Below, piece after piece: positions 1-64,000 of a DNA stretch of 64,000 nucleotides. Every line of letters begins with the position of its first letter. Positions within the stretch are counted from its first letter, which is position 1. Both the position numbers and the translations under genes were made by a program. The notes below the pieces were generated by a model that searched no databases, had not been told where the DNA came from, and saw only the letters and a program-made list of their open reading frames with translations. The stretch lies in sequence record OR493421.1. The stretch is one strand, 5' to 3'.

Positions 1-139
1 TGATATCGACTTCGAGATGACCTAAACGAGAATCGACCAACCCACCTCCGAGTAACACATCCTTTTCCTCGTTTACACAAGGAACGTTAGCGACCAGAGT
101 ATCGTCGTGACGGATAAAGGTAACGTTGTATTTATTCAT
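1..139 (-). CDS. hypothetical protein, runs off the window edge (MNKYNVTFIRHDD...)
   Basis: Manually translated; ATG at 139 with AGGAG RBS and a TATATTAC motif upstream. Confidence 0.7.
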   Translation of the reverse strand, partial: MNKYNVTFIRHDDTLVANVPCVNEEKDVLLGGGLVDSRLGHLEVDI

Positions 140-180
140 GATGTTAACTCCTAAAAAGTTTATACGAGGTTTACATCATG

Positions 181-188
181 GTAATATA
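181..188 (-). promoter_or_regulatory. phiKZ-type early promoter motif TATATTAC
   Basis: Exact match to the phiKZ early promoter motif on the minus strand, intergenic, T-tract upstream. Confidence 0.7.
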
Positions 189-201
189 GACTTATAAAAA
201 T

Positions 202-3200
202 TTACATATACGCGTAACGACTGCGTAACTTACGTGCTTCCAATACCCGACGACCTCTCTCTTCCTTGGCTTTCCTAACGATTTCATCGATGGTCAAACT
301 CTTACGCTTATCCTGAGGGATCATGCTGCTGAGTTTGTCAATCATGTACTCTATCCTTTGAGCCACGGTATTGTCGGTGGTTTTAATGAGTCTGTCACTC
401 AGTTCTTCAACTTTACGACGATAAAGTGCAACCATCGCTTCATTGTGCGCACTGTTGGTTTCCTCATTCTTATCGTCCCCAACACGCATTAAGCTGATTT
501 TACTCAAACTAATGCCTGGAGGAATTCCGTATTCACTTTTATTGTTACCCAGTTTCAAGAACCAGAATCCTAACAACCAAGCGATAACTAGGTCATCGTG
601 TTTATTAGCTTCGTGGTCTATTCTTCCCCCTTTCTCTTTGAGGTTAACCAGTTCGTCGATGAGTTTAGTATAGTAAATTTTATCTCCGGTAGTCCCTACC
701 GCTTCTTGGATAAAACTATATACTTCGTCACGCGTTTTGGCGTTGGTAACGAACCCAAACAGATGTTTGAATCTCAGATAGAAGTGACTGTCTCTGTTAG
801 CGAAATTACGTTGTTTGAACTCGATCATTTCTTTTTCGTACTTAACCGGATCTTGTATGATCTGATTAAAGATACGTTTAAAGGGATCGATCCCCAATGC
901 AGGAAGACTAACGAGCAGTTGGTCGATCATGTGATGCGCGAAGTTACGCTCGATGATCAGTAAGCTGTTCTTAATCTCTAACAGGATCGTTTGTAGTACC
1001 TCACCAACGTCCATTAAGTAGGCTATCGGATAACGACCCACCCCAACGACTTTACCATCCATGACATCCCTTATCACTACTGTACAGGCATCTCGGTTTT
1101 GCGCAGCAGAGGTATCGCATCCAACGACGTAAAAGGTTTGACTATTCCCAGTAATGATTTGAGTATGTTCTTCCGGCGTAATAAACCAGTCGATAAACAA
1201 ACCCGTGCTCCCTACTTCCTGACTCCAGAGTATTCCTCGTTTACCCTCGTTTAACGCTTCTCGGGTTAAGTCGTCAAAAAGTTTACCTTTACTGGCGTCG
1301 TCCCACATTAACAGTAAGTCAATCTTCGCTTCGGCTAAACTTAACTTTAACTCGTCTATGGTTTTCTTAACCCAGTCTTTATTCCTACCCAACTGCAAGT
1401 AGTTGAAAACCATGCCTACGGTAGGACTGGTGATTCCCTCCACAGGACTCGCTTTAATCAAACGCTGGTAGAGATGACTCTCGTTAAAACTGTCGAAGAA
1501 CGTTTCTCGCCACTCGGTCGCATCCATCAACATGTTGTACATGTATTCGCCGCTTGCCGTCGTTTTACTCGCAGGTGTGGTAATGAATCCCGTCCCATAG
1601 GGTTCGCCTATTCTTCTGGCGTTAGCACGAGCCGTTAGCGTACTAGGGCCTGCACCGTTAAGTATCTCTTCCATGAAGTTGATATATGCCGGTTCGTCGA
1701 TCATACGCGTTTTGATAGTCAAACCACGACCAACGTTACGAGCGGCTTCTCTACCGATTTGCGGTACACTAATACGGAAGATGTTCTTCTTATCATCCCC
1801 AAACGCACTATAGGTTAACGAGTTACCGCTATCCTTATCTCGCCACCCCACGTTGGTTAAGTAACTCGGGATGTTGTTACGGATACCCTTTAACGCCTCT
1901 ACGAACTGACTACGGTTATCGTCTTTCAGGGTGATTAAGTGGGATTCGTAAGACTGCCCGGTTAAGTAAGTTAACCAGAACATAATGCTCTGGGCAGAAA
2001 CCGTGTTGTGAGTGACGACGAAATCATCCATGATGTAAAGATGATCAGGATGGTCCACTTCAATGCACTGAGTCTCTTCTTCCCCTACATACTCGATGGA
2101 ACGCATGGTTAAACGGCTGTTAAATTTTAACCCTCGTGTTTTGTCAACTAAACGATCTCGTTTACGACTTAACGTGAAGAGTTCCCAAGGTTTGGTATAA
2201 CGAACGCTAATGCGATAAGAAACCCGGCCAGGTTTACGTTCTCCTTTGTCGGTATAATACGTCTGACGCTCTTTACAAGTACAAATGGCACCGATGCTGC
2301 GAGCAAGGTAAACGAAGTCTTTAGCAAGTTTAGGAGATGTTGTACAGTACTCAATGTTACCACCGGTACCTGCGTGACCATCAGTATCGAGTAAACCCTG
2401 CAACAACTCTAAACGCTGACGATAAGAGCCGTTTAAATAATCCGTAGGAACAAATTTCTCCCAGGACCGAAGGCCCATCAGATCAACACTTTTAAGACTC
2501 TCTTTCATTACGTTAGTCTTTTCTTCAACATCAGGTCTGCGCTTAATGACAAATGTTTTTTCATTACACCATTCGGCGACTAGAGTATCAGGAATGAGGC
2601 TACAGACTTTATCGTAAAGTTCTTTGTCGGGTTTGGTTATTAAAACAGAACTGCCAGAAATACCACCGTCACCCAGCAATACACCTAAGACATAAGGATG
2701 AATGGCAAGTTTCTTATCCGGGTCATTATCAGGCTGAACCAAAGGAACGGAGAGATAGTTATGCGATTTCTTCATCTCAGTCATGCGTTGTTGGCATTCT
2801 AACGTAGTGAGTGTGCGCCAGATACCGCCGTCACCTTTGCCTGGGTCCCAAACAGTCCAGTAATGCTCGGCGCCAACATCCGCAGTACGACCGTCATAAA
2901 AGGTAACACGATATAACGATTTAACGCCCTGAGGATAAACACCAGAGACTCTGGCCGTACCCCCATCTGGAGTACTAACCACATCATTAATCTTGATGTC
3001 ACCCATTCTACGCCATCCATTTGGGATCTTCACTAAGGAATCTAGCTTGCTGAGCTTTCCGAATTGGCGGGGAATGATAAGCATGGTGTTGACGTGGCAC
3101 AAATAACACCATAAGAAACAGATGTTTGCTCTGTTTGCCTGGAACTGAATACCACCGCTCAGATGAAGTACTTCACGGAGGAAATACCAGAAGTTTTCAC

Positions 3201-3600
3201 GGCACTCCTGGAGGATCATGAATTTTTGTTCATCTGTCAGGTTGGGGTCGTAAGGATCTACTCCTATCAGCAACGGATTGTTGAGCTGGAGGCAGAAATA
3301 GTAATTCTTTATCCCCATCAGTCTAAAGATTTCAGCAACCTTTAAGAAAGAGATGTTCTTCGTCGTCAGATCCGGTTTAGCGTTATAACGTTCGAAGTCC
3401 TTTAAGAACCTGACCGTTTTGATCGCACTTAATGTGTCTTCTCGATAATGGGCTAGAAGCAACTCTTCTGGGGTCCTGATGGGAAGCGCTTCTGTGTCGT
3501 CATCGAGCAGGTATTCGGGGAGCTGACTTTCTGTCGCGCCTATCATAGCAAGTTTTTCTCTTGCAAGATGTAGTTCTAATTCGTCTTTACTTGCAAACAT
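202..3600 (-). CDS. terL: terminase large subunit, intein-containing
   Basis: Walker A PRQFGK/T split by the intein, Walker B MIDEPA, nuclease motif GCDTS and HDDLVIA; position matches phiKZ gp25. Start set at MFASK (3600) because a hairpin lies upstream. Confidence 0.93.
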   Translation of the reverse strand: MFASKDELELHLAREKLAMIGATESQLPEYLLDDDTEALPIRTPEELLLAHYREDTLSAIKTVRFLKDFERYNAKPDLTTKNISFLKVAEIFRLMGIKNYYFCLQLNNPLLIGVDPYDPNLTDEQKFMILQECRENFWYFLREVLHLSGGIQFQANRANICFLWCYLCHVNTMLIIPRQFGKLSKLDSLVKIPNGWRRMGDIKINDVVSTPDGGTARVSGVYPQGVKSLYRVTFYDGRTADVGAEHYWTVWDPGKGDGGIWRTLTTLECQQRMTEMKKSHNYLSVPLVQPDNDPDKKLAIHPYVLGVLLGDGGISGSSVLITKPDKELYDKVCSLIPDTLVAEWCNEKTFVIKRRPDVEEKTNVMKESLKSVDLMGLRSWEKFVPTDYLNGSYRQRLELLQGLLDTDGHAGTGGNIEYCTTSPKLAKDFVYLARSIGAICTCKERQTYYTDKGERKPGRVSYRISVRYTKPWELFTLSRKRDRLVDKTRGLKFNSRLTMRSIEYVGEEETQCIEVDHPDHLYIMDDFVVTHNTVSAQSIMFWLTYLTGQSYESHLITLKDDNRSQFVEALKGIRNNIPSYLTNVGWRDKDSGNSLTYSAFGDDKKNIFRISVPQIGREAARNVGRGLTIKTRMIDEPAYINFMEEILNGAGPSTLTARANARRIGEPYGTGFITTPASKTTASGEYMYNMLMDATEWRETFFDSFNESHLYQRLIKASPVEGITSPTVGMVFNYLQLGRNKDWVKKTIDELKLSLAEAKIDLLLMWDDASKGKLFDDLTREALNEGKRGILWSQEVGSTGLFIDWFITPEEHTQIITGNSQTFYVVGCDTSAAQNRDACTVVIRDVMDGKVVGVGRYPIAYLMDVGEVLQTILLEIKNSLLIIERNFAHHMIDQLLVSLPALGIDPFKRIFNQIIQDPVKYEKEMIEFKQRNFANRDSHFYLRFKHLFGFVTNAKTRDEVYSFIQEAVGTTGDKIYYTKLIDELVNLKEKGGRIDHEANKHDDLVIAWLLGFWFLKLGNNKSEYGIPPGISLSKISLMRVGDDKNEETNSAHNEAMVALYRRKVEELSDRLIKTTDNTVAQRIEYMIDKLSSMIPQDKRKSLTIDEIVRKAKEERGRRVLEARKLRSRYAYM
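2005..3054 (-). mobile_element. intein (350 aa, class 3 signature) with LAGLIDADG homing endonuclease
   Basis: N-block LSKLDSLVKIPNGW, block B AEHYW, block F TQCIEV, end VVTHN followed by Thr; LAGLIDADG motifs VLGVLLGDG and LQGLLDTDG; removal restores GKT. Confidence 0.93.
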
Positions 3601-3641
3601 GTTTTTATCCTGTCGGTTTGTCTCGGTCTCGATATAAAATA

Positions 3642-3671
3642 TAACTACCGGTCTGAAAAGACCGGTAGTTA
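3642..3671. terminator. intergenic hairpin / putative intrinsic terminator
   Basis: Inverted repeat taactaccggtc-tgaaaa-gaccggtagtta. Confidence 0.65.
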
Positions 3672-3683
3672 GGATAACCAATG

Positions 3684-5399
3684 TTAATTACTCGGAGCGA
3701 CGTCTACAACAACACCTGTGGTCGCCAATTGGAGTTCGGCCCCGTTCTCTGATTTCTGAATCCATTGCAGGAAGAGGGTTTGACCACTTGCAACAGGAGA
3801 AGTGAGAGCTTGAGGTTTATTCCAATCGTTGATTTCAAGGTCGTGAGTAACCCCGTTAGTGTCAACCAACCGGATATAGTTAGGAACCAGAGCAGCCGAT
3901 TCTTTCGTGGCATCGATCAACGGTTCTACCGGATAGTAGAGTCGATTCAACCAATCAGAAATCGTGAGGATGGAACCAGCCAGGTTAATGGACTGAACAC
4001 CATTGGCTTCGGTATACCCGACGTTATAAGCGACGTAAGGGTTATTCGCAGAAGAGTACTGGATAGCCCAACGACGACCCGTCCCGGTATTCGCTTTATA
4101 CAACGTAATAGAAGTATGTTGTACCAGCGTCCACGCTTTAAACGTCGAAGATACGTCTGACAGCGTCAGGTTAAACACCATGTCTTGCTGAACGCCATAG
4201 TTAGCCGGCTGGAAGGCTGGCGACGTGTCGTTGAGTGTAACATGCTGAGTAACGTCAGTTGCATACCCACGGGTAAGATCATACAGGTAATGCTTGAGCG
4301 AATACCCTGTTCCGTTCCACACTGGATACGTGTAGAGTTTTGGAGAGTAGGCGCCGTTAACCTGAGTACAAACGATCTGATACGTTTCCGATTTCATATT
4401 CGGATAGTTGGGTTCGGCAATTAGAGCTTGTTCATCTTCATCGAAAGAGTAACGAAGGGTGATCGATGCTCGTTGACCTACCGTAGTAGGTTTGTATTCA
4501 TTGAGCCCGATGATCGCACATTTGGTCCCGTCAATCAATTGCTCTTTGGTTGACCCATCGTTATAATGGATGCGCGCAGAGAATTGAACCGAGCTCATCG
4601 CAACGTTGATAGGAATGTTCAGCGTAGTAGGATCGGTCGTATCAGTGAACCAAGGAGAGATCAGTTCAATAGCCGAAACATACTTGATCCCGATCTGATG
4701 ATCTCTCAGCAACGCAGTGTGCATCACGCCAAGTTCATAAGGTTCAGGAATCATGTTACCGGCAGCATCGAAGAACACCAGCGTACACAAACTTCCGTCC
4801 GGGAGTTCGTCAGCCGTTTGAGTCACCGAAAACGCAGTAGTGGTGAAGATGCTGTGGTTGGTCATGTTGTTAACCGCAGCTAATTTAGTCGGGACCTGAT
4901 TAGAAATCAAATCACCGTTAGTCGCGTATTGAACAGAAATAACCTGGCCGGTATCACCGATAACCACGCCTTTATAAAGCAAGCCATAAGCTGCATCAGG
5001 AGCCCATACACGACCATCGATGACAGCCCGAGGAGGTCTGACACTGTAGTCGATTCCCAAAACACCATTGCCGGCAAAACGTCCCGGTAAACCAATGATG
5101 TCACTGGAGTTGTCGTCGCTATCCGTAACAAACCCTATCCGTTTTAACGTCGATTTGTATTTCGCATCTTCGGTCCCAACGTGAGTAATGACGTAAGCTC
5201 GTTGGTTCAATCCGTCTATGACCGTTTGGCCTTCACGACCAACGATGTATTTGGACGCATCAGAATCAGCTACCGTATCCGGATCGTAAAGGTTGGAAAT
5301 ATCGAGTGGGGTGAGTAGATCATTCGAGTTAGGTAACTGAGGACCCGTCGCCGCAACACTCGTACTTGATGTGGTCGATGTGGTGCTGGTATCAAACAT
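3684..5399 (-). CDS. virion structural protein (phiKZ gp26-like)
   Basis: 571-aa beta-rich ORF between terL and the gp27-like gene; synteny. Confidence 0.7.
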   Translation of the reverse strand: MFDTSTTSTTSSTSVAATGPQLPNSNDLLTPLDISNLYDPDTVADSDASKYIVGREGQTVIDGLNQRAYVITHVGTEDAKYKSTLKRIGFVTDSDDNSSDIIGLPGRFAGNGVLGIDYSVRPPRAVIDGRVWAPDAAYGLLYKGVVIGDTGQVISVQYATNGDLISNQVPTKLAAVNNMTNHSIFTTTAFSVTQTADELPDGSLCTLVFFDAAGNMIPEPYELGVMHTALLRDHQIGIKYVSAIELISPWFTDTTDPTTLNIPINVAMSSVQFSARIHYNDGSTKEQLIDGTKCAIIGLNEYKPTTVGQRASITLRYSFDEDEQALIAEPNYPNMKSETYQIVCTQVNGAYSPKLYTYPVWNGTGYSLKHYLYDLTRGYATDVTQHVTLNDTSPAFQPANYGVQQDMVFNLTLSDVSSTFKAWTLVQHTSITLYKANTGTGRRWAIQYSSANNPYVAYNVGYTEANGVQSINLAGSILTISDWLNRLYYPVEPLIDATKESAALVPNYIRLVDTNGVTHDLEINDWNKPQALTSPVASGQTLFLQWIQKSENGAELQLATTGVVVDVAPSN

Positions 5400-7995
5400 T
5401 ATTATTTACCTCAAAATATCCCTCTATGCCGCACGCGCTATTGAGATAGATTTCGTTAACCTGAGTGATGAAGAGTAACTGGGCGGTTGTTACAGTTTGC
5501 ATACCCGCCATGGAAAACGGATTGATTGTGTAATACCGCAAGTCGTATTTCAAGAAAGCCGGATCGTAATCAAGCAACCATTGATAATCTTTGGTTAGCT
5601 CATTGATTACCTGTTTACTGAATACCCCACCTGTGGTTGGTGCAGGGACGGTAATGATTTTCAGCAATATTGCGTTTACGATCTGATTCAGGAAAGGACT
5701 AAACAATCTGTATTTGTCGGAGATATTAGGCCAAACGACAGGGCCTGGCTTCTCACAATACGTTGTCAGGTAAGTGCAGATACGATTATCCAAATCCCTG
5801 TCTTCGGCGTACCGAGGATAGTTATTAAAATCCACCGCTTTTTGAACGGTCTGATAAACGTGCTTAACCTGATACGGGTAACCGTTGAGAGAATAACCGG
5901 CGTTCTGAGGGGCGTGTTGCTCTGAATCATCGATGCCATCAGATGGGAATAAGCGACCCGCAGCGATAAGCCTTGTGTCCCTTCCATCTCGGATATTGTA
6001 ACGTCCGTTAACCCCGATGGTTCCGCCGACGATATAACCCAATTCAGATTCTTCTACCGGTTGAGTCAAACTCGTACTGATCCCGAACGCAGCTACGACA
6101 AAATCATTTTCCCCACTCTCATTCAAATACATCTTGTTATTGATGAACACTCTAGGGTAATCCATCACGTAATCGACGTTAAGAATGAGGGGATGGCCAT
6201 TCATCCAAATGTAGATGTTAGCCGGTGCGATGTCCGCAGCTATCCCGCCGCCTTCCCATATTTCGGTAATGGCGAAATAAATAGAGTTGTCGAGATGCGA
6301 TAACGTGAAATCCTTGTAAAGGAAAACATCGTTAAAGATAACTCTACCTATCCGGTTCGTTGAGTCGTGGATCCAGGTAAGTGCGCCATTGGTAACGGTA
6401 TAGTCAGTACCCAATACTGCGGGCACCCATTTCCCGTCAGATTCCCCGGTAGACACTAACCGGCCAGATTGCAAAGCCAAATAAGACCAGTTTTTCAATA
6501 ATGTGACTGGATCGCTCCCAATCACTTGATGTCTGGTAATCGCCGGACTACCAGCGATGAACTCCACCATGGTGCAAGTCGGATTGGTCGGAGCATATTT
6601 CAGCGCATTAGTCAATGGGTAGTTATTAATGAGTAGACCGTCCGCATCGTACTCAAAAGCCACGCAAGCTTCTTGGAAACTAATCGGAACGTCATAACCG
6701 GCGTATCCTTCCACGTAGGGCATTGAAACTGGTGACGATGCTAAAGCCTGAGTCAGGGCATTAAACCCTAACGCTTTAACGATGTTCTCATCGGTCAGCT
6801 CTCCCCATTTCTGTCTGTTGATCAGCATGGAATAAGAATTTTCCAAACCACTGGCCGTCCATTCAGGTAGCGTGGAGTGGACCGCAGTCATTGCGTTGAT
6901 TATTCCATTATCATCAAGACGGTAAAGGTACCTGATTCGATTGGCTTCCCATACGAGATCGTGACTCCAGTTCGTGCTGCGATAAATCACCTGCAATTTC
7001 AGATCATCTCGATTCTTAAGATCTGTCAGGCTGTCAATAAGGGTCGCGACGTAATCGCTGCTCACGCTATAGTCGGCGTGAGTGAGTTGACGCAATGCAT
7101 CAGGGCTATTGATATTGAAATATAACCCTTTCCCGGTTGGGGTCGTGATGTAGATATCGCAATCGTCGAAATATCGGAACACCCAGTCGCCTTCAACCTT
7201 AGGGGGGTGAACGATGTATTTGCGCTTGCTATCCAAATCAGAATAGAAGTCCGGCAGAGTTTTCAAGTCGTAGTTATCGACTCTATAAACGGTCGGATCG
7301 TAGAAAATCTCTACGATGGTATTCGACGTAACAGCCGACGCCGTAGGAAGAGACGGACATTTTATTCCATCGACATAAATGGACGATAATCCACCTAAAC
7401 CACTCCACGTATTGAGTTGGGTTTGGAGCGCCGTGAGATTAGCCTGAGTTGGACCGACAAAACTGGTATACTGAAACCCGTTATTTTCGTCAGTTCCTTC
7501 TACCCCACGATAAATATCCCAATCAGGGGTATAGCACCGCAGATAGAAGTTATCGTTTAATGGGAGTGGGTAATTGGTTAAACGTTCCACACAAAGAAGG
7601 TGTGCTCCGTCATAAGTCCGCATGATCCACGCGCAATCTCTTGGATAGATTCTGCCGTCCGGGCGATAAAGTTCAATATAAACACCACGCTGATGGCTGA
7701 GCCAATCAACTCTCACCCAGGTATCAACTGGATTAGTTTTTATATTTTTGTTGATGAAGTTCCAGTACCCTAGCGAGGTACCACTAAGGGTGTAGACGTG
7801 ATGAGGGGTAGTAGAATCGGGTAATCCTCTCCCTTTACCCATATACGTAAAGGTATTGACCAACCCTACTGGGGGACTGATACGTTGTAGCTCCAGCCTG
7901 AATTGTTGATCGTTATAGGGAGACGACCACATATTGGACTCGGCGTAACGTATCAAGTCAGTTCTTGGTTGAACTAACGACACACTCATGTCCAT
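5392..7995 (-). CDS. virion structural / baseplate-associated protein (phiKZ gp27-like)
   Basis: 867 aa; size and position match the terL-sheath block. Confidence 0.7.
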   Translation of the reverse strand: MDMSVSLVQPRTDLIRYAESNMWSSPYNDQQFRLELQRISPPVGLVNTFTYMGKGRGLPDSTTPHHVYTLSGTSLGYWNFINKNIKTNPVDTWVRVDWLSHQRGVYIELYRPDGRIYPRDCAWIMRTYDGAHLLCVERLTNYPLPLNDNFYLRCYTPDWDIYRGVEGTDENNGFQYTSFVGPTQANLTALQTQLNTWSGLGGLSSIYVDGIKCPSLPTASAVTSNTIVEIFYDPTVYRVDNYDLKTLPDFYSDLDSKRKYIVHPPKVEGDWVFRYFDDCDIYITTPTGKGLYFNINSPDALRQLTHADYSVSSDYVATLIDSLTDLKNRDDLKLQVIYRSTNWSHDLVWEANRIRYLYRLDDNGIINAMTAVHSTLPEWTASGLENSYSMLINRQKWGELTDENIVKALGFNALTQALASSPVSMPYVEGYAGYDVPISFQEACVAFEYDADGLLINNYPLTNALKYAPTNPTCTMVEFIAGSPAITRHQVIGSDPVTLLKNWSYLALQSGRLVSTGESDGKWVPAVLGTDYTVTNGALTWIHDSTNRIGRVIFNDVFLYKDFTLSHLDNSIYFAITEIWEGGGIAADIAPANIYIWMNGHPLILNVDYVMDYPRVFINNKMYLNESGENDFVVAAFGISTSLTQPVEESELGYIVGGTIGVNGRYNIRDGRDTRLIAAGRLFPSDGIDDSEQHAPQNAGYSLNGYPYQVKHVYQTVQKAVDFNNYPRYAEDRDLDNRICTYLTTYCEKPGPVVWPNISDKYRLFSPFLNQIVNAILLKIITVPAPTTGGVFSKQVINELTKDYQWLLDYDPAFLKYDLRYYTINPFSMAGMQTVTTAQLLFITQVNEIYLNSACGIEGYFEVNNNV

Positions 7996-8000
7996 TCCTT

Positions 8001-8879
8001 TTAAAGTTGGACGGGATAATTCCCGTTGATCATTTTAACAAAGCTATCGGTTAATCTTTCGTTGTACTTAGGATCGATTTGCTGACCCAAAACAGTTTGA
8101 AGGTACATTCTGTTCTTCAGCGCCATAAAACACAATCCGGTAAATAATGGAGGGTGTTCCAGTGCTGCGCCGACAACCTGTTTGCCGAGGTTACTGAAGA
8201 TGATGTTGCTGCCCAACCCGATAAAATCTTTTTGGGTGAAATTCTTCAGTTTGAAAAAGCCCGGTCGATCAGCGATATATTTGGTCAGCTCAGGGATGGT
8301 TGAAATGAACCCCATCTCTTCAATAATAGGCTGAGTCATACTCTGATCTAATTGCAACGCATTTTTCAGTACGTTGGCGCTAACAAACTGGTAATCGTCG
8401 TTTTGCTTTTCTGTGAGACATACAAAGAAGTGACCGAGAATGATAGCGAGCTCAATCATTTCTCTTGGGTCTAGCCCGCTCTGACGGCCAATGCGATTGC
8501 TGAGAGATTTGGCGTATCCGCGAGTCGTCAGATAGCGAGAATTTTTGATGGTGTTTAAGTTACCTTCAAACACATCTTGCTGAATGCACGCCGCAGTGAA
8601 CTGCCCGATAAATTCCACCGGACTAATAATGATATCTTTTTTATTGGAGAAGGGGCGCTTATCAACAACGGTGATTTTACGACGCTGATGATCCAATAAA
8701 CTCAAAGGGAAAATAAAAAGAGGAAGTTGGCTGCCGTTTTCATAAGTAATGAAATAAACCCCTTCTTTACTGGAATGGTCTAAGTCATCCATCGTCGCTA
8801 ACGATTTTAGGACGCCCTGGACTTTATCCATGATCGCAAAGGGTTTGCCAACTGTGGTTTCGTATGCGTTGAGAAGCAT
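8001..8879 (-). CDS. virion structural protein (phiKZ gp28-like)
   Basis: 292 aa, divergent from the sheath gene; synteny. Confidence 0.65.
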   Translation of the reverse strand: MLLNAYETTVGKPFAIMDKVQGVLKSLATMDDLDHSSKEGVYFITYENGSQLPLFIFPLSLLDHQRRKITVVDKRPFSNKKDIIISPVEFIGQFTAACIQQDVFEGNLNTIKNSRYLTTRGYAKSLSNRIGRQSGLDPREMIELAIILGHFFVCLTEKQNDDYQFVSANVLKNALQLDQSMTQPIIEEMGFISTIPELTKYIADRPGFFKLKNFTQKDFIGLGSNIIFSNLGKQVVGAALEHPPLFTGLCFMALKNRMYLQTVLGQQIDPKYNERLTDSFVKMINGNYPVQL

Positions 8880-9037
8880 GACTCCCCGCTCCTTATGTTG
8901 AATGTTATGTGCCGGGTTCGGTTAAATTAAACGAGAGTAACTTATGGTGACTCTAGACATACGATTGCCGGCCATCTATATTTTTTTGATCAAAAAAATA
9001 TCTTAATAAAACGTTTTCCGAATATGAGGCTTAGAGC

Positions 9038-11197
9038 ATGAGCTTTACAAAAATCATTCCGGGACAAGTCATCAATAACGGTATGGACGATAAGAGCCGC
9101 TTAAACCCGGTAACGTCTCTGCCTACGTATCCTTGTCATTACCCGGTTATTCCCGTAGTCACCCCTAAGGGTGAACTCGGACAGAGTTTCATAAACTCAA
9201 GTGACTTTACCAATCTTTACGGCGATATCCTGGATCCTGATACCCCTTATTACTCCGCGGTATCTCAGCTGATCTCGATGATCACCTCCGGCGGTCAGGG
9301 TGGTTTTGGTGTACGCCGTGTTTCCGCCAACACCGTAGTAGCTCGTGTTGCTTACGCTATCGCTATCGGGAACGGTACATCTATTCCTCAGTATCAGCGT
9401 GCGACTGACGGCAGTTATCTTTTCGACGACGATGGTGAACTGATCCCTGTTACCGGTGGTACCGCGGTGCCGGGCGTTTACGTTAAACTGGTTAAGCTCG
9501 ACGTTACCGCGCCGACTACGCCAGAATACGGCAAGCTCGTAAAATCGACGTTCACCGAAACGGTGAACGGGGAAGAAGTTACGTTTACTCAGTATCCGTT
9601 CTTCGAACTTCCGGCTGGTGTTGGTGACGCGTATAACCTGCACGGTTTGACCATGGGCCTCAATGCTTCCACGGATTGGGATTCAGTGTCAGATTTCGTT
9701 GAAGAATACGGCGTGTTCCCGTTCTCAATGAGAATGTACGTAAAATCTTCTACGGGCGTCCCGACTTTCTTCTCCAACGTTAATGGCGGTGAATCGGCAA
9801 CGTACACGCTGTTCAACACCAAAGACAAGTACGATGTTCGTTACAGCCTGGCGACTGCAGTGGGTGACTTCACCAACGCTAACGTCAACCGTCAGGTGAC
9901 TCTGCGCCCTGCTCCGTTCTACGAAGTCAAGGTTTACGATCAGAACATCCAGGAAGTTTGTGCGGCGTTGTATGCGGCGGAATTGGCTGCTGGTAAATCA
10001 GCGCTTGTTAACGTAACGGGCGTCAACCCAATTCGTCAGATGAACCCGTTCACGCTGACTAACCATACCAACGTTCCGTATTATGCGTGTATGTTGGTGG
10101 ATGACGCTAACCCGTTCGCTAACTCCGGTTACATTGACGCGGCTGGCGGCATCTCTCCGTTCCTGAAAGCAGATCGGACTACGCCAGTTCCGGTTGAAGG
10201 AACTTACAACTTCGACCCGGCGACCAACAACGGCCATATCGACCAGCTGAGCATCAAAGACGCTTGGACTGTAGCCCAGTCTCTGTATCTGGCTGATATT
10301 CAGGCTTATGCCCAATCATCCACTGTTAACGATTGGACGCGCAACCGTCAATCCGTTATCTGGGACGTGGGTTATAACCTGGATATTAAGAACGCGCTGA
10401 TCGAGCTCTGGAACACCCGCAAAGATCAGATTCTGATCCTGCAGGCTTCCGAATGGCTGGAAGACAATACCATCGCCCAGCGTTATTCCATGATGCAGTC
10501 TCTGGCGACTAAGATTCGTCTGTATCCGGAATCTTCGCTTTACGGCACTCCGGCGTCCCGTGCAGCTATCTCCCTGTGGGATGCTAAGATCATCGACGAA
10601 AGCACCGGCCTTGAATTCCCGCAAACGCTGGACCTGGCTTACTTCTTCGCTCGTCTTGGCGGTAATAGCTCCGGTAACCTGAGCTCGGTGAATTCTCCGG
10701 ATCATGGCGATAACCGCATTCTGACCCAGATGCATTCTCCGACCATGGACTTCGAAGGTGATGACGCTGCTGCGAATAACTTCGATGAAGGTGGTATCAG
10801 TCTTCGTCCTTACAACACATCTCAGTATTACCGTCCTGCGCTTCCAACCGTGTATGACGATAACGACGCCGTGTTGAAGGACCTGATCACTAACTTCACC
10901 GCGGTTTGTATTGAGAAGGTTATCGCTGACGCGTGGACGCTGGTATCCGGTGATACGACTATTGATGCCGCGACCTATGCATCAACCGTCAAAGATACTT
11001 CTGAAGCAGCTATCCGTCGTCGTATGGGTACTATGTTCAAAGACCTCCGGGTTGATTGCACTTACAACGAAACCGGTGCTGGTAGCCGAGCTGTTCTGAA
11101 CAGCGTTGGTAACGTCTGGTTCCGTAAAGGTAAGTACATGATGAACATGAGTCTTGCTGCGTATAACGAAGAAGATCTCGATACCACTAACTCCTAA
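9038..11197 (+). CDS. tail sheath protein (phiKZ gp29-like)
   Basis: 719 aa, strongly biased codons, N-terminal IIPGQVINNGMDDKS, followed by a tube-sized gene. Confidence 0.88.
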   Translation: MSFTKIIPGQVINNGMDDKSRLNPVTSLPTYPCHYPVIPVVTPKGELGQSFINSSDFTNLYGDILDPDTPYYSAVSQLISMITSGGQGGFGVRRVSANTVVARVAYAIAIGNGTSIPQYQRATDGSYLFDDDGELIPVTGGTAVPGVYVKLVKLDVTAPTTPEYGKLVKSTFTETVNGEEVTFTQYPFFELPAGVGDAYNLHGLTMGLNASTDWDSVSDFVEEYGVFPFSMRMYVKSSTGVPTFFSNVNGGESATYTLFNTKDKYDVRYSLATAVGDFTNANVNRQVTLRPAPFYEVKVYDQNIQEVCAALYAAELAAGKSALVNVTGVNPIRQMNPFTLTNHTNVPYYACMLVDDANPFANSGYIDAAGGISPFLKADRTTPVPVEGTYNFDPATNNGHIDQLSIKDAWTVAQSLYLADIQAYAQSSTVNDWTRNRQSVIWDVGYNLDIKNALIELWNTRKDQILILQASEWLEDNTIAQRYSMMQSLATKIRLYPESSLYGTPASRAAISLWDAKIIDESTGLEFPQTLDLAYFFARLGGNSSGNLSSVNSPDHGDNRILTQMHSPTMDFEGDDAAANNFDEGGISLRPYNTSQYYRPALPTVYDDNDAVLKDLITNFTAVCIEKVIADAWTLVSGDTTIDAATYASTVKDTSEAAIRRRMGTMFKDLRVDCTYNETGAGSRAVLNSVGNVWFRKGKYMMNMSLAAYNEEDLDTTNS

Positions 11198-11212
11198 GTA
11201 AGGTGACTCTAA

Positions 11213-12109
11213 ATGTCAAGCAACACTCCGTTTAGGAACACAAGCACGCTGGTACCTGGGAGTTCTGAATGGTACTCTGCGTTCGGCGTGGGCGACCGTC
11301 ATGTTCTGAATGGCCCTCAAGGGGGCCAGTATGGCTGGGCTCCCAATATCGCCAACATGGTCTCCGAGCATCCGCATATCCAACAGCAGACCTGGTGCTT
11401 CTGCATCAGTACCCCTGCGTTGTTTAGCCGTATGCCGGCAGGTAACATCCTCCACTCACTGGCGAAATCCTGGTTTGAAACGCGTAGTCGTGAAATCACC
11501 GGTCTCTCTGAACGTATCGAGACCGAATTCGCAGAACAGCGTTTCTCTGGCCGTGTATTCTCCGTGCCGTCGGGCGGTACTCGTACCCTCGGTGTTATCA
11601 ACCATGCTGGCGTGGATATCGAAGGTGAGGTTTATACTAACCTCCATCGTTCCTGGTCTCTGTATGGTTTGAACGATCCGGATCTGGGTCACCCTCGCGC
11701 GGTTATCCTCGACGATCCAGGCGATCTCCTGATCGACCAAATCTCTTGTGCGAACATTTATCTGGAACCGACGCGTAATATGCGTGATGTTGCCCACGCT
11801 GCTCTTGCAGTAGGTATCATGCCGCGTAACACCGTTGAAATCCAGATGCGTCGTAACAAAGATGAAGCTGGTCAGATGCGTGATATCAACATGGAATACA
11901 CCGGTCTGATCGATTTCGATACCCAGGCCGCTAAAGAGATTGCTCGTTCTTTCCTGAGCAAACTCCCGATGTATAACCCAGCTGGTCGCGGTGCCGAATC
12001 CGGATTCCTGCAGCCTACGGCGATTCTCCAGAGTCTTACCGATTCTGGTACTCTTGCTGCGATGACTCGTGAAGCGGCTAAAGTTACCGCTCCTGAATAC
12101 ATGCTGTAA
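11213..12109 (+). CDS. tail tube protein (phiKZ gp30-like)
   Basis: 298 aa directly after sheath; GGQYGWAP motif. Confidence 0.85.
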   Translation: MSSNTPFRNTSTLVPGSSEWYSAFGVGDRHVLNGPQGGQYGWAPNIANMVSEHPHIQQQTWCFCISTPALFSRMPAGNILHSLAKSWFETRSREITGLSERIETEFAEQRFSGRVFSVPSGGTRTLGVINHAGVDIEGEVYTNLHRSWSLYGLNDPDLGHPRAVILDDPGDLLIDQISCANIYLEPTRNMRDVAHAALAVGIMPRNTVEIQMRRNKDEAGQMRDINMEYTGLIDFDTQAAKEIARSFLSKLPMYNPAGRGAESGFLQPTAILQSLTDSGTLAAMTREAAKVTAPEYML

Positions 12110-12127
12110 GAAAAAAATAAGTACTGC

Positions 12128-12161
12128 TAACTCCTACTCCCCATGCGGGGAGTAGGAGTTA
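12128..12161. terminator. bidirectional terminator between convergent genes
   Basis: 15-bp stem taactcctactcccc-atgc-ggggagtaggagtta. Confidence 0.85.
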
Positions 12162-12170
12162 TTACGCGTT

Positions 12171-12311
12171 TTAAATTTTGCAGGCGCCGCCTTCACATTC
12201 ATCGGAAGCCTCGACAACTTCACCGCCACCATCACGAAGAGATTCGACTTTCTCTTCAACCGCTTCCAGGTTCAGGTTGTTGAGTTGATCCACGTCAAAC
12301 ATGTCAGACAT
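12171..12311 (-). CDS. 46-aa acidic microprotein ending in an NrdA-like tail (DECEGGACKI)
   Basis: ATG at 12311 with AAGGA RBS; MSDMFDVDQLNNLNLEAVEEKVESLRDGGGEVVEASDECEGGACKI. Confidence 0.8.
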   Translation of the reverse strand: MSDMFDVDQLNNLNLEAVEEKVESLRDGGGEVVEASDECEGGACKI

Positions 12312-12325
12312 TTTAAAATCCTTAA

Positions 12326-12820
12326 TTAAAGGTTGATAGGTGCAATAACATTGCCTCGGTTCCACCCCTTCTCAGAGAAGAAATAATCCTTATTCATCAC
12401 AAATGACTCTCTGGCTCTCTCTACGGTCTCACAAAGGGTCGTGTCGTCGAATAAGGCAATCATACCATCGTCCTTTAATTCGGCCCCTACGATGGCTCTG
12501 ACGACGTCTAAGAGGTGTTTATCTTTTTGTTTGTCGTAAGGTCTTATTTCTTCAGAATATAAGCCGGTGATGAATTCAGATAACGTACAAAACACAGGAA
12601 CGGTGTAAACCAATCCGTTTAATCCAGGAGAGACTCTGGGTTTGAAACAGCGACTGTGTTTAACGATCTTGAATTCGCCTTTAATTTTACCAAGGTTAAT
12701 ATCGATAACCATCTTTGTGGCGTTGTTAACCTTGATTCCGATGTCGTTTTTGATATTGATCTTTTTATAACAAAAACCAATACAAAGGATAATAGCAAAA
12801 ACAGCAAGTAAAATAATCAT
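12326..12820 (-). CDS. hypothetical protein with N-terminal membrane anchor
   Basis: Hydrophobic N-terminus MIILLAVFAIILCIGFCY; GAGG RBS. Confidence 0.7.
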   Translation of the reverse strand: MIILLAVFAIILCIGFCYKKINIKNDIGIKVNNATKMVIDINLGKIKGEFKIVKHSRCFKPRVSPGLNGLVYTVPVFCTLSEFITGLYSEEIRPYDKQKDKHLLDVVRAIVGAELKDDGMIALFDDTTLCETVERARESFVMNKDYFFSEKGWNRGNVIAPINL

Positions 12821-12839
12821 GATGATTTCCTCGTAGGTT

Positions 12840-12872
12840 ATTGTTAACGCCCCTTATGAGGACGTTAACAAT
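12840..12872. terminator. imperfect hairpin / putative terminator
   Basis: attgttaacg...cgttaacaat inverted repeat after the HD gene. Confidence 0.5.
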
Positions 12873-12877
12873 ATAGA

Positions 12878-13561
12878 TTAAGATTTTAATTTACGGTACG
12901 CTTCTAGTACAGCCTCTCTAAAGACAACTTCGTCTTTAAGTTTATCGTGGAACACTTTCCATTCTTGTTCATATAAAGACAATCCTAATTCGGGATAGTT
13001 TTTCCAAACGTAACCCGTCTTAGGTAGGAACTTGTCTAACATGTGAACGCGAACTTCTTCGACCAAAACATCTTCAGTCAGGTTTTGATCTAACCTGAAT
13101 TGAACGGCTCGTTTGCAGTATAACTCGAAATCAGGAATACCTCTGTCGGCCAGAGCGACGGTCTCTGAAATAGGATGACTGAAATCACCCTCCCAGCTTG
13201 CTCTGTGCTCCAGACAACTTTTCGCAATGATCAATGTCTCTTCCGGCGAATAGTGTCCGGTGCAATAACGATGGGTTAAATCGAAGACCAACCCATACGC
13301 TATGAGATGATGGGTTTTACGATCGTAACGACACCCAATGTCGTGAAGCAGGCAACCCGCCAATACCAGGCTACGCCACTGGTCGTCGTAATCTTGTAAT
13401 AATGCAAGATCGTTTCCTTGTCTGCAAACATGATAAACGTGATTCAAATCATGCGCTTTGTCATTAAAGGTGATCGACCATAAGCAGTACCGTAAAAGAT
13501 CAACCGGAATCAAATCCTCGGTTACTGCTTTAAATTTTCCGTACCAGCTTATTGAATCCAT
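12878..13561 (-). CDS. HD-domain phosphohydrolase
   Basis: HDLNHV, LLHDIG, EH and ALAD motifs; AGGAG RBS favours the MDSISW start. Confidence 0.85.
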   Translation of the reverse strand: MDSISWYGKFKAVTEDLIPVDLLRYCLWSITFNDKAHDLNHVYHVCRQGNDLALLQDYDDQWRSLVLAGCLLHDIGCRYDRKTHHLIAYGLVFDLTHRYCTGHYSPEETLIIAKSCLEHRASWEGDFSHPISETVALADRGIPDFELYCKRAVQFRLDQNLTEDVLVEEVRVHMLDKFLPKTGYVWKNYPELGLSLYEQEWKVFHDKLKDEVVFREAVLEAYRKLKS

Positions 13562-13680
13562 GAAAGCAACTCCTATCATTGTTCTTACTTAAATAGTACA
13601 GGTCTCATTCTTTTTGTGTGTTGAATTAAAATGCACGATGAGTCCAGTAGGAGTGCCTAAAGCACCCCTACCATAAAATA

Positions 13681-13959
13681 CTAGAACAATTTGATAAAAG
13701 TAAGCACGATGTCTTCCTTTGCTTCGGGATTCATGTCGAATCCCCAACGCGGAAATTGTTTACCTAATACTTTTCTTAGTTCAGTGATGGCGCCCGCTTT
13801 TTCTAAAATATGAATGGTTGCGCCATACAGATTCATGAGTTTGCGCTCTCGGTCAAACTGCTCTACCTTAACCTTGATCGATCCTTCATTTCTCACAAAC
13901 CCAATCCGAATCCCACCATCAGCAAGTTCGTAGATTCTTGTGGTTGACTTAGAAGCCAT
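13681..13959 (-). CDS. hypothetical protein
   Basis: 92-aa ORF flanked by hairpins, GGGG RBS-like. Confidence 0.7.
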   Translation of the reverse strand: MASKSTTRIYELADGGIRIGFVRNEGSIKVKVEQFDRERKLMNLYGATIHILEKAGAITELRKVLGKQFPRWGFDMNPEAKEDIVLTFIKLF

Positions 13960-13995
13960 TCTACTTTCTTCCCCTAAAAAAATAAAACGCCTTAT

Positions 13996-14022
13996 TTACT
14001 CCTGCCCTAAGGGCAGGAGTAA
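13996..14022. terminator. intrinsic terminator
   Basis: ttactcctgccc-taa-gggcaggagtaa. Confidence 0.75.
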
Positions 14023-14029
14023 GAATGCC

Positions 14030-14473
14030 TTATTTAAAAAGATCTTCGGCGATACTCGCGTTATTGGCGCGCATGCTTGCCGCCCATTCGGTCGCTTCAG
14101 GAGAATAGATGTAATCGACGCTGGTTACACTCCCGCCGAACAGTTCGTGCTCCCCTACTTTTTGTTTCAGGTGGTGTTGAGAGGTAAAGACGACCCCGCC
14201 CAGTTCCAGAGAACCTGTGGTGGTGAGAATTTTTTCATCGGCTTTATGAGCAGCCAGCGTTTGTTGCGCGGTAGCTTCTTCGATTGCACCGGTGATGTCA
14301 ATGAAGAGATCTTTGTGCGTCTTAATACTTTCAGGGGTTACCCCTTCAGGCAAAGAAAACTTTTCTGCTGAAAAGGTAGTGTGCGCCGTTGCTTTGTCGT
14401 AGCTCGCGTGTTCGGTCAGATTGGCGATAGCGGCAGTTTGGGATTCAGCATAAGTTTTGTTAAGTTTGCTCAC
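14030..14473 (-). CDS. probably abundant hypothetical protein (147 aa)
   Basis: GTG start at 14473 after GAGG; biased codon use. Confidence 0.75.
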   Translation of the reverse strand: MSKLNKTYAESQTAAIANLTEHASYDKATAHTTFSAEKFSLPEGVTPESIKTHKDLFIDITGAIEEATAQQTLAAHKADEKILTTTGSLELGGVVFTSQHHLKQKVGEHELFGGSVTSVDYIYSPEATEWAASMRANNASIAEDLFK

Positions 14474-14514
14474 TCTTCGGTCCTCGATAATAAATTGGAT
14501 GTTGAAATAAGAAA

Positions 14515-14579
14515 GATGAGGAAACAAAAAGATGATGTTACAACATCACCCAGACTGTCTTGTCTGTGTTTGCCTCACC
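14515..14579 (-). promoter_or_regulatory. structured 5' leader / candidate three-way-junction RNA
   Basis: Hand-folded P1 GGUGAGGCAAAC/GUUUCCUCAUC, P2 CAGAC/GUCUG, P3 GGUGAUGU/ACAUCAUC followed by U5. Confidence 0.5.
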
Positions 14580-14582
14580 TTA

Positions 14583-14590
14583 GTTATATA
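14583..14590 (-). promoter_or_regulatory. early promoter variant TATATAAC
   Basis: One mismatch to TATATTAC, T-tract upstream, TG 5 nt downstream. Confidence 0.55.
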
Positions 14591-14603
14591 GGTCTTAAAA
14601 CTT

Positions 14604-15254
14604 TTAGCGTAATGAGGACGCGTAGTACTGCAGCGCTTTCATGACCGGATAACCCTGTTCCACGATGTACGCGAAACATTCCTGATAAACGTCGCTTGGT
14701 CTTTCGGCAACGATCTCGAAGAAGTTATCAGGATAGAAACCTTCCATAAGTTCTTCGGACTCAGGGTTGTTACGAACGATGTCAAAACGATTGAGGATGT
14801 AGCGGAAGAGCAGTTTGCTACGATCTTTATCGTTAGTCGCAAAAGAGATTGCGATAAGATCTTCGTCGTAACCGAAGAGGTTGATCATGAAGATCTTGAA
14901 AAGTTTTTCGTTTGTCAGATCGGTGTACGCCGGTACGCGACGAATGAGCGTTGTCGCCTCATCATTCTTATCACTGATGGTTTTCTTCGACAAGCCGCGC
15001 TGGAACGACCCGATGGAGTTAAAAACGAGAACGGTGAGTTTCTCGGCATAATCTCTTACGCCGTCGGATTTGACACCGCCACCGAGATTACGTTCGATGA
15101 GATGCTCACCATATTGATCGCGCATCTGACCCCAAATACGTTCCATCTCGCCGTAAAGATTGCTGATCAATTTAACTTCCAGAGGAACAGTTACCAGAAA
15201 ATTGATCGCCGCCAGATCATTGAGTTGAGTGAGTGAGAGATCTTTCTTAAACAT
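14604..15254 (-). CDS. conserved-block hypothetical protein downstream of the prohead protease
   Basis: 216-aa ORF. Confidence 0.7.
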   Translation of the reverse strand: MFKKDLSLTQLNDLAAINFLVTVPLEVKLISNLYGEMERIWGQMRDQYGEHLIERNLGGGVKSDGVRDYAEKLTVLVFNSIGSFQRGLSKKTISDKNDEATTLIRRVPAYTDLTNEKLFKIFMINLFGYDEDLIAISFATNDKDRSKLLFRYILNRFDIVRNNPESEELMEGFYPDNFFEIVAERPSDVYQECFAYIVEQGYPVMKALQYYASSLR

Positions 15255-15307
15255 GGTTAAACTCGCTTATTGTGTTATGTCGACATAAAAATAGGATGTG
15301 AGTAAAA

Positions 15308-15339
15308 AATAACTGGAGGGGTTTCCCCCTCCAGTTATT
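15308..15339. terminator. intrinsic terminator
   Basis: aataactggagggg-tttc-cccctccagttatt. Confidence 0.8.
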
Positions 15340-15340
15340 A

Positions 15341-16204
15341 TCAGAATAAATCCAGGCAGTTAGAAGCGTAGGAAATGGTGTGTTTCTGTTTACGGTCTTC
15401 GTTGTGACGTTTAAGAGACCCGAGCAGCCCTTTGATGGATTCAAAGGCTTCTACCCCTTCAACGCTACGAATATCGTCAACCTTCTCCAGTCCTGCTTCG
15501 ATCAGCTGAATGGCGGTATCAGTATCCAACGTCATGGATTGTTTTTCGTCAAACACCATTTCTTGCAGGAAGGCTTCGCATCCGGCAGTCATGTGTTTGT
15601 TAGCCCAATCCATGCCCGCTTCATAAACCCAATCGTAACCAGTGAAGTATTCGACCTCACGAGTCTTATGACCGAATTGCTGAGGAGCGGTGACCGTCCT
15701 GATAGACACAGAAGTGTTCATATCAGGTGTTAACAGATTCTCTTCAAACATCTTACCAAACACCGTTGAAAGGTAAGGTTTAACTTCGATACTGTTATAG
15801 ATTGGACCGTTGTTGTTAGGGGTCCATGCGTCGGTATCAAAATGGATATTGCGAATGTGGAAAGCCGCCCTGTCCATGTCGATAGTTTTAAGACGCATGA
15901 TCCATTGATACAGATCGGTGATCTTGGTTCTTACTATCACACCGTTGACGCGTTCGTAAAAGAACATAGGAGGATGTCCGCATTCCCCATAAACCTCACC
16001 GCGTTTAATACGACGCATGAGATCGGAGTCCTCGGACATACACTCTTGAATATACTGATTGGCAGTATATTTAATCCCGTTACGGTTAGGGACGTTAAAT
16101 CCCCCCGCGTTAAGCAGATAGTAACCAGAATCATCGATCGGCTTTAGTAGTCCTTTCTTACCGTTGCTGGCAAGAATAATGTTGCCGAAAGAAAACTGAC
16201 TCAC
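15341..16204 (-). CDS. prohead (head maturation) protease (phiKZ gp175 / SPN3US gp245-like)
   Basis: GECGHP (catalytic His) and VSIRT (catalytic Ser) motifs of T4 gp21-type proteases; synteny. Confidence 0.9.
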   Translation of the reverse strand: MSQFSFGNIILASNGKKGLLKPIDDSGYYLLNAGGFNVPNRNGIKYTANQYIQECMSEDSDLMRRIKRGEVYGECGHPPMFFYERVNGVIVRTKITDLYQWIMRLKTIDMDRAAFHIRNIHFDTDAWTPNNNGPIYNSIEVKPYLSTVFGKMFEENLLTPDMNTSVSIRTVTAPQQFGHKTREVEYFTGYDWVYEAGMDWANKHMTAGCEAFLQEMVFDEKQSMTLDTDTAIQLIEAGLEKVDDIRSVEGVEAFESIKGLLGSLKRHNEDRKQKHTISYASNCLDLF

Positions 16205-16218
16205 GGTTTACCCTTATT

Positions 16219-16944
16219 TTATTCTGGCGATCCCTTCATCACTTTTTCTGAATCAGTGACTTTGGTATCAGGATTAAGAATAGCCGCAATGGTGTTGTCG
16301 GCCAGATATCCGCCCATGAGGCGGTTGAATGTTCCATCTATCAACATGCTGCCGTTATTGAGCCCCACCAGGTGAGGTTTCTTCCCGGCCTTAATTCCTG
16401 GACCGTAACGATAAGCGATCTCGTAGTTATCGGGATCTCGATATGATAATCCGTAAAGCACCCTGAATACCTGAGGACTGGTCCCTACTTTCTTACCGGT
16501 GATCAGCCCGGCGTAATCGAAAAGCTTAGGTGCCATCGTTACATCGACGTACCAAGGAACCCTTGCGAAATACCCGAACTCCATGTAATAAGAATAGTTG
16601 AGATGTTCGTCTTTAACGACCTCGATGTTGTTAAAGACTGTATCGCCCTTCTCGAAATCCAATACGACATATCTTACGCCGTCTATTGTGATTTCCCTGA
16701 TGTTACTTGGTGACAGTGTTACAGTAGCTACGCGATACATGCAGCAATAAGCGACATCGGGAATGACGATCCCCAGAACACCGATCGTTTCAACCTTATC
16801 ACCGATATCGGCTAGTGATCGCTCGATAAAGCGTTTGGGGATATGAACCTCTAACGGCTCCAGAGCGATAACCGAATGGTCCTCTAACTCTTTTAATGCT
16901 TTAAAGACCCGATCCTTATTTCTCGTTAGAGCCGAATAGTTCAT
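16219..16944 (-). CDS. virion RNAP beta-prime middle subunit (phiKZ gp176 / SPN3US gp244-like)
   Basis: 241 aa immediately upstream of the protease, as in those phages; assignment mostly by synteny. Confidence 0.6.
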   Translation of the reverse strand: MNYSALTRNKDRVFKALKELEDHSVIALEPLEVHIPKRFIERSLADIGDKVETIGVLGIVIPDVAYCCMYRVATVTLSPSNIREITIDGVRYVVLDFEKGDTVFNNIEVVKDEHLNYSYYMEFGYFARVPWYVDVTMAPKLFDYAGLITGKKVGTSPQVFRVLYGLSYRDPDNYEIAYRYGPGIKAGKKPHLVGLNNGSMLIDGTFNRLMGGYLADNTIAAILNPDTKVTDSEKVMKGSPE

Positions 16945-16959
16945 GGATTAAATTCCCGA

Positions 16960-18459
16960 TTAGACAAGATGTTTAACTAAAGATTTTACAACCGCTTCGG
17001 TCAGCGCTTCGCGTTTCTGAACATCGGTGATCTCACCTGAACCGATCAAGCGAGAACTGGTGCGCAGTACATCCGCCGCGAACGTCATACCCATCAGGTT
17101 ACCCAGAGAGGCGACGAGATCAGATCCCATGACGTATTTAGACAACGGAACACCGTTAGCGACAACTTGCGATTTATAACCACCAACGAACGCATCCACG
17201 TCAGACTGCAGCGCGTGGCTCAGACGACGGAATTCAATTTTGTCATTGAGACCCATCACGGTATCTTTGAGTTCCGCGTGTTCGTTTTGGAACTTGATCA
17301 GCGCATTCTCAACTGCGTCCCGACAGGATTCAGTGATCTTAGCGTTCAGAGATCCCGTTACGCCAGCCAGGTAATTGCGGAATACTTCCTGGAAGTACTC
17401 TGCGCCTGCAACGATGTTCAAACCGGCTTTATCGGACTTGGTTGCGATCATGGCTACGGCTTTACCGGCCAGAGCTTCACTCACAGAACCTTCAGGTGCC
17501 GCCGCTGCGTAAAGATCAAGACCTTTTTTGGTAAGGCCTACGACGATTTTACCGCGCAGGAGGTTAATCCCACGATCCATTTCCATTTTACCTACCAAAG
17601 ATAAAACAGGCATTGGAGTGAGTTTCAAACCCTGATAGTAACGAGAACAAAAAACAAGCGCTACAGTCAGGAAGTTGTGCATCCGGTTGACGTAACCACG
17701 ATACTGATGGAGTTCGATATTTTTTACGAACGGAGCCGGATTTTCATCCGCTTTCATTTTCGTAAACAGCACGTACAGGCTGAACAGAGGAGCTGGGTCT
17801 TTGTAACCAGCCGTCGTCAGATCAACATAGCCGTTGAAAATATTGAAGACGTCGGCCCAGTTGTTGTTCCCAATAAATTTATCGAACGCCCAACCCGGCT
17901 GATAAGCTTCAAAGATCTCTTTGATCTCTGCGTTAGGCGCCTGGATATAATCGGCGAATCCGCCGAAGTCTTTATCAACTGCGTTATCCGGCAACATCAG
18001 ATCTTTCAGAGGGATCTTGCTGTAGTCGATAGAGCCGTCAATCTCTTTCGGGTAAAACGGGCTATCGAAGAAGCTGTAATCGAGCTTACGGTATTCAATC
18101 TGAAGACGGTCGAAAATCTGACGTGTAGCGTCTTCATCAATATCCGTCGCCTTGTAAATTTCTTCGATGAGATTTTTCGCGAAAGGTTTGAGGTAATGGC
18201 TGATTTGCTGGAAACTTTTACGAACAGATTCGGCGAGCGTTGTACTGGCTTCATCCAGCAGCAAGCCGTGCTCCATTTCCTCGTGAGTAACTTCCGGTAA
18301 AGTCAAAGGAAGGTTATCGAGGGTATAAGGAACCAGACCATAGCTGCAATCGCTCAGGCCTTTGATGAGCGGATGACTTTTATCAGCAAAGGTTTTGTTA
18401 ACACCAACCAAACTTTCTGCGATAGGCAACGCAATGAAAACGGAAGATTGCTTGATCAT
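16960..18459 (-). CDS. virion head protein (phiKZ gp177-like)
   Basis: 499-aa helical ORF; synteny. Confidence 0.6.
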   Translation of the reverse strand: MIKQSSVFIALPIAESLVGVNKTFADKSHPLIKGLSDCSYGLVPYTLDNLPLTLPEVTHEEMEHGLLLDEASTTLAESVRKSFQQISHYLKPFAKNLIEEIYKATDIDEDATRQIFDRLQIEYRKLDYSFFDSPFYPKEIDGSIDYSKIPLKDLMLPDNAVDKDFGGFADYIQAPNAEIKEIFEAYQPGWAFDKFIGNNNWADVFNIFNGYVDLTTAGYKDPAPLFSLYVLFTKMKADENPAPFVKNIELHQYRGYVNRMHNFLTVALVFCSRYYQGLKLTPMPVLSLVGKMEMDRGINLLRGKIVVGLTKKGLDLYAAAAPEGSVSEALAGKAVAMIATKSDKAGLNIVAGAEYFQEVFRNYLAGVTGSLNAKITESCRDAVENALIKFQNEHAELKDTVMGLNDKIEFRRLSHALQSDVDAFVGGYKSQVVANGVPLSKYVMGSDLVASLGNLMGMTFAADVLRTSSRLIGSGEITDVQKREALTEAVVKSLVKHLV

Positions 18460-18461
18460 TG

Positions 18462-18623
18462 TTATTGTCCTTTTACTGCCGCGTTGATAGCACCGCTGAT
18501 AATTTCGTCGGCACGAGAATCATCAATGGGGGCCATATATTCAAGTCCGACTTTCCCGGTTGTTGCTTTAACCAATTCAAACAAATTGGCGATAGCGACC
18601 GCTTCTTTAATGGTATCGTCCAT
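18462..18623 (-). CDS. 53-aa hypothetical protein absent from the ORF track
   Basis: MDDTIKEAVAIANLFELVKATTGKVGLEYMAPIDDSRADEIISGAINAAVKGQ; TAATG overlap with the lysin stop; fills the gap exactly. Confidence 0.75.
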   Translation of the reverse strand: MDDTIKEAVAIANLFELVKATTGKVGLEYMAPIDDSRADEIISGAINAAVKGQ

Positions 18624-19483
18624 TAGACAATTCTCCGATTAACGGGTAGCATCCCGTCGTAGTAAGTTTGATAGATTTTAACGCTGATTTCTCCAACAGT
18701 AATCTTACCGTCTTTGTCAACGTCCAGACCGATGTTCTGACGATAGCCAACAGAACCATTGGCGAAGATCATGGTGTCAGGAGATTTACCTATTGCCGCC
18801 GGGTAAAATACGGACATATAGAAATCTTCCAGACTTTTCAGTTTATACGATCTCATCCGCATCTTGAAGTATTTAAACACATACTCCAGTTGTTCCATCT
18901 GAGTCATCTTCTTGAGTTTGTCAAGAGTAGTACCCAGATCGGTTGCGGCCGCAGTACCGAATTGGATTAAACCCCAATAGTTGGCGCCGGCGCCATTCTG
19001 AATATCTGGTCGGAAAGTACCGCCTGATTCGAAACACATAATCGCCATGACGTAATCAAGGCATTCAGGAACCAGAGCTTCGTCGTCCACCCATTTCTTA
19101 CAACGGGCAACGAATGCCGGTTCAACCTTCTTGCTCCAGCATGCGCTATATTTAGGCAGTTGATAACCTAAACGGAAGACGCTGTTCAGAGTTGCCAAAG
19201 CGGTTTTGGTTCCGTTACCCCAAAGTCCGTCGATCGTACCGCCGTAAAGCCCGACGTTTTGGAGCTGTTGCTGAACTGTTTTAAAGGCTACTTCGTTGCC
19301 GACTTTAGGACCGATTTTAACTTGAGACGCTTTACCTTCTTTAGACGCATAATAGTTGATGAGGGTAAGGAAGCCAGTTGAACTTCCATCCCCCCATACA
19401 CCATCGATCTTAGAAGGATAAAGCCCCACCTCTTTTAAAGATACCTGGATATCTTTAATCGCTTTGGTTAGGGCGATAGACAT
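18623..19483 (-). CDS. lytic transglycosylase-like enzyme with two PG-binding repeats
   Basis: Two IDGxWGxGT-type PG-binding motifs, catalytic FES, GLIQF, EF-hand-like DVDKDGKITVGE; start set at MSIAL. Confidence 0.85.
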   Translation of the reverse strand: MSIALTKAIKDIQVSLKEVGLYPSKIDGVWGDGSSTGFLTLINYYASKEGKASQVKIGPKVGNEVAFKTVQQQLQNVGLYGGTIDGLWGNGTKTALATLNSVFRLGYQLPKYSACWSKKVEPAFVARCKKWVDDEALVPECLDYVMAIMCFESGGTFRPDIQNGAGANYWGLIQFGTAAATDLGTTLDKLKKMTQMEQLEYVFKYFKMRMRSYKLKSLEDFYMSVFYPAAIGKSPDTMIFANGSVGYRQNIGLDVDKDGKITVGEISVKIYQTYYDGMLPVNRRIV

Positions 19484-19484
19484 T

Positions 19485-22400
19485 TTATTTTCCTCTGAAA
19501 GCTTTAACTGCTGCCGAAGTGCGGTTGGCGTTAACTTCATTGATACCCATTTTATCTCGTAAGCTCAGAACCATACGGTTGAACATCGATTTAAATGAGA
19601 ATCGAATCTTGACAATACGACCATCCAGTGTACGCATTGTGTAGTTCACGATATTCCCCACGGTGCCTTTCATCTGGTTACCGACCACAAATTTATCGGC
19701 GGTTTCGGAGCTATTGAGATCCTCAATAAAGATTTTAACCGTAACCCGATTAGGTTCAACACTGGCTTTCTTAACATACGTGTTTCCCCCAACGTTACCG
19801 TTAACGATCCCGGTATGAGTGACCTTATTGAGTTGTTGGCGTTCTTTATCTAACTTAGTCACAAACCCTTTCAGGCTATCTGACATGTCTTCAATTGAAC
19901 CGTTATAAACACACTCAATTTTAACAACACGGCCATGATGGTTAGACCGAATTTGTTTAACCCCTAAACGCTCTAATCCTGAGAAAGTGTCATCAGAATC
20001 GTCCAGACCACTTACGTGGGGATCCTCTATCGAGCATAAAATCGCGTCCATGTCGACTTCCGACCCGACTTCTACGTGAGGGACGAGAGTTTGTTCGAAG
20101 TCTAAAGAGAATTCTTTCAACTTCAAATAAGGCGTTTTCGTCTGCTCAGCGAAGTCTTTAGAAACCTCAATGGAGTCTTCAAACGTGAACTGATTCTCAA
20201 CAAAGGCAATCCTCACCATTACCCCGCATTTCCACGCCACCTGATTAGGGTTAGCCAAATCCCTTTCAAAGTACATTTCGTCCCAACCGATGATATCTCC
20301 GGCATTGAAACTATCACCGACTTTTAAATCAGTGACTCTTGTGTGTCTGTGGAATTCACCAGACGCACTACCGATGGTTAAGCCCAATGGGTAACTGTCC
20401 GTCGTTCCATCCTTGTATTCGACCACCAAGCCTTCTTTGGTAAGCTTTATTACTTTACCGTCGAGTTTAGCTGGTTTAGAATAAAGCTCGGATGTCCGGT
20501 GTGCTATAACCAATTCATCCCCGGTACGTAACCAGTTGGTCTGATAGTTAGTCGCAGATACCCCCTGGCTTTGCTGTACCCCGGAGAACAGAGCACGCTT
20601 GGGGTCATCGGAGGTCGAGTGAGCTAAAAGGTTGGATGTTACCGACAGTCTGCCGCTCAGAGTGTCAGGCATGCTTAGGTCGACGTTACCACGGAAATCG
20701 GCGATTTTAGGGTTGCTCGTTAAGTAACTCACGAACCCAACTTTACCGGAGTCTTTACCAGCCTCGGAGATAACCCCAGCATAGTTCTCTTGCTGACCAC
20801 GTGTACGTCTGACCATTGTCGTTTCACTTCGCCCACCAGTACCACCAAAGGTAACAACTTCCTGTTCTTTGATTTCGTGGATGGGGTTAACCTCTTCGAC
20901 TAGGTTTACACTTGTATCGGTGATGATACTCATGATAACCGCTTCGGGGTTCATATCGAAGGTGAAACGTTTGTCATTACCTTTATTCCTGAATTGACGA
21001 GTCGACTTAACAATTTCGTTATAGACTCGTCCGGCGAAACGTTCATACCCAACGAAACGTTGCTCAGTTAATTCTATCTCGTGAGCAGTCCGATCGGTGT
21101 TCAGCATTTTAACGCCTTCGATCATGAGATAATGAAGCTCGGTCGGATAACCCCTTTTAACCAGTTCAGATTTGGTGATAGGATCGATGAACATTTCGAA
21201 CATCAAACGCATTTCATCAAAATGACCCGGTTTGACTTTCTTATCCCCGATAGCCGGCACCCACACGCCTTTCGTGTTTAGGTCATAGCGAGAGAAGTTA
21301 CCCAAATTCGCTAACTTCCGGAACCCACCCATAATGAGTGCGGTTAAACTATCCCGTCTGTTGAAAATGAGCGTTTCATCGTTAAAGGTTATCGCGTATT
21401 CGTCCTGACCCATCCGAACTTTCTCACCGGCCGGAACGGTCCGATAGTCAGCATTGAGTGCTTTAAGAAGTTCGTCGAATCCGAAGTAGTAAGCGAGCAC
21501 TACCCCGATAGGGAAAGCGTATCCGTTTACATTCACCGTAACGATATCGACTGGGGCTTTCGTCGTGTCAATTCCACAGCGGCTTTCGAAAGAACCAATG
21601 TGTGTCTTATCTTTATAAAGGTTACCACCGTCATCCATAAAGATGAAGTCGTCACCTTCTTTAGCCACCGGAACCCAGTTAGGAGAAATCAGCTTATTGA
21701 TTTCTTTCTCTGATCCAACAAGACTAGAAAGATCGAAGTTGAATTCAATCCCGCCCGCCTTTAATGACCGATACCGTTTGGCTAACGCAGAATAAGTACG
21801 AGGAACAGCGTAACTACGATTATAGACATCGCCCAACACCCCAGATACTTTACCGGCTTCACCCAACAGAATAAGCTGCTTGTTCAGCCACAATCCGTAA
21901 TCGTCGGCGACCTTGGTAGAACGAGACATCATGATCTTGCGGTCATAATAACTCGTCAAAGCAACCTGCTCCGAGTTTATCTTACGAATCGGTATTTCCA
22001 TACGCTGAAGTTGAAGATGTTGTTTTACCCCATCGACAGTGAAGGTTCCGTCTTTGTCAATTTTGGGGATGCGGAACATTGCGGTCTTAGGCGATCCGCC
22101 AACAGGATGGACGTTCATGGTATAAACGTCGTAAGCCGATTCCGCATTGACGATACGTTCACGTTTCAGGTCGGTTAAAACGATACCGGCGTTCTGAATG
22201 TTCAGTATCATCCCGGCGATATCCCGATTAAGGAATTCTTCAGAGTATTTCGTTTTAAGATTGGTCGCTCTACTTTGTAGCTGAGAAGGGTCGATGATCC
22301 CCCTCATCTCAGGAGCAATTTTAGCAGGAAGATGACGGAGTTTGGCCTGATCGATCTTAACAAAACTTTCAAGACTTTCACCGTTAGGCATTTTGATCGT

Positions 22401-23741
22401 TTTGTATGATTGCGCGAGATTAGTGTAATAACGTTGTTCCGCAACAGTTAATGTCCCGGCCTTGGCTCTTTGCTCTAAGGCTCTCAGGATACCTGATTCT
22501 GGGGTACTGAAAATAACTTTCTTGGTTTCCCCTAATCCTTCTGTTTCGGCGTTATAAAGTAATTCATCGTCGACCGCTGCAGCCCACTCTTCTCCGTGAT
22601 TCTCATCAGCTCCTCCTGAATCCTCTCCTCCTTGGTCATCATCAGATTCTGTATCAGCCTTTTTGCTGCCCATGAAAAGATCAAGCATAGTAACAGACTG
22701 ATCAGTAATCTCTTCAGACTCATCGAGATCCAGCGGTTCTTCTTCTGATTCCTTATTAACTTCCTGGCTTCTTCTTTCCTCTTCTGGCGTTCCAGTACCC
22801 AATCCGACATTCTCTGCGGCATGAGGTTTCTCCTCTATGGTTTCACTTAGCGTGCCGCCCGCTATCAGAGCCCTAAATCCAAGCAGGAACCGTTTAGCTG
22901 CGTTAACACGCATACTGGTGGGATTGCCGTGCTTGTCGTTAAGTTCTTCCATCCATTGAGAGACGATACCAAGGTTAACTACCCAGCTGAGTCCATTATG
23001 ACTAAAGATGATGTGGAGTTTATCCATTTCTTCTTTATCTAAGCGATTAAACAGACTGTAGTTCTTTTCGCCTATCAAGAAGAGATACCAGTCCATGATC
23101 CAATAAGAACCGTAACCCTTAAACGGGAGTACTGCCTGATTGTCAGTGGTGGTATAAACACCGTCTTTGAACGCCTTCTTATAATGATCGACTGCTACCA
23201 GTAGCTGACGATAATCGGGGATGGCTGGAGGAAGTTCTATTCGCCAGTATTGATTGCGGGTCGTTTCCTTACTCATTTGTTTAACCGCTTCAATCCCAGA
23301 AGCCAGTTGGTTGTAAGCTCGTTCAAATTGAACAAAGCGGGTGAATACATAACGGTGACGATGAGGTCCCATCGCTATGTTGTTTACCAACAGTTCCTGA
23401 CGACGGCTCAGGTAGTTGGACAACGTCCTCGCCCAGTTGTACTTGAAATGACTTTTACGATAAAGCTGAATGGATTGCTTTTCGTTAAAGGGAACGGGTC
23501 GAGTTCTTCCGATGGGGGTTATATAAAGACTGTTGAAATAAATGTTAACCCCATCAGGGTAAGTCCCTATTAAGGGCTCCTCGGTACTCGGGCCGATATC
23601 CTCTTGCGTCTTCGGTAGATACATCATTACCGATTCTCTCGGCAACACCATATCCGTCAGATGGTGAAACTTAGGATTTGTAATTTCTTGTTTTTTCCTA
23701 AGAACAAAATTGCGGAAGAACTGTTGGTATAATACGCTCAT
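19485..23741 (-). CDS. rpoB: virion RNA polymerase beta subunit, N-terminal part (phiKZ gp178-like)
   Basis: FEDSI and ADKFVVGNQMKG (catalytic Lys) motifs, SGKVG, 1418 aa; synteny. Confidence 0.88.
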   Translation of the reverse strand: MSVLYQQFFRNFVLRKKQEITNPKFHHLTDMVLPRESVMMYLPKTQEDIGPSTEEPLIGTYPDGVNIYFNSLYITPIGRTRPVPFNEKQSIQLYRKSHFKYNWARTLSNYLSRRQELLVNNIAMGPHRHRYVFTRFVQFERAYNQLASGIEAVKQMSKETTRNQYWRIELPPAIPDYRQLLVAVDHYKKAFKDGVYTTTDNQAVLPFKGYGSYWIMDWYLFLIGEKNYSLFNRLDKEEMDKLHIIFSHNGLSWVVNLGIVSQWMEELNDKHGNPTSMRVNAAKRFLLGFRALIAGGTLSETIEEKPHAAENVGLGTGTPEEERRSQEVNKESEEEPLDLDESEEITDQSVTMLDLFMGSKKADTESDDDQGGEDSGGADENHGEEWAAAVDDELLYNAETEGLGETKKVIFSTPESGILRALEQRAKAGTLTVAEQRYYTNLAQSYKTIKMPNGESLESFVKIDQAKLRHLPAKIAPEMRGIIDPSQLQSRATNLKTKYSEEFLNRDIAGMILNIQNAGIVLTDLKRERIVNAESAYDVYTMNVHPVGGSPKTAMFRIPKIDKDGTFTVDGVKQHLQLQRMEIPIRKINSEQVALTSYYDRKIMMSRSTKVADDYGLWLNKQLILLGEAGKVSGVLGDVYNRSYAVPRTYSALAKRYRSLKAGGIEFNFDLSSLVGSEKEINKLISPNWVPVAKEGDDFIFMDDGGNLYKDKTHIGSFESRCGIDTTKAPVDIVTVNVNGYAFPIGVVLAYYFGFDELLKALNADYRTVPAGEKVRMGQDEYAITFNDETLIFNRRDSLTALIMGGFRKLANLGNFSRYDLNTKGVWVPAIGDKKVKPGHFDEMRLMFEMFIDPITKSELVKRGYPTELHYLMIEGVKMLNTDRTAHEIELTEQRFVGYERFAGRVYNEIVKSTRQFRNKGNDKRFTFDMNPEAVIMSIITDTSVNLVEEVNPIHEIKEQEVVTFGGTGGRSETTMVRRTRGQQENYAGVISEAGKDSGKVGFVSYLTSNPKIADFRGNVDLSMPDTLSGRLSVTSNLLAHSTSDDPKRALFSGVQQSQGVSATNYQTNWLRTGDELVIAHRTSELYSKPAKLDGKVIKLTKEGLVVEYKDGTTDSYPLGLTIGSASGEFHRHTRVTDLKVGDSFNAGDIIGWDEMYFERDLANPNQVAWKCGVMVRIAFVENQFTFEDSIEVSKDFAEQTKTPYLKLKEFSLDFEQTLVPHVEVGSEVDMDAILCSIEDPHVSGLDDSDDTFSGLERLGVKQIRSNHHGRVVKIECVYNGSIEDMSDSLKGFVTKLDKERQQLNKVTHTGIVNGNVGGNTYVKKASVEPNRVTVKIFIEDLNSSETADKFVVGNQMKGTVGNIVNYTMRTLDGRIVKIRFSFKSMFNRMVLSLRDKMGINEVNANRTSAAVKAFRGK

Positions 23742-25351
23742 AGGTTGAGTCCGTTACTGAGATTTCGGAATAAGAATTCGTGAGGTTCCACCGTTGGACT
23801 GTAAAGGAACTGCCCCGTGCCGGTGATATAGTAATCGCGTCTGCCCATTAAAGCTTTAGCTTCAGCAATAGCATCCTCTCCGTTGATGGAGTTACTGTTA
23901 AGTTGGTCGCCATCGAAGTCCCCACCCAATAAACCTAACCGACTGCCATCGACACTCATGGCGTCGAAATAATCTGGTTTAGTTTCTCGGACTGGGTAGT
24001 ATGTGCAACGATAACCTTCTTCCCAGTAATCATCTAAGATGATTCTTTTTTCGGCGTTAGTTGTCGTTTTGATTTTGATGAAGCTAGGATAGATGGACCC
24101 CATCCCAGTAATCGGATAACGGGTAACCTGAAGCATCCTCTTTTCTATTTCTTCGACACAACTTAAATAGAAGAGTTCCATGTAAGTCAATGGTTTGCAG
24201 AACTTCTTATCAAACCCAGGAGGAAGTTCGGTCACGTCACCGAGTAACTTGACATATTTACCGTCATCATAGGTCAGGCCCATGTAATAACCATTAATTT
24301 TGATCGGTTTATGACGCAAGTGCCTGGTGCCGAATCCGTTGAACAAAGCGGTGAGTCCATCGGCTGACAACCATTTGTCAACAATGTTGCTCTCAACTTC
24401 AACGTATTGATATTCGAAGGTTCTGGGGTCGACGAGTTTAGCCGTGCTTGACCCTACTGTAAATACGCGGCTTAAGAAACCTTTAAGTAACGCATATCGT
24501 GCAACGTATTGGAAACCCAACAGCGCTTGATACATCCCGATATCTGTGGTGTTAACGTCGACCCCATTATCATCATCCGCATCAGCAACAGAAACTTTAC
24601 GAGCGGTAATAACGTTACGAGTACCCCCGACGACACCACGAGTTGAGACTCGGCGCTGTAAGAATCCACGCTTACCTTCCATCAGCCGGAAGATATAATC
24701 GTCGATGTCGTTGAACACGCTTTGAATCGCCCAACGGATGTTATCGTAAATCGGGTTATCTTCTTCACCTTCCTGGATAACCACGCTGCGACTACGGAAG
24801 ATCAGTTTACGATAGAAATCATTTATTTCTGGTTCCACGATCTGGCCGTTGGGTTCAACCTGGATATCACGAATACCAGCCGGCAACACAATAATGTTTT
24901 TAGTCAACGCGATGTCTTTAAATTTATTAAAGAGTTCTACGCGCTGTTTGCGTTTATAACTTTCGTTTAACTTAGGCTCTAAGTCGTAAAAGTGACGCAT
25001 AAAGAAACCGTAGCCGGTTTCTCCTTCCAGGAGGTTTGATTTTATGAAGTCGTGTTCTGATGCGTCCCAAAGGGCGTATTCCGTCCCTTTGATTATTCCG
25101 AGATACAAACCCTTTAACCCAATCAAAGCCTTAAAATAAGTCGGGTTGAAGACAGGAATCTTAACATTGATGTAAGATTGAGTTTTATCTCGTTGGTCGG
25201 TACCGACACGACCGAAGATGGTTGGAGAGTATAAACCATCTTCATGAAGGTTGTTGGTCATCCCCTCATGGACGTCTGTTGACGTCACGGCTTTCATGAG
25301 AGCCCAAGCCACTTTGTTTGGGTTCAATAACGTAATATTAGTAGGTTGCAT
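23738..25351 (-). CDS. rpoC: virion RNA polymerase beta-prime subunit, N-terminal catalytic part (phiKZ gp180-like)
   Basis: Catalytic DFDGD motif, GLYSPTIFG, GKRG, RYP. Confidence 0.92.
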   Translation of the reverse strand: MQPTNITLLNPNKVAWALMKAVTSTDVHEGMTNNLHEDGLYSPTIFGRVGTDQRDKTQSYINVKIPVFNPTYFKALIGLKGLYLGIIKGTEYALWDASEHDFIKSNLLEGETGYGFFMRHFYDLEPKLNESYKRKQRVELFNKFKDIALTKNIIVLPAGIRDIQVEPNGQIVEPEINDFYRKLIFRSRSVVIQEGEEDNPIYDNIRWAIQSVFNDIDDYIFRLMEGKRGFLQRRVSTRGVVGGTRNVITARKVSVADADDDNGVDVNTTDIGMYQALLGFQYVARYALLKGFLSRVFTVGSSTAKLVDPRTFEYQYVEVESNIVDKWLSADGLTALFNGFGTRHLRHKPIKINGYYMGLTYDDGKYVKLLGDVTELPPGFDKKFCKPLTYMELFYLSCVEEIEKRMLQVTRYPITGMGSIYPSFIKIKTTTNAEKRIILDDYWEEGYRCTYYPVRETKPDYFDAMSVDGSRLGLLGGDFDGDQLNSNSINGEDAIAEAKALMGRRDYYITGTGQFLYSPTVEPHEFLFRNLSNGLNL

Positions 25352-25371
25352 ATTCGCACCACGAGGTTAAA

Positions 25372-28300
25372 ATGGCTAAAGATGATTTCGACGATTGGGG
25401 AGACGACCCGTTCGCCGGCGATATAGATTTCGACTTCGACTTCGATAACGCACCTAAAAAAGGTTTCTTTGCGAGCATGGGGAGTGGTTTTCTCAGTGAG
25501 CTCCACAGCGGTACGATAGGAAGTTCAGAAGGTAGGTTGAGAACGGCTAAAATGCTCCTCCCAAAATCATTTGGGACTGTCTTTGATTTAAAAAGAGAGT
25601 TTGATTGGAAGAAGCAGGAGATCCTAAGCGAGGTCAAAGCCGGATCAAAAGATATGGTGGAAGATCTCCAGGCAATTGCTCAGATGACCTTAGACCGCCA
25701 CGGCGACAAGGTTCCTAATAAAATTGCCCAGGGGTTGGAGACCTTCAGTAATAAGGACTTTAGCCATTGGGATCAAGGAGGATACACACCTTCTGATCCA
25801 AGTATGGGAGAAGTCGATGAAGATGGCTTAGCCGGTTTTATAAGCGGAGTTACGGCCCAGCAGACAGGAACGATGGTGGGTATTGGGCGGGCTATCAACA
25901 ACATGACCGCGGTAGTTGGCGGTCGTCAATTAGCCCAGCAACAAGCAACCAATTCGCTGTTAGGTGGAATCTCAACCACCCTTCAAGGCATTTTGCGTTA
26001 CCAGAATAAAATCCAGGCTAAGAACGATGCAGTTAAGATCAACTTATTGGCCAGGATGCATTTAACCAACGCTAAATACTACAAGTTCATGGAAGCCTCG
26101 ATGCATCGTCAGATTGACGAGCTTAAAAAGATTACTCTTAATTCAGGTAAGAGTGATTACGAGAAAACTTCCCTGGCCATGGCGGCTAAAGGCAGATTAC
26201 GCGATTCTATCTTCTCCACAATTGGACGTAGGTCCGGTGGGGTGATGGGTTATCTGTCCGAGACGTTCGGTAAAGAAGCCAGAGAGGGGATGCTTTCTAG
26301 TTTAAGCGGAATGGTTGGCGCTGGTAGAATGGGGATGGAGATGTCCGAAGGAATGGGTCTCAATATGGGAACCATTATCGGGCAGATGCTAGCTAACGAG
26401 GTCATTGAGAGAGGACCGGCTTTCTTTAAATCTGGGCAGGGTGCTAAGCTTATTAATAAACTTGCGACCCTCTATCCAAAAGAAGCCAAAAACATCCGCC
26501 GGCAATATCGCAAGTTGGAACAGTTGGGTAGCGTTCTGTCATACGCCGGAACTAACGCGGCTGGTTTAGCAGGAACGATTCTCCGCAATAACGCTAACTA
26601 CGAAGAAGACTTTTCCACCTACGACGATTACCTTGACTCACTTGCTCCCGGTGAAAAACAGTTAAGTGAAAGAGCGTGGCGTTTAAAACAGAAAGGTAAA
26701 AACTTCCTAGGAAATAGATTAAACGATCTTTCTTTTAATATCAACGATTCCCGTGGTAAACAGTACGAACTCAAGAAACGTAACTTGATGGATTTGACTC
26801 AACCCAGCTACTGGAGTAGTCAATCCGATCGTACGTTAAATGAAATCATTCCTGGGTGGTTCGCTAAGCTTCATCTGAGCCTGGAAAAAATTCGTACGGG
26901 TAACGATAACCTGAAAGAAGAACGTTTCGATTACCGTAGCGGGAAGTTCTTAAGTCATAAACAAACTCAAAATGCCGTTAAACGTAATCTGTTGAACGGT
27001 AGAGAATTTAGTGGACTGGCCTCAGGTACGTCCGACATGGTTTCTGCGATTGACAAAAATGGAACGCTGTCACCAGAAGCTAAACGTTTCTTATCTTATC
27101 GTTTGGCGAGAGACGTCGACCAAGATAAAGGATTCAACCCGTTCAACTATTTCGGGATGGAAGACGAAGACGGGCTAACCCCATCGATTCGTAAAGAAAT
27201 TGAACAAGTGATGCGGGGGTCGTTCAGACTAACCGACCAGCATATTGAAGCGGCTAAAAAATCCGGCCTGGCTGGTATTAAAGCTCAGTTGAACATGCCG
27301 ACTGCTAAAAGTAAACGTTTGGCGGCCGATCTTAGTCTGCGAGCCAAAAACCTCAAAGGTTATCTCCCTAATATTTCTCAGCAAATCGATTTGTTACGAA
27401 ACGCTGGTTACGATCCACTATTAAGAGAAATGAATTTGATTAATAGTGAAAACGGGTCAGATTTCTTTAACACCGATGCGATATGGGATCGATTAAAATC
27501 AGAGCTTAATGGTAACGAAGGCCTTATCGAAGAGGATGACGTAGGTCCTCTCCCTACTCGTGGTGGAATGGGTGGGGGTAATTCGAAAACCATTATCAAT
27601 AACCGTCGTGGGTTGTCCGGGAAGGATTCCGGTAAATTAGTTACCGCCCTATCGGAACTCACCGAGCAGCTTAAACTCGGGATTCCCGGCAGACAAGACG
27701 GAAATGCATTAAGCCCAGAGCAAGTTAAATCTTTAACGGATTCTGTAATGGGAATAAGGGATATTAATCAGGAACAATTGGAAGTCCTGAAACAAATCCT
27801 TTCTCGTCAGCCAGCCGAGGTGAATAAACCCAAAACTGATGCTGAAGATGCCGCTGATACCGCACAGAAGAAAACCATCCTCGACCGCATTAAAAGTCTT
27901 GGTGGGATTAAGGATATTTTCAGTGCTGGCATGGATAAACTGCTGGCTCACGAACCACTGATGCTGGGTGGGATGTTAGGTGGGTTAGCGGGATTGGCGA
28001 TTCACGATCCTAAAACAGCGGCGTTGATCGGTGGTGGTGCCGCAGCCTGGGCGTTATATACCAAAGTTCGTAGTATGGCGGACGCCAGAGACGTCAGTGA
28101 CGATGAAGACATTTACGATGGAGAGAGTGAAGATCCGATACTCGAAGCGCGTAAACTCAGAGCCCGTCAGTATTACGACAAAGTGTTAAAGAAAATTATT
28201 ACCAGTTGGAAAGAGATCAAGGGATCGATCGTTGATCTCGGAACCAAGGTCGTGATCTCCGCTAAACGTCTTTCGGGCAAACTGTTCAGTGCCGAAGGCA

Positions 28301-31300
28301 AAGCGGTCGTACTTCGTGGCTTAAACGCGGTGAAATCAGCCGGGTTAAAACTATTTAACTGGCTGGATCCTCTTAACCGATTGAAAGGGATGGGCCAGGG
28401 TATCGCCAATCGAATAACCCAAATGGATGTTTATCGAGTCGGAGAGGATTCCCCTGTTCTGACAAGGAAGGGTTTTGAGAACGGTAAATACTTCAAACGT
28501 TTGAATGGTAGCGTTGTTCCTGTAAAGGGTTGGAGAGATATCGACGGGCCGGTGTATGACGAGAACGGCGACGTTATTATTACCCAAGCCGAATACGAGG
28601 ATGGACTCATTACATCCGGGGGGATGAAAATAGAATCCCTCAAACGTATGACGGGAGTAATGGGTGGTAAACTTCTTGACCTGGGTAGGAAGCTGGGAGA
28701 TCGAGCTAAAGGTTACGGTAAGCGAGCTGGAGATAAGATCAACGATCTTGTAACTGCGGACTATACACCTATTACCAATTCGGTCGATCGTATTTACGCT
28801 CTGCTTTGCCGTAAGTTTGGTTATGACATTAACGACATGCCGGATATCAAGGCTGATATTGTTAATGAAACAAGCCGAATGGGAAACACGGATGATGTCC
28901 GCCTAAACTCCTTAGAAGATAAGGAACGTAAAGCGAAAGCTGAACGTGAATCACGGTATCAAGACGCTATTATCGATCTTGCCGGTCATGGAGAGGGAGA
29001 GAGAGGTTCTGGTTCTCGAGATGGGGAGAAGAAAGAAGGCGGATTCCTTAATGGACTTCTGGGTCTTGTTAAGAACCCCATGGGAACAATTTTGGGCGGA
29101 GTCGTCGGACTTGGCGCTAAACTCTCCAAATTCTTAACCCTTGGGATTACCACTCTGCCTGCTATCGTAGGCGGGTTAACGTCGCTAGCTAAGATCCTTA
29201 CTGTTGGTCTGCTGGGTCGCCGGGCATCTGATGGCGTTGACGATATTGTTGATGCCGCAGGAGGGGCTTCAGGGAGACGTAGAGGAAGAAGAACCAGAGG
29301 CGGTAGGGTAGGTAGAGGAAGAGCATTTAAATTCGGCTTAGCAGGTTTGGCTACCGCTGGATTAGGAATGTATCTCGACTCTACCAATGAAGAGCACGAA
29401 GGCACTAACTGGAAGGATGTAGCGAGCAACACGCTTACTGCAGCCTCAGCAGTATCTTTGGGTTCTAGCGCCATGTCAGCTATGGGGATTAACCTCGGTA
29501 TCGGATCAGCTATTGCTTCTGGTGCGAGTGCTGCCGGGTCGGCTATTGTATCGGGTACAGGTGCTTTGACTACTGCTGTCGCTCCTCTGTTATTTAATCC
29601 AGTAACGTTGGGGATTGGGGCAGTTGCAGGCGCCGGGTATTTGATCTATAAGTATTACGCCAAAGGCAAAGGGTCGCAGTTCAAACTTCGTATGGCTCAA
29701 TATGGTATCAAGGACGTCGAGTCAGATTTAGCCGCTAAGATCAGATCCGCCGAAGAAGCATTACGTGAATATGTCGTCGTAACCGCTGGGGTGGCTTCAA
29801 TAGCTAAATCAGCTCCTCTCGAACAGATATTCCAAAGCTTCATACCTCAAGCCAATGACAAGGGTCAACAGCAGGCTTACTTCACTTGGTTTAATCTTCG
29901 TTTCAAACCTATTTTCCTGACTTACGCTTCTGCGATCGATACCGCGGGGTACAGGGATTTTGAGACGTTCGATAAATCGACCGACGCTAAATTGTACTCT
30001 ACTGTCTCCACCATCAATGACAGAATAGGGACGATCAATCCTTATCCTTATCAGATAGCTGCTCAGTTCGATGAAGCCACACCTATAATGGGTAAAGACC
30101 AAACCATTAATCAGGTTAGGTTGTATTTGGACGAACTGAAAAGCTTTAACGAAAGACACGGAAGAACAGCTGAGGGGATAGAGAAAGAAGGCGTCGTGAC
30201 CATGAAGACCTCCGCCGAACAGGTTGAAAAATCTGAGAAGGCAGGTTGGTGGTCTAGTCTTAAAATGAGAGTGGGTGGGACGTACGAGGATCGTTCTGAT
30301 ATTGAAGAGATCAATAAACGTTATCCGGTAACAAAATCGGTTATGGAAATTAACATCACCGATCTTTTACCAGGGGGAGATAAACCTCTGGCCGGGATAA
30401 CCGCATTGAGATTAGCCGCCTACGGTGATACGGAACACATCCCATGGCGTGTTGAAGCTGTGTTGAAGTTAGAACGGTATTGTGAGGATTACATCAGTGT
30501 AATCGGTAACGACGCTAGATTCACTTCTACCACAGGTGCGGTGTATAACCTCTTTAAGAACTCATTCAGAATAACTGACGACCAAGCTAACCAATGGTGT
30601 ACATGGTTCAGGGATCGTTTCCTCCCAGTCTGTATGGCGTGGGTGAAATACGTGAGGATCATGAGGGGGGTGAAACCAAGCGCGGGTTGGAAGTCCATGA
30701 CTGCCACTAACGCTTTTGATTTCGCAAAAGAGCTTTTAGGGCTCAAAGTGAATATCGGTAAAACCCCGACTTCCGTTTGGGAGGTTAAATGGTCGCCGTT
30801 CCCTAATACAACTTCTGGGTCGATCACACCTCAGGTTAAAGCAATCGTTAATAACCTCGATACCGCCGCGAAGAATGCGAAATTGAATTTTGGCGACAAA
30901 GAAGTTAAAGCTTCTGGAGCTAAAGAAGTCGTTCCGTATACCTCGGCTCACTCAATGGGTGAGGGTGGATTAAATCAGGCTGTTGCGACTGCTGCAATGG
31001 GCGATAACGTCATCGCGGGTGGTCAGCCAGTCATCAACTATAAACCTATTACGGGTAATACCGATACGTCGACAGTTGATCTTTCTGGCGTCACTCCGGT
31101 AGGCGGGTCGGGAGGTGGAGACAAAGGTGTTAGCGTTCCCCAGAAAGCCGCAGAGCAATTAATCATGAAGGAGATGATTAAGGCCGGCTTCACGGATCCT
31201 CGTCTTATTGCTGAAATGTTGGCTTTGGCTAACTTTGAAAGCGGAGGGTTTAAAAATACCGCGGAAAACATGAACTACAAGCCAAGTAGGTTGTTGGAAA

Positions 31301-32178
31301 TTTTCCCAGGTAGAGTGAAGTCCATGGGACAAGCCCAGCAGATCGTAGCTGGAGGCCCTCAGGCCATCGCTAACGCGGTTTATGGTGGTAGGTTGGGTAA
31401 CAGTGGTCCTAACGACGGATGGCTCTACAGAGGTCGTGGGTTCATTCAGCTTACGGGTAAGGATAACTTCAGAGCTGCCTCTCAGTATGTGGGGAAAGAC
31501 CTCGTTAAGAATCCAGAGTTGGTTTCTACCGATCCAGAAGTCATGGCAAAAACCCTGATCTGGTATCTCTCCAACGGTAGTACCGGTAAACGGCTTCAGT
31601 CCATTGTGAAGAACAACTCGTTTGAATATGCCGCTCAAGGACTTAACCCCAATGGCTTGCCTGACATGCCGGCGAGGACAAGACTTTATCAGCAGTATAT
31701 GAAGCGTTTGACTTCTAATGAGCTGACGGTGGATCCTAATGCTGGGACAGGACCTTCATCTTCTGGAGAAACTGTTCCGAGTTCGGTTTCCTCTGTCAGT
31801 CCTGACGCCAAACCACCTACGATGAAATCGGAGAATGTAGGAACGGCCAACAGCGTCGCGGCAGTTTCAGCGATTGCTTCTCCATCGGTTAATCAAGGAC
31901 CTAAACCTATCGGAGCTGTGCCTTCTACCCCGGTGAGTGAGGGATCGGTCGCGTACAAATCCGATCCAGCTAACCCACTTAATCGTGTTAAGGTCCCCAC
32001 TGAGCAAAGTACTTCTGCGCCGCCAACTCCGTTGGCTAAACCGGTTCAGCAACCCGATCCGGTCGCAACGGCTCAAGTTCAGGCCCAAGGAAGAACTAAC
32101 GATTTACTCGCTCAATTGCTTAAAGAAATCCAGAACCAGAAAGCTCCGGATCCTAGGATGGGGTATACGAGCAAATAA
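25372..32178 (+). CDS. tape measure / tail lysin with C-terminal GH19 lysozyme-like domain (phiKZ gp181-like)
   Basis: 2268 aa, Gly/Ala-rich hydrophobic segments, FES and YRGRGFIQLTG motifs; divergent from vRNAP genes. Confidence 0.88.
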   Translation: MAKDDFDDWGDDPFAGDIDFDFDFDNAPKKGFFASMGSGFLSELHSGTIGSSEGRLRTAKMLLPKSFGTVFDLKREFDWKKQEILSEVKAGSKDMVEDLQAIAQMTLDRHGDKVPNKIAQGLETFSNKDFSHWDQGGYTPSDPSMGEVDEDGLAGFISGVTAQQTGTMVGIGRAINNMTAVVGGRQLAQQQATNSLLGGISTTLQGILRYQNKIQAKNDAVKINLLARMHLTNAKYYKFMEASMHRQIDELKKITLNSGKSDYEKTSLAMAAKGRLRDSIFSTIGRRSGGVMGYLSETFGKEAREGMLSSLSGMVGAGRMGMEMSEGMGLNMGTIIGQMLANEVIERGPAFFKSGQGAKLINKLATLYPKEAKNIRRQYRKLEQLGSVLSYAGTNAAGLAGTILRNNANYEEDFSTYDDYLDSLAPGEKQLSERAWRLKQKGKNFLGNRLNDLSFNINDSRGKQYELKKRNLMDLTQPSYWSSQSDRTLNEIIPGWFAKLHLSLEKIRTGNDNLKEERFDYRSGKFLSHKQTQNAVKRNLLNGREFSGLASGTSDMVSAIDKNGTLSPEAKRFLSYRLARDVDQDKGFNPFNYFGMEDEDGLTPSIRKEIEQVMRGSFRLTDQHIEAAKKSGLAGIKAQLNMPTAKSKRLAADLSLRAKNLKGYLPNISQQIDLLRNAGYDPLLREMNLINSENGSDFFNTDAIWDRLKSELNGNEGLIEEDDVGPLPTRGGMGGGNSKTIINNRRGLSGKDSGKLVTALSELTEQLKLGIPGRQDGNALSPEQVKSLTDSVMGIRDINQEQLEVLKQILSRQPAEVNKPKTDAEDAADTAQKKTILDRIKSLGGIKDIFSAGMDKLLAHEPLMLGGMLGGLAGLAIHDPKTAALIGGGAAAWALYTKVRSMADARDVSDDEDIYDGESEDPILEARKLRARQYYDKVLKKIITSWKEIKGSIVDLGTKVVISAKRLSGKLFSAEGKAVVLRGLNAVKSAGLKLFNWLDPLNRLKGMGQGIANRITQMDVYRVGEDSPVLTRKGFENGKYFKRLNGSVVPVKGWRDIDGPVYDENGDVIITQAEYEDGLITSGGMKIESLKRMTGVMGGKLLDLGRKLGDRAKGYGKRAGDKINDLVTADYTPITNSVDRIYALLCRKFGYDINDMPDIKADIVNETSRMGNTDDVRLNSLEDKERKAKAERESRYQDAIIDLAGHGEGERGSGSRDGEKKEGGFLNGLLGLVKNPMGTILGGVVGLGAKLSKFLTLGITTLPAIVGGLTSLAKILTVGLLGRRASDGVDDIVDAAGGASGRRRGRRTRGGRVGRGRAFKFGLAGLATAGLGMYLDSTNEEHEGTNWKDVASNTLTAASAVSLGSSAMSAMGINLGIGSAIASGASAAGSAIVSGTGALTTAVAPLLFNPVTLGIGAVAGAGYLIYKYYAKGKGSQFKLRMAQYGIKDVESDLAAKIRSAEEALREYVVVTAGVASIAKSAPLEQIFQSFIPQANDKGQQQAYFTWFNLRFKPIFLTYASAIDTAGYRDFETFDKSTDAKLYSTVSTINDRIGTINPYPYQIAAQFDEATPIMGKDQTINQVRLYLDELKSFNERHGRTAEGIEKEGVVTMKTSAEQVEKSEKAGWWSSLKMRVGGTYEDRSDIEEINKRYPVTKSVMEINITDLLPGGDKPLAGITALRLAAYGDTEHIPWRVEAVLKLERYCEDYISVIGNDARFTSTTGAVYNLFKNSFRITDDQANQWCTWFRDRFLPVCMAWVKYVRIMRGVKPSAGWKSMTATNAFDFAKELLGLKVNIGKTPTSVWEVKWSPFPNTTSGSITPQVKAIVNNLDTAAKNAKLNFGDKEVKASGAKEVVPYTSAHSMGEGGLNQAVATAAMGDNVIAGGQPVINYKPITGNTDTSTVDLSGVTPVGGSGGGDKGVSVPQKAAEQLIMKEMIKAGFTDPRLIAEMLALANFESGGFKNTAENMNYKPSRLLEIFPGRVKSMGQAQQIVAGGPQAIANAVYGGRLGNSGPNDGWLYRGRGFIQLTGKDNFRAASQYVGKDLVKNPELVSTDPEVMAKTLIWYLSNGSTGKRLQSIVKNNSFEYAAQGLNPNGLPDMPARTRLYQQYMKRLTSNELTVDPNAGTGPSSSGETVPSSVSSVSPDAKPPTMKSENVGTANSVAAVSAIASPSVNQGPKPIGAVPSTPVSEGSVAYKSDPANPLNRVKVPTEQSTSAPPTPLAKPVQQPDPVATAQVQAQGRTNDLLAQLLKEIQNQKAPDPRMGYTSK

Positions 32179-32184
32179 CCATAC

Positions 32185-32204
32185 GGTGGGGCGAAAGCCC
32201 CACC
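32185..32204 (+). promoter_or_regulatory. GNRA-capped hairpin between TMP and the next gene
   Basis: ggtggggc-gaaa-gccccacc with no U-tract. Confidence 0.5.
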
Positions 32205-32220
32205 AATCAGGAGACACGGC

Positions 32221-34371
32221 GTGGCTAACAGCATATCTTTACGAGATAGAAATCTCATCGCTAAGTCTTTCAAATTAATGTGCACTGGGATAGATAACGT
32301 CACTATCCGAGATCACCTTAACAAAGACCTTTATTACAACTTTTTCAGTAGCGCCATTGGGGATAACCGGTACATCAACCCAGTTCCTCAATTTGGTCCA
32401 GCGACAGACCCGCGTTATTCCCAATTTTTGTCTTCCTCATACGGCGGGATGGGAACGCAATATAAGAAGATCTATGACGATAATGCGTCTCTTCTTACCA
32501 TCACTGTTGGGGTTCCGGAATTCACAGGGATATTGACTTTCTTAGAACGCATGTTCGACCCAGTAGCAGCTATTCAGGCTAATAAAGGTCGTAGCCCCAG
32601 CCTGGCGTTTTATTTCGGTCAGGGGTTAGGGACTTTGGCATTCTGGCCCATCCAGCTGATCAGTATCGGGATGACGTTCTTAGACTTCCTCATGGATACC
32701 CCGCGCAATCAGTATTATTACGTGAAGCCTAGCATGGGGATGTACCTGACTGCAGCTAATAACTTCTTAAACGACGTTGCTACAGCTCAAGGATTTATAA
32801 AACCCGTTCTTGCTATTAAGAAACCGCCAGGAGCACCTATCAATGGTGTTGACCCAGAAGAAGCCGGGAATTACTATAATGAAATAGCGCGATTAAACGC
32901 ATTATTTCCGGACTGTATTAACGACGACGGAACAATAGACGTTATTCGACTGGTCTCACTAGGGACGAGGAAATATCGGAAGTTCTTATCCGAAATTGAG
33001 AAGCTCAACGAACGTACCATTAACTCCGCCCAGGAAAAATACGATGCGATGGCAGATATTGCCAAAAACATCCAGTTCAATGCTGAAACTCTCTCTGGGA
33101 AACAGTATGGTGTCAATGAGTTGATGCAAAAGGAATTGAACACCACCGGTAAATATCGTGCTAAAGAAGAAGGGTATTACCCGGAGAAAGCCTCGGCGTT
33201 TACCGATCAAGACGCTTACACGAGCATACTCCCGCAAGCAATTACCACGGATACGACCGGGACAGGGACGGCGACTGCCGCACCATCTGATGCTTCGTCA
33301 ATGAATACTGACGGAAGTGGAACGACCACCACGGCCTCTTCTGGGCAAGGTGAGTTCTCCTCTGCTTCGGAGAGCCTGGAATCCGTTACGGCGAGATTAA
33401 CTGCGGCTACGGATAATGTCACTGACTCTTCGTGGGCGGGACAAGTTGCTGATCTCGTTAAAACATCTTGGTACGGCGGTCTAGATGCTATTACTTGGCG
33501 AGTAGAACATTTAGGTGAGGTAACGGATAACTTCTCTAACTCTGCCACTCAGTCAGCCGTAGCGGATAAATTCAACAGTATGTCAAAAGCGGCTAACGAT
33601 CTTCGTTTTGATTTAGCCGGAGGTATGACAGGGGTAGGTGTTGTTGACGGCGTTATTAGTGGTTTGAAAGAAGTTGCCATGGGTGGTATTAACTCCATAG
33701 GGATCGCTAACATTCCCATGGCGTTAATGAACAACTCTTATATCAACATTCCGGATCACTGGGCCGAATCGTCAGCAAACCTACATAAAGAAACTTATCG
33801 TTTCTATTTTGAGGCAACTTATGCACACCCTTATTCACAGCTGATGAATATCTGGGTTCCGCTATCATTATTGATGCCGATCATTCTGCCGTTAAGCGCA
33901 GGTCCTTCAGCTCACACATCACCCTTCCTGTGTAAGATCTTTTCTAAGAGTCGTGCCATCATGAGAACATGTATGGTCGATTCAGCAACGATCTCCTTTG
34001 GACAAGGCGTTGGTGGTTGGAAGAAAGACCGTAAACCGTTGAACTGTACTGTTGATATCTCCTTTGTCGATTTAGAGAAACATGTCTCGCTTCCTATCTC
34101 CAGGGCAGTCTCTTTACTCGATATGACGAACCCTGCCGAAGCAGTTAACAGGATGTTGATCGACACTGGGAAATATACTGACTACATTACGAGATTATCC
34201 GGGTCGGATTACCTTGATACCGTTTTAAGATGGAACAAATTATCAAGGAGATTAACCACGGCTAAGAACTCGATAAGTCAGTCTGTTTCTGCGGGTAATA
34301 TCGCGGGTATTGTGAACGACTCGATCCTAAATGATGTCGGACGACTTTTCCACCAACAATTCCCAAGATAA
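32221..34371 (+). CDS. baseplate/tail structural protein (phiKZ gp182-like)
   Basis: 716 aa after TMP, GTG start with AGGAG, INPVPQF motif. Confidence 0.7.
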   Translation: MANSISLRDRNLIAKSFKLMCTGIDNVTIRDHLNKDLYYNFFSSAIGDNRYINPVPQFGPATDPRYSQFLSSSYGGMGTQYKKIYDDNASLLTITVGVPEFTGILTFLERMFDPVAAIQANKGRSPSLAFYFGQGLGTLAFWPIQLISIGMTFLDFLMDTPRNQYYYVKPSMGMYLTAANNFLNDVATAQGFIKPVLAIKKPPGAPINGVDPEEAGNYYNEIARLNALFPDCINDDGTIDVIRLVSLGTRKYRKFLSEIEKLNERTINSAQEKYDAMADIAKNIQFNAETLSGKQYGVNELMQKELNTTGKYRAKEEGYYPEKASAFTDQDAYTSILPQAITTDTTGTGTATAAPSDASSMNTDGSGTTTTASSGQGEFSSASESLESVTARLTAATDNVTDSSWAGQVADLVKTSWYGGLDAITWRVEHLGEVTDNFSNSATQSAVADKFNSMSKAANDLRFDLAGGMTGVGVVDGVISGLKEVAMGGINSIGIANIPMALMNNSYINIPDHWAESSANLHKETYRFYFEATYAHPYSQLMNIWVPLSLLMPIILPLSAGPSAHTSPFLCKIFSKSRAIMRTCMVDSATISFGQGVGGWKKDRKPLNCTVDISFVDLEKHVSLPISRAVSLLDMTNPAEAVNRMLIDTGKYTDYITRLSGSDYLDTVLRWNKLSRRLTTAKNSISQSVSAGNIAGIVNDSILNDVGRLFHQQFPR

Positions 34372-34386
34372 AAAAATGATCTAATT

Positions 34387-34421
34387 ATAACTACCGTCTC
34401 CCAAAGGGAGACGGTAGTTAT
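34387..34421. terminator. bidirectional terminator
   Basis: ataactaccgtctccc-aaa-gggagacggtagttat between convergent genes. Confidence 0.85.
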
Positions 34422-35540
34422 TTAACTTATCGGGGTTTGTGGAAAGTTGGTTAAGAAGGCTTTACGTGCGGTCATCTCTTTAAAGAAACCTTTGCAAGCC
34501 ACTAATGCAAAGAGTTCAGCGTCTTCCATCCAAATATCTCTGACGCTACTTGAGAGCTTAGAAGCGATAAGTAAATTAGGAACCCAACCTAATGAGGTGT
34601 AAACCTTCCACCAATTCACTCCCCCAAAGAGAACCAAAATGGTTTTCAGCTGTTCGGAGATAGCTGGGTAATCCGAAACATCTTGAGAATCCAGAGGTTT
34701 ATATTTACTTAACAGGGTTTCGGCAGCATTGGGATAGGTGGAACCAATGGTGAGTTTCGCTCCGCTGTTAGTAATCAACCCTAAGAGATTTTCAATTGAA
34801 GTCAGATCGCCGTTAGCAAGGGCGTTACCTATTGCTGAGACAACTGCCTTATCGGCTTCGGTTTTATCCGTGATCTTGTTATAAAGATCGGCGTAGGAAG
34901 AAGTCAATCCACTGGAAACGGCTTGTGCTAAGAGGGTGCTGTATACCGCGGTGGAAACTGAACTATCGTAAGAATCCTGAAGATCGCCTACTGACAGCTT
35001 GCCCAACGCTGCGATGATGGCTTGGGAAGACGGATTATTATTACTCTGAGTGATGGTGAGGAATTCGCCACCGCTACTAACCGTATTGGATTTGTACCCG
35101 CTCGCTCTTACCTTCGAGTTGATGCTACTGACGAAGATGTTGCTGAACCGATCTAAGAACCCGTCGATATTACTGACGTTAGTCCCCAGTATGGATTTGA
35201 GATCATCACCAATGTTAGCGAGATTAGTCAGGCTGGTGTAAGCCCCTATGACCATACTCACTAATTCATTAATGGTGAAGTATCCATCTTGAAGGGTGCC
35301 GATAATACTGTTAGCGACACCCATGACGTCAGATTTAAATCCTGTTACCGCTTGGTTAAACTTAGTGTCCATGTTGTTTAACAGGGCGATGCCGTCTTTA
35401 ATCCTTGCGGTACTAGAGCTGATAGGGTTAAGGACGCTACCTTTTAAATCGGCGAGTTTAGTATCCGCCTCTTTTTTAATGTCGGATACGGGAGAATTAA
35501 AATCGATGTTGTCAAAAATACTACTGGGATTTAAATCCAT
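34422..35540 (-). CDS. hypothetical, probably virion protein
   Basis: 372-aa Ser/Asn-rich helical ORF. Confidence 0.6.
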   Translation of the reverse strand: MDLNPSSIFDNIDFNSPVSDIKKEADTKLADLKGSVLNPISSSTARIKDGIALLNNMDTKFNQAVTGFKSDVMGVANSIIGTLQDGYFTINELVSMVIGAYTSLTNLANIGDDLKSILGTNVSNIDGFLDRFSNIFVSSINSKVRASGYKSNTVSSGGEFLTITQSNNNPSSQAIIAALGKLSVGDLQDSYDSSVSTAVYSTLLAQAVSSGLTSSYADLYNKITDKTEADKAVVSAIGNALANGDLTSIENLLGLITNSGAKLTIGSTYPNAAETLLSKYKPLDSQDVSDYPAISEQLKTILVLFGGVNWWKVYTSLGWVPNLLIASKLSSSVRDIWMEDAELFALVACKGFFKEMTARKAFLTNFPQTPIS

Positions 35541-35573
35541 GACGATATCCTAAAAAAATAAATAATAGGGTTA

Positions 35574-35601
35574 AATACTCCTACCCTAAGGTAGGAGTAT
35601 T
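35574..35601. terminator. intrinsic terminator
   Basis: aatactcctacc-ctaa-ggtaggagtatt. Confidence 0.75.
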
Positions 35602-35613
35602 CGGGCTATAAGA

Positions 35614-36042
35614 TTAGTCGTCTTTTTTATCGTCGGGGCTGCTGATGATTCTCACAGTTTCTGAGACCTCGGTCATGTTACCTTTCTTATCATAGACCCG
35701 TAGGATAACTTCCACTTTGCTCATTCTCAGGATACTTAAACCCTCGATAAGTTTGCTGAAAGTCAGTGTGGGGTTCTTAAAGTAAGTGTCTTTAATATTC
35801 CCCATTGTGTAGGAACGTCTTTTTCTGATTTCAGCCTCGTCCTCTCCCGTCACGGTCCACTTAACATATTCGTTCATAAGCAAACAGAGCTTGTCAACAT
35901 TCATGTTAAGTTTACGTAAAAGCTTACGGAATAACCTTGCGGGCTCGTCGGCCAGATCACTGTCGGCACATGAGTTATTGGACAACTTAGAGATTTCAAG
36001 TTCTACGGGATGTTTAGTGGGCTTCTTCAACCGAGCCTCCAA
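35614..36042 (-). CDS. hypothetical basic protein, possibly DNA-binding
   Basis: 142 aa; TLTFSKLIEGLSIL resembles the last helix of XRE domains. Confidence 0.6.
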   Translation of the reverse strand: MEARLKKPTKHPVELEISKLSNNSCADSDLADEPARLFRKLLRKLNMNVDKLCLLMNEYVKWTVTGEDEAEIRKRRSYTMGNIKDTYFKNPTLTFSKLIEGLSILRMSKVEVILRVYDKKGNMTEVSETVRIISSPDDKKDD

Positions 36043-36607
36043 AATGATGTGAGAGTAACACTTCCAACATGCTGATATAGTCTTCGACCATATACCTTAG
36101 CTGAACAGAACTAAAGAACCGGATCTCGATATTCGTAAATCCGGTTATATCTTCATTCTGTTGAAATGTACTCTGGTTGTTAAGTTGGTGGAAAAGGATT
36201 ATTTTAGGTAGAAGTTTTAAAAACAATTCGTTAAGTGCGATAGCGCTTTCCTCTCCAGAGTACCAATGAAGAAAGGGCCTTTCAGTACCCACGCTATTTA
36301 AACGTTGTACCGCATCCATATATTCTGCTTGGTTGGATAAAACTGACGTTTTTAAAAGGTGGAACATGTCTAACGAACTCAGCGATCTAACCTTAACTGT
36401 GTTACGTTGTAACTTTTTATAATCATTGTATTCCAGCTCAGGAAGTGTCTTAATTAAATCGTATAGAAGAGACAACGGTTTATCTAAGCTTCGCATGTTC
36501 TTAGGAAGAAAACCTTCCCTGATGCGTTCTATGACGTCTAACGGGGTATCTGCCTTACCTATCGATTTGCTTTTAAACCCCAGCCAGTTGAAAAATTTCT
36601 TAAGCAT
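36014..36607 (-). CDS. hypothetical protein
   Basis: 197-aa ORF overlapping the next gene. Confidence 0.65.
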   Translation of the reverse strand: MLKKFFNWLGFKSKSIGKADTPLDVIERIREGFLPKNMRSLDKPLSLLYDLIKTLPELEYNDYKKLQRNTVKVRSLSSLDMFHLLKTSVLSNQAEYMDAVQRLNSVGTERPFLHWYSGEESAIALNELFLKLLPKIILFHQLNNQSTFQQNEDITGFTNIEIRFFSSVQLRYMVEDYISMLEVLLSHHFGGSVEEAH

Positions 36608-36656
36608 GTTAACGTTCCCTAAGGGCTAAAAACATTTTATTTATTCCACTACTCAG

Positions 36657-36664
36657 ATAATGTA
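36657..36664 (-). promoter_or_regulatory. early promoter variant TACATTAT
   Basis: Same variant as at 52105; T-tract upstream. Confidence 0.45.
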
Positions 36665-36677
36665 GGTTTAAAAAATT

Positions 36678-37172
36678 ATGATGGACGAAAAAGCACCCGT
36701 TCAGATACGGATAGAAAAGGTGATGTCTGCAATCAATGCTGCTCTCCATCCGACTGACGAAGATATTGAACAGACCCAGCTCATTCAGGCGGTGCAGTCG
36801 CACCGTAGTATGATACTGGATATCGCCTCTATGGCTTACTCCAATAAACCCGGCGACCCTAAACTACTGGAAGCGATTTCTTCTTTGTTAACTCAGTTGG
36901 AAAAATCAGTTCGAGATGACAGAAAAGAACGCGCGAAGAAAAAAGAGAATGAAGACAACAAAGTTTCATTCAAACAAATGGTCGACGCACTTCAGTCATT
37001 AAGCACTGGCGAATTAAAACTTCCTAGTTTCGCACCAGGCCAACCTACCTTCCTGGATCCCAATGTTCCACTTTCACAACTCGCCGATATCGGCAGGATC
37101 AAAGACAAAGAACTTGATATGGGTGCCATATCAGTTGACTTTGAAGGTGAAATTGTTAAGCCGTCAGTATAA
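36678..37172 (+). CDS. hypothetical helical protein, candidate small terminase subunit
   Basis: 164 aa; MILDIA...DPKLLEAISSLLTQL resembles the T4 gp16 core as remembered. Confidence 0.45.
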   Translation: MMDEKAPVQIRIEKVMSAINAALHPTDEDIEQTQLIQAVQSHRSMILDIASMAYSNKPGDPKLLEAISSLLTQLEKSVRDDRKERAKKKENEDNKVSFKQMVDALQSLSTGELKLPSFAPGQPTFLDPNVPLSQLADIGRIKDKELDMGAISVDFEGEIVKPSV

Positions 37173-37177
37173 AATGG

Positions 37178-37200
37178 GAGAGAGGGCATTGCCCTCTCTC
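37178..37200. terminator. bidirectional terminator
   Basis: gagagagggc-att-gccctctctc between convergent genes. Confidence 0.75.
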
Positions 37201-37203
37201 CTG

Positions 37204-37902
37204 TTATTCCATGTAATCATAAACGCTATGCCGGACGCAAAGTAATGTAAGCGCTGGCGCAAGTACCACACTAAAACTTTCAACGAGTTCTTCAGGAGAA
37301 CAAACGATCCCGTTGTCCGGCTGCTTAACGTAAAGATCCGGTACGAAGAACTTCGTGTCTTTAATAGGAGTTTTCGCTAAGGATTCCATGAACGTTTTAG
37401 AATCTTTACCGATCAGGATGTCGTATTTAAAAACGTTATCGAAGTTTTTGAAATACCTTGCGTCCAGTTCGGTAGGAGGCTTGGAAACAAAAGTGAGTTC
37501 ATTTTTGAAAACCAAAGCTTGTTTGATATTCTTTTCTAACTCGTTAACCAAATCTTCGTCAAGATCGTAGGGATAAAGATTAATGGTGATGTTGACGACG
37601 TTTAAAGCGATTGGTTTACCGACCAGTTGTTCGCTATCCAGTACTAACAGCAGGAGCTTGCTCAGTACTTGAGTCGGTTTGATGTTGGTGAACAAAGACA
37701 GGTCTCTTTTGTCATAAGCCTGTTCGTAAATGGATTGGGTTATCCCGAGTTCTTTTCGTTCGAATAGATCCAGCTTACGTTCTTTATACTGCTTGGCGTA
37801 AACACCTTCCCAGGTTTCATTACTAGGGAGGAGTGATTCCAAAGTCGCACGCCGGGAATCAAAAAGTGAATCGAGTTCGGTGTAAACGTTAAGCGTGTTC
37901 AT
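37204..37902 (-). CDS. conserved hypothetical protein, possible degenerate HAD fold
   Basis: N-terminal VYTELDSLFD resembles HAD motif I with Asp replaced by Glu. Confidence 0.6.
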   Translation of the reverse strand: MNTLNVYTELDSLFDSRRATLESLLPSNETWEGVYAKQYKERKLDLFERKELGITQSIYEQAYDKRDLSLFTNIKPTQVLSKLLLLVLDSEQLVGKPIALNVVNITINLYPYDLDEDLVNELEKNIKQALVFKNELTFVSKPPTELDARYFKNFDNVFKYDILIGKDSKTFMESLAKTPIKDTKFFVPDLYVKQPDNGIVCSPEELVESFSVVLAPALTLLCVRHSVYDYME

Positions 37903-37911
37903 GAGAATCCT

Positions 37912-38340
37912 TTACACGTTGGTAGGGCGAGTTTTCTTCGTAGGGATTTGAATGTGTCGACCCAGCTCTGCAATGATCTGTTTGTAGTAGATCTTTAAAA
38001 CGAAACAGAAAACATCCATCGGAGTATCCAGAGTGGGGCGTAAATGTTTGAAATACCCGGTTTCATTCATTTCCGTAACGATCTCGTTAAGTTCAGCTTT
38101 AAGCTTATCCAAAGGAACCTCAGCCAATAGCCGGAAGATCACACCATGGATTTGATCGTAGTATTCAGGCTGGGCGGATAAGCTTTGCTCGAGCTCAGAA
38201 ACACCTTCGTCAAAAGAAAGGATGCTCTTCGTAATGATCGCATTACTGATCGCATCTTGCAGAACTTTGAGTTCGTCGATTTCTGCCAGCGTTGCAAATT
38301 CTTGAGCCCAGACTTCTACAGCTCGATTGATGTGTTCCAT
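37912..38340 (-). CDS. hypothetical protein
   Basis: 142-aa helical ORF in the operon. Confidence 0.7.
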   Translation of the reverse strand: MEHINRAVEVWAQEFATLAEIDELKVLQDAISNAIITKSILSFDEGVSELEQSLSAQPEYYDQIHGVIFRLLAEVPLDKLKAELNEIVTEMNETGYFKHLRPTLDTPMDVFCFVLKIYYKQIIAELGRHIQIPTKKTRPTNV

Positions 38341-38342
38341 CG

Positions 38343-39017
38343 TTACCTCTTATCGATATTGTTTTCGATGTGTCTGGCGTTAAACAGATAATGGGTGGTC
38401 TGAAGGGATTTGACACCACTACCGCGCTTCAAGGCATTGTTAACGTTAGTCGATCCAGTCTCCATAAGCTCTGTTCTATAAACTTCCAATGCCTTTTCAT
38501 CACCGCCTTTGACATCGTAGATCTCTTTTGCCACGGTGTTGAGTCCGAGCGCCATAAGGATCTTAATCTCCGGAGAGGAAATACCCGTCCCTCGGCTATC
38601 CCCAACAACCTGACCTGTTAAATCGTCGGTGCTGGTGTCGTCTTTAGCAGCACCAAACTTTTTGACGAGCATCTGACGCTGTTTACGGATCTCGGCTATC
38701 CCAACCAAATAAGTTTCTGGTGTGATGAGTTCTACACCAGTGTCTTCGTCGGTGATAATGAGTTGGGTCTCGAGTTCTACCCCGTATTCTTTGGCTAGTC
38801 CGAGGACAGTGTCGTATTCGATGTGCTCGTTCTTATCCCAGTTGGATGTCCATAGCGGCATACCACCTTGTTTATCGATCTTATCGATGAACTGTTCAAA
38901 CTGAGCGTCGTTCATGTTTTTAAAAAGGTCGGTATAGACCTTCAGGTTAAACCCACCTTTAGTGAGTTTACCCACGAAATCCAAAATAACGTCTTCGGCA
39001 GCTTTTCTGTTACCCAT
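38343..39017 (-). CDS. rpoB: virion RNA polymerase beta subunit, C-terminal part (phiKZ gp149-like)
   Basis: LVGIAEIRKQRQML and DDLTGQVVGDSRGTGISSPEIKILMALG parallel the RpoB C-terminal regions. Confidence 0.8.
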   Translation of the reverse strand: MGNRKAAEDVILDFVGKLTKGGFNLKVYTDLFKNMNDAQFEQFIDKIDKQGGMPLWTSNWDKNEHIEYDTVLGLAKEYGVELETQLIITDEDTGVELITPETYLVGIAEIRKQRQMLVKKFGAAKDDTSTDDLTGQVVGDSRGTGISSPEIKILMALGLNTVAKEIYDVKGGDEKALEVYRTELMETGSTNVNNALKRGSGVKSLQTTHYLFNARHIENNIDKR

Positions 39018-39023
39018 GTTAAC

Positions 39024-39392
39024 CTACTTACGTTTGTACGAATAACGAGTAATGTTCTTTTGTAACGCACTCATGGTGTCCGCTACACCTTCGATAAAGG
39101 GATCCACGATGTTACTTAAAGAAATGATCTGCAGTTCGTCAAATACCGCTGCGTGGTTCTCGATAGTTTGGGTGAACAGCGTCTTATTGCGATCCTCAAC
39201 ATCGAGCGTCTCAATGTTACTATCGATTGCGCTGAGTCCGTAACGGCCACTGACCGTAATGATCTTGATAGGAACCTTATACCGATTGTTTAAGATCCCG
39301 TAGAGCTTTTCGACATAACTCGTCGGGTCATCACAAAGATTCTTAAAGTTAGAATCCGAGACAATCAAAATGGTTAGTTCTGGTTTAATCAT
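39024..39392 (-). CDS. hypothetical protein
   Basis: Start set at MIKPEL (AGGA upstream); alpha/beta pattern. Confidence 0.65.
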   Translation of the reverse strand: MIKPELTILIVSDSNFKNLCDDPTSYVEKLYGILNNRYKVPIKIITVSGRYGLSAIDSNIETLDVEDRNKTLFTQTIENHAAVFDELQIISLSNIVDPFIEGVADTMSALQKNITRYSYKRK

Positions 39393-39447
39393 AACCCTAA
39401 TAATCCTTAAATAATAAAAGTAGGGGGAGGTCTCCCTCCCCTTCAAA

Positions 39448-40902
39448 TTATGCCGCTTGCTTTAATAAACGATTAGAAGCCCACGGAATAGAACCTTCTC
39501 CACACGCAACAGCCAACAGCTGCATGGTGGTCAGAGTATGTTTCTTGATGTCCGGGTTGAGATGCCAGTAATCGACGGAGTTTTCCAATAGTTCTGTCCA
39601 GTCGTAACCGGCTTCAGCCACCTTCGCATATAATTCGGCCGGCGTCATACGGTATTTGTGATCCAAACGCATCCAATAGTTCTGCATGAACCACATCTGG
39701 TAACAGATAGTAATCGCCCTGTAGAATTGGTGGTTCTCGTTGACGATCTTACGAATGGTGGTTCGGCCAACCTTAAGGTCCGGCATGAGGTCACAAGCGT
39801 GGCTGACTTTACTACCAACGCTTAAACCGAAATAACCGTCGGTTTTAATGGTGTGATACATGCTCAGCCCTTCCTGGATCCCGTCTGACTGAGAACCGAT
39901 GAACGAACATTGTAGGCCGGAACTTCCGCCCTTATTACGATACATCGTGAAGTTGTAAAGTAAAAGGTCCGGGTTTTCTCGTGCATCGGCGTCAATGACA
40001 ACGTCACGACCGAATGGGTTAGGATACATCCATTCTTGATCCGACTTCAGACCGCTGCCTTTGATGATCTCGAACCCGATGCTCGGGAGCTGGAGAATCG
40101 CTTTAGGACACTTGGCGATCTTCTTACCTGGACGGATGAAGGTGGACTGTTTCTCCATCGGCTTGCCGTCCATGTTAATCATGTCGGCGATCTGACCCAC
40201 CCACCACAGTCTGAGGCCGGCGATGCCACCCAGGTTGCTGGAGTCTTCAAAGACAACGCGTTTGAGGTTACCGAACTCCATATCACGAGTACGTTTCTTA
40301 CCACCCTCGTCCACGTCACCTTCTGTGAATTTGGCAGAAGCCTCGGTGAAACGAAGGTCGCTTAAAGAATCACAGATAACCATGATCGGCGCAATACATT
40401 TGATCCGTTTATTTTCTTTATCCAAGAACGGAGTTTGGACATACATGTCCGGGTTATCTTTGTTGTCCTTGAAGTTGTTGTAAGCGTCTTTGATGAGATT
40501 GTGGAAAGCGGTGCCATCGAATTCATCTTTACTCGTTTTATAGATGAACCGTTTGTCGAAGATCTCATCGTAGAAGTACCCAGGGATGCCGAAATCAGCA
40601 TCGACAGCATCAGCCAATCGCCCAATATCTAACGTGGACTCGCTGTCAACATAGATGATTACCCCCATAGGGAATCGCTGCAGGAAACGACGGCAGGCAA
40701 ATACCAACTGTCCAGTTTTCTGCGTGTTGCTTCCTCCTACTGTGGCGTTGTTGTCCATGATCCCACCGTTCAGGTAATACTGTTCATCGTATCCCTTAAA
40801 GAACCGGCCATTGATCATATCAAAAAGCGGACTATAGTTAAAACCGATGTGAACCATCGGGCTGCTTTTTACATTTTGTAAAAATTGAAAAGGGGTACTC
40901 AT
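39448..40902 (-). CDS. uvsX: RecA/UvsX-like recombinase (phiKZ gp152-like)
   Basis: Variant P-loop GGSNTQKT, YVDSE catalytic Glu, Walker B VICDS; synteny. Confidence 0.82.
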   Translation of the reverse strand: MSTPFQFLQNVKSSPMVHIGFNYSPLFDMINGRFFKGYDEQYYLNGGIMDNNATVGGSNTQKTGQLVFACRRFLQRFPMGVIIYVDSESTLDIGRLADAVDADFGIPGYFYDEIFDKRFIYKTSKDEFDGTAFHNLIKDAYNNFKDNKDNPDMYVQTPFLDKENKRIKCIAPIMVICDSLSDLRFTEASAKFTEGDVDEGGKKRTRDMEFGNLKRVVFEDSSNLGGIAGLRLWWVGQIADMINMDGKPMEKQSTFIRPGKKIAKCPKAILQLPSIGFEIIKGSGLKSDQEWMYPNPFGRDVVIDADARENPDLLLYNFTMYRNKGGSSGLQCSFIGSQSDGIQEGLSMYHTIKTDGYFGLSVGSKVSHACDLMPDLKVGRTTIRKIVNENHQFYRAITICYQMWFMQNYWMRLDHKYRMTPAELYAKVAEAGYDWTELLENSVDYWHLNPDIKKHTLTTMQLLAVACGEGSIPWASNRLLKQAA

Positions 40903-40961
40903 CGTTTACCTCTTGGATTCTATGAAAAACGCTATTGACCTAATAATACGGAGCGCCAGTA

Positions 40962-41759
40962 ATGAATAACAGTTTTATCGAACAGGTTAAGCAACCTGTT
41001 ATTTTCGGTATAGACGGTTCTGAAAAACTTTCTGTCGGTGAGTCTCTTTCACTTAAAATGACCGAAATATCACGTGGATTTAAAGAGGCGTTTCGTCAAC
41101 TTAAATCATCGGCCCACACTATCGATTACGGCAAGACAGCCAAACACCTCGCCGCAGTAAATTACTTTAAACATACAATGGTTCCTTTGACCGGTCCGGC
41201 TTATTTTGATCCGGAGAAAACCGAATGGAGCTATTATGTTAAAATGGTTTCTTCCACCGCGCTGCTGCTTTCTACCGCGTTAACGGAATCCGGTCGGATT
41301 TACAAGTGGTTGAAAGATGTTGCTAAAACGGGGACTGTCGGTTCTTCGTTCTGGTTCAGCGTCACCAAGACGGATACACTGGCCAACGATCTGCAGTCCT
41401 TTATGGAAGGGATTCAGTCTTCTCGAAATACCCACCATCGGCTTAATCAGTTTTACGATTCGTTCAAATCCTTCTACGATACTGTCGAGCATTTCAATGG
41501 AGCGGTATCGGGTATTAAGTCCTCGGACATTCGTTCCCTCGCTGATCGTATTGACGAAGTTTATCACCTGGGGAATATCATCGTCGACAAGATCAAAACG
41601 TCCCAGTTGGTCTTCGACAAGGATAGTTTAAAAACGCTCCAGGATACCATTAATACGTACAACACGTTGATTAATGTTACTGGCGCTGGGTTGGTTCTCT
41701 TAAATGAGCTGACTGCTGTTTTTGAATCTCAAACAGCAGAACTGGGTAAATTAAAGTAA
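40962..41759 (+). CDS. virion protein (phiKZ gp153-like)
   Basis: 265-aa helical ORF between uvsX and the RNase H-like gene; synteny. Confidence 0.55.
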   Translation: MNNSFIEQVKQPVIFGIDGSEKLSVGESLSLKMTEISRGFKEAFRQLKSSAHTIDYGKTAKHLAAVNYFKHTMVPLTGPAYFDPEKTEWSYYVKMVSSTALLLSTALTESGRIYKWLKDVAKTGTVGSSFWFSVTKTDTLANDLQSFMEGIQSSRNTHHRLNQFYDSFKSFYDTVEHFNGAVSGIKSSDIRSLADRIDEVYHLGNIIVDKIKTSQLVFDKDSLKTLQDTINTYNTLINVTGAGLVLLNELTAVFESQTAELGKLK

Positions 41760-41763
41760 ACAG

Positions 41764-41799
41764 TATAACAGTTAGGGTCTCACGACCCTAACTGTTATA
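41764..41799. terminator. bidirectional terminator
   Basis: tataacagttagggtc-tcac-gaccctaactgttata. Confidence 0.85.
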
Positions 41800-41809
41800 T
41801 TCAACCAAG

Positions 41810-43300
41810 TTAATCTTTTCTACCTAGCTCGGCTTTATTCAAGACCCTTACATTAGCGCATCCAGACGCATGTATGTAAATCCAGTCTTCCGCTTTAACA
41901 ATGATGCGGTAGATCAAACATCCGTCGTTGGCTTCGTCAATGTTAACCCAAACTTGAACATCGGGATCCTTTACTGAGTTAAACGCATTTCGCTCTGGTA
42001 AATCGTATCCGACGCTCAACGTTATAGGCACGGCTTTAACCGCTTTGCGGTGTTCTACGTTGACTTTAAACGTTTGGGTATTTTGGGTGAAGTCCGGTTG
42101 AAGCTTTAACTTGATCTCCCCTTTTTTATTTGGGATCTTCTCAAAAATGACATTCGTTATATCGTAGAACTTTTGATATTGCCCGAATTTATTGAACTCA
42201 TCTTTGTTTAAGAAGCTGTGTAAGATAATGTCATGTTCTTCCATGACGTCGGAGATGCGGTAAGTGAGTCCAGGTGGGTCAATCAACTCCACCAAAGTAG
42301 GTTCGTCCTGAGAACCCATTCTAAACGGAACGATCAAATCCTTTTCTCTCACTACCCCAGGGCAGTTATCGATAAGCCTGGCTATTTCCTTAGATTTGAC
42401 GAATTGCATGTTCCCAGCGAGCATCAAACCTTTAGGGTTATGTGTCCTTTTCTCGGTATAGTCATAAAGCTTATCCAACAGTACTATCGGGGTCTGGGTA
42501 TAGAAAGAGGAATAGGTCACATCTGGGGTGAGCTTACCGTAATACTTCTTATCTTTCTCGACTTTACCGAAGCCGTAGCGGCGGTATCCTTCTTTTAGCT
42601 CGTAGAAGTCGTTGCCTTCGCCTGTGTTAAAATACCACCGACTACCACAAATGATACGGTTAAAGTCACTCTCCGGATTAAGGAAAGTTTTCATCGGCTG
42701 ACGGTATAAAGCCGCGATAGGTTCCATTCCCCAAACTGTTTCAACCTCGGCGATACCAGCCGACTGCCACGCCATCTTAGGACCCATCCCGCCTTCAACG
42801 CTTAGTGTGAAGTTAAAGATGAGTTTGCTTCTTCCCTTTAGTTTATCCATAAGAGCCTGGATATCCGTAAGAGATTTAACCGCTTCTTTATTAAATTCCG
42901 TTTTACCTAACCTATATTCCTTTTCTACGATTTTGGAAGGGTCGACCGTAAGAAGTTTCTCGAGTAACGGGTACTTCCCAATTAACCCGATGTTCTTAAC
43001 ATCCTCATGTTCTACAGCATCTTCCAAAATAACTTTGAGTAAGTCCAGCTGAGCTTCAATTTCCAAAGCCCTATCAGAAACAACCACAGAAAGGGAATCG
43101 ATAGGTTCTACTACAGTTCCATTGCTCGTCGTATTTCCGACATAAAACCCTACGGTAGTAGGGACATCTTTCTGTAACTTTTTCTTACCCACCACGGATA
43201 CGTCGTAAGAATAACCGAAAGCGCCTGCGCAAGCCCTTTCTGTTTTCTTACCTTCTACTTTTCGACTCACTAAATAATAAACGAGATTAATCTCAGACAT
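41810..43300 (-). CDS. RNase H-fold protein (phiKZ gp155-like), catalytic residues apparently degenerate
   Basis: Synteny; GAFGYSY, ALEIEA, GPKMAWQSA line up with RNase HI motifs. Confidence 0.7.
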   Translation of the reverse strand: MSEINLVYYLVSRKVEGKKTERACAGAFGYSYDVSVVGKKKLQKDVPTTVGFYVGNTTSNGTVVEPIDSLSVVVSDRALEIEAQLDLLKVILEDAVEHEDVKNIGLIGKYPLLEKLLTVDPSKIVEKEYRLGKTEFNKEAVKSLTDIQALMDKLKGRSKLIFNFTLSVEGGMGPKMAWQSAGIAEVETVWGMEPIAALYRQPMKTFLNPESDFNRIICGSRWYFNTGEGNDFYELKEGYRRYGFGKVEKDKKYYGKLTPDVTYSSFYTQTPIVLLDKLYDYTEKRTHNPKGLMLAGNMQFVKSKEIARLIDNCPGVVREKDLIVPFRMGSQDEPTLVELIDPPGLTYRISDVMEEHDIILHSFLNKDEFNKFGQYQKFYDITNVIFEKIPNKKGEIKLKLQPDFTQNTQTFKVNVEHRKAVKAVPITLSVGYDLPERNAFNSVKDPDVQVWVNIDEANDGCLIYRIIVKAEDWIYIHASGCANVRVLNKAELGRKD

Positions 43301-43325
43301 AGTTCAAGGCCTTTGTCATTGTGTA

Positions 43326-43359
43326 ATACTAGGGATCCCATATTTGGGATCCCTAGTAT
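43326..43359. terminator. intrinsic terminator
   Basis: atactagggatccca-tatt-tgggatccctagtat. Confidence 0.8.
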
Positions 43360-43366
43360 AAAAATA

Positions 43367-43780
43367 TTACTGTTTTTTGGTTGACGGTCTTTTGCAGGTT
43401 TTTACAACATCTTCCATGACTTTAGTTTGATCCAATAGACGCAAGTTATCTTTGATTAAAAGAATATTTTCTTCCCTGAGCGATTCTACCCTGTCGCTTA
43501 ACGTGCGGTTGATTTTAATCAGTTCATCTATAGGGTTCCTATCCGTAGAGAACATTTTGTTAACCGCTGCTGCAGCGCCTTCAGTTGCGTGTATACGTAA
43601 AGATAAATTAATATCAATGACGACGAGGGTCAAAACCGCCCACAATAATCCCCCGGCAACGTAGGAAATATACCGAATAGCCGAGTTCTGTTTTTCTTCT
43701 AAAGTCTCTCCAGACGCGCGCCTGAGGAGCCATTCTATGAACCTATCCACCAGTTCTTTGGCTATGGGAAACATTTTCAC
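43367..43780 (-). CDS. membrane protein (one TM plus coiled coil)
   Basis: ISYVAGGLLWAVLTLVVI followed by a heptad-rich segment. Confidence 0.7.
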   Translation of the reverse strand: MKMFPIAKELVDRFIEWLLRRASGETLEEKQNSAIRYISYVAGGLLWAVLTLVVIDINLSLRIHATEGAAAAVNKMFSTDRNPIDELIKINRTLSDRVESLREENILLIKDNLRLLDQTKVMEDVVKTCKRPSTKKQ

Positions 43781-43800
43781 TTTCCTTAACGGACGACATT

Positions 43801-45138
43801 ATGAGCAAATATTCATACCTTTCATTTAGTGCTATTGCGGCGCTAAGTGATAACCACGAGAAAGTGGTTTCCCCGTTAGGGGAGCTGTCTAGCAAAACGA
43901 GAGCGTATTCGAAAGATCCGGGTTTCTATCGCAGCGATGATCACATCCCCACCTTAATTAATTTTTATGGTGTGAAGGACGATGTTGCCGAAATCATGCC
44001 GGATGAAACAAAAAATAAACAGCTGGACATCGCTCAGTGGCTTTATCAGCAAGCGGTGGCCGGAGTATTAACTAACGATAGTACAGCATGCTTGCAGTTA
44101 GTGCAAGCACAATTTACCGCCGGGGTAGTATTTAGCGGTGTAGGAACGATGGTCACGAATAGTGTCATTTATCTTCCTTCTCATATTGAGGGTACCCAGA
44201 CGCTAACTAACGGGGATACCGTTTATTTTAAAATCTGGTTCGCTAACGCTTACTTTGAAGCGGAATATCCTTATTGTGAAATCGTCCCCATCCTGGTGCT
44301 TCCAGATGACGAAATCGATAAACTCGTCACATTGAATTATCAGCAGCTTGCTACCAGACTTGCTCAAGAAACACCTAGCGTGATTGAGCAACGCGTCTTA
44401 GCAGCAACCAATGACGGCGAATACCGATACAGTTCTCGTTTCGTCTATCCGTTCAAAGTCTATGATCTGGTAAACACCGCGAATTACAACACCGTTTATT
44501 TCACTGTGTTGGTTTACGGTAACGCTGACGATCAGGAAGATCAGATCTACACCGAGATAGCGAATGCCATTTTGGCATTAACGTCTGAAAGTGAAGAGGA
44601 TTGGGAGAACGCCATCCCTGATCTTTTTAACCCGACACAGTTTGTTGCGATCCCTTATTGGGATGAATTAGGCCTGGAGAATAAAACAGATGGAAGTTCG
44701 CTGTACTCTCCGATTGCCAGCTACGAAACACTTTTAACAAATCCGACGAAATACCTCATAGGTTTTACGTCAGATAATATCATAAAATCAGCGCAGGTTG
44801 TTCCTTTCCTTTATAAATCCGCTAAAGTCTGTTTCGCCGGTAAACCGACGAACTTTAACGGCGTGACTAAAATCAAAGAACTCTACCCTGATTATCAGCT
44901 CATCCCTTCTACCGATTCCCAGTTCGCATGGATGTCTACGGCCACAACCGACTTCATCACCGCCATGCAAACACTGATCAGCGGAGCAGAAGTGTTAACT
45001 GAAGACGGTCTGGTGCCGGCAGGGATCAAACGTCTGATCAAGGACAATATTCTCTTCGCAACCATTCAAGTGGGATCCACCCGATTCCAAATGGTGACCA
45101 AGGCCCAGTTTATTAAAGACGGGATTATTACCGAATAG
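43801..45138 (+). CDS. virion structural protein (phiKZ gp157-like)
   Basis: 445 aa, SPLGELS motif; synteny. Confidence 0.6.
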   Translation: MSKYSYLSFSAIAALSDNHEKVVSPLGELSSKTRAYSKDPGFYRSDDHIPTLINFYGVKDDVAEIMPDETKNKQLDIAQWLYQQAVAGVLTNDSTACLQLVQAQFTAGVVFSGVGTMVTNSVIYLPSHIEGTQTLTNGDTVYFKIWFANAYFEAEYPYCEIVPILVLPDDEIDKLVTLNYQQLATRLAQETPSVIEQRVLAATNDGEYRYSSRFVYPFKVYDLVNTANYNTVYFTVLVYGNADDQEDQIYTEIANAILALTSESEEDWENAIPDLFNPTQFVAIPYWDELGLENKTDGSSLYSPIASYETLLTNPTKYLIGFTSDNIIKSAQVVPFLYKSAKVCFAGKPTNFNGVTKIKELYPDYQLIPSTDSQFAWMSTATTDFITAMQTLISGAEVLTEDGLVPAGIKRLIKDNILFATIQVGSTRFQMVTKAQFIKDGIITE

Positions 45139-45148
45139 AGGTTAGTCC

Positions 45149-45808
45149 ATGGCAGACACTGATAAAAACGTCATTCCCTCACTCTATGCCGCGGGACAAT
45201 TTACCGCGATCACACCTTTTACAACAGTGGTCGACGAGTCTATCTTTTATAAAGTAGAAGACGTTTGTACGGCGGCACAGTTTCGAAACAGGAATATTGA
45301 TGTTTGGGGATTGATGTTCGAACCAGTGGGGATATCAGAAGATGCTTATGAAAGTATCTTAGATCTGGTAGAAGAGAATAACGGGGCGATCATCACCCTG
45401 ACCTCTAAAAACGGATCTCCGGTTTATATTCCCAGCACCTATATCAAATCATTTCCCCTAATTGACGGGGTGATCTTTGAAAGATTTGTTGTTTACACCG
45501 ACCTGGGGGCATGCCCTCCTCAGATGGCGGATAAAATTAACACGTTGATCGATCACTTCCAAGATTACGCGAAAACTAACTTCGGACTTGTCAACGCGAA
45601 GAGCTACATTGGTAGTATTCCTACCAGGGCTTATGTCTCGAAAGAAGATGCGGAAATATTTGAATCTACTCGGCTTAACGCTATCGCTAATGCAGAGACG
45701 GATCAAATCAAACTTGCTAAGCAGGCCGAAACTATAACCAAACAACAATTGTACATTCAGGAATTAGAGGCTGCGTTAATAGCCGCTAAGAATGAACAAA
45801 CGCCGTAA
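45149..45808 (+). CDS. conserved hypothetical protein, probably virion
   Basis: 219 aa, GAGG RBS, C-terminal coiled coil. Confidence 0.65.
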   Translation: MADTDKNVIPSLYAAGQFTAITPFTTVVDESIFYKVEDVCTAAQFRNRNIDVWGLMFEPVGISEDAYESILDLVEENNGAIITLTSKNGSPVYIPSTYIKSFPLIDGVIFERFVVYTDLGACPPQMADKINTLIDHFQDYAKTNFGLVNAKSYIGSIPTRAYVSKEDAEIFESTRLNAIANAETDQIKLAKQAETITKQQLYIQELEAALIAAKNEQTP

Positions 45809-45826
45809 AAAAAAATAACAGAAATA

Positions 45827-45858
45827 TATTCCTCCTACCCGTAAGGGTAGGAGGAATA
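45827..45858. terminator. bidirectional terminator
   Basis: tattcctcctaccc-gtaa-gggtaggaggaata. Confidence 0.85.
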
Positions 45859-45876
45859 GTTTCTTTGCGTTATCGA

Positions 45877-47154
45877 TTAAACGGTTTGACTAGGAGCCTG
45901 AGCGTTGCCTTCGAGCGCATAGGTTTCATCCTGGGCAGAATCGCCCTCAACCGCCACTTCTGCATCACCATCTACAAAAGCCGGTTCATCCACCGCAACC
46001 AGATGTGGGGTTTCGCCACGAGCCGGTGCCGCTGCAGTATCTTCGGTTTCCACTTTGGTTACCTTAGAGATGTAGGGTTTGAAGTAAACCGATTCGGTCT
46101 GGTTCATCAGGTTGAGGATCGCTTTACCGAACGAACGAACGAACTTCGACCACATCTCACGGACAACTGGGTAATCGTAGTATTCGTTAGCACCTTCTTC
46201 GTTAATAACGAAGGTCGCCAGCGAGTTAGTGTCGAGGTAGACACGATTACCCAGCTCAGCTTCTTTATCTTTCAGCAGACTGATAACCTTTTCGACTTGT
46301 TCCTCTACGAGGGCACGAGTTTCAGGCGTGTTATCGGTGAACTCATAGACGATGTTGGTCTGATACTGAAGCGGCATGGAGAAGTTCTGTTCCCAAATAC
46401 GCTCACGGAATTGGGTGAGGTATTTGTTACCCAGCTCGATACCGAAGAACTCAGAAGTGAGTTCGTTCATCTTGTCGATGGCAGCCTGAACACCAGCAAT
46501 GTGTTTCTGGTCATCTTCAGAGAACTCAGCGAGCTGTTCCAGAGTAACCGGCTGACGAAGGATCTTGATCTCATCAGCGACAGGAGGTGCTTTATCCAGC
46601 GTCAGACTGATTTTATGATCTTCGATGTCGAATCCGAAGTAGAGATCGTGATCCTTGACCGTCGTGGTGAATTTACCCCAGGCTTCGGTAAGATCGGCGA
46701 TGGTTTTCAGCTGGTCGGTTTCTTTCTTAGCGTAGTCGGTGAACCACTGATCAACGCGTGCCAGTTGGCCGGTGGTCATGTTGTCGAATTCCTTATCGCC
46801 GGTGCCGCGCTGTTCCATGGAAGTGAAGACCGGGACCGCGCTGACCACATAGCCGTAAGCGTGATCGATTTCGACGCCTTTATACTGTCGCGGCTGGAAA
46901 TCTTTATCCCGAACCTGCTCATCGAGGAAAGAGAAGTCGCCCAGGTTAATGCGTTCTTTGACCGCCTTCAGATGCTTTTCGTGGAAGGCATAGCGGCGAC
47001 GTTCACCCGTACTGATTTTGATCCCGTCGATAAACAGAATATTTAACAGCGCGTGACGATGGGAAACGATTTTGAGATCTTCCAGATTACCGAACAGTTC
47101 AGCGGCAACAGCAGAGAAGAACTTCTTATAGGTGTTGATGTCGACAGAATTCAT
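45877..47154 (-). CDS. hypothetical acidic protein, probably highly expressed
   Basis: 425 aa, AGGAG RBS, strong codon bias, disordered acidic C-terminus. Confidence 0.8.
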   Translation of the reverse strand: MNSVDINTYKKFFSAVAAELFGNLEDLKIVSHRHALLNILFIDGIKISTGERRRYAFHEKHLKAVKERINLGDFSFLDEQVRDKDFQPRQYKGVEIDHAYGYVVSAVPVFTSMEQRGTGDKEFDNMTTGQLARVDQWFTDYAKKETDQLKTIADLTEAWGKFTTTVKDHDLYFGFDIEDHKISLTLDKAPPVADEIKILRQPVTLEQLAEFSEDDQKHIAGVQAAIDKMNELTSEFFGIELGNKYLTQFRERIWEQNFSMPLQYQTNIVYEFTDNTPETRALVEEQVEKVISLLKDKEAELGNRVYLDTNSLATFVINEEGANEYYDYPVVREMWSKFVRSFGKAILNLMNQTESVYFKPYISKVTKVETEDTAAAPARGETPHLVAVDEPAFVDGDAEVAVEGDSAQDETYALEGNAQAPSQTV

Positions 47155-47184
47155 TTTACTACTCCTAATAACGGGTGATTGGTG

Positions 47185-49233
47185 ATGTTAAACTATATCT
47201 TTGGGCCTGATGTTAAACAAGGACCGACTATTACGGAAATCAATCATGTTAACTTCCGTAACTTTAATGACGACATACAGACCGCGTATGGCACAAGCAC
47301 GCCAGGTCGTTATATGTTCAGACGGGTTGGATCCAATAAGTTCGTTACGGATAACTTTTTCTTATTGGAGTTGGATCATCTAATAACAAAGATCCTCCAG
47401 TCAAGAAATACTTGGAGTAGTCGCAAGAGCCTTAACGAACTCCAAATAAAACTCAGAACGGATACCTGGATAAAGGATACTGTTACCCCTACAGCTTATC
47501 CGATAGACAAAGCTTCTTTTTTAAAACAGTTTAAAATAAAACCTTATGATACTCAATGGGGTTTTATATCCACTTACAAGATGGTTAAGAAATCTCACCA
47601 CCTTAAAGGGCTTTTGCTGGACGCCAAAGCAGGTAGTGGAAAAACCTACACTAGCCTTATGTGGACCCGACTGACGGGAAATAAAAAACACATTATCATT
47701 TGCCCAGACGCAGGCATCAATACCGTCTGGAAGCTGCATATGGAAGAGAAGGTTTTTGTTGATCCTCCTAAGTATTGGAGTACCCGTCAAAATAAACCGT
47801 TTGATCCATCTTGCGAGTATTTCCTTATTCACATTGATTATACAAGAAACCCTGATTTCTTTAAGATCCTTGACCAAGTTTTCGAAGCGGCTGGTAAAGA
47901 CGGAGTTTCTCTCGTTGTAGACGAATCCCACAACTTTAACGAGCTGAGTTCTAAACAAACTCAGAATATCATTAAAGCTGCTGATCACTATCCGTTTAAC
48001 GATGCTCTTCCTATGTCAGGAACACCGCTAAAAGCCATGGCAAGGGAAGCATATTCGATCTTTGCACTGATAGACCCTTTCTTTAAAGGTAACGCCAGAG
48101 AGCGTTTCATGAAGTCTTACGGCCTATCCAGAGATAAGCTTAACAGCCTTCTGGCTCATCGGTTGGGTAGAACACGTTATGTCATTGATTCTCTCTTTGA
48201 TATGGGTGAAGAACCACCAGTAGAAATAGTCCCGGTTACCGTTCCTAATGGCGAACGATTCACGTTGAAAGCCATTAGACTGGAAATGCTCGCCTACATT
48301 CAGAACCGAGTCAAGTTCTACGAACAAAACATGCCGATGTTTTTGGCTTTCTTTAATCACGTTTTAGACGATTACGAAAGCTACGTTAAAGATGACAACG
48401 GTAAGTTGGGCGAACTGGTTAAATACAAACAGATCGTGAATCGGTTCAGAACTCACGGTTATAACAACTTTACTGACTCAGCTGATTCCCAGTACGCTAA
48501 GAACGTCGAAATCGACATTGAAGCTCGATTACGTGGGGAACAGCTGAAACAGTTCCGCAATATCAAATCGGCCGTTAAGTACGTTGGCTTGAAGATAAGA
48601 GGGGAGGCTTTAGGTAATGTGTTGGGTAAAGCACGCATAGAAGCGGTAAGAGCCGTTGTTGCTCACGCAGGACTTCCATCCATGATAAACAACGTAGAGA
48701 AGAAAACATTGATCTTTACGTCTTATGTGGATGTGCTGAATGAAGTCTATAGTGTGCTTAACAAGGAAGGGTTTAAACCGCTATTGATTTACGGTGATGC
48801 CGATCAGTCTAAAGACATTCTAATCAAACGGTTTGATACGGAACCTGATTTGAACCCAGCGGTTACCACCTTCAGATCTTTGAGGGAATCGGCGCACATG
48901 GTCGTGGCTAACCAGGAGATTCTCATGGATGCCCCTTGGAGGGATTACGAACTGAAACAGACCAAGGCGCGTATCTTCAGACAAGGTCAGGATAAACCTT
49001 GCTTCTTCTGGATGATAGAGTTGGATACCGGTAAAGAAATCAACATCATGACCCGGTCCATCGATATTCTACAGTGGTCGAGGGACAACGTTGAAGAGCT
49101 GTTATCTCAGAGTACACTGAATAATCCTTCATTGAGAGCCATCGGGGGAGAAGAGGCATTGGAGTTAATGGATTTCGAATTACCTACTATGCCGCTTCCT
49201 AAATCCACATCTTCAGTTTTAGATTTGTTCTAA
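47185..49233 (+). CDS. SF2 (SNF2-like) helicase
   Basis: LDAKAGSGKT, VVDESH, SGTP and QTKARIFRQGQ motifs. Confidence 0.9.
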   Translation: MLNYIFGPDVKQGPTITEINHVNFRNFNDDIQTAYGTSTPGRYMFRRVGSNKFVTDNFFLLELDHLITKILQSRNTWSSRKSLNELQIKLRTDTWIKDTVTPTAYPIDKASFLKQFKIKPYDTQWGFISTYKMVKKSHHLKGLLLDAKAGSGKTYTSLMWTRLTGNKKHIIICPDAGINTVWKLHMEEKVFVDPPKYWSTRQNKPFDPSCEYFLIHIDYTRNPDFFKILDQVFEAAGKDGVSLVVDESHNFNELSSKQTQNIIKAADHYPFNDALPMSGTPLKAMAREAYSIFALIDPFFKGNARERFMKSYGLSRDKLNSLLAHRLGRTRYVIDSLFDMGEEPPVEIVPVTVPNGERFTLKAIRLEMLAYIQNRVKFYEQNMPMFLAFFNHVLDDYESYVKDDNGKLGELVKYKQIVNRFRTHGYNNFTDSADSQYAKNVEIDIEARLRGEQLKQFRNIKSAVKYVGLKIRGEALGNVLGKARIEAVRAVVAHAGLPSMINNVEKKTLIFTSYVDVLNEVYSVLNKEGFKPLLIYGDADQSKDILIKRFDTEPDLNPAVTTFRSLRESAHMVVANQEILMDAPWRDYELKQTKARIFRQGQDKPCFFWMIELDTGKEINIMTRSIDILQWSRDNVEELLSQSTLNNPSLRAIGGEEALELMDFELPTMPLPKSTSSVLDLF

Positions 49234-49245
49234 AAACAAAAAAGC

Positions 49246-49284
49246 TAATAACTCCTACTCCCTTATCGGGAGTAGGAGTTATTA
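49246..49284. terminator. bidirectional terminator
   Basis: taataactcctactccc-ttatc-gggagtaggagttatta. Confidence 0.85.
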
Positions 49285-49827
49285 TTATGCCCACAACTTA
49301 ATGAGGTTAACTGGTTTGGTCTCTGACAACAAACCCGGGCCGATCTGTCCGTTACGGCCTACGAAGTTAAATTTACCCTCACTGACGCTGATTTCTGTAT
49401 TGCGAATATTGACCTCTTTCTCTTGACCGCCGATATAAGTCAGTAGGTCGTTGATATCACTTCGATAACCAGGGGAGAGGGAGAAATATCCCTGCTCCAT
49501 GTCACTGACGATAAACTGCCCGATGGCCTCCATCTTCCAATTGTCAGATCGGTTATCATTGGACTTGTAATGATAATCCCAGCTGACGATCTCACGAGCT
49601 GCATTACTGCGAATTAGATGCAGTGTGAGATCTTTATCTTTTCTCCCTAAGATGATCGCGTAACGAACATCCAAAAATACTTCCAGTTCGTCAAATTTAG
49701 CAACGAACTCTTTATTGTACCTGCCCTTTTCGAAAACATCTTCGAACAGGTGAATGGTGCGATGATGGCAAACGAGTTCGAACCCATTAACCAGCTGCGC
49801 TTTATTGTAACTGATGATTTCTGACAT
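49285..49827 (-). CDS. hypothetical protein
   Basis: 180-aa ORF, AGGA RBS. Confidence 0.7.
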   Translation of the reverse strand: MSEIISYNKAQLVNGFELVCHHRTIHLFEDVFEKGRYNKEFVAKFDELEVFLDVRYAIILGRKDKDLTLHLIRSNAAREIVSWDYHYKSNDNRSDNWKMEAIGQFIVSDMEQGYFSLSPGYRSDINDLLTYIGGQEKEVNIRNTEISVSEGKFNFVGRNGQIGPGLLSETKPVNLIKLWA

Positions 49828-49835
49828 GTTTTTTC

Positions 49836-50408
49836 CTAGCGTAATTCTGGTTTAAACCCTGGATTGAATCGATAATACAATCCACTGAAATTACCGTGTT
49901 GGTTAACGTACTTGATAACGCCATTATCAGATACGATATCGAGACAGATCCGTCCAAGCGAAGGATGCTGGAGCTTAAAACTTTTGAGACAACGATGAAG
50001 TAATTTACACATGATCCCCGTCGCCAACTTATTGCTACGGAGATTCATTTTCGATTCTCGATGCAGCAGGGACGAGAACACGCTGGCGTAAATGGAATGG
50101 TGATGGAATTCAGTCATGAGGAAACCAACCACTTTTGTGGTTTTTCTCCCAGTTCCAAACGAAACAAGTCTGATTTCAACCCCTTCCTTCACGGGCCAGA
50201 AAAGTAAAAACTGGTTCACGTCACCGACCTTAACCTTGATGTTTTCTGCGTCCACCCCTGGCACAAAAAAGTAGGTTTCTTTATTTTCGTCGATAACCCG
50301 AGTATCGTCGGTTAAGACGGTGATATCTTCATCTAATTCGTAGATGTCATTGGTGCGGTAGGGAACGTAGTCTTTATCAGTTCCGTGTTTAAGCTCGATG
50401 TATCCCAT
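49836..50408 (-). CDS. hypothetical protein
   Basis: 190-aa ORF, AGGA RBS. Confidence 0.7.
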   Translation of the reverse strand: MGYIELKHGTDKDYVPYRTNDIYELDEDITVLTDDTRVIDENKETYFFVPGVDAENIKVKVGDVNQFLLFWPVKEGVEIRLVSFGTGRKTTKVVGFLMTEFHHHSIYASVFSSLLHRESKMNLRSNKLATGIMCKLLHRCLKSFKLQHPSLGRICLDIVSDNGVIKYVNQHGNFSGLYYRFNPGFKPELR

Positions 50409-50421
50409 GACGATTATTCCT

Positions 50422-50715
50422 TTAACGTTTGAATCTGAAACCCACTGATTTATTATTGTGCGTCACCGTAATTCGCGTGACCCGTCCTTGGCTGTCGGTT
50501 TGTGGGGAAATTGTCAGCCCGTCTTGCTTACTGGAAATGGCCTTTAAGAGCGGACTGAGCGCGGCAAGCTTAGGGGTGTGATACGTTACGCTTACCACGT
50601 TAATGAGTAACTTACGCCACTTCCAGGTATCGAAATAACCTTTATCAGGATTGCTTTCGTTGAAGGTATGAGAAAATACGAGTTCCTTGCAAACCTTGAC
50701 TAAATCATAAAACAT
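50422..50715 (-). CDS. hypothetical protein
   Basis: 97-aa ORF, GAGGA RBS. Confidence 0.7.
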   Translation of the reverse strand: MFYDLVKVCKELVFSHTFNESNPDKGYFDTWKWRKLLINVVSVTYHTPKLAALSPLLKAISSKQDGLTISPQTDSQGRVTRITVTHNNKSVGFRFKR

Positions 50716-50727
50716 AATCAGTTCCTC

Positions 50728-50934
50728 TTATAAGCAGCCGCAGTTAGATTTGGTATATTTTGGATGTTCTAAAGCTTGTTCGGTATCGGCGTTATCTTGA
50801 TAACGACATCCTGCCACGACAACAATAGAAAACGCAATAATTAACATCGCCCCAGTTCCTTTCTTCTTCATTACCCAGATAAAGGAAAGAATGGAGATTA
50901 CGATAAAACAAACTTCAATTGCGTCATACAACAT
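50728..50934 (-). CDS. small membrane protein / putative lipoprotein
   Basis: Two hydrophobic segments, KKK n-region and lipobox-like VVAGC. Confidence 0.6.
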   Translation of the reverse strand: MLYDAIEVCFIVISILSFIWVMKKKGTGAMLIIAFSIVVVAGCRYQDNADTEQALEHPKYTKSNCGCL

Positions 50935-50962
50935 GGTGTTATGTCCTAAATGAACGTTGGTG

Positions 50963-50970
50963 GTTATATA
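50963..50970 (-). promoter_or_regulatory. early promoter variant TATATAAC
   Basis: Intergenic, after a terminator, T-tract upstream. Confidence 0.55.
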
Positions 50971-50996
50971 TTAAAAAAGTCAGTTATAATTAACGA

Positions 50997-51031
50997 ACTA
51001 CTCCTACGCCCCGTTAAGGACGTAGGAGTAG
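50997..51031. terminator. intrinsic terminator
   Basis: ctactcctacg...cgtaggagtag inverted repeat. Confidence 0.7.
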
Positions 51032-51039
51032 GTTACTTA

Positions 51040-51516
51040 TTACGGCAGTTGGCCGTCGGCCACCGGAGCCGCTTCGATAACGACCAGATCGACTTCAGCA
51101 ACGATAGTAGACGTTGCGAAGCTAACCTTTTTGGTTTCGGTGTCTACTGCGACCGTGCCTTCTTCGAAAGCATATCCGAGGATTTCTTCGATTTTGGCTT
51201 CGGTAGCATTTTCAGCCGTCAACGCAAAGTAAGGCGTGCCGTCGGTCTTCAGGAAGATACCTTCGGTTGTGCCTGCTTCATCCTGCGTGACGGGAGCAAA
51301 GGCTGGATCGAGGCCGAACACGCCTTTAAATGTACCCGGTTTCCAGGTTACCGACAGAAGCTTGGTTGTGCCGTCCGGACGCATGATATCACCGGCGTAA
51401 CGATCGATTTCTGGTTTTTCAACCACATTGACGATCGAACCACCTTCCATCAGTACGGCCAGGCCTGGGTTAAGCCCAATGAAAAATTTGAGCACTAAAT
51501 CGAGCAGGTTTTTCAT
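51040..51516 (-). CDS. hypothetical acidic protein
   Basis: 158 aa, GAGGA RBS, biased codons. Confidence 0.75.
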   Translation of the reverse strand: MKNLLDLVLKFFIGLNPGLAVLMEGGSIVNVVEKPEIDRYAGDIMRPDGTTKLLSVTWKPGTFKGVFGLDPAFAPVTQDEAGTTEGIFLKTDGTPYFALTAENATEAKIEEILGYAFEEGTVAVDTETKKVSFATSTIVAEVDLVVIEAAPVADGQLP

Positions 51517-51559
51517 CTTAATCCTCTTTACAGTGATGAGCTAATTAGCATAACATTAA

Positions 51560-52054
51560 TTAGCTAATTAAGAGCTCTTCGATGATTTTTAATTGCAATC
51601 CACGAGAAGCCCATTCGAAGCCATCGAGTGTGACTTCGCCGTTTTCGTCGAGATAAATGCTGTGGGCGTTAACCGGGGAAACCAGTGGTGCTCTTACGTC
51701 TCTTGGAAGATGTCCATTATAAGGCTTATGTGCCTTATCGGTGATCATCGCCTTAATCGGCTCAAACAACATTTTCAGTTGGAACCCTTTACCGTAGTCA
51801 ATCCCAATAGCGTAGACTTCTTTGCCGATCGCATTGAAATAATCCCATAACCCCTCCTTATCAAAAATGCTATCAGAGAAGTCGAACTTACGGACGTCTT
51901 TGGTGAGCTTGTTCCGGAAGATACATTTGACCACACCACTCTCCGTAATCTTGACCGAGAGATAGAAGTATTCATCTTCTAACTGCAGGATGTTGGAAGG
52001 CCAAATAAACGCTGATCTGTGTTCACTCAGAATATTTACAAGTTGACTCATCAT
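51560..52054 (-). CDS. hypothetical protein
   Basis: Start set at MMSQLVN behind AGGAG and the promoter motif. Confidence 0.7.
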   Translation of the reverse strand: MMSQLVNILSEHRSAFIWPSNILQLEDEYFYLSVKITESGVVKCIFRNKLTKDVRKFDFSDSIFDKEGLWDYFNAIGKEVYAIGIDYGKGFQLKMLFEPIKAMITDKAHKPYNGHLPRDVRAPLVSPVNAHSIYLDENGEVTLDGFEWASRGLQLKIIEELLIS

Positions 52055-52104
52055 GATGTTAGCTCCTAAAAAGGAAAATAAAAACGTACTATGCTTACAC
52101 CATG

Positions 52105-52112
52105 ATAATGTA
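52105..52112 (-). promoter_or_regulatory. early promoter variant TACATTAT
   Basis: Context tctacattatcatggtgtaagc nearly matches tctatattaccatgatgtaaac at 169-190. Confidence 0.65.
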
Positions 52113-52132
52113 GATCTCAAAATAAATATAAG

Positions 52133-52720
52133 TTAATCTTCTTTGTATTTGCCTTCGAAGAAATGATACCTGCAAACGGCGTGATACAGCTCATTACCGC
52201 CGACAACCATATTTCCCCCTGACGTGGTTTCCCTTACCACTTTACCATCGACAACCATCATGTTGTGAGTTGCCTTTTTACCACACCAACAAATCGATTT
52301 GCATTCAACCAGTTTATCAGCGTGACGCAATAAGAAATCAGAGCCCGGGAACCCTTTTCCGTCATAGGCGTTCCGGAGACCATAGCAGAGAAGAGGAATG
52401 TCGTAATTATCGCACAAGGTCATTAGTCCGGCCAGTGTATGCGGGGAGACGAATTGAACCTCGTCGATAAATATAGCCGAAACACCTTTGTTATTATGAA
52501 TAAGATCGACTAATTCATCGTCGTTATCAGGAATGAAAACACATTCGCTTTCTAATCCTATCCTTGATTTAATTATCGCGTCTTCTCCTTCTCTATTATC
52601 GAGTTTAGGCTTAAGAAGTAAGACGGACATCCCTCTTTCAGTGTAGTTGTAGGCTGATTGTAATAAACCGGTAGTCTTCCCGGAATTCATCGAAGAGAAG
52701 TAGAAATAAATTTTAGCCAT
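52133..52720 (-). CDS. tdk: thymidine kinase
   Basis: SMNSGKT, FIDEVQF, YGLR, zinc-binding CWCG and AVCR. Confidence 0.95.
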   Translation of the reverse strand: MAKIYFYFSSMNSGKTTGLLQSAYNYTERGMSVLLLKPKLDNREGEDAIIKSRIGLESECVFIPDNDDELVDLIHNNKGVSAIFIDEVQFVSPHTLAGLMTLCDNYDIPLLCYGLRNAYDGKGFPGSDFLLRHADKLVECKSICWCGKKATHNMMVVDGKVVRETTSGGNMVVGGNELYHAVCRYHFFEGKYKED

Positions 52721-52755
52721 GAGTGAGATAACCTTAAAAAATAAAAAAGCATTAT

Positions 52756-52785
52756 TATTCCTCTACCCACGTGGGTAGAGGAATA
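52756..52785. terminator. perfect 30-bp palindrome / terminator
   Basis: tattcctctacccac-gtgggtagaggaata. Confidence 0.8.
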
Positions 52786-52788
52786 GTA

Positions 52789-53046
52789 TCACATGAATAC
52801 AAAGAACAGAGCTCTAACCATCCCCCAGAGTGATGAAGGTTTTTTATCGTCTCTTATTGTTCTTTGCGGTGGGTTTGAGAAAGTGGGTAACTTTCGAAGA
52901 GGAATTTCACCAGTAACTGTTAGCTTAGTTCTGGCGTCGACAATTTCCCCCGAACGATCCAACTGAATCGGAGCGGAGGATGAATCGCTGTAATTATTAT
53001 GTTGTCTATTATTAGAATTTTTAATTGACGAAGTGTTAACGCCCAT
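52789..53046 (-). CDS. small disordered protein with hydrophobic C-terminus
   Basis: 85 aa Ser/Asn-rich, ending LWGMVRALFFVFM. Confidence 0.55.
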   Translation of the reverse strand: MGVNTSSIKNSNNRQHNNYSDSSSAPIQLDRSGEIVDARTKLTVTGEIPLRKLPTFSNPPQRTIRDDKKPSSLWGMVRALFFVFM

Positions 53047-53088
53047 AAAAATTCTCCCAATGGGGAAGTTTCCTTCCCCTAAAACGCA

Positions 53089-54666
53089 TCAGGGAATATC
53101 CGCACCACCTGCACGACTACCGATAATTAACGTATCGGTGCTCGCCAAAGAGATAGCAGTGCTGACACCAGCCCTTAACGCAGTGACTGTGGCTAACTGC
53201 GCATCCCAGACGTTGATGTCTTGAGGATGCTTACCGGTTTCCCCAGTAGCCAGATTGACATAGACTAATTCAGGATCATTGAATTCCCGACCCATCAACA
53301 TGTGAAGCTGCTCGCCCAATACATCGGCGTACAGTTTCACTATAGAATCGTCAGGATATTTCTTCACCAGCTCACTACCAACATAAGCCAATGAATAACC
53401 AATGCCCGGAAGGACGCCGTTAGTTAACGCTGATGCGATAGCCCGACCGACGTCTTCAAATCGATCCAGTCGTTCTTTGATGTCGGAAGCGGTTTCTCCT
53501 CCAACGGTTACAGTCACTCGGTTACCCATCAGAGTAGAGATACGGTGTCTCAGGATCTTCGCCAAAGGCGTGTGTTTCTGAGCAGCTGGCAAGTTATCGA
53601 TTTGATCTTTAATTTGCCCGATGCGCTTTACTGTGCGTTCCGAGACTTCATCAGATACACTACCCACGAAGAATGCCGCGCCCTTTACCGTAATGTTTTC
53701 AATACAGTGTACCTCATAGTCACGAGACTTCCAACCTAAATAGTCCACATCAGGACTTAACCCCAGTACGGTTGCAATATCTCCAATGATCCCCACTCCC
53801 GCTGTTCCGATAGCCTGAACCCGCACAGGAATGAAAACGGGTTCCTCCACCAGTTTCTGCTTCAGCATAACGTGATTCATTTTGTTCATCACCATCAGGG
53901 TGTGTTCGTCGAATTCACGTGCGATAACGATAGTCTGACGATATCCCCTTTTAGTGATCTCATCGAAGAGCTTCAGGAATTCCGACTCGTCATCTGGAAT
54001 ACTGAACTTCCCTTCAAAGATGCACGCATAACCCGATTCGATCGTAATCGGGCTTCCACTTCCATCTTTAGTGAAAGTAGGGTGCGCGTACCCGCCTGTG
54101 AATTCCTTGCCCTTACTGTATTCGATCTCGTCAATACCTGTTACGCCCCGACGATAATCAATCATGGGATCGGGTATGGTCTTAAAGATATCGTAGAGCT
54201 TATCCACGATATCCAGATCGTTATTACTGGTTGTTAACGCCAGATTGTGAAGTACCGGACTGTCAAGAGAAATAACCTTCGTCATTCCTTTGAGCATTTC
54301 GATCGTTTCTTTGGTTAACTCTTCCACCCGGCGTTTGGTCATGAAATCCAGTTTATCTTTAAAGGCGTTATAAAACGCTCTTGTTAAGAATACGGTGGTG
54401 GTGGTCCCATCGCCACATTCGGCATCCGTTTTGATTGAGGCTTCGGTGATCATCTTGGCGATGATGTCCATTGCGCGATCATCCAAACGGATAGAGCGCG
54501 CTACCGTCACCCCATCCTTGGTCATTTTAGGATTACCCGTTTCGTCAATAACAACCAGCTTGCCGTTAGGGCCCATGGTCGAGGTTACCGCGGTTGCAAC
54601 GAGCTCTACGGTGTTATCAATAATTTGACGGGTTTCTGCTTTTACTTTTACGCCACGAACGTTCAC
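53089..54666 (-). CDS. groL: GroEL-like phage chaperonin
   Basis: STMGPNG, KDGVTVA, GDGTTT, FEDV and GVLPG motifs; 525 aa; no GGM tail. Confidence 0.93.
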   Translation of the reverse strand: MNVRGVKVKAETRQIIDNTVELVATAVTSTMGPNGKLVVIDETGNPKMTKDGVTVARSIRLDDRAMDIIAKMITEASIKTDAECGDGTTTTVFLTRAFYNAFKDKLDFMTKRRVEELTKETIEMLKGMTKVISLDSPVLHNLALTTSNNDLDIVDKLYDIFKTIPDPMIDYRRGVTGIDEIEYSKGKEFTGGYAHPTFTKDGSGSPITIESGYACIFEGKFSIPDDESEFLKLFDEITKRGYRQTIVIAREFDEHTLMVMNKMNHVMLKQKLVEEPVFIPVRVQAIGTAGVGIIGDIATVLGLSPDVDYLGWKSRDYEVHCIENITVKGAAFFVGSVSDEVSERTVKRIGQIKDQIDNLPAAQKHTPLAKILRHRISTLMGNRVTVTVGGETASDIKERLDRFEDVGRAIASALTNGVLPGIGYSLAYVGSELVKKYPDDSIVKLYADVLGEQLHMLMGREFNDPELVYVNLATGETGKHPQDINVWDAQLATVTALRAGVSTAISLASTDTLIIGSRAGGADIP

Positions 54667-54710
54667 GATGTCAATACTCCTAAAAAGATTATGGTTAGTG
54701 CATCAAGACG

Positions 54711-54718
54711 GTGATATA
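54711..54718 (-). promoter_or_regulatory. early promoter variant TATATCAC upstream of the chaperonin
   Basis: One mismatch, T-tract upstream, TG 5 nt downstream. Confidence 0.6.
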
Positions 54719-54756
54719 GATCCAAAATTCTTTAACGTATAATAGGTGTCTTGGTT

Positions 54757-55215
54757 TTAAATAACCCAGTTAAATTGTTCCGGTTGCATCGCCTTAAGTC
54801 TTTTAGAGACTGTTAATAAATCAAACATTTTGTACTCCCGACCTGATTTGTTTAGCAGGGCTTGGAATTCGTCAAAGGTACAGTTATAGTGATAGAAAGC
54901 GGCCTTAGCGACGTGCATGTTGTTACAGTAGTCGGAGTCTCCCCCTGTTTGAAAGGCTTTTAACAAATTAGAGGGTAACGGAATACGACGATCGAGACTT
55001 AACGTTTTATAGTTGAAAAGCGTACTGTAACAAACACCGTGCTCATTCACTGAGATAGCGGAAGATAACGTACTGTCGTTATTTTCATGAAAGGGAATGA
55101 AAGCCCATCGTTTGTCACCATCCAATAAGAACTCGACGTGAGGAGTATTGTCCTCTAACATAAAGATGTTCGCTACGCTGTCGACGATAACCCGCTTGTT
55201 AAGATAAAAGAGCAT
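54757..55215 (-). CDS. hypothetical protein, possible degenerate Ntn-hydrolase fold
   Basis: YLNKRVIVDS and AFQTGG...VAKAAF loosely follow HslV-like patterns; no N-terminal Thr. Confidence 0.5.
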   Translation of the reverse strand: MLFYLNKRVIVDSVANIFMLEDNTPHVEFLLDGDKRWAFIPFHENNDSTLSSAISVNEHGVCYSTLFNYKTLSLDRRIPLPSNLLKAFQTGGDSDYCNNMHVAKAAFYHYNCTFDEFQALLNKSGREYKMFDLLTVSKRLKAMQPEQFNWVI

Positions 55216-55756
55216 TTTTAATTTCCTTTTTGGTAGCTTTCTTAATAAGAGTGAGGTCTTTTTGATGGATCACATCAACTTCATTTTCATCGGTGTGGAG
55301 AATGAGATTGGCTTCCATCAGTGCTTGACGAATTACTTCCCCTGGGAGATCGAGACCGGCGACCATATGGTTGTTTAAAAAAGGATAGGTGACCGCGCCA
55401 TCCAAACGAATTTGAACTTCTAAAACACCCTGTTTTTCATTTAACTGAATTGAGTAAAAATGTCTCGCGGATATGACGATGAGTGGATCGCAGGATTTAA
55501 GACTACAATGAATAAATTCGTCTTCCTTTACCAGACCTTTTTCGAATCTGAGTAAATAGTTAAGAACCAATGGAACGATCTCTTCTTTTTGTTCGCCACA
55601 GAAGACATAACAAAAATGATTGTCAGGAGATATTTTTAGTTTACTTTCGGTGTAGCGTGAAACCGAAGATACTGTTTTGTTGATCTGCTTGTAATCCAGT
55701 ATATAACGGTCCGCACTTAACGATTTTTCTTTTACAACCCCTACGATAATGGTCAT
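55199..55756 (-). CDS. HslV/proteasome-beta-like Ntn-fold protein
   Basis: M-T-I-I-V-G start, SAD, K and FCG at HslV-like spacing; LPGEVIRQALMEA resembles HslV LSAREIAEKALDIA. Confidence 0.6.
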   Translation of the reverse strand: MTIIVGVVKEKSLSADRYILDYKQINKTVSSVSRYTESKLKISPDNHFCYVFCGEQKEEIVPLVLNYLLRFEKGLVKEDEFIHCSLKSCDPLIVISARHFYSIQLNEKQGVLEVQIRLDGAVTYPFLNNHMVAGLDLPGEVIRQALMEANLILHTDENEVDVIHQKDLTLIKKATKKEIKNALLS

Positions 55757-55788
55757 GTTTTATCCTAAAAAATAAATTAATAAATAGC

Positions 55789-55812
55789 GTGGGAGCCCTT
55801 GCGGACTCCCAC
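55789..55812. terminator. putative terminator
   Basis: gtgggag...ctcccac hairpin with adjacent A-tract. Confidence 0.6.
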
Positions 55813-55817
55813 CATGA

Positions 55818-56192
55818 TTAATGCGTCGCCACCCGTCCTTTAAATGCAGGGGAGTTACCCTTCATCACATTTTTACGAACGGGGTCCAGCTTGCCGAGCT
55901 TCATGTAATCCACGGCGGATTCAACGGTAACAAAGTTACTCACTTTACCGCGATTGCCTTTAAAGACAACCTCGTAGTTAAGTTTCAGTTTATCCGCGAT
56001 TTTCATCAGCGTATTGAGGGATACGTACTGGACGTGCTCGTTGCAGATGGCGGAGATGGTGCTCGTACTCACCCCACAATACTCCGCGATGGAGCGCTGA
56101 GTTTCTGTTTTGTTCAGATGTTGCAGGATGTAAGAAAGACGAATGGAAAATGCTTCTTTGGAAGAGACGATAGAAAAATGTTGATAACGCAT
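55818..56192 (-). CDS. XRE/Cro-like helix-turn-helix protein
   Basis: TQRSIAEYCGVSTSTISAICN...SLNTLMKIADKL. Confidence 0.88.
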   Translation of the reverse strand: MRYQHFSIVSSKEAFSIRLSYILQHLNKTETQRSIAEYCGVSTSTISAICNEHVQYVSLNTLMKIADKLKLNYEVVFKGNRGKVSNFVTVESAVDYMKLGKLDPVRKNVMKGNSPAFKGRVATH

Positions 56193-56253
56193 ACGGGCGT
56201 ACTCCTTGGTGATGTTGATGAAGACCTAAAAGTTTTATGTTTGAGACACTGTG

Positions 56254-56261
56254 GTAATATC
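56254..56261 (-). promoter_or_regulatory. early promoter variant GATATTAC
   Basis: One mismatch, T-tract upstream, TG 5 nt downstream. Confidence 0.55.
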
Positions 56262-56281
56262 GATTTAAAAAATTATGGAAG

Positions 56282-56722
56282 TTAAATACTCCTTTTACGA
56301 AAGGCACTAAAGTCAGACATTAGCACCAGACCTTTGATTTCAGTACAACGATAAACGGAATGTCTAAAATCAAATATCCCTCGCATGTTAATGGTGATAG
56401 GCTGATACCGATTGATGGTATCTTCCAGTATTTTGCGCATTCTTCCTTCGGGTCGAAGCGTACCGGTGACTTTGAAATCTAGGGGGTTGATCCTTATATT
56501 AGTAACGGACCCGCAGATATTTACTGGTGAATCTTTATCACTCAGACCTCGATAAAGTTCGAGTTTGATAGCGGGATTTTTCTTGACCCACTCAAACACG
56601 ATTTTCTGCTCTATTTCAAACGTCGAAAAAGAAAATAGCGTTACCTCTACTGCATCACCTACCCTCTCATAACGATCGTTGATATAAGCTGTGTTACGAT
56701 AAATATTTCTGTCTTCCCGCAT
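56282..56722 (-). CDS. hypothetical protein resembling an inactive T4 gp21-type protease domain
   Basis: LELYRG...PVNI...VTGTLRPEG...INMRG; start set at MREDRN behind AAGGA. Confidence 0.55.
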   Translation of the reverse strand: MREDRNIYRNTAYINDRYERVGDAVEVTLFSFSTFEIEQKIVFEWVKKNPAIKLELYRGLSDKDSPVNICGSVTNIRINPLDFKVTGTLRPEGRMRKILEDTINRYQPITINMRGIFDFRHSVYRCTEIKGLVLMSDFSAFRKRSI

Positions 56723-56734
56723 TTCACTTTCCTT

Positions 56735-56759
56735 AAAAAAGGAGGGCCCGAAGGCCCCC
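56735..56759 (-). terminator. intrinsic terminator with cUUCGg tetraloop
   Basis: Minus strand GGGGGCC-UUCG-GGCCCUCC-UUUUUU. Confidence 0.85.
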
Positions 56760-56786
56760 AAAATAACTACCACAACTACACAGCAA

Positions 56787-57164
56787 TTAGATTTCGATAA
56801 CGACAATTTCGGTATCGGGGATGTCCCGCAGGTACTCTGCTAAGAGAGCGGCCTCCCGAGTACCATGATCGGAAAGATCGCGACATACGGATTCAATGCA
56901 TTCAGGCGAGAAATAGTAAATGGCGGAGCACATGCAAATGCCGGAGTCAAAACGTCCTTCCCATTTCGTTTCCAGGATATCCAAAGCAGAGACGGGTAAT
57001 CTGAATTCTTGACCTTCAATGCAACCCTCCCTGGAACCTAGTGCCATTTCAATGTCTTCGATGTCGGTAACCCAACCTTCGTTCTTAGTCAGGTCCTCGA
57101 AGAAATCCTGATCTTTCTCTTCCAGTTCTTGTCTGGAACAATGATAAACAGTAACATCGTACAT
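56787..57164 (-). CDS. hypothetical acidic protein (paralogue of 57603..58001)
   Basis: 125 aa; shared motifs listed in findings. Confidence 0.75.
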   Translation of the reverse strand: MYDVTVYHCSRQELEEKDQDFFEDLTKNEGWVTDIEDIEMALGSREGCIEGQEFRLPVSALDILETKWEGRFDSGICMCSAIYYFSPECIESVCRDLSDHGTREAALLAEYLRDIPDTEIVVIEI

Positions 57165-57176
57165 GATAGACTTCCT

Positions 57177-57587
57177 TTAAGCATATTGAACGACAAGATG
57201 GTGGGTGGAGTAATTGATTTTAGTCCTTACAGAAAATAACGTGTTCAAAACGAATTGTTTTTCATCCCTTCCCCATCCGGACCAAGTACGAGAAAAATCG
57301 GTGAATTCAATTAAATCATTTTCACTAAACCACATGGAGAATGGGATTTCCACATCCTTTATAGAAGAACAAAGTTTTTTATCGACGATCCAGTCCAAAA
57401 GGCAATAAACAATATTGGACGTTCCTGAGAATTGAAAGATCTCCGGTCTAACTTCCTTGTCGTGAGAAAACACCCGTAACCAAATAAGTTCGTCAAGGAT
57501 GTCATCGAACTTATTGTCGGGAAAGGGATACACCTTATCCGCTTCAGGAACCCTTTTAATTTTGTTGAAAGACAATCTTGTTCCCAT
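57177..57587 (-). CDS. hypothetical protein
   Basis: 136 aa, AGGAG RBS. Confidence 0.75.
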   Translation of the reverse strand: MGTRLSFNKIKRVPEADKVYPFPDNKFDDILDELIWLRVFSHDKEVRPEIFQFSGTSNIVYCLLDWIVDKKLCSSIKDVEIPFSMWFSENDLIEFTDFSRTWSGWGRDEKQFVLNTLFSVRTKINYSTHHLVVQYA

Positions 57588-57602
57588 GATTATCTCCTAA
57601 AG

Positions 57603-58001
57603 TTATTCGTCTTCTTCTTCGACGGGCTGAGCTTCGATTAAAACCGACGTTTCTTCCGGCAAACATAAGAGGAAAGTCACGACTCTGATAGTAAAGAGCT
57701 CCTTGACTTCTTTTAGTTTATTTAAAGCACCTTTAAGTAGATCGGACGGGAACATATAAACGTCCTCCATCTTGTGAATCTCCGGATCCTCAAACTTATT
57801 CTCCCACTCCTTAGCGAGAATATTGAATCCTTCATCGGAAATGATGAATTCGTGCGCCGTTAGTTCAATCCCCATTTCGGTTATCTCCTGTACATCAAAG
57901 AGATAACCGAAAGTCACTTCCAGTTCCTTTAAAAGTTTTTCTTTGAGGCCCGCCCCTAAGAAGCTTGACCTCGGGGCTGTGTAGATTATAATCTTTTTCA
58001 T
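57603..58001 (-). CDS. hypothetical acidic protein (paralogue of 56787..57164)
   Basis: 132 aa, GAGG RBS. Confidence 0.75.
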   Translation of the reverse strand: MKKIIIYTAPRSSFLGAGLKEKLLKELEVTFGYLFDVQEITEMGIELTAHEFIISDEGFNILAKEWENKFEDPEIHKMEDVYMFPSDLLKGALNKLKEVKELFTIRVVTFLLCLPEETSVLIEAQPVEEEDE

Positions 58002-58018
58002 GTAACCCTCAGTTGGAT

Positions 58019-58504
58019 TTAACCTAACGCCATAAAACGACCAGGGCAGATTTCTATCGCTCCTTGAACCCTAACCACTTCTCTTGATTCGTTCAGATCG
58101 AAGTAATAAAACTGCTTCTTGTTATCTTGGACCAGGACCGAAGAGCGATTCTGATCTTGGTCTTGTACAATTAAAAAACAGCCATCGATTAGATGATCGA
58201 TACTTTCAACCCAGTCGGTAAGTTTTGGTCTTGTTAGAATGCCGGACTGAGCGATATGAACGACCTGACCTTTTCTGAAAGGTTCTTCTTTGGGTTGGGT
58301 ATTAGGAGAGCCCTTAAATTCTTCCTTTAGAAATCCCTCCCTTATCCAGATTCTTTGCCCTTGATAGATGAGTCCGGCGTTGATAATGCCGTTGTCCTCA
58401 GCTATATCGTATCCGATAGCAGGATTCCCACAAAAATGGTTTGCTATTTCTGACAGCGTATCGCCTGGCTTAACAATATAAACTTTTTGATTAACGAGTT
58501 TCAC
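58019..58504 (-). CDS. LysM-domain protein
   Basis: YIVKPGDTLSEIA...NGI...LIYQGQRIWI. Confidence 0.9.
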   Translation of the reverse strand: MKLVNQKVYIVKPGDTLSEIANHFCGNPAIGYDIAEDNGIINAGLIYQGQRIWIREGFLKEEFKGSPNTQPKEEPFRKGQVVHIAQSGILTRPKLTDWVESIDHLIDGCFLIVQDQDQNRSSVLVQDNKKQFYYFDLNESREVVRVQGAIEICPGRFMALG

Positions 58505-58542
58505 GATGCCTTTCCTTAATGATAGGTTGTGTTTACATAACG

Positions 58543-58550
58543 GTAATATA
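58543..58550 (-). promoter_or_regulatory. early promoter TATATTAC
   Basis: Exact match, followed by N5-TGTAAAC as at 181. Confidence 0.72.
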
Positions 58551-58626
58551 GAACTGAAAACTTCTATGTGTCGAAAGTCTAAAATGCTATGATCGTTTAT
58601 TACTAACTAATTCAGAGAATAGCGAA

Positions 58627-59007
58627 ATGGAAGAATTTAGTTTTACCGACATCCCGCTTGACTACGTTATAACCGAGGATAAATTTCGGTTCAGAGAAGA
58701 TTACCCGACCCCAGAAGTCACCGTCCCTAAAGGCTTGGTAACGGACGGGGCGAGTGTTCCTCGTTGGCTACAGGGTTTATACCCAGCTTACTATAAATAT
58801 TTCCCGGCTGCAGCTGTGCACGATTACATGTACGGTTCCGGGTTATACGAAAGGAAAGAGTGTGACAATCTCTTCCGAGACAATATGCGTTATCGTTTAA
58901 AACTCAGCTGGCGCTACTGGCTTGTAATGTGGGTATTCGTCCGACTCTGCGGATCCTCTCATTTTACCAAACGTAAAGCTGAGGGCAACGTCATCCAAAA
59001 AAGATAA
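58627..59007 (+). CDS. DUF1353 family protein
   Basis: VPKGLVTDGASVP and AAAVHDYMY signature. Confidence 0.85.
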   Translation: MEEFSFTDIPLDYVITEDKFRFREDYPTPEVTVPKGLVTDGASVPRWLQGLYPAYYKYFPAAAVHDYMYGSGLYERKECDNLFRDNMRYRLKLSWRYWLVMWVFVRLCGSSHFTKRKAEGNVIQKR

Positions 59008-59014
59008 ACTTTAT

Positions 59015-59045
59015 TTATCCTACCTGGGATTCCCAGGTAGGATAA
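59015..59045. terminator. bidirectional terminator
   Basis: ttatcctacctggga-t-tcccaggtaggataa. Confidence 0.8.
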
Positions 59046-59065
59046 GGTTTTTGTTTTATTGCAAG

Positions 59066-59929
59066 TTACACCGTAAACGGATATTTGATCGGGTCGTAGT
59101 CACTGAAGTAACCGATAAGTTTGACGTCGTTCTTAGTCATCTTATCGATATCTTCCAGGGTGCGGATATTTGGATTAACCCAGAACTGAGTATCTGTTCG
59201 GTGAGGAGTTCTTTTGAGTTGCTCTTTAGCCAACTCCAGCTGGTTCTCGTAGATATGCGCGTTGACCACGTGATGAGTGACCTGACCGGCGATATGTCCC
59301 GTGACCTGAGCCATCAGCTGTAAGAAGAAATAACATTGAAGCATATTTGCCGGTCCACCTAACGCCCAATCGAAGCTTCTTTGCACCGAGGTGAGATGGA
59401 GTTTATTGCCGAGTAGGGTAAACTGGTGCGTGTGCATACAAGGACGCAAACACCCATAATCAAATTCCCCGGGATTCCAGAAAGTCAGAATCTCTCCGCG
59501 ATCATCAATACCTCGATTAAGGTTGTCGATGATTTTCTTCAGCTGGTCTAACTTAGCACCGAATTGGTTGGTCCAATCTCGACCTTGAACACCATAGACC
59601 CGACCCATGTCATCCTCGCCTTTACGGTTAGGATTTTTCAACCAGGCTTCGTTCTCGTTGGCATTGGAGTTCCAGGTGTTGGAGCCCAGTTCGCGGAATT
59701 CAGCAGCGTTCCCTTTCCCTTGCAAGTAAGCAATGAATTCCCCTAACCCTCCTTTATAAGGGACGGGGCGAGTGGAGAGAACAGGAGTCAACCCGTTTTC
59801 CACGTCGTAATGAAGGGTCTCATTAGCCACGGTTAAGCACCGCACACCGGTACGTTTGTTCTCTACCCACACGCCTTCTTCTAGAATGCGCTCCCCTAAA
59901 TCCAAATATTGTTGCTCTGGAGTTTTCAT
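59066..59929 (-). CDS. thyA: thymidylate synthase (Vibrio/Pasteurellaceae-like subtype)
   Basis: KRTG, MGRVYGVQGR, LRPC catalytic Cys, QRSxD, HIYENQ, C-terminal YPFTV. Confidence 0.96.
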   Translation of the reverse strand: MKTPEQQYLDLGERILEEGVWVENKRTGVRCLTVANETLHYDVENGLTPVLSTRPVPYKGGLGEFIAYLQGKGNAAEFRELGSNTWNSNANENEAWLKNPNRKGEDDMGRVYGVQGRDWTNQFGAKLDQLKKIIDNLNRGIDDRGEILTFWNPGEFDYGCLRPCMHTHQFTLLGNKLHLTSVQRSFDWALGGPANMLQCYFFLQLMAQVTGHIAGQVTHHVVNAHIYENQLELAKEQLKRTPHRTDTQFWVNPNIRTLEDIDKMTKNDVKLIGYFSDYDPIKYPFTV

Positions 59930-60328
59930 TTATTCCTCTTCCACTGTAAAATGTGCGTCAATCAAAATAGACGATCGCCCTTTCGGATAATCGCCGAGTT
60001 GGACTAACACCATTGCTTGGGTCTGATCCAAGCATTTGATCTTAATTGACATCGGTTCGATCTCTCCAGAATTATGACATACTGGTTCGGTCACCAAACT
60101 TATTAGTGTCGCACCACTAAAAACTTCAATTGATTGGGCGGTGACCTTGATGTCTTTACTAACTGGGTCATTGAGAGGTATGATCGTTACTTTATCAATA
60201 ACGATTTGTTTGAAATTGACGGAATGCTTAGAACAAAAGGTTAGATTGAAAGCACGTTGGGCGACCGCCAAGGCGTTGGTGGTGGGAACCGAAATGGTGA
60301 CCTCTTTTTCAATAGACAAAGTTTTCAT
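59930..60328 (-). CDS. hypothetical protein
   Basis: 132-aa beta-rich ORF abutting thyA. Confidence 0.7.
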   Translation of the reverse strand: MKTLSIEKEVTISVPTTNALAVAQRAFNLTFCSKHSVNFKQIVIDKVTIIPLNDPVSKDIKVTAQSIEVFSGATLISLVTEPVCHNSGEIEPMSIKIKCLDQTQAMVLVQLGDYPKGRSSILIDAHFTVEEE

Positions 60329-60336
60329 ATGCTATC

Positions 60337-60777
60337 CTAATAATTTGAGCTTTGTTTTCGCTGCATCTTGGCGATAGCGTCAGACACCCTACTTTTAAGC
60401 TCCGTGTTTTTAATTTGATTGTGTAACGTAAACGAATCCATTCGCAGTACGTCCAACAGTTCTTCAATATCGGCGCCGTCTGTTTCTAGATAAGCGTGGA
60501 TCATGCTATCGAAAGGATCTTTTAACATCCTTTCGCGTTCTACCCTCATTACGATCGTGGATTTGTTTTTGTGTAACCAGTCGAACAAAGGCCCGAAAGA
60601 AAACATCAGCACTATACTGACCACACACAATGTTAGCCAAAGAACAGAACTAGTTGCAAAACTTGCGCATAGCGTTCCGATCAGACAGAACATACTAATA
60701 AAAGTAAGGATCTCCCCCCAGTCCTTCAATGTTCTTTTTTCGTACCATAACGAACAGGCTTGTTTTACCCAAATCAT
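60337..60777 (-). CDS. membrane protein (two TM)
   Basis: Two hydrophobic helices plus soluble C-terminus. Confidence 0.7.
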   Translation of the reverse strand: MIWVKQACSLWYEKRTLKDWGEILTFISMFCLIGTLCASFATSSVLWLTLCVVSIVLMFSFGPLFDWLHKNKSTIVMRVERERMLKDPFDSMIHAYLETDGADIEELLDVLRMDSFTLHNQIKNTELKSRVSDAIAKMQRKQSSNY

Positions 60778-60780
60778 GTT

Positions 60781-61137
60781 CTACTCCTCGACGTCTCCGT
60801 CTGGATTATCCCGAGTGATCTGCAAAGGCAACATCGCCCCTGTCTTACCTTTATACAAACACTCACCAAGAATCCAACTGTATTCGGTATACGTCTTATA
60901 CGTTTTACCGTAGAAATAACATTTGGTTGTGTGATAAAGGGGCTTGATACAAATTAGAGTATAAACACCCAGCGCGATTGTTAAGACGATTAAAAACTTC
61001 TTCCAATGAAGTTTTATCCAGTCGTCCCAGTATACCAGCTGCGGGTCTTTTCTCTTTTTAAAGAGCAAGTATCCCACCCCGAATAAAAGGCCGGCAATAA
61101 GGATTAATCCGGCGTAGAATATTCCCATTATTTCCAT
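60781..61137 (-). CDS. membrane protein (two TM, Cys pair in C-terminal domain)
   Basis: Hydrophobic segments; CYFYG...GECLYK. Confidence 0.7.
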   Translation of the reverse strand: MEIMGIFYAGLILIAGLLFGVGYLLFKKRKDPQLVYWDDWIKLHWKKFLIVLTIALGVYTLICIKPLYHTTKCYFYGKTYKTYTEYSWILGECLYKGKTGAMLPLQITRDNPDGDVEE

Positions 61138-61319
61138 CCTTTATATTTCAGGAGTTGCCAGACGATATGTAAAAATATCCCTACTGCAGAGATAGGCCAT
61201 ATGACGATGAAGATATAGCGCTTCATCGGCTTGTAACCGTCGTTACGCGTCTCCCAGATCAGGAGAGGGATAACGGTGAGCCAAACTACTAAAACAATAA
61301 CAGCATTTGAGATTACCAC
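61128..61319 (-). CDS. small membrane protein (two TM)
   Basis: 63 aa, overlaps both neighbours. Confidence 0.65.
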   Translation of the reverse strand: MVISNAVIVLVVWLTVIPLLIWETRNDGYKPMKRYIFIVIWPISAVGIFLHIVWQLLKYKGWK

Positions 61320-61720
61320 GATGATCCTCCTTTTTCCACCCTTTTACCTGGTTCGATATAATACCAACCATCACTTTTTAGAGTGGGTATAAAAGCCACG
61401 GTATTGAAACCAGTTCGTTTACACTTCTCGAAATAAGCCCCGTGTAAGAAAGAAGTAAGGATAGACCCCACTATCTCTTTAGCGATCCGGCCCTTAATAG
61501 TAAACGCCATGTTTTTTATTTTTCGGTTTCCCGTAGCCGAAGATTTGAATCGGATAGTTCGGAGAAGGGGATCGTACTCTACCGCCAAACTATTACCATC
61601 GGCTGTGATCTTTTTACCAAAGGCCTCGTAAAACCGACACAGCCCGGTCTTAGAAATACTGAGAACGTCATCTGTTATTTTGGGGCGATCATCCACCACG
61701 GAGTTTATTGGAACGAACAT
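61313..61720 (-). CDS. hypothetical protein, AbrB/MazE-like pattern (paralogue of 62207..62545)
   Basis: SISKTGLCRF...LAVEYDPLLRTIRF. Confidence 0.65.
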   Translation of the reverse strand: MFVPINSVVDDRPKITDDVLSISKTGLCRFYEAFGKKITADGNSLAVEYDPLLRTIRFKSSATGNRKIKNMAFTIKGRIAKEIVGSILTSFLHGAYFEKCKRTGFNTVAFIPTLKSDGWYYIEPGKRVEKGGSSW

Positions 61721-61729
61721 AAAGTTTCC

Positions 61730-62179
61730 TTAATTAGAGCTATCGGTTACGCTAGAGGATCGATACAGTTTAATCAACCCCTCGTCACTGAAGCTCTGGA
61801 CGTTGAATAGGATAAAACTTCCGTCGATCTCTTTAATAAACCAGCCCAGTTTATTAAACCCAGAAAAGGATTTGGCTACAAAGGCGGCTATTTGGCTATT
61901 CATCACCTGGATAATCGAACCCAGGTTAAAATACAGCCTTCCGTCGGAACCTTTAAAGATCGTTTGTTCTACTTTACCATTTAATAAAATTTTCTCTTTA
62001 ACGGGGTAAAGCGTGATCGTCAGTTCTTTAGTGTGAGCGACCATCGACTGAGGCGAAATGGTGAAGGGAATGAAATTAAAATCAAAGGGTTCCTTTAACC
62101 CTTCTACGGTAAAGATCGCTTTAAAATTTTCTAGATCTTCTGCGTCTATACCGAAAAACCAAATGTTATCTAATTGCAT
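61730..62179 (-). CDS. hypothetical protein
   Basis: 149 aa, AGGA RBS. Confidence 0.7.
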   Translation of the reverse strand: MQLDNIWFFGIDAEDLENFKAIFTVEGLKEPFDFNFIPFTISPQSMVAHTKELTITLYPVKEKILLNGKVEQTIFKGSDGRLYFNLGSIIQVMNSQIAAFVAKSFSGFNKLGWFIKEIDGSFILFNVQSFSDEGLIKLYRSSSVTDSSN

Positions 62180-62206
62180 GATATTTTTCCTAAATTGATA
62201 CTCGAG

Positions 62207-62545
62207 TTAAAATTGTGCGCAATACCAGCCGTCTTGTTCTTTGACTTTGATGGTAACAGTATGTCCAAGAACTTCAACGATATCTGGATTATCCATCTTT
62301 TTACCGTATTCTGCTTTTCTAAGAATAGGCGCTATTAAATGGACACATGCGGTAGGACTTAACTTAATAAACCCTTTATAATACTTATTCCCCTCAGTGC
62401 CGCTAGGACGGAATCTGAGCGTTCTCTCTTCTACTGACCACTCTACTATTAATCTTGGGACAAAATGTCCTATGATCCCCCTGAGTGGGTTTAATATAGT
62501 TAATCTTCCGTAACTCGCTAAAGCTATTTTTAATTCATGTTCCAT
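62207..62545 (-). CDS. hypothetical protein, AbrB/MazE-like pattern
   Basis: LASYGRLTILNPLRGII...LIVEWSVEERTLRFRP; GGAGG RBS. Confidence 0.65.
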   Translation of the reverse strand: MEHELKIALASYGRLTILNPLRGIIGHFVPRLIVEWSVEERTLRFRPSGTEGNKYYKGFIKLSPTACVHLIAPILRKAEYGKKMDNPDIVEVLGHTVTIKVKEQDGWYCAQF

Positions 62546-62621
62546 ACCAAAGGAACCTCCAGGGTGCTGTGGATTTTCAAGCGTCTGAGTTTATCCCTGG
62601 TCGATTGGGAACGCTTTTCAT

Positions 62622-62834
62622 TTAGAAACTCCCAGCCGCCAAGAAACAAATCGTTTTTGTTGTCACAATTATCCCGAGTCCCGCCTGAATCCAATAAATG
62701 ATCAGATCAGTTTTATTCGGGTTCTTGCAGTATTCGATATAGGACGTTACACATTTTAGTAAAACGTAAACCGTACACATGACCTGAACGATAAACCATC
62801 CCTTAGAAACCGGAGCGAAAAAGAAATCGATCAT
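62622..62834 (-). CDS. small membrane protein (two TM)
   Basis: 70 aa hydrophobic; ATGA overlap. Confidence 0.65.
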   Translation of the reverse strand: MIDFFFAPVSKGWFIVQVMCTVYVLLKCVTSYIEYCKNPNKTDLIIYWIQAGLGIIVTTKTICFLAAGSF

Positions 62835-63097
62835 TTGTTAACTCCTTTTTCCATTTCATGCGATTCCCCGGTTTTTAAATCCACCCGGTAGCAGCGCTGA
62901 GCACCTCCGGTCACAGCGGAATCATTAGGACGACAAATGGTCGCATTGTCGTGGTCCATGACGGTTACCGTTCCATCGCTGCACTGATAGACCGTCTTTT
63001 CGTAATGATCCATCGCAACACAACTCCCGGTAACTGTAGAGTTTTTCGCATAGGACAGACTGCAACATAAAACTAACAACCCTAAGAAATATTTCAT
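62831..63097 (-). CDS. secreted Cys-rich small protein
   Basis: Signal peptide MKYFLGLLVLCCSLSYA; four Cys in the mature part. Confidence 0.75.
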   Translation of the reverse strand: MKYFLGLLVLCCSLSYAKNSTVTGSCVAMDHYEKTVYQCSDGTVTVMDHDNATICRPNDSAVTGGAQRCYRVDLKTGESHEMEKGVNK

Positions 63098-63819
63098 TTT
63101 AAAGATTCCTTAATCTTCGCCCACTGGGCTTTTAACAGTTCGGTGTAAAAAGCTTTGTTGTCAGAATATAATCCGACCGAATAAGCTTGGTTAACTTCTA
63201 CCAATGCCGTGTCTCCGGAAGATAATACGCCGACATCCAAAACTACGGGATAGAGATTGTTTTTATGAATGACCTCTATCATTTTTGAGATGGCTTTATA
63301 ATGAGGGAGGACGTGAGGGTCGCCGCTGTAATGAACCGGATCGAAGCAGAATGGGTTTTGAAGGTAGATTCTCCATTCACTGACCCATTCAACAACTTCT
63401 GAAATATATATCGGGATACTGGACTTAACGAAGTTTAAACGATAATCGGTGATATCTTCAGCTACGAATCCGGTAAAAGCTTTGGTTTCTAACTTGGGTT
63501 TTATGAAAATAGGAAAGCGGTTGGGATTGAGGAAACGCTTGGTCGTAACGGATATTTCCCGGTGTAAGAAATCCTTTAATACTACCGGATAACAGTCAAA
63601 ATCTTCCTCATATCCCATTTGTTTAAATGCCGCTTCTACGAAAGGAAGTGAACCTGCGACAAGATCATAATCCATGATGTTCCCGTCATATCTCTTCCTT
63701 ATCAGCTGCTTTAAACTGCGTCTAACGATCGAGGCTTCTTCTCCTATTTCTTTATAGTGATCGAAAATAGCTTGTTCTTCTTTACGGAGCTTCATTGAGT
63801 GATGTTCAAGCAGTATCAC
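63094..63819 (-). CDS. ATP-grasp protein (DUF4343/R2K-like)
   Basis: FIKP, K.FTG.V, SEVVEWVSEWRIY, VLDVG, LVEVN. Confidence 0.85.
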   Translation of the reverse strand: MILLEHHSMKLRKEEQAIFDHYKEIGEEASIVRRSLKQLIRKRYDGNIMDYDLVAGSLPFVEAAFKQMGYEEDFDCYPVVLKDFLHREISVTTKRFLNPNRFPIFIKPKLETKAFTGFVAEDITDYRLNFVKSSIPIYISEVVEWVSEWRIYLQNPFCFDPVHYSGDPHVLPHYKAISKMIEVIHKNNLYPVVLDVGVLSSGDTALVEVNQAYSVGLYSDNKAFYTELLKAQWAKIKESLK

Positions 63820-63823
63820 GGTG

Positions 63824-64000
63824 TTATCCCTCCAGAGCTTTAGTTATCGCCGCTGCTTTGGCTAGAAATGCCTCGATCTCTTTGGCAGTGTAGTACTCGT
63901 AATGACCCGATGTGTTGCAGCATACCGTTCCCCACGGAAATAATTTTTCTATGCCTAATACAAAGAACCCATCGTGGTTCCAGCACGTTATCCACCTTTC
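63824..64000 (-). CDS. hypothetical protein, 5' part outside the window
   Basis: Open frame ERWITCWNHDG...KALEG-stop just upstream of the ATP-grasp gene. Confidence 0.6.
   Translation of the reverse strand, partial: ERWITCWNHDGFFVLGIEKLFPWGTVCCNTSGHYEYYTAKEIEAFLAKAAAITKALEG

Follow-up and report, generated by a model that had tools for sequence, protein, structure and literature searches.

A gene of 46 codons in Klebsiella phage YC1 encodes a micro-protein that mimics the redox-active C-terminal tail of NrdA, the large subunit of class Ia ribonucleotide reductase (RNR). We tentatively propose that the micro-protein acts in trans as a free version of the redox arm of the host NrdA; it would join the electron relay from thioredoxin/glutaredoxin to RNR and probably sustain the host RNR. 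The stand-alone mimicry had been suggested by a first-pass annotation and is borne out here by a tail that is conserved over many phage lineages, is under selection and is fused to other proteins elsewhere. No RNR could be found in the tail-bearing phages examined. The stretch of DNA analyzed, referred to as the window, comprises 64,000 nucleotides. It is 100% identical to the YC1 record OR493421.1 (window position 1 is record position 124001) and shares 98% identity with phage Miami and its relatives, which are jumbo myoviruses of 252-257 kb.

The micro-gene is located on the minus strand at 12171..12311, with the ATG at 12309-12311 and a TAA stop after 46 codons. Its product is WNY41017.1 in phage YC1 and gp244 in phage Miami. 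The ORF has its own ribosome-binding site, as claimed at first reading: the motif AAGGA can be read from the sequence at 12319..12323 (minus strand), separated from the ATG by a 7-nt spacer, and a ribosome-binding site is annotated at the equivalent place in Miami. The encoded protein carries a net charge of -10 and ends with DECEGGACKI-stop. Its residues 1-14 (12270..12311, minus) are acidic with spaced hydrophobic residues; their sequence is variable, the pattern recurs across the family, and they are a possible candidate for a docking motif. Residues 15-27 (12231..12269, minus) are predicted to form a helix, which the AlphaFold2 (AF2) model places at residues 15-28 with low confidence (pLDDT about 60-66). 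A Gly-Gly-Gly hinge follows at residues 28-30 (12222..12230, minus) and is invariant in an alignment of five homologues. The NrdA-like redox tail then occupies residues 31-46 (12174..12221, minus) with Cys39 at 12195-12197, Cys44 at 12180-12182, and the terminal Lys-Ile. In the AF2 model, which was built from five sequences, the mean pLDDT is 59 and residues 29-46 are coil. The micro-protein is thus predicted to be mostly unstructured, which agrees with the earlier description of an acidic, probably disordered peptide.

Ten nucleotides 3' of the micro-gene stop, a perfect 15-bp hairpin begins (12128..12161, no strand assigned), placed between the micro-gene and the convergent tail-tube gene. 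Its folding energy is -29.5 kcal/mol (z=-6.7), and no shuffled sequence folds equally well. As the Miami annotation has a terminator at the corresponding hairpin, this element is probably a bidirectional terminator. It is clear on folding and was missed by a simple consensus scan for terminators because the U-run begins 9-10 nt past the stem. The genes convergent to the micro-gene encode tail sheath and tail tube. Upstream and co-directional lies a gene for a 164-residue protein with a hydrophobic N-terminus (12326..12820, minus; PHROG 35362, unknown function; no Pfam match). Its stop is situated, in a different frame, only 14 nt before the micro-gene ATG; hence, we infer that both genes are co-transcribed. 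The second co-directional gene upstream (12878..13579, minus; PHROG 3921, unknown function) encodes 233 residues with a weak Pfam signature of HD phosphohydrolases (E=0.0028, below the curated cut-off), and the Miami annotation calls the counterpart a 'putative metal-dependent' hydrolase. This HD-like protein is a possible candidate for a neighbour in nucleotide metabolism.

The likeness to NrdA is located at the very C-terminus. Residues 733-761 of E. coli R1, as printed from PDB entries, end with DDGCESGACKI, which fixes Cys754 and Cys759 within the motif. Compared with this end, the micro-protein is identical at 8 of the last 10 positions, including both Cys and the terminal KI, exactly as had been counted from the sequence before. 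The Klebsiella NrdA ORF aligns to E. coli R1 across all 761 residues (PDB); it has the same end as the E. coli protein and gives the same 8/10 match. The last 8 residues of the micro-protein (CEGGACKI) are those of the NrdA ends of Proteus, Providencia, Photorhabdus, Xenorhabdus, Yersinia, Pectobacterium, Shewanella, and others. Slightly upstream, the residues EVVE are also shared with NrdA of the Proteus/Providencia/Photorhabdus/Xenorhabdus type, so about 18 residues are alike with one indel. As in class Ia NrdA, the two Cys form a C-terminal CX4C with two residues to the free carboxyl end, and an acidic flexible stretch, predicted to be disordered, precedes the common end C-E-[S/G]-G-A-C-K-I-COOH.

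A degenerate DNA pattern derived from the variation within the family (C-[D/E]-x-G-[A/G]-C-K-I-stop) was searched in one genome per bacterial species and matched at least 120 loci. Among the matches listed, the pattern ends at a stop codon in 119 loci, and in 106 of these it closes a long ORF that contains the class Ia NrdA motif K-T-L-Y-Y. These 106 NrdA ends come from Enterobacterales, Vibrio, Shewanella, Pseudoalteromonas, Alcaligenaceae, and others. Searches with the protein itself behaved differently: phmmer of the 46 residues against the PDB returned only chance matches to helical bundles and no NrdA, and NrdA is also absent at E<0.001 when the profile of the micro-protein family is compared with 1.84 billion proteins. 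Judged by sequence, the likeness is too short to become significant against whole databases, and the case for it lies in the exact C-terminal register and in conservation; it was brought out by the NrdA ends retrieved with the pattern and by queries with NrdA tails.

The micro-protein is not a member of the NrdA family as the body of the enzyme is absent. The catalytic ten-stranded barrel, the ATP-cone, and the Tyr-Tyr motif of radical transfer are missing from the 46 residues, there is no Pfam match, and the N-terminal half has no counterpart in NrdA. When NrdA proteins were used as tblastn queries, only their last 27-53 residues aligned to the micro-ORF (E=0.03-0.2, small database). Capture of DNA from a host nrdA gene was considered as the origin of the tail and rejected: when the gene (141 nt) was compared by blastn with the genomes of 5,426 E. 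coli strains, nrdA was not matched. As a separate observation from the bacterial loci, the NrdA tail of Psychrosphaera algicola (L040:3608-3634, plus) is out of frame with the NrdA body and forms a 23-residue piece from stop to stop, which reflects either a fault in the assembly or an nrdA that is genuinely interrupted.

Homologues of the micro-gene were detected by tblastn in 86 phage records, mostly of jumbo phages, which infect Erwinia, Klebsiella, Serratia, Dickeya, Salmonella, Yersinia, Colwellia, and Pseudoalteromonas. In the alignment of five homologues, 20 of the last 21 columns are identical, and the N-terminal half is variable. The tail is under purifying selection: in its last 19 codons, the gene has 5 synonymous and 0 amino-acid-changing codon differences to L195, which is Erwinia phage pEa_SNUABM_7 in its IMG/VR copy, and 7 synonymous and 1 amino-acid-changing codon differences to a second lineage (L172). 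An exact match of eight C-terminal residues is expected with a chance of about 20^-8 per ORF; together with the 86 phage records and the mostly synonymous differences in the tail, this means that the likeness to the NrdA tail exceeds chance.

The profile search against the 1.84 billion proteins gave 32 clusters at E<0.001, of which 30 end in the tail. It had been suggested to look for relatives with the same short-ORF ending, and the tail is indeed kept: both Cys are retained in 33/33 relatives, 30 of which have the spacing CX4C and 3 the spacing CX3C. The chain ends with Ile in 32/33. The residue before it is Lys in 22/33, and variants have I, S, A, M, T, or E at this position. In front of the tail, 31/33 have a GG[GAM]E hinge. 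The family also corresponds to PHROG 10239 (E=2e-4, residues 4-46 against profile positions 6-47 of 47), which is labelled 'unknown function'. In the literature, we found no published description of the tail motif strings or of a phage protein that acts on the host RNR through such a tail, which accords with the initial statement that no free RNR-tail protein has been characterised.

Conservation also bears on whether the ORF has a redox role at all. A short, acidic product with two Cys after a Gly-rich stretch might instead be processed into a modified peptide, bind metal, or stem from a leftover ORF without a function, and the expression of the homologue in phage phiR1-37 is very low. For that homologue, g117 (L009:5959-6114, plus), the published RNA-seq values are 3.9, 1.5, and 1.2, compared with 34486 for its neighbour g118, so g117 is nearly silent under the conditions of that experiment. 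This low signal also counts against the helper function that we favour. However, a dead ORF is at odds with purifying selection and with the presence in 86 phage records. In a modified peptide, the conserved C-terminal 'core' and the variable N-terminal 'leader' would be the reverse of typical precursors, and neither Pfam nor PHROGs revealed peptide-modifying enzymes among the neighbours. We regard these non-redox origins as very improbable.

The first-pass annotation had noted that no nrdA is present in the window. This holds for the window and extends to 250 of the 252.5 kb of YC1, in which neither tblastn nor the annotation revealed one. For this search, 85 bacterial and viral NrdA sequences and one NrdB (from Klebsiella) were used as tblastn queries against YC1, Erwinia phage pEa_SNUABM_13, and Escherichia phage N4. 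In the YC1 sequence, no NrdA or NrdB was detected, and the best match was the micro-ORF itself (E about 0.03). The complete genome of pEa_SNUABM_13 gave noise only, the tail included, and in the complete genome of N4, the best match was the tail of gp48; NrdA and NrdB were detected in neither. The YC1 annotation lists no RNR of any kind, classes II and III being excluded there by annotation only. It does contain thymidine kinase, thymidylate synthase, dihydrofolate reductase, and PnuC/NadR-type genes. The gene table of phiR1-37 (supplement of the respective paper) has no entry with 'ribonucleotide', and among the 84 IMG/VR matches to the tail pattern, an NrdA with the tail and a small ORF with the tail never occur on one contig. 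In 69 loci of 1-14 kb with a non-NrdA tail ORF, nrdA or nrdB was adjacent in none, and the only matches were nrdA ends cut at the locus edge.

These searches decide on a split RNR, i.e., the proposal that the peptide is the detached tail of a tail-less NrdA of the phage. Such an arrangement has a precedent in the class II NrdJa+b enzymes, in which the Cys-rich regeneration domain is encoded by a separate gene (PMC5704485). It had been listed among the initial options together with the advice to check whether the phage's own NrdA lacks the C-terminal CxxxxC. As YC1 has no NrdA to be checked and no NrdB (tblastn with the 85 NrdA queries and one NrdB against 250 of the 252.5 kb), and as the same applies to pEa_SNUABM_13 and N4, we reject a split RNR for YC1 with hardly any reservation.

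The same tail occurs on proteins of quite different build. In IMG/VR, the tail pattern was present at 84 loci, 28 of which are NrdA-like and 56 of which are other ORFs. The tail-bearing micro-proteins among them have about 40-70 residues and N-terminal halves which are mutually unrelated and always acidic. The tail also ends proteins of 160-300 residues with two different types of N-terminal domain (about 120-250 residues each, without a Pfam match; P0007, P0010, and P0014 for one type, P0011, P0012, P0020, and P0022 for the other). Furthermore, it is found on a four-Cys zinc-ribbon protein (L144:1246-1419, minus), on a 123-residue protein (L187:5787-6158, plus), and on PF13876 proteins of 123-140 residues in contigs of about 70 kb. 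One PF13876 protein is gp48 of Escherichia phage N4 (L188:1088-1459, plus; NC_008720.1 33632-34003), whose C-terminus reads CEGGGCKI. Those PF13876 homologues whose alignment continues through the tail belong without exception to Enterobacterales phages; the PF13876 proteins of N4-like Pseudomonas, Rhizobium, Achromobacter, and Agrobacterium phages have no tail and carry another, Cys-free C-terminal extension instead. Since the same tail is attached to unrelated micro-proteins, to the 160-300-residue proteins, to a zinc-ribbon protein, and to N4 gp48, the NrdA-type tail is a portable module.

The gene neighbourhood is not conserved along with the tail. The neighbours of the micro-gene homologues in YC1, PCH45, pEa_SNUABM_13, FBKp24, and phiR1-37 have no BLAST-detectable homologues in common, and they are unrelated to the N-terminal domains of the fused tail-bearing proteins. 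Among the sampled neighbours of tail-bearing ORFs (ten were examined by Pfam), there was no trx or grx gene. No genes for Fe-S assembly or cysteine desulfurase were seen beside the phage copies.

A cellular copy of the tail was found in Neisseria. Among the bacterial matches listed, 13 loci were not NrdA, and 12 of these are true nrdA ends cut by the locus edge or a frame shift, chance matches, or an acidic ORF of 42 residues. This ORF is present in seven of the loci, namely six Neisseria genomes and a 778-nt contig labelled Terrabacter. The thirteenth locus (L103) is a divergent copy located elsewhere in another Neisseria genome. As the 42-residue ORF also occurs in the IMG/VR locus L158, there are eight Neisseria-type loci in all. 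In 7/8 of them, the ORF is positioned about 70 nt upstream of iscU, and it is downstream of iscS and iscR wherever the locus is long enough (4 loci). Copies are located at L014:497-625 (minus) and in L024, L095, L098, L112, L158, and L044, and the divergent copy is in L103. L158 is classified as 'viral' in IMG/VR, but it looks like chromosomal DNA rather than a virus because its order iscR-iscS-ORF-iscU is that of Neisseria. The Neisseria ORF is under purifying selection, with 7-12 synonymous versus 1-3 amino-acid-changing codon differences. An HMM of the phage N-terminal halves also matches the Neisseria micro-ORFs (E=0.015, small database). In a PDB search with the Neisseria ORF, 13/13 matches at E<=10 were C-termini of RNR alpha, including the 25-mer R1 peptide 1qfn_B, a result that counts for an RNR-related role. 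Also among the matches was the end of chain 7mdi_A, identified as N. gonorrhoeae NrdA in PMC11226230; hence, Neisseria NrdA appears to keep its own tail.

Because the Neisseria copy sits in the isc operon for Fe-S assembly, the redox arm may not serve RNR alone. It could be a general dithiol arm, recharged by thioredoxin or glutaredoxin (Trx/Grx), for a client other than RNR, such as the sulfur transfer between IscS and IscU or the domains to which the tail is fused. The position next to iscU, iscS, and iscR and the selection on the Neisseria ORF speak for such a client, as do the fusions to several unrelated phage domains and the lack of nrd genes beside the tail ORF in any locus. The likeness to the NrdA tail would then reflect a common motif for redoxin recognition. 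We consider a non-RNR client rather unlikely. The match to NrdA spans the whole end, with the Lys-Ile and the EVVE, and goes beyond the known need of redoxin recognition. Moreover, no Fe-S or cysteine-desulfurase genes were seen beside the phage copies.

We return to the free copy of the host NrdA arm. In the enzyme, the NrdA tail enters the active site, reduces the disulfide formed during turnover, and is then re-reduced by thioredoxin or glutaredoxin (PMC5704485, PMC4078304). By analogy, the C-terminal 16 residues of the micro-protein would be recognised by the host Trx/Grx and by the active-site cleft of NrdA, and the acidic N-terminal half, the helix, and the Gly hinge would provide docking and reach. 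The likeliest net effect would be the supply of extra reducing arms, by which the turnover of the host RNR is sustained during phage DNA synthesis. More generally, RNR-less phages and Neisseria might share a portable 'RNR arm', free or fused, that passes electrons from Trx/Grx to the host RNR or to another disulfide or persulfide client; this wider proposal is made with the same caution as the narrower one. The sequences show the mimicry, a tail conserved under selection, its reuse on different carriers, and the lack of an RNR in the phage; binding to NrdA, Trx, or Grx, redox cycling, and the direction of the effect are inferred.

Both Cys and the terminal register are invariant, a Gly hinge is present, and the carriers are varied; these features speak against a plug and for an arm that works in redox transfer. 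Both Cys and the terminal register are required for a complete dithiol-disulfide cycle, whereas a mere binder or trap does not need both. A helper is favoured as the carriers examined have no RNR of their own. The class II NrdJa+b enzymes (PMC5704485) also provide a precedent for an RNR regeneration module on a gene of its own. Several points count against it. The cis tail of NrdA is present at a high effective concentration, and the gain from a free copy is not obvious. The tail ORFs have no nrd genes beside them, and the sole cellular copy among the matches listed is that in the isc operon of Neisseria. Finally, the YC1 tail differs from the NrdA of its own host at 2/10 positions and thus does not track the host variant exactly.

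The same tail could also be turned against the enzyme. Inhibition is a frequent role of small, disordered, acidic proteins from phages, and with the acidic N-terminal half as an anchor, the free tail might compete with NrdA's own tail for the NrdA cleft or for Trx/Grx and slow down the regeneration of the host RNR. Its action would then resemble that of yeast Sml1, although no relation in sequence is expected. Sml1 reportedly acts via competition with the C-terminal domain of R1, as Zhang et al. are said to have described in 2007, and tail mimicry is equally compatible with this mode of action. Such an inhibitor or decoy is the main rival, but we hold it to be unlikely. The carriers examined, being without RNR, must depend on the host enzyme and would be starved by its inhibition. 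In a trap or plug, losing one Cys would be acceptable or even advantageous, and yet both are kept in 33/33 relatives. The chromosomal copy in Neisseria is maintained by selection and coexists with a tail-bearing NrdA. A free tail should lose against the cis tail if the N-terminal half does not anchor it. Inspected by eye, the N-terminal half somewhat resembles the end of Klebsiella NrdB, and an NrdB tail mimic would make the micro-protein a bivalent binder that blocks the association of the subunits. This candidate is not supported: when an HMM of the N-terminal halves of the family was run against 4,955 ORF segments taken from the nrd loci of 120 bacterial matches, the Neisseria micro-ORFs were detected, and NrdB tails were not at E<=10. 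We prefer the helper, i.e., the free NrdA arm acting in trans.

Among known systems, the micro-protein would work most like the NrdA tail itself. The yeast proteins Sml1, Spd1, Hug1, and Dif1 are small disordered regulators of RNR, and Sml1 acts on the large subunit at the regeneration step of the C-terminal arm. The micro-protein would resemble this group in being small, predicted to be disordered, and putatively directed at the same RNR step. Sml1, in contrast, is cellular and inhibitory and is no copy of the tail. Redoxins such as Trx, Grx, NrdH, and T4 NrdC have a thioredoxin fold of about 75-110 residues with a CXXC active site; the micro-protein is none of these, as it has no Pfam match, a CX4C instead of CXXC, and one predicted helix plus coil. 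Conceptually, NrdJb of the class II NrdJa+b enzymes is nearest, since there, too, an electron-carrying part of RNR is encoded by its own gene. NrdJb is a separately encoded zinc-binding domain of 150-220 residues with six conserved Cys (PMC5704485), it is folded, and it belongs to the organism's own split enzyme. The micro-protein has 46 residues and two Cys, there is no RNR gene in its genome, and its likely partner is the complete enzyme of the host. N4 gp48 shares the C-terminal tail and the RNR-less phage background, but there the tail is appended to a folded domain of 100 residues without an assigned function. Facklamia ignava has a glutaredoxin domain fused to NrdB (PMC6187632), which is another natural rearrangement of the relay from Trx/Grx to RNR. 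There, enzyme and reductant are joined in one protein, whereas in the phage a copy of the acceptor arm stands alone, as a separate gene in a genome that lacks the enzyme.

If the proposal is true, this would be the first case of a virus that copies the mobile redox arm of an enzyme, and not the enzyme, to steer the supply of dNTPs. RNR paces the supply of DNA precursors, and phages and bacteria contend for it; certain reverse transcriptases with a defence role are reportedly triggered when phage NrdAB raises the dNTPs (bioRxiv 10.64898/2026.10.27.754916). For phages without RNR, a copy of the arm with 46 residues would be a very economical handle on the host enzyme. It would also offer RNR enzymology a natural 'tail in trans' reagent for its least understood step, the re-reduction of the active site. 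The presence of the tail on gp48 of N4, a classical model phage, and the copy in the Neisseria isc operon make the question testable in well-studied systems, and the latter may point to a connection of the redoxin relay with Fe-S assembly.

Some further observations concern the YC1 genome and its relatives. At window 202-3600 (minus), the YC1 annotation has 'terminase large subunit, intein-containing', and two more CDS with this label are located about 35 kb away (record 85426-88972). The Stenotrophomonas phage BUCTxx100 (OR529409.1) is 98% identical to the Klebsiella Miami-like phages over a 2.4-kb query, which makes its host label surprising. A single CDS of 6.8 kb at window 25372-32178 (plus) is named 'endolysin' in YC1. 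This is unusually long for a lysin, and the product is probably a virion-associated multi-domain protein.
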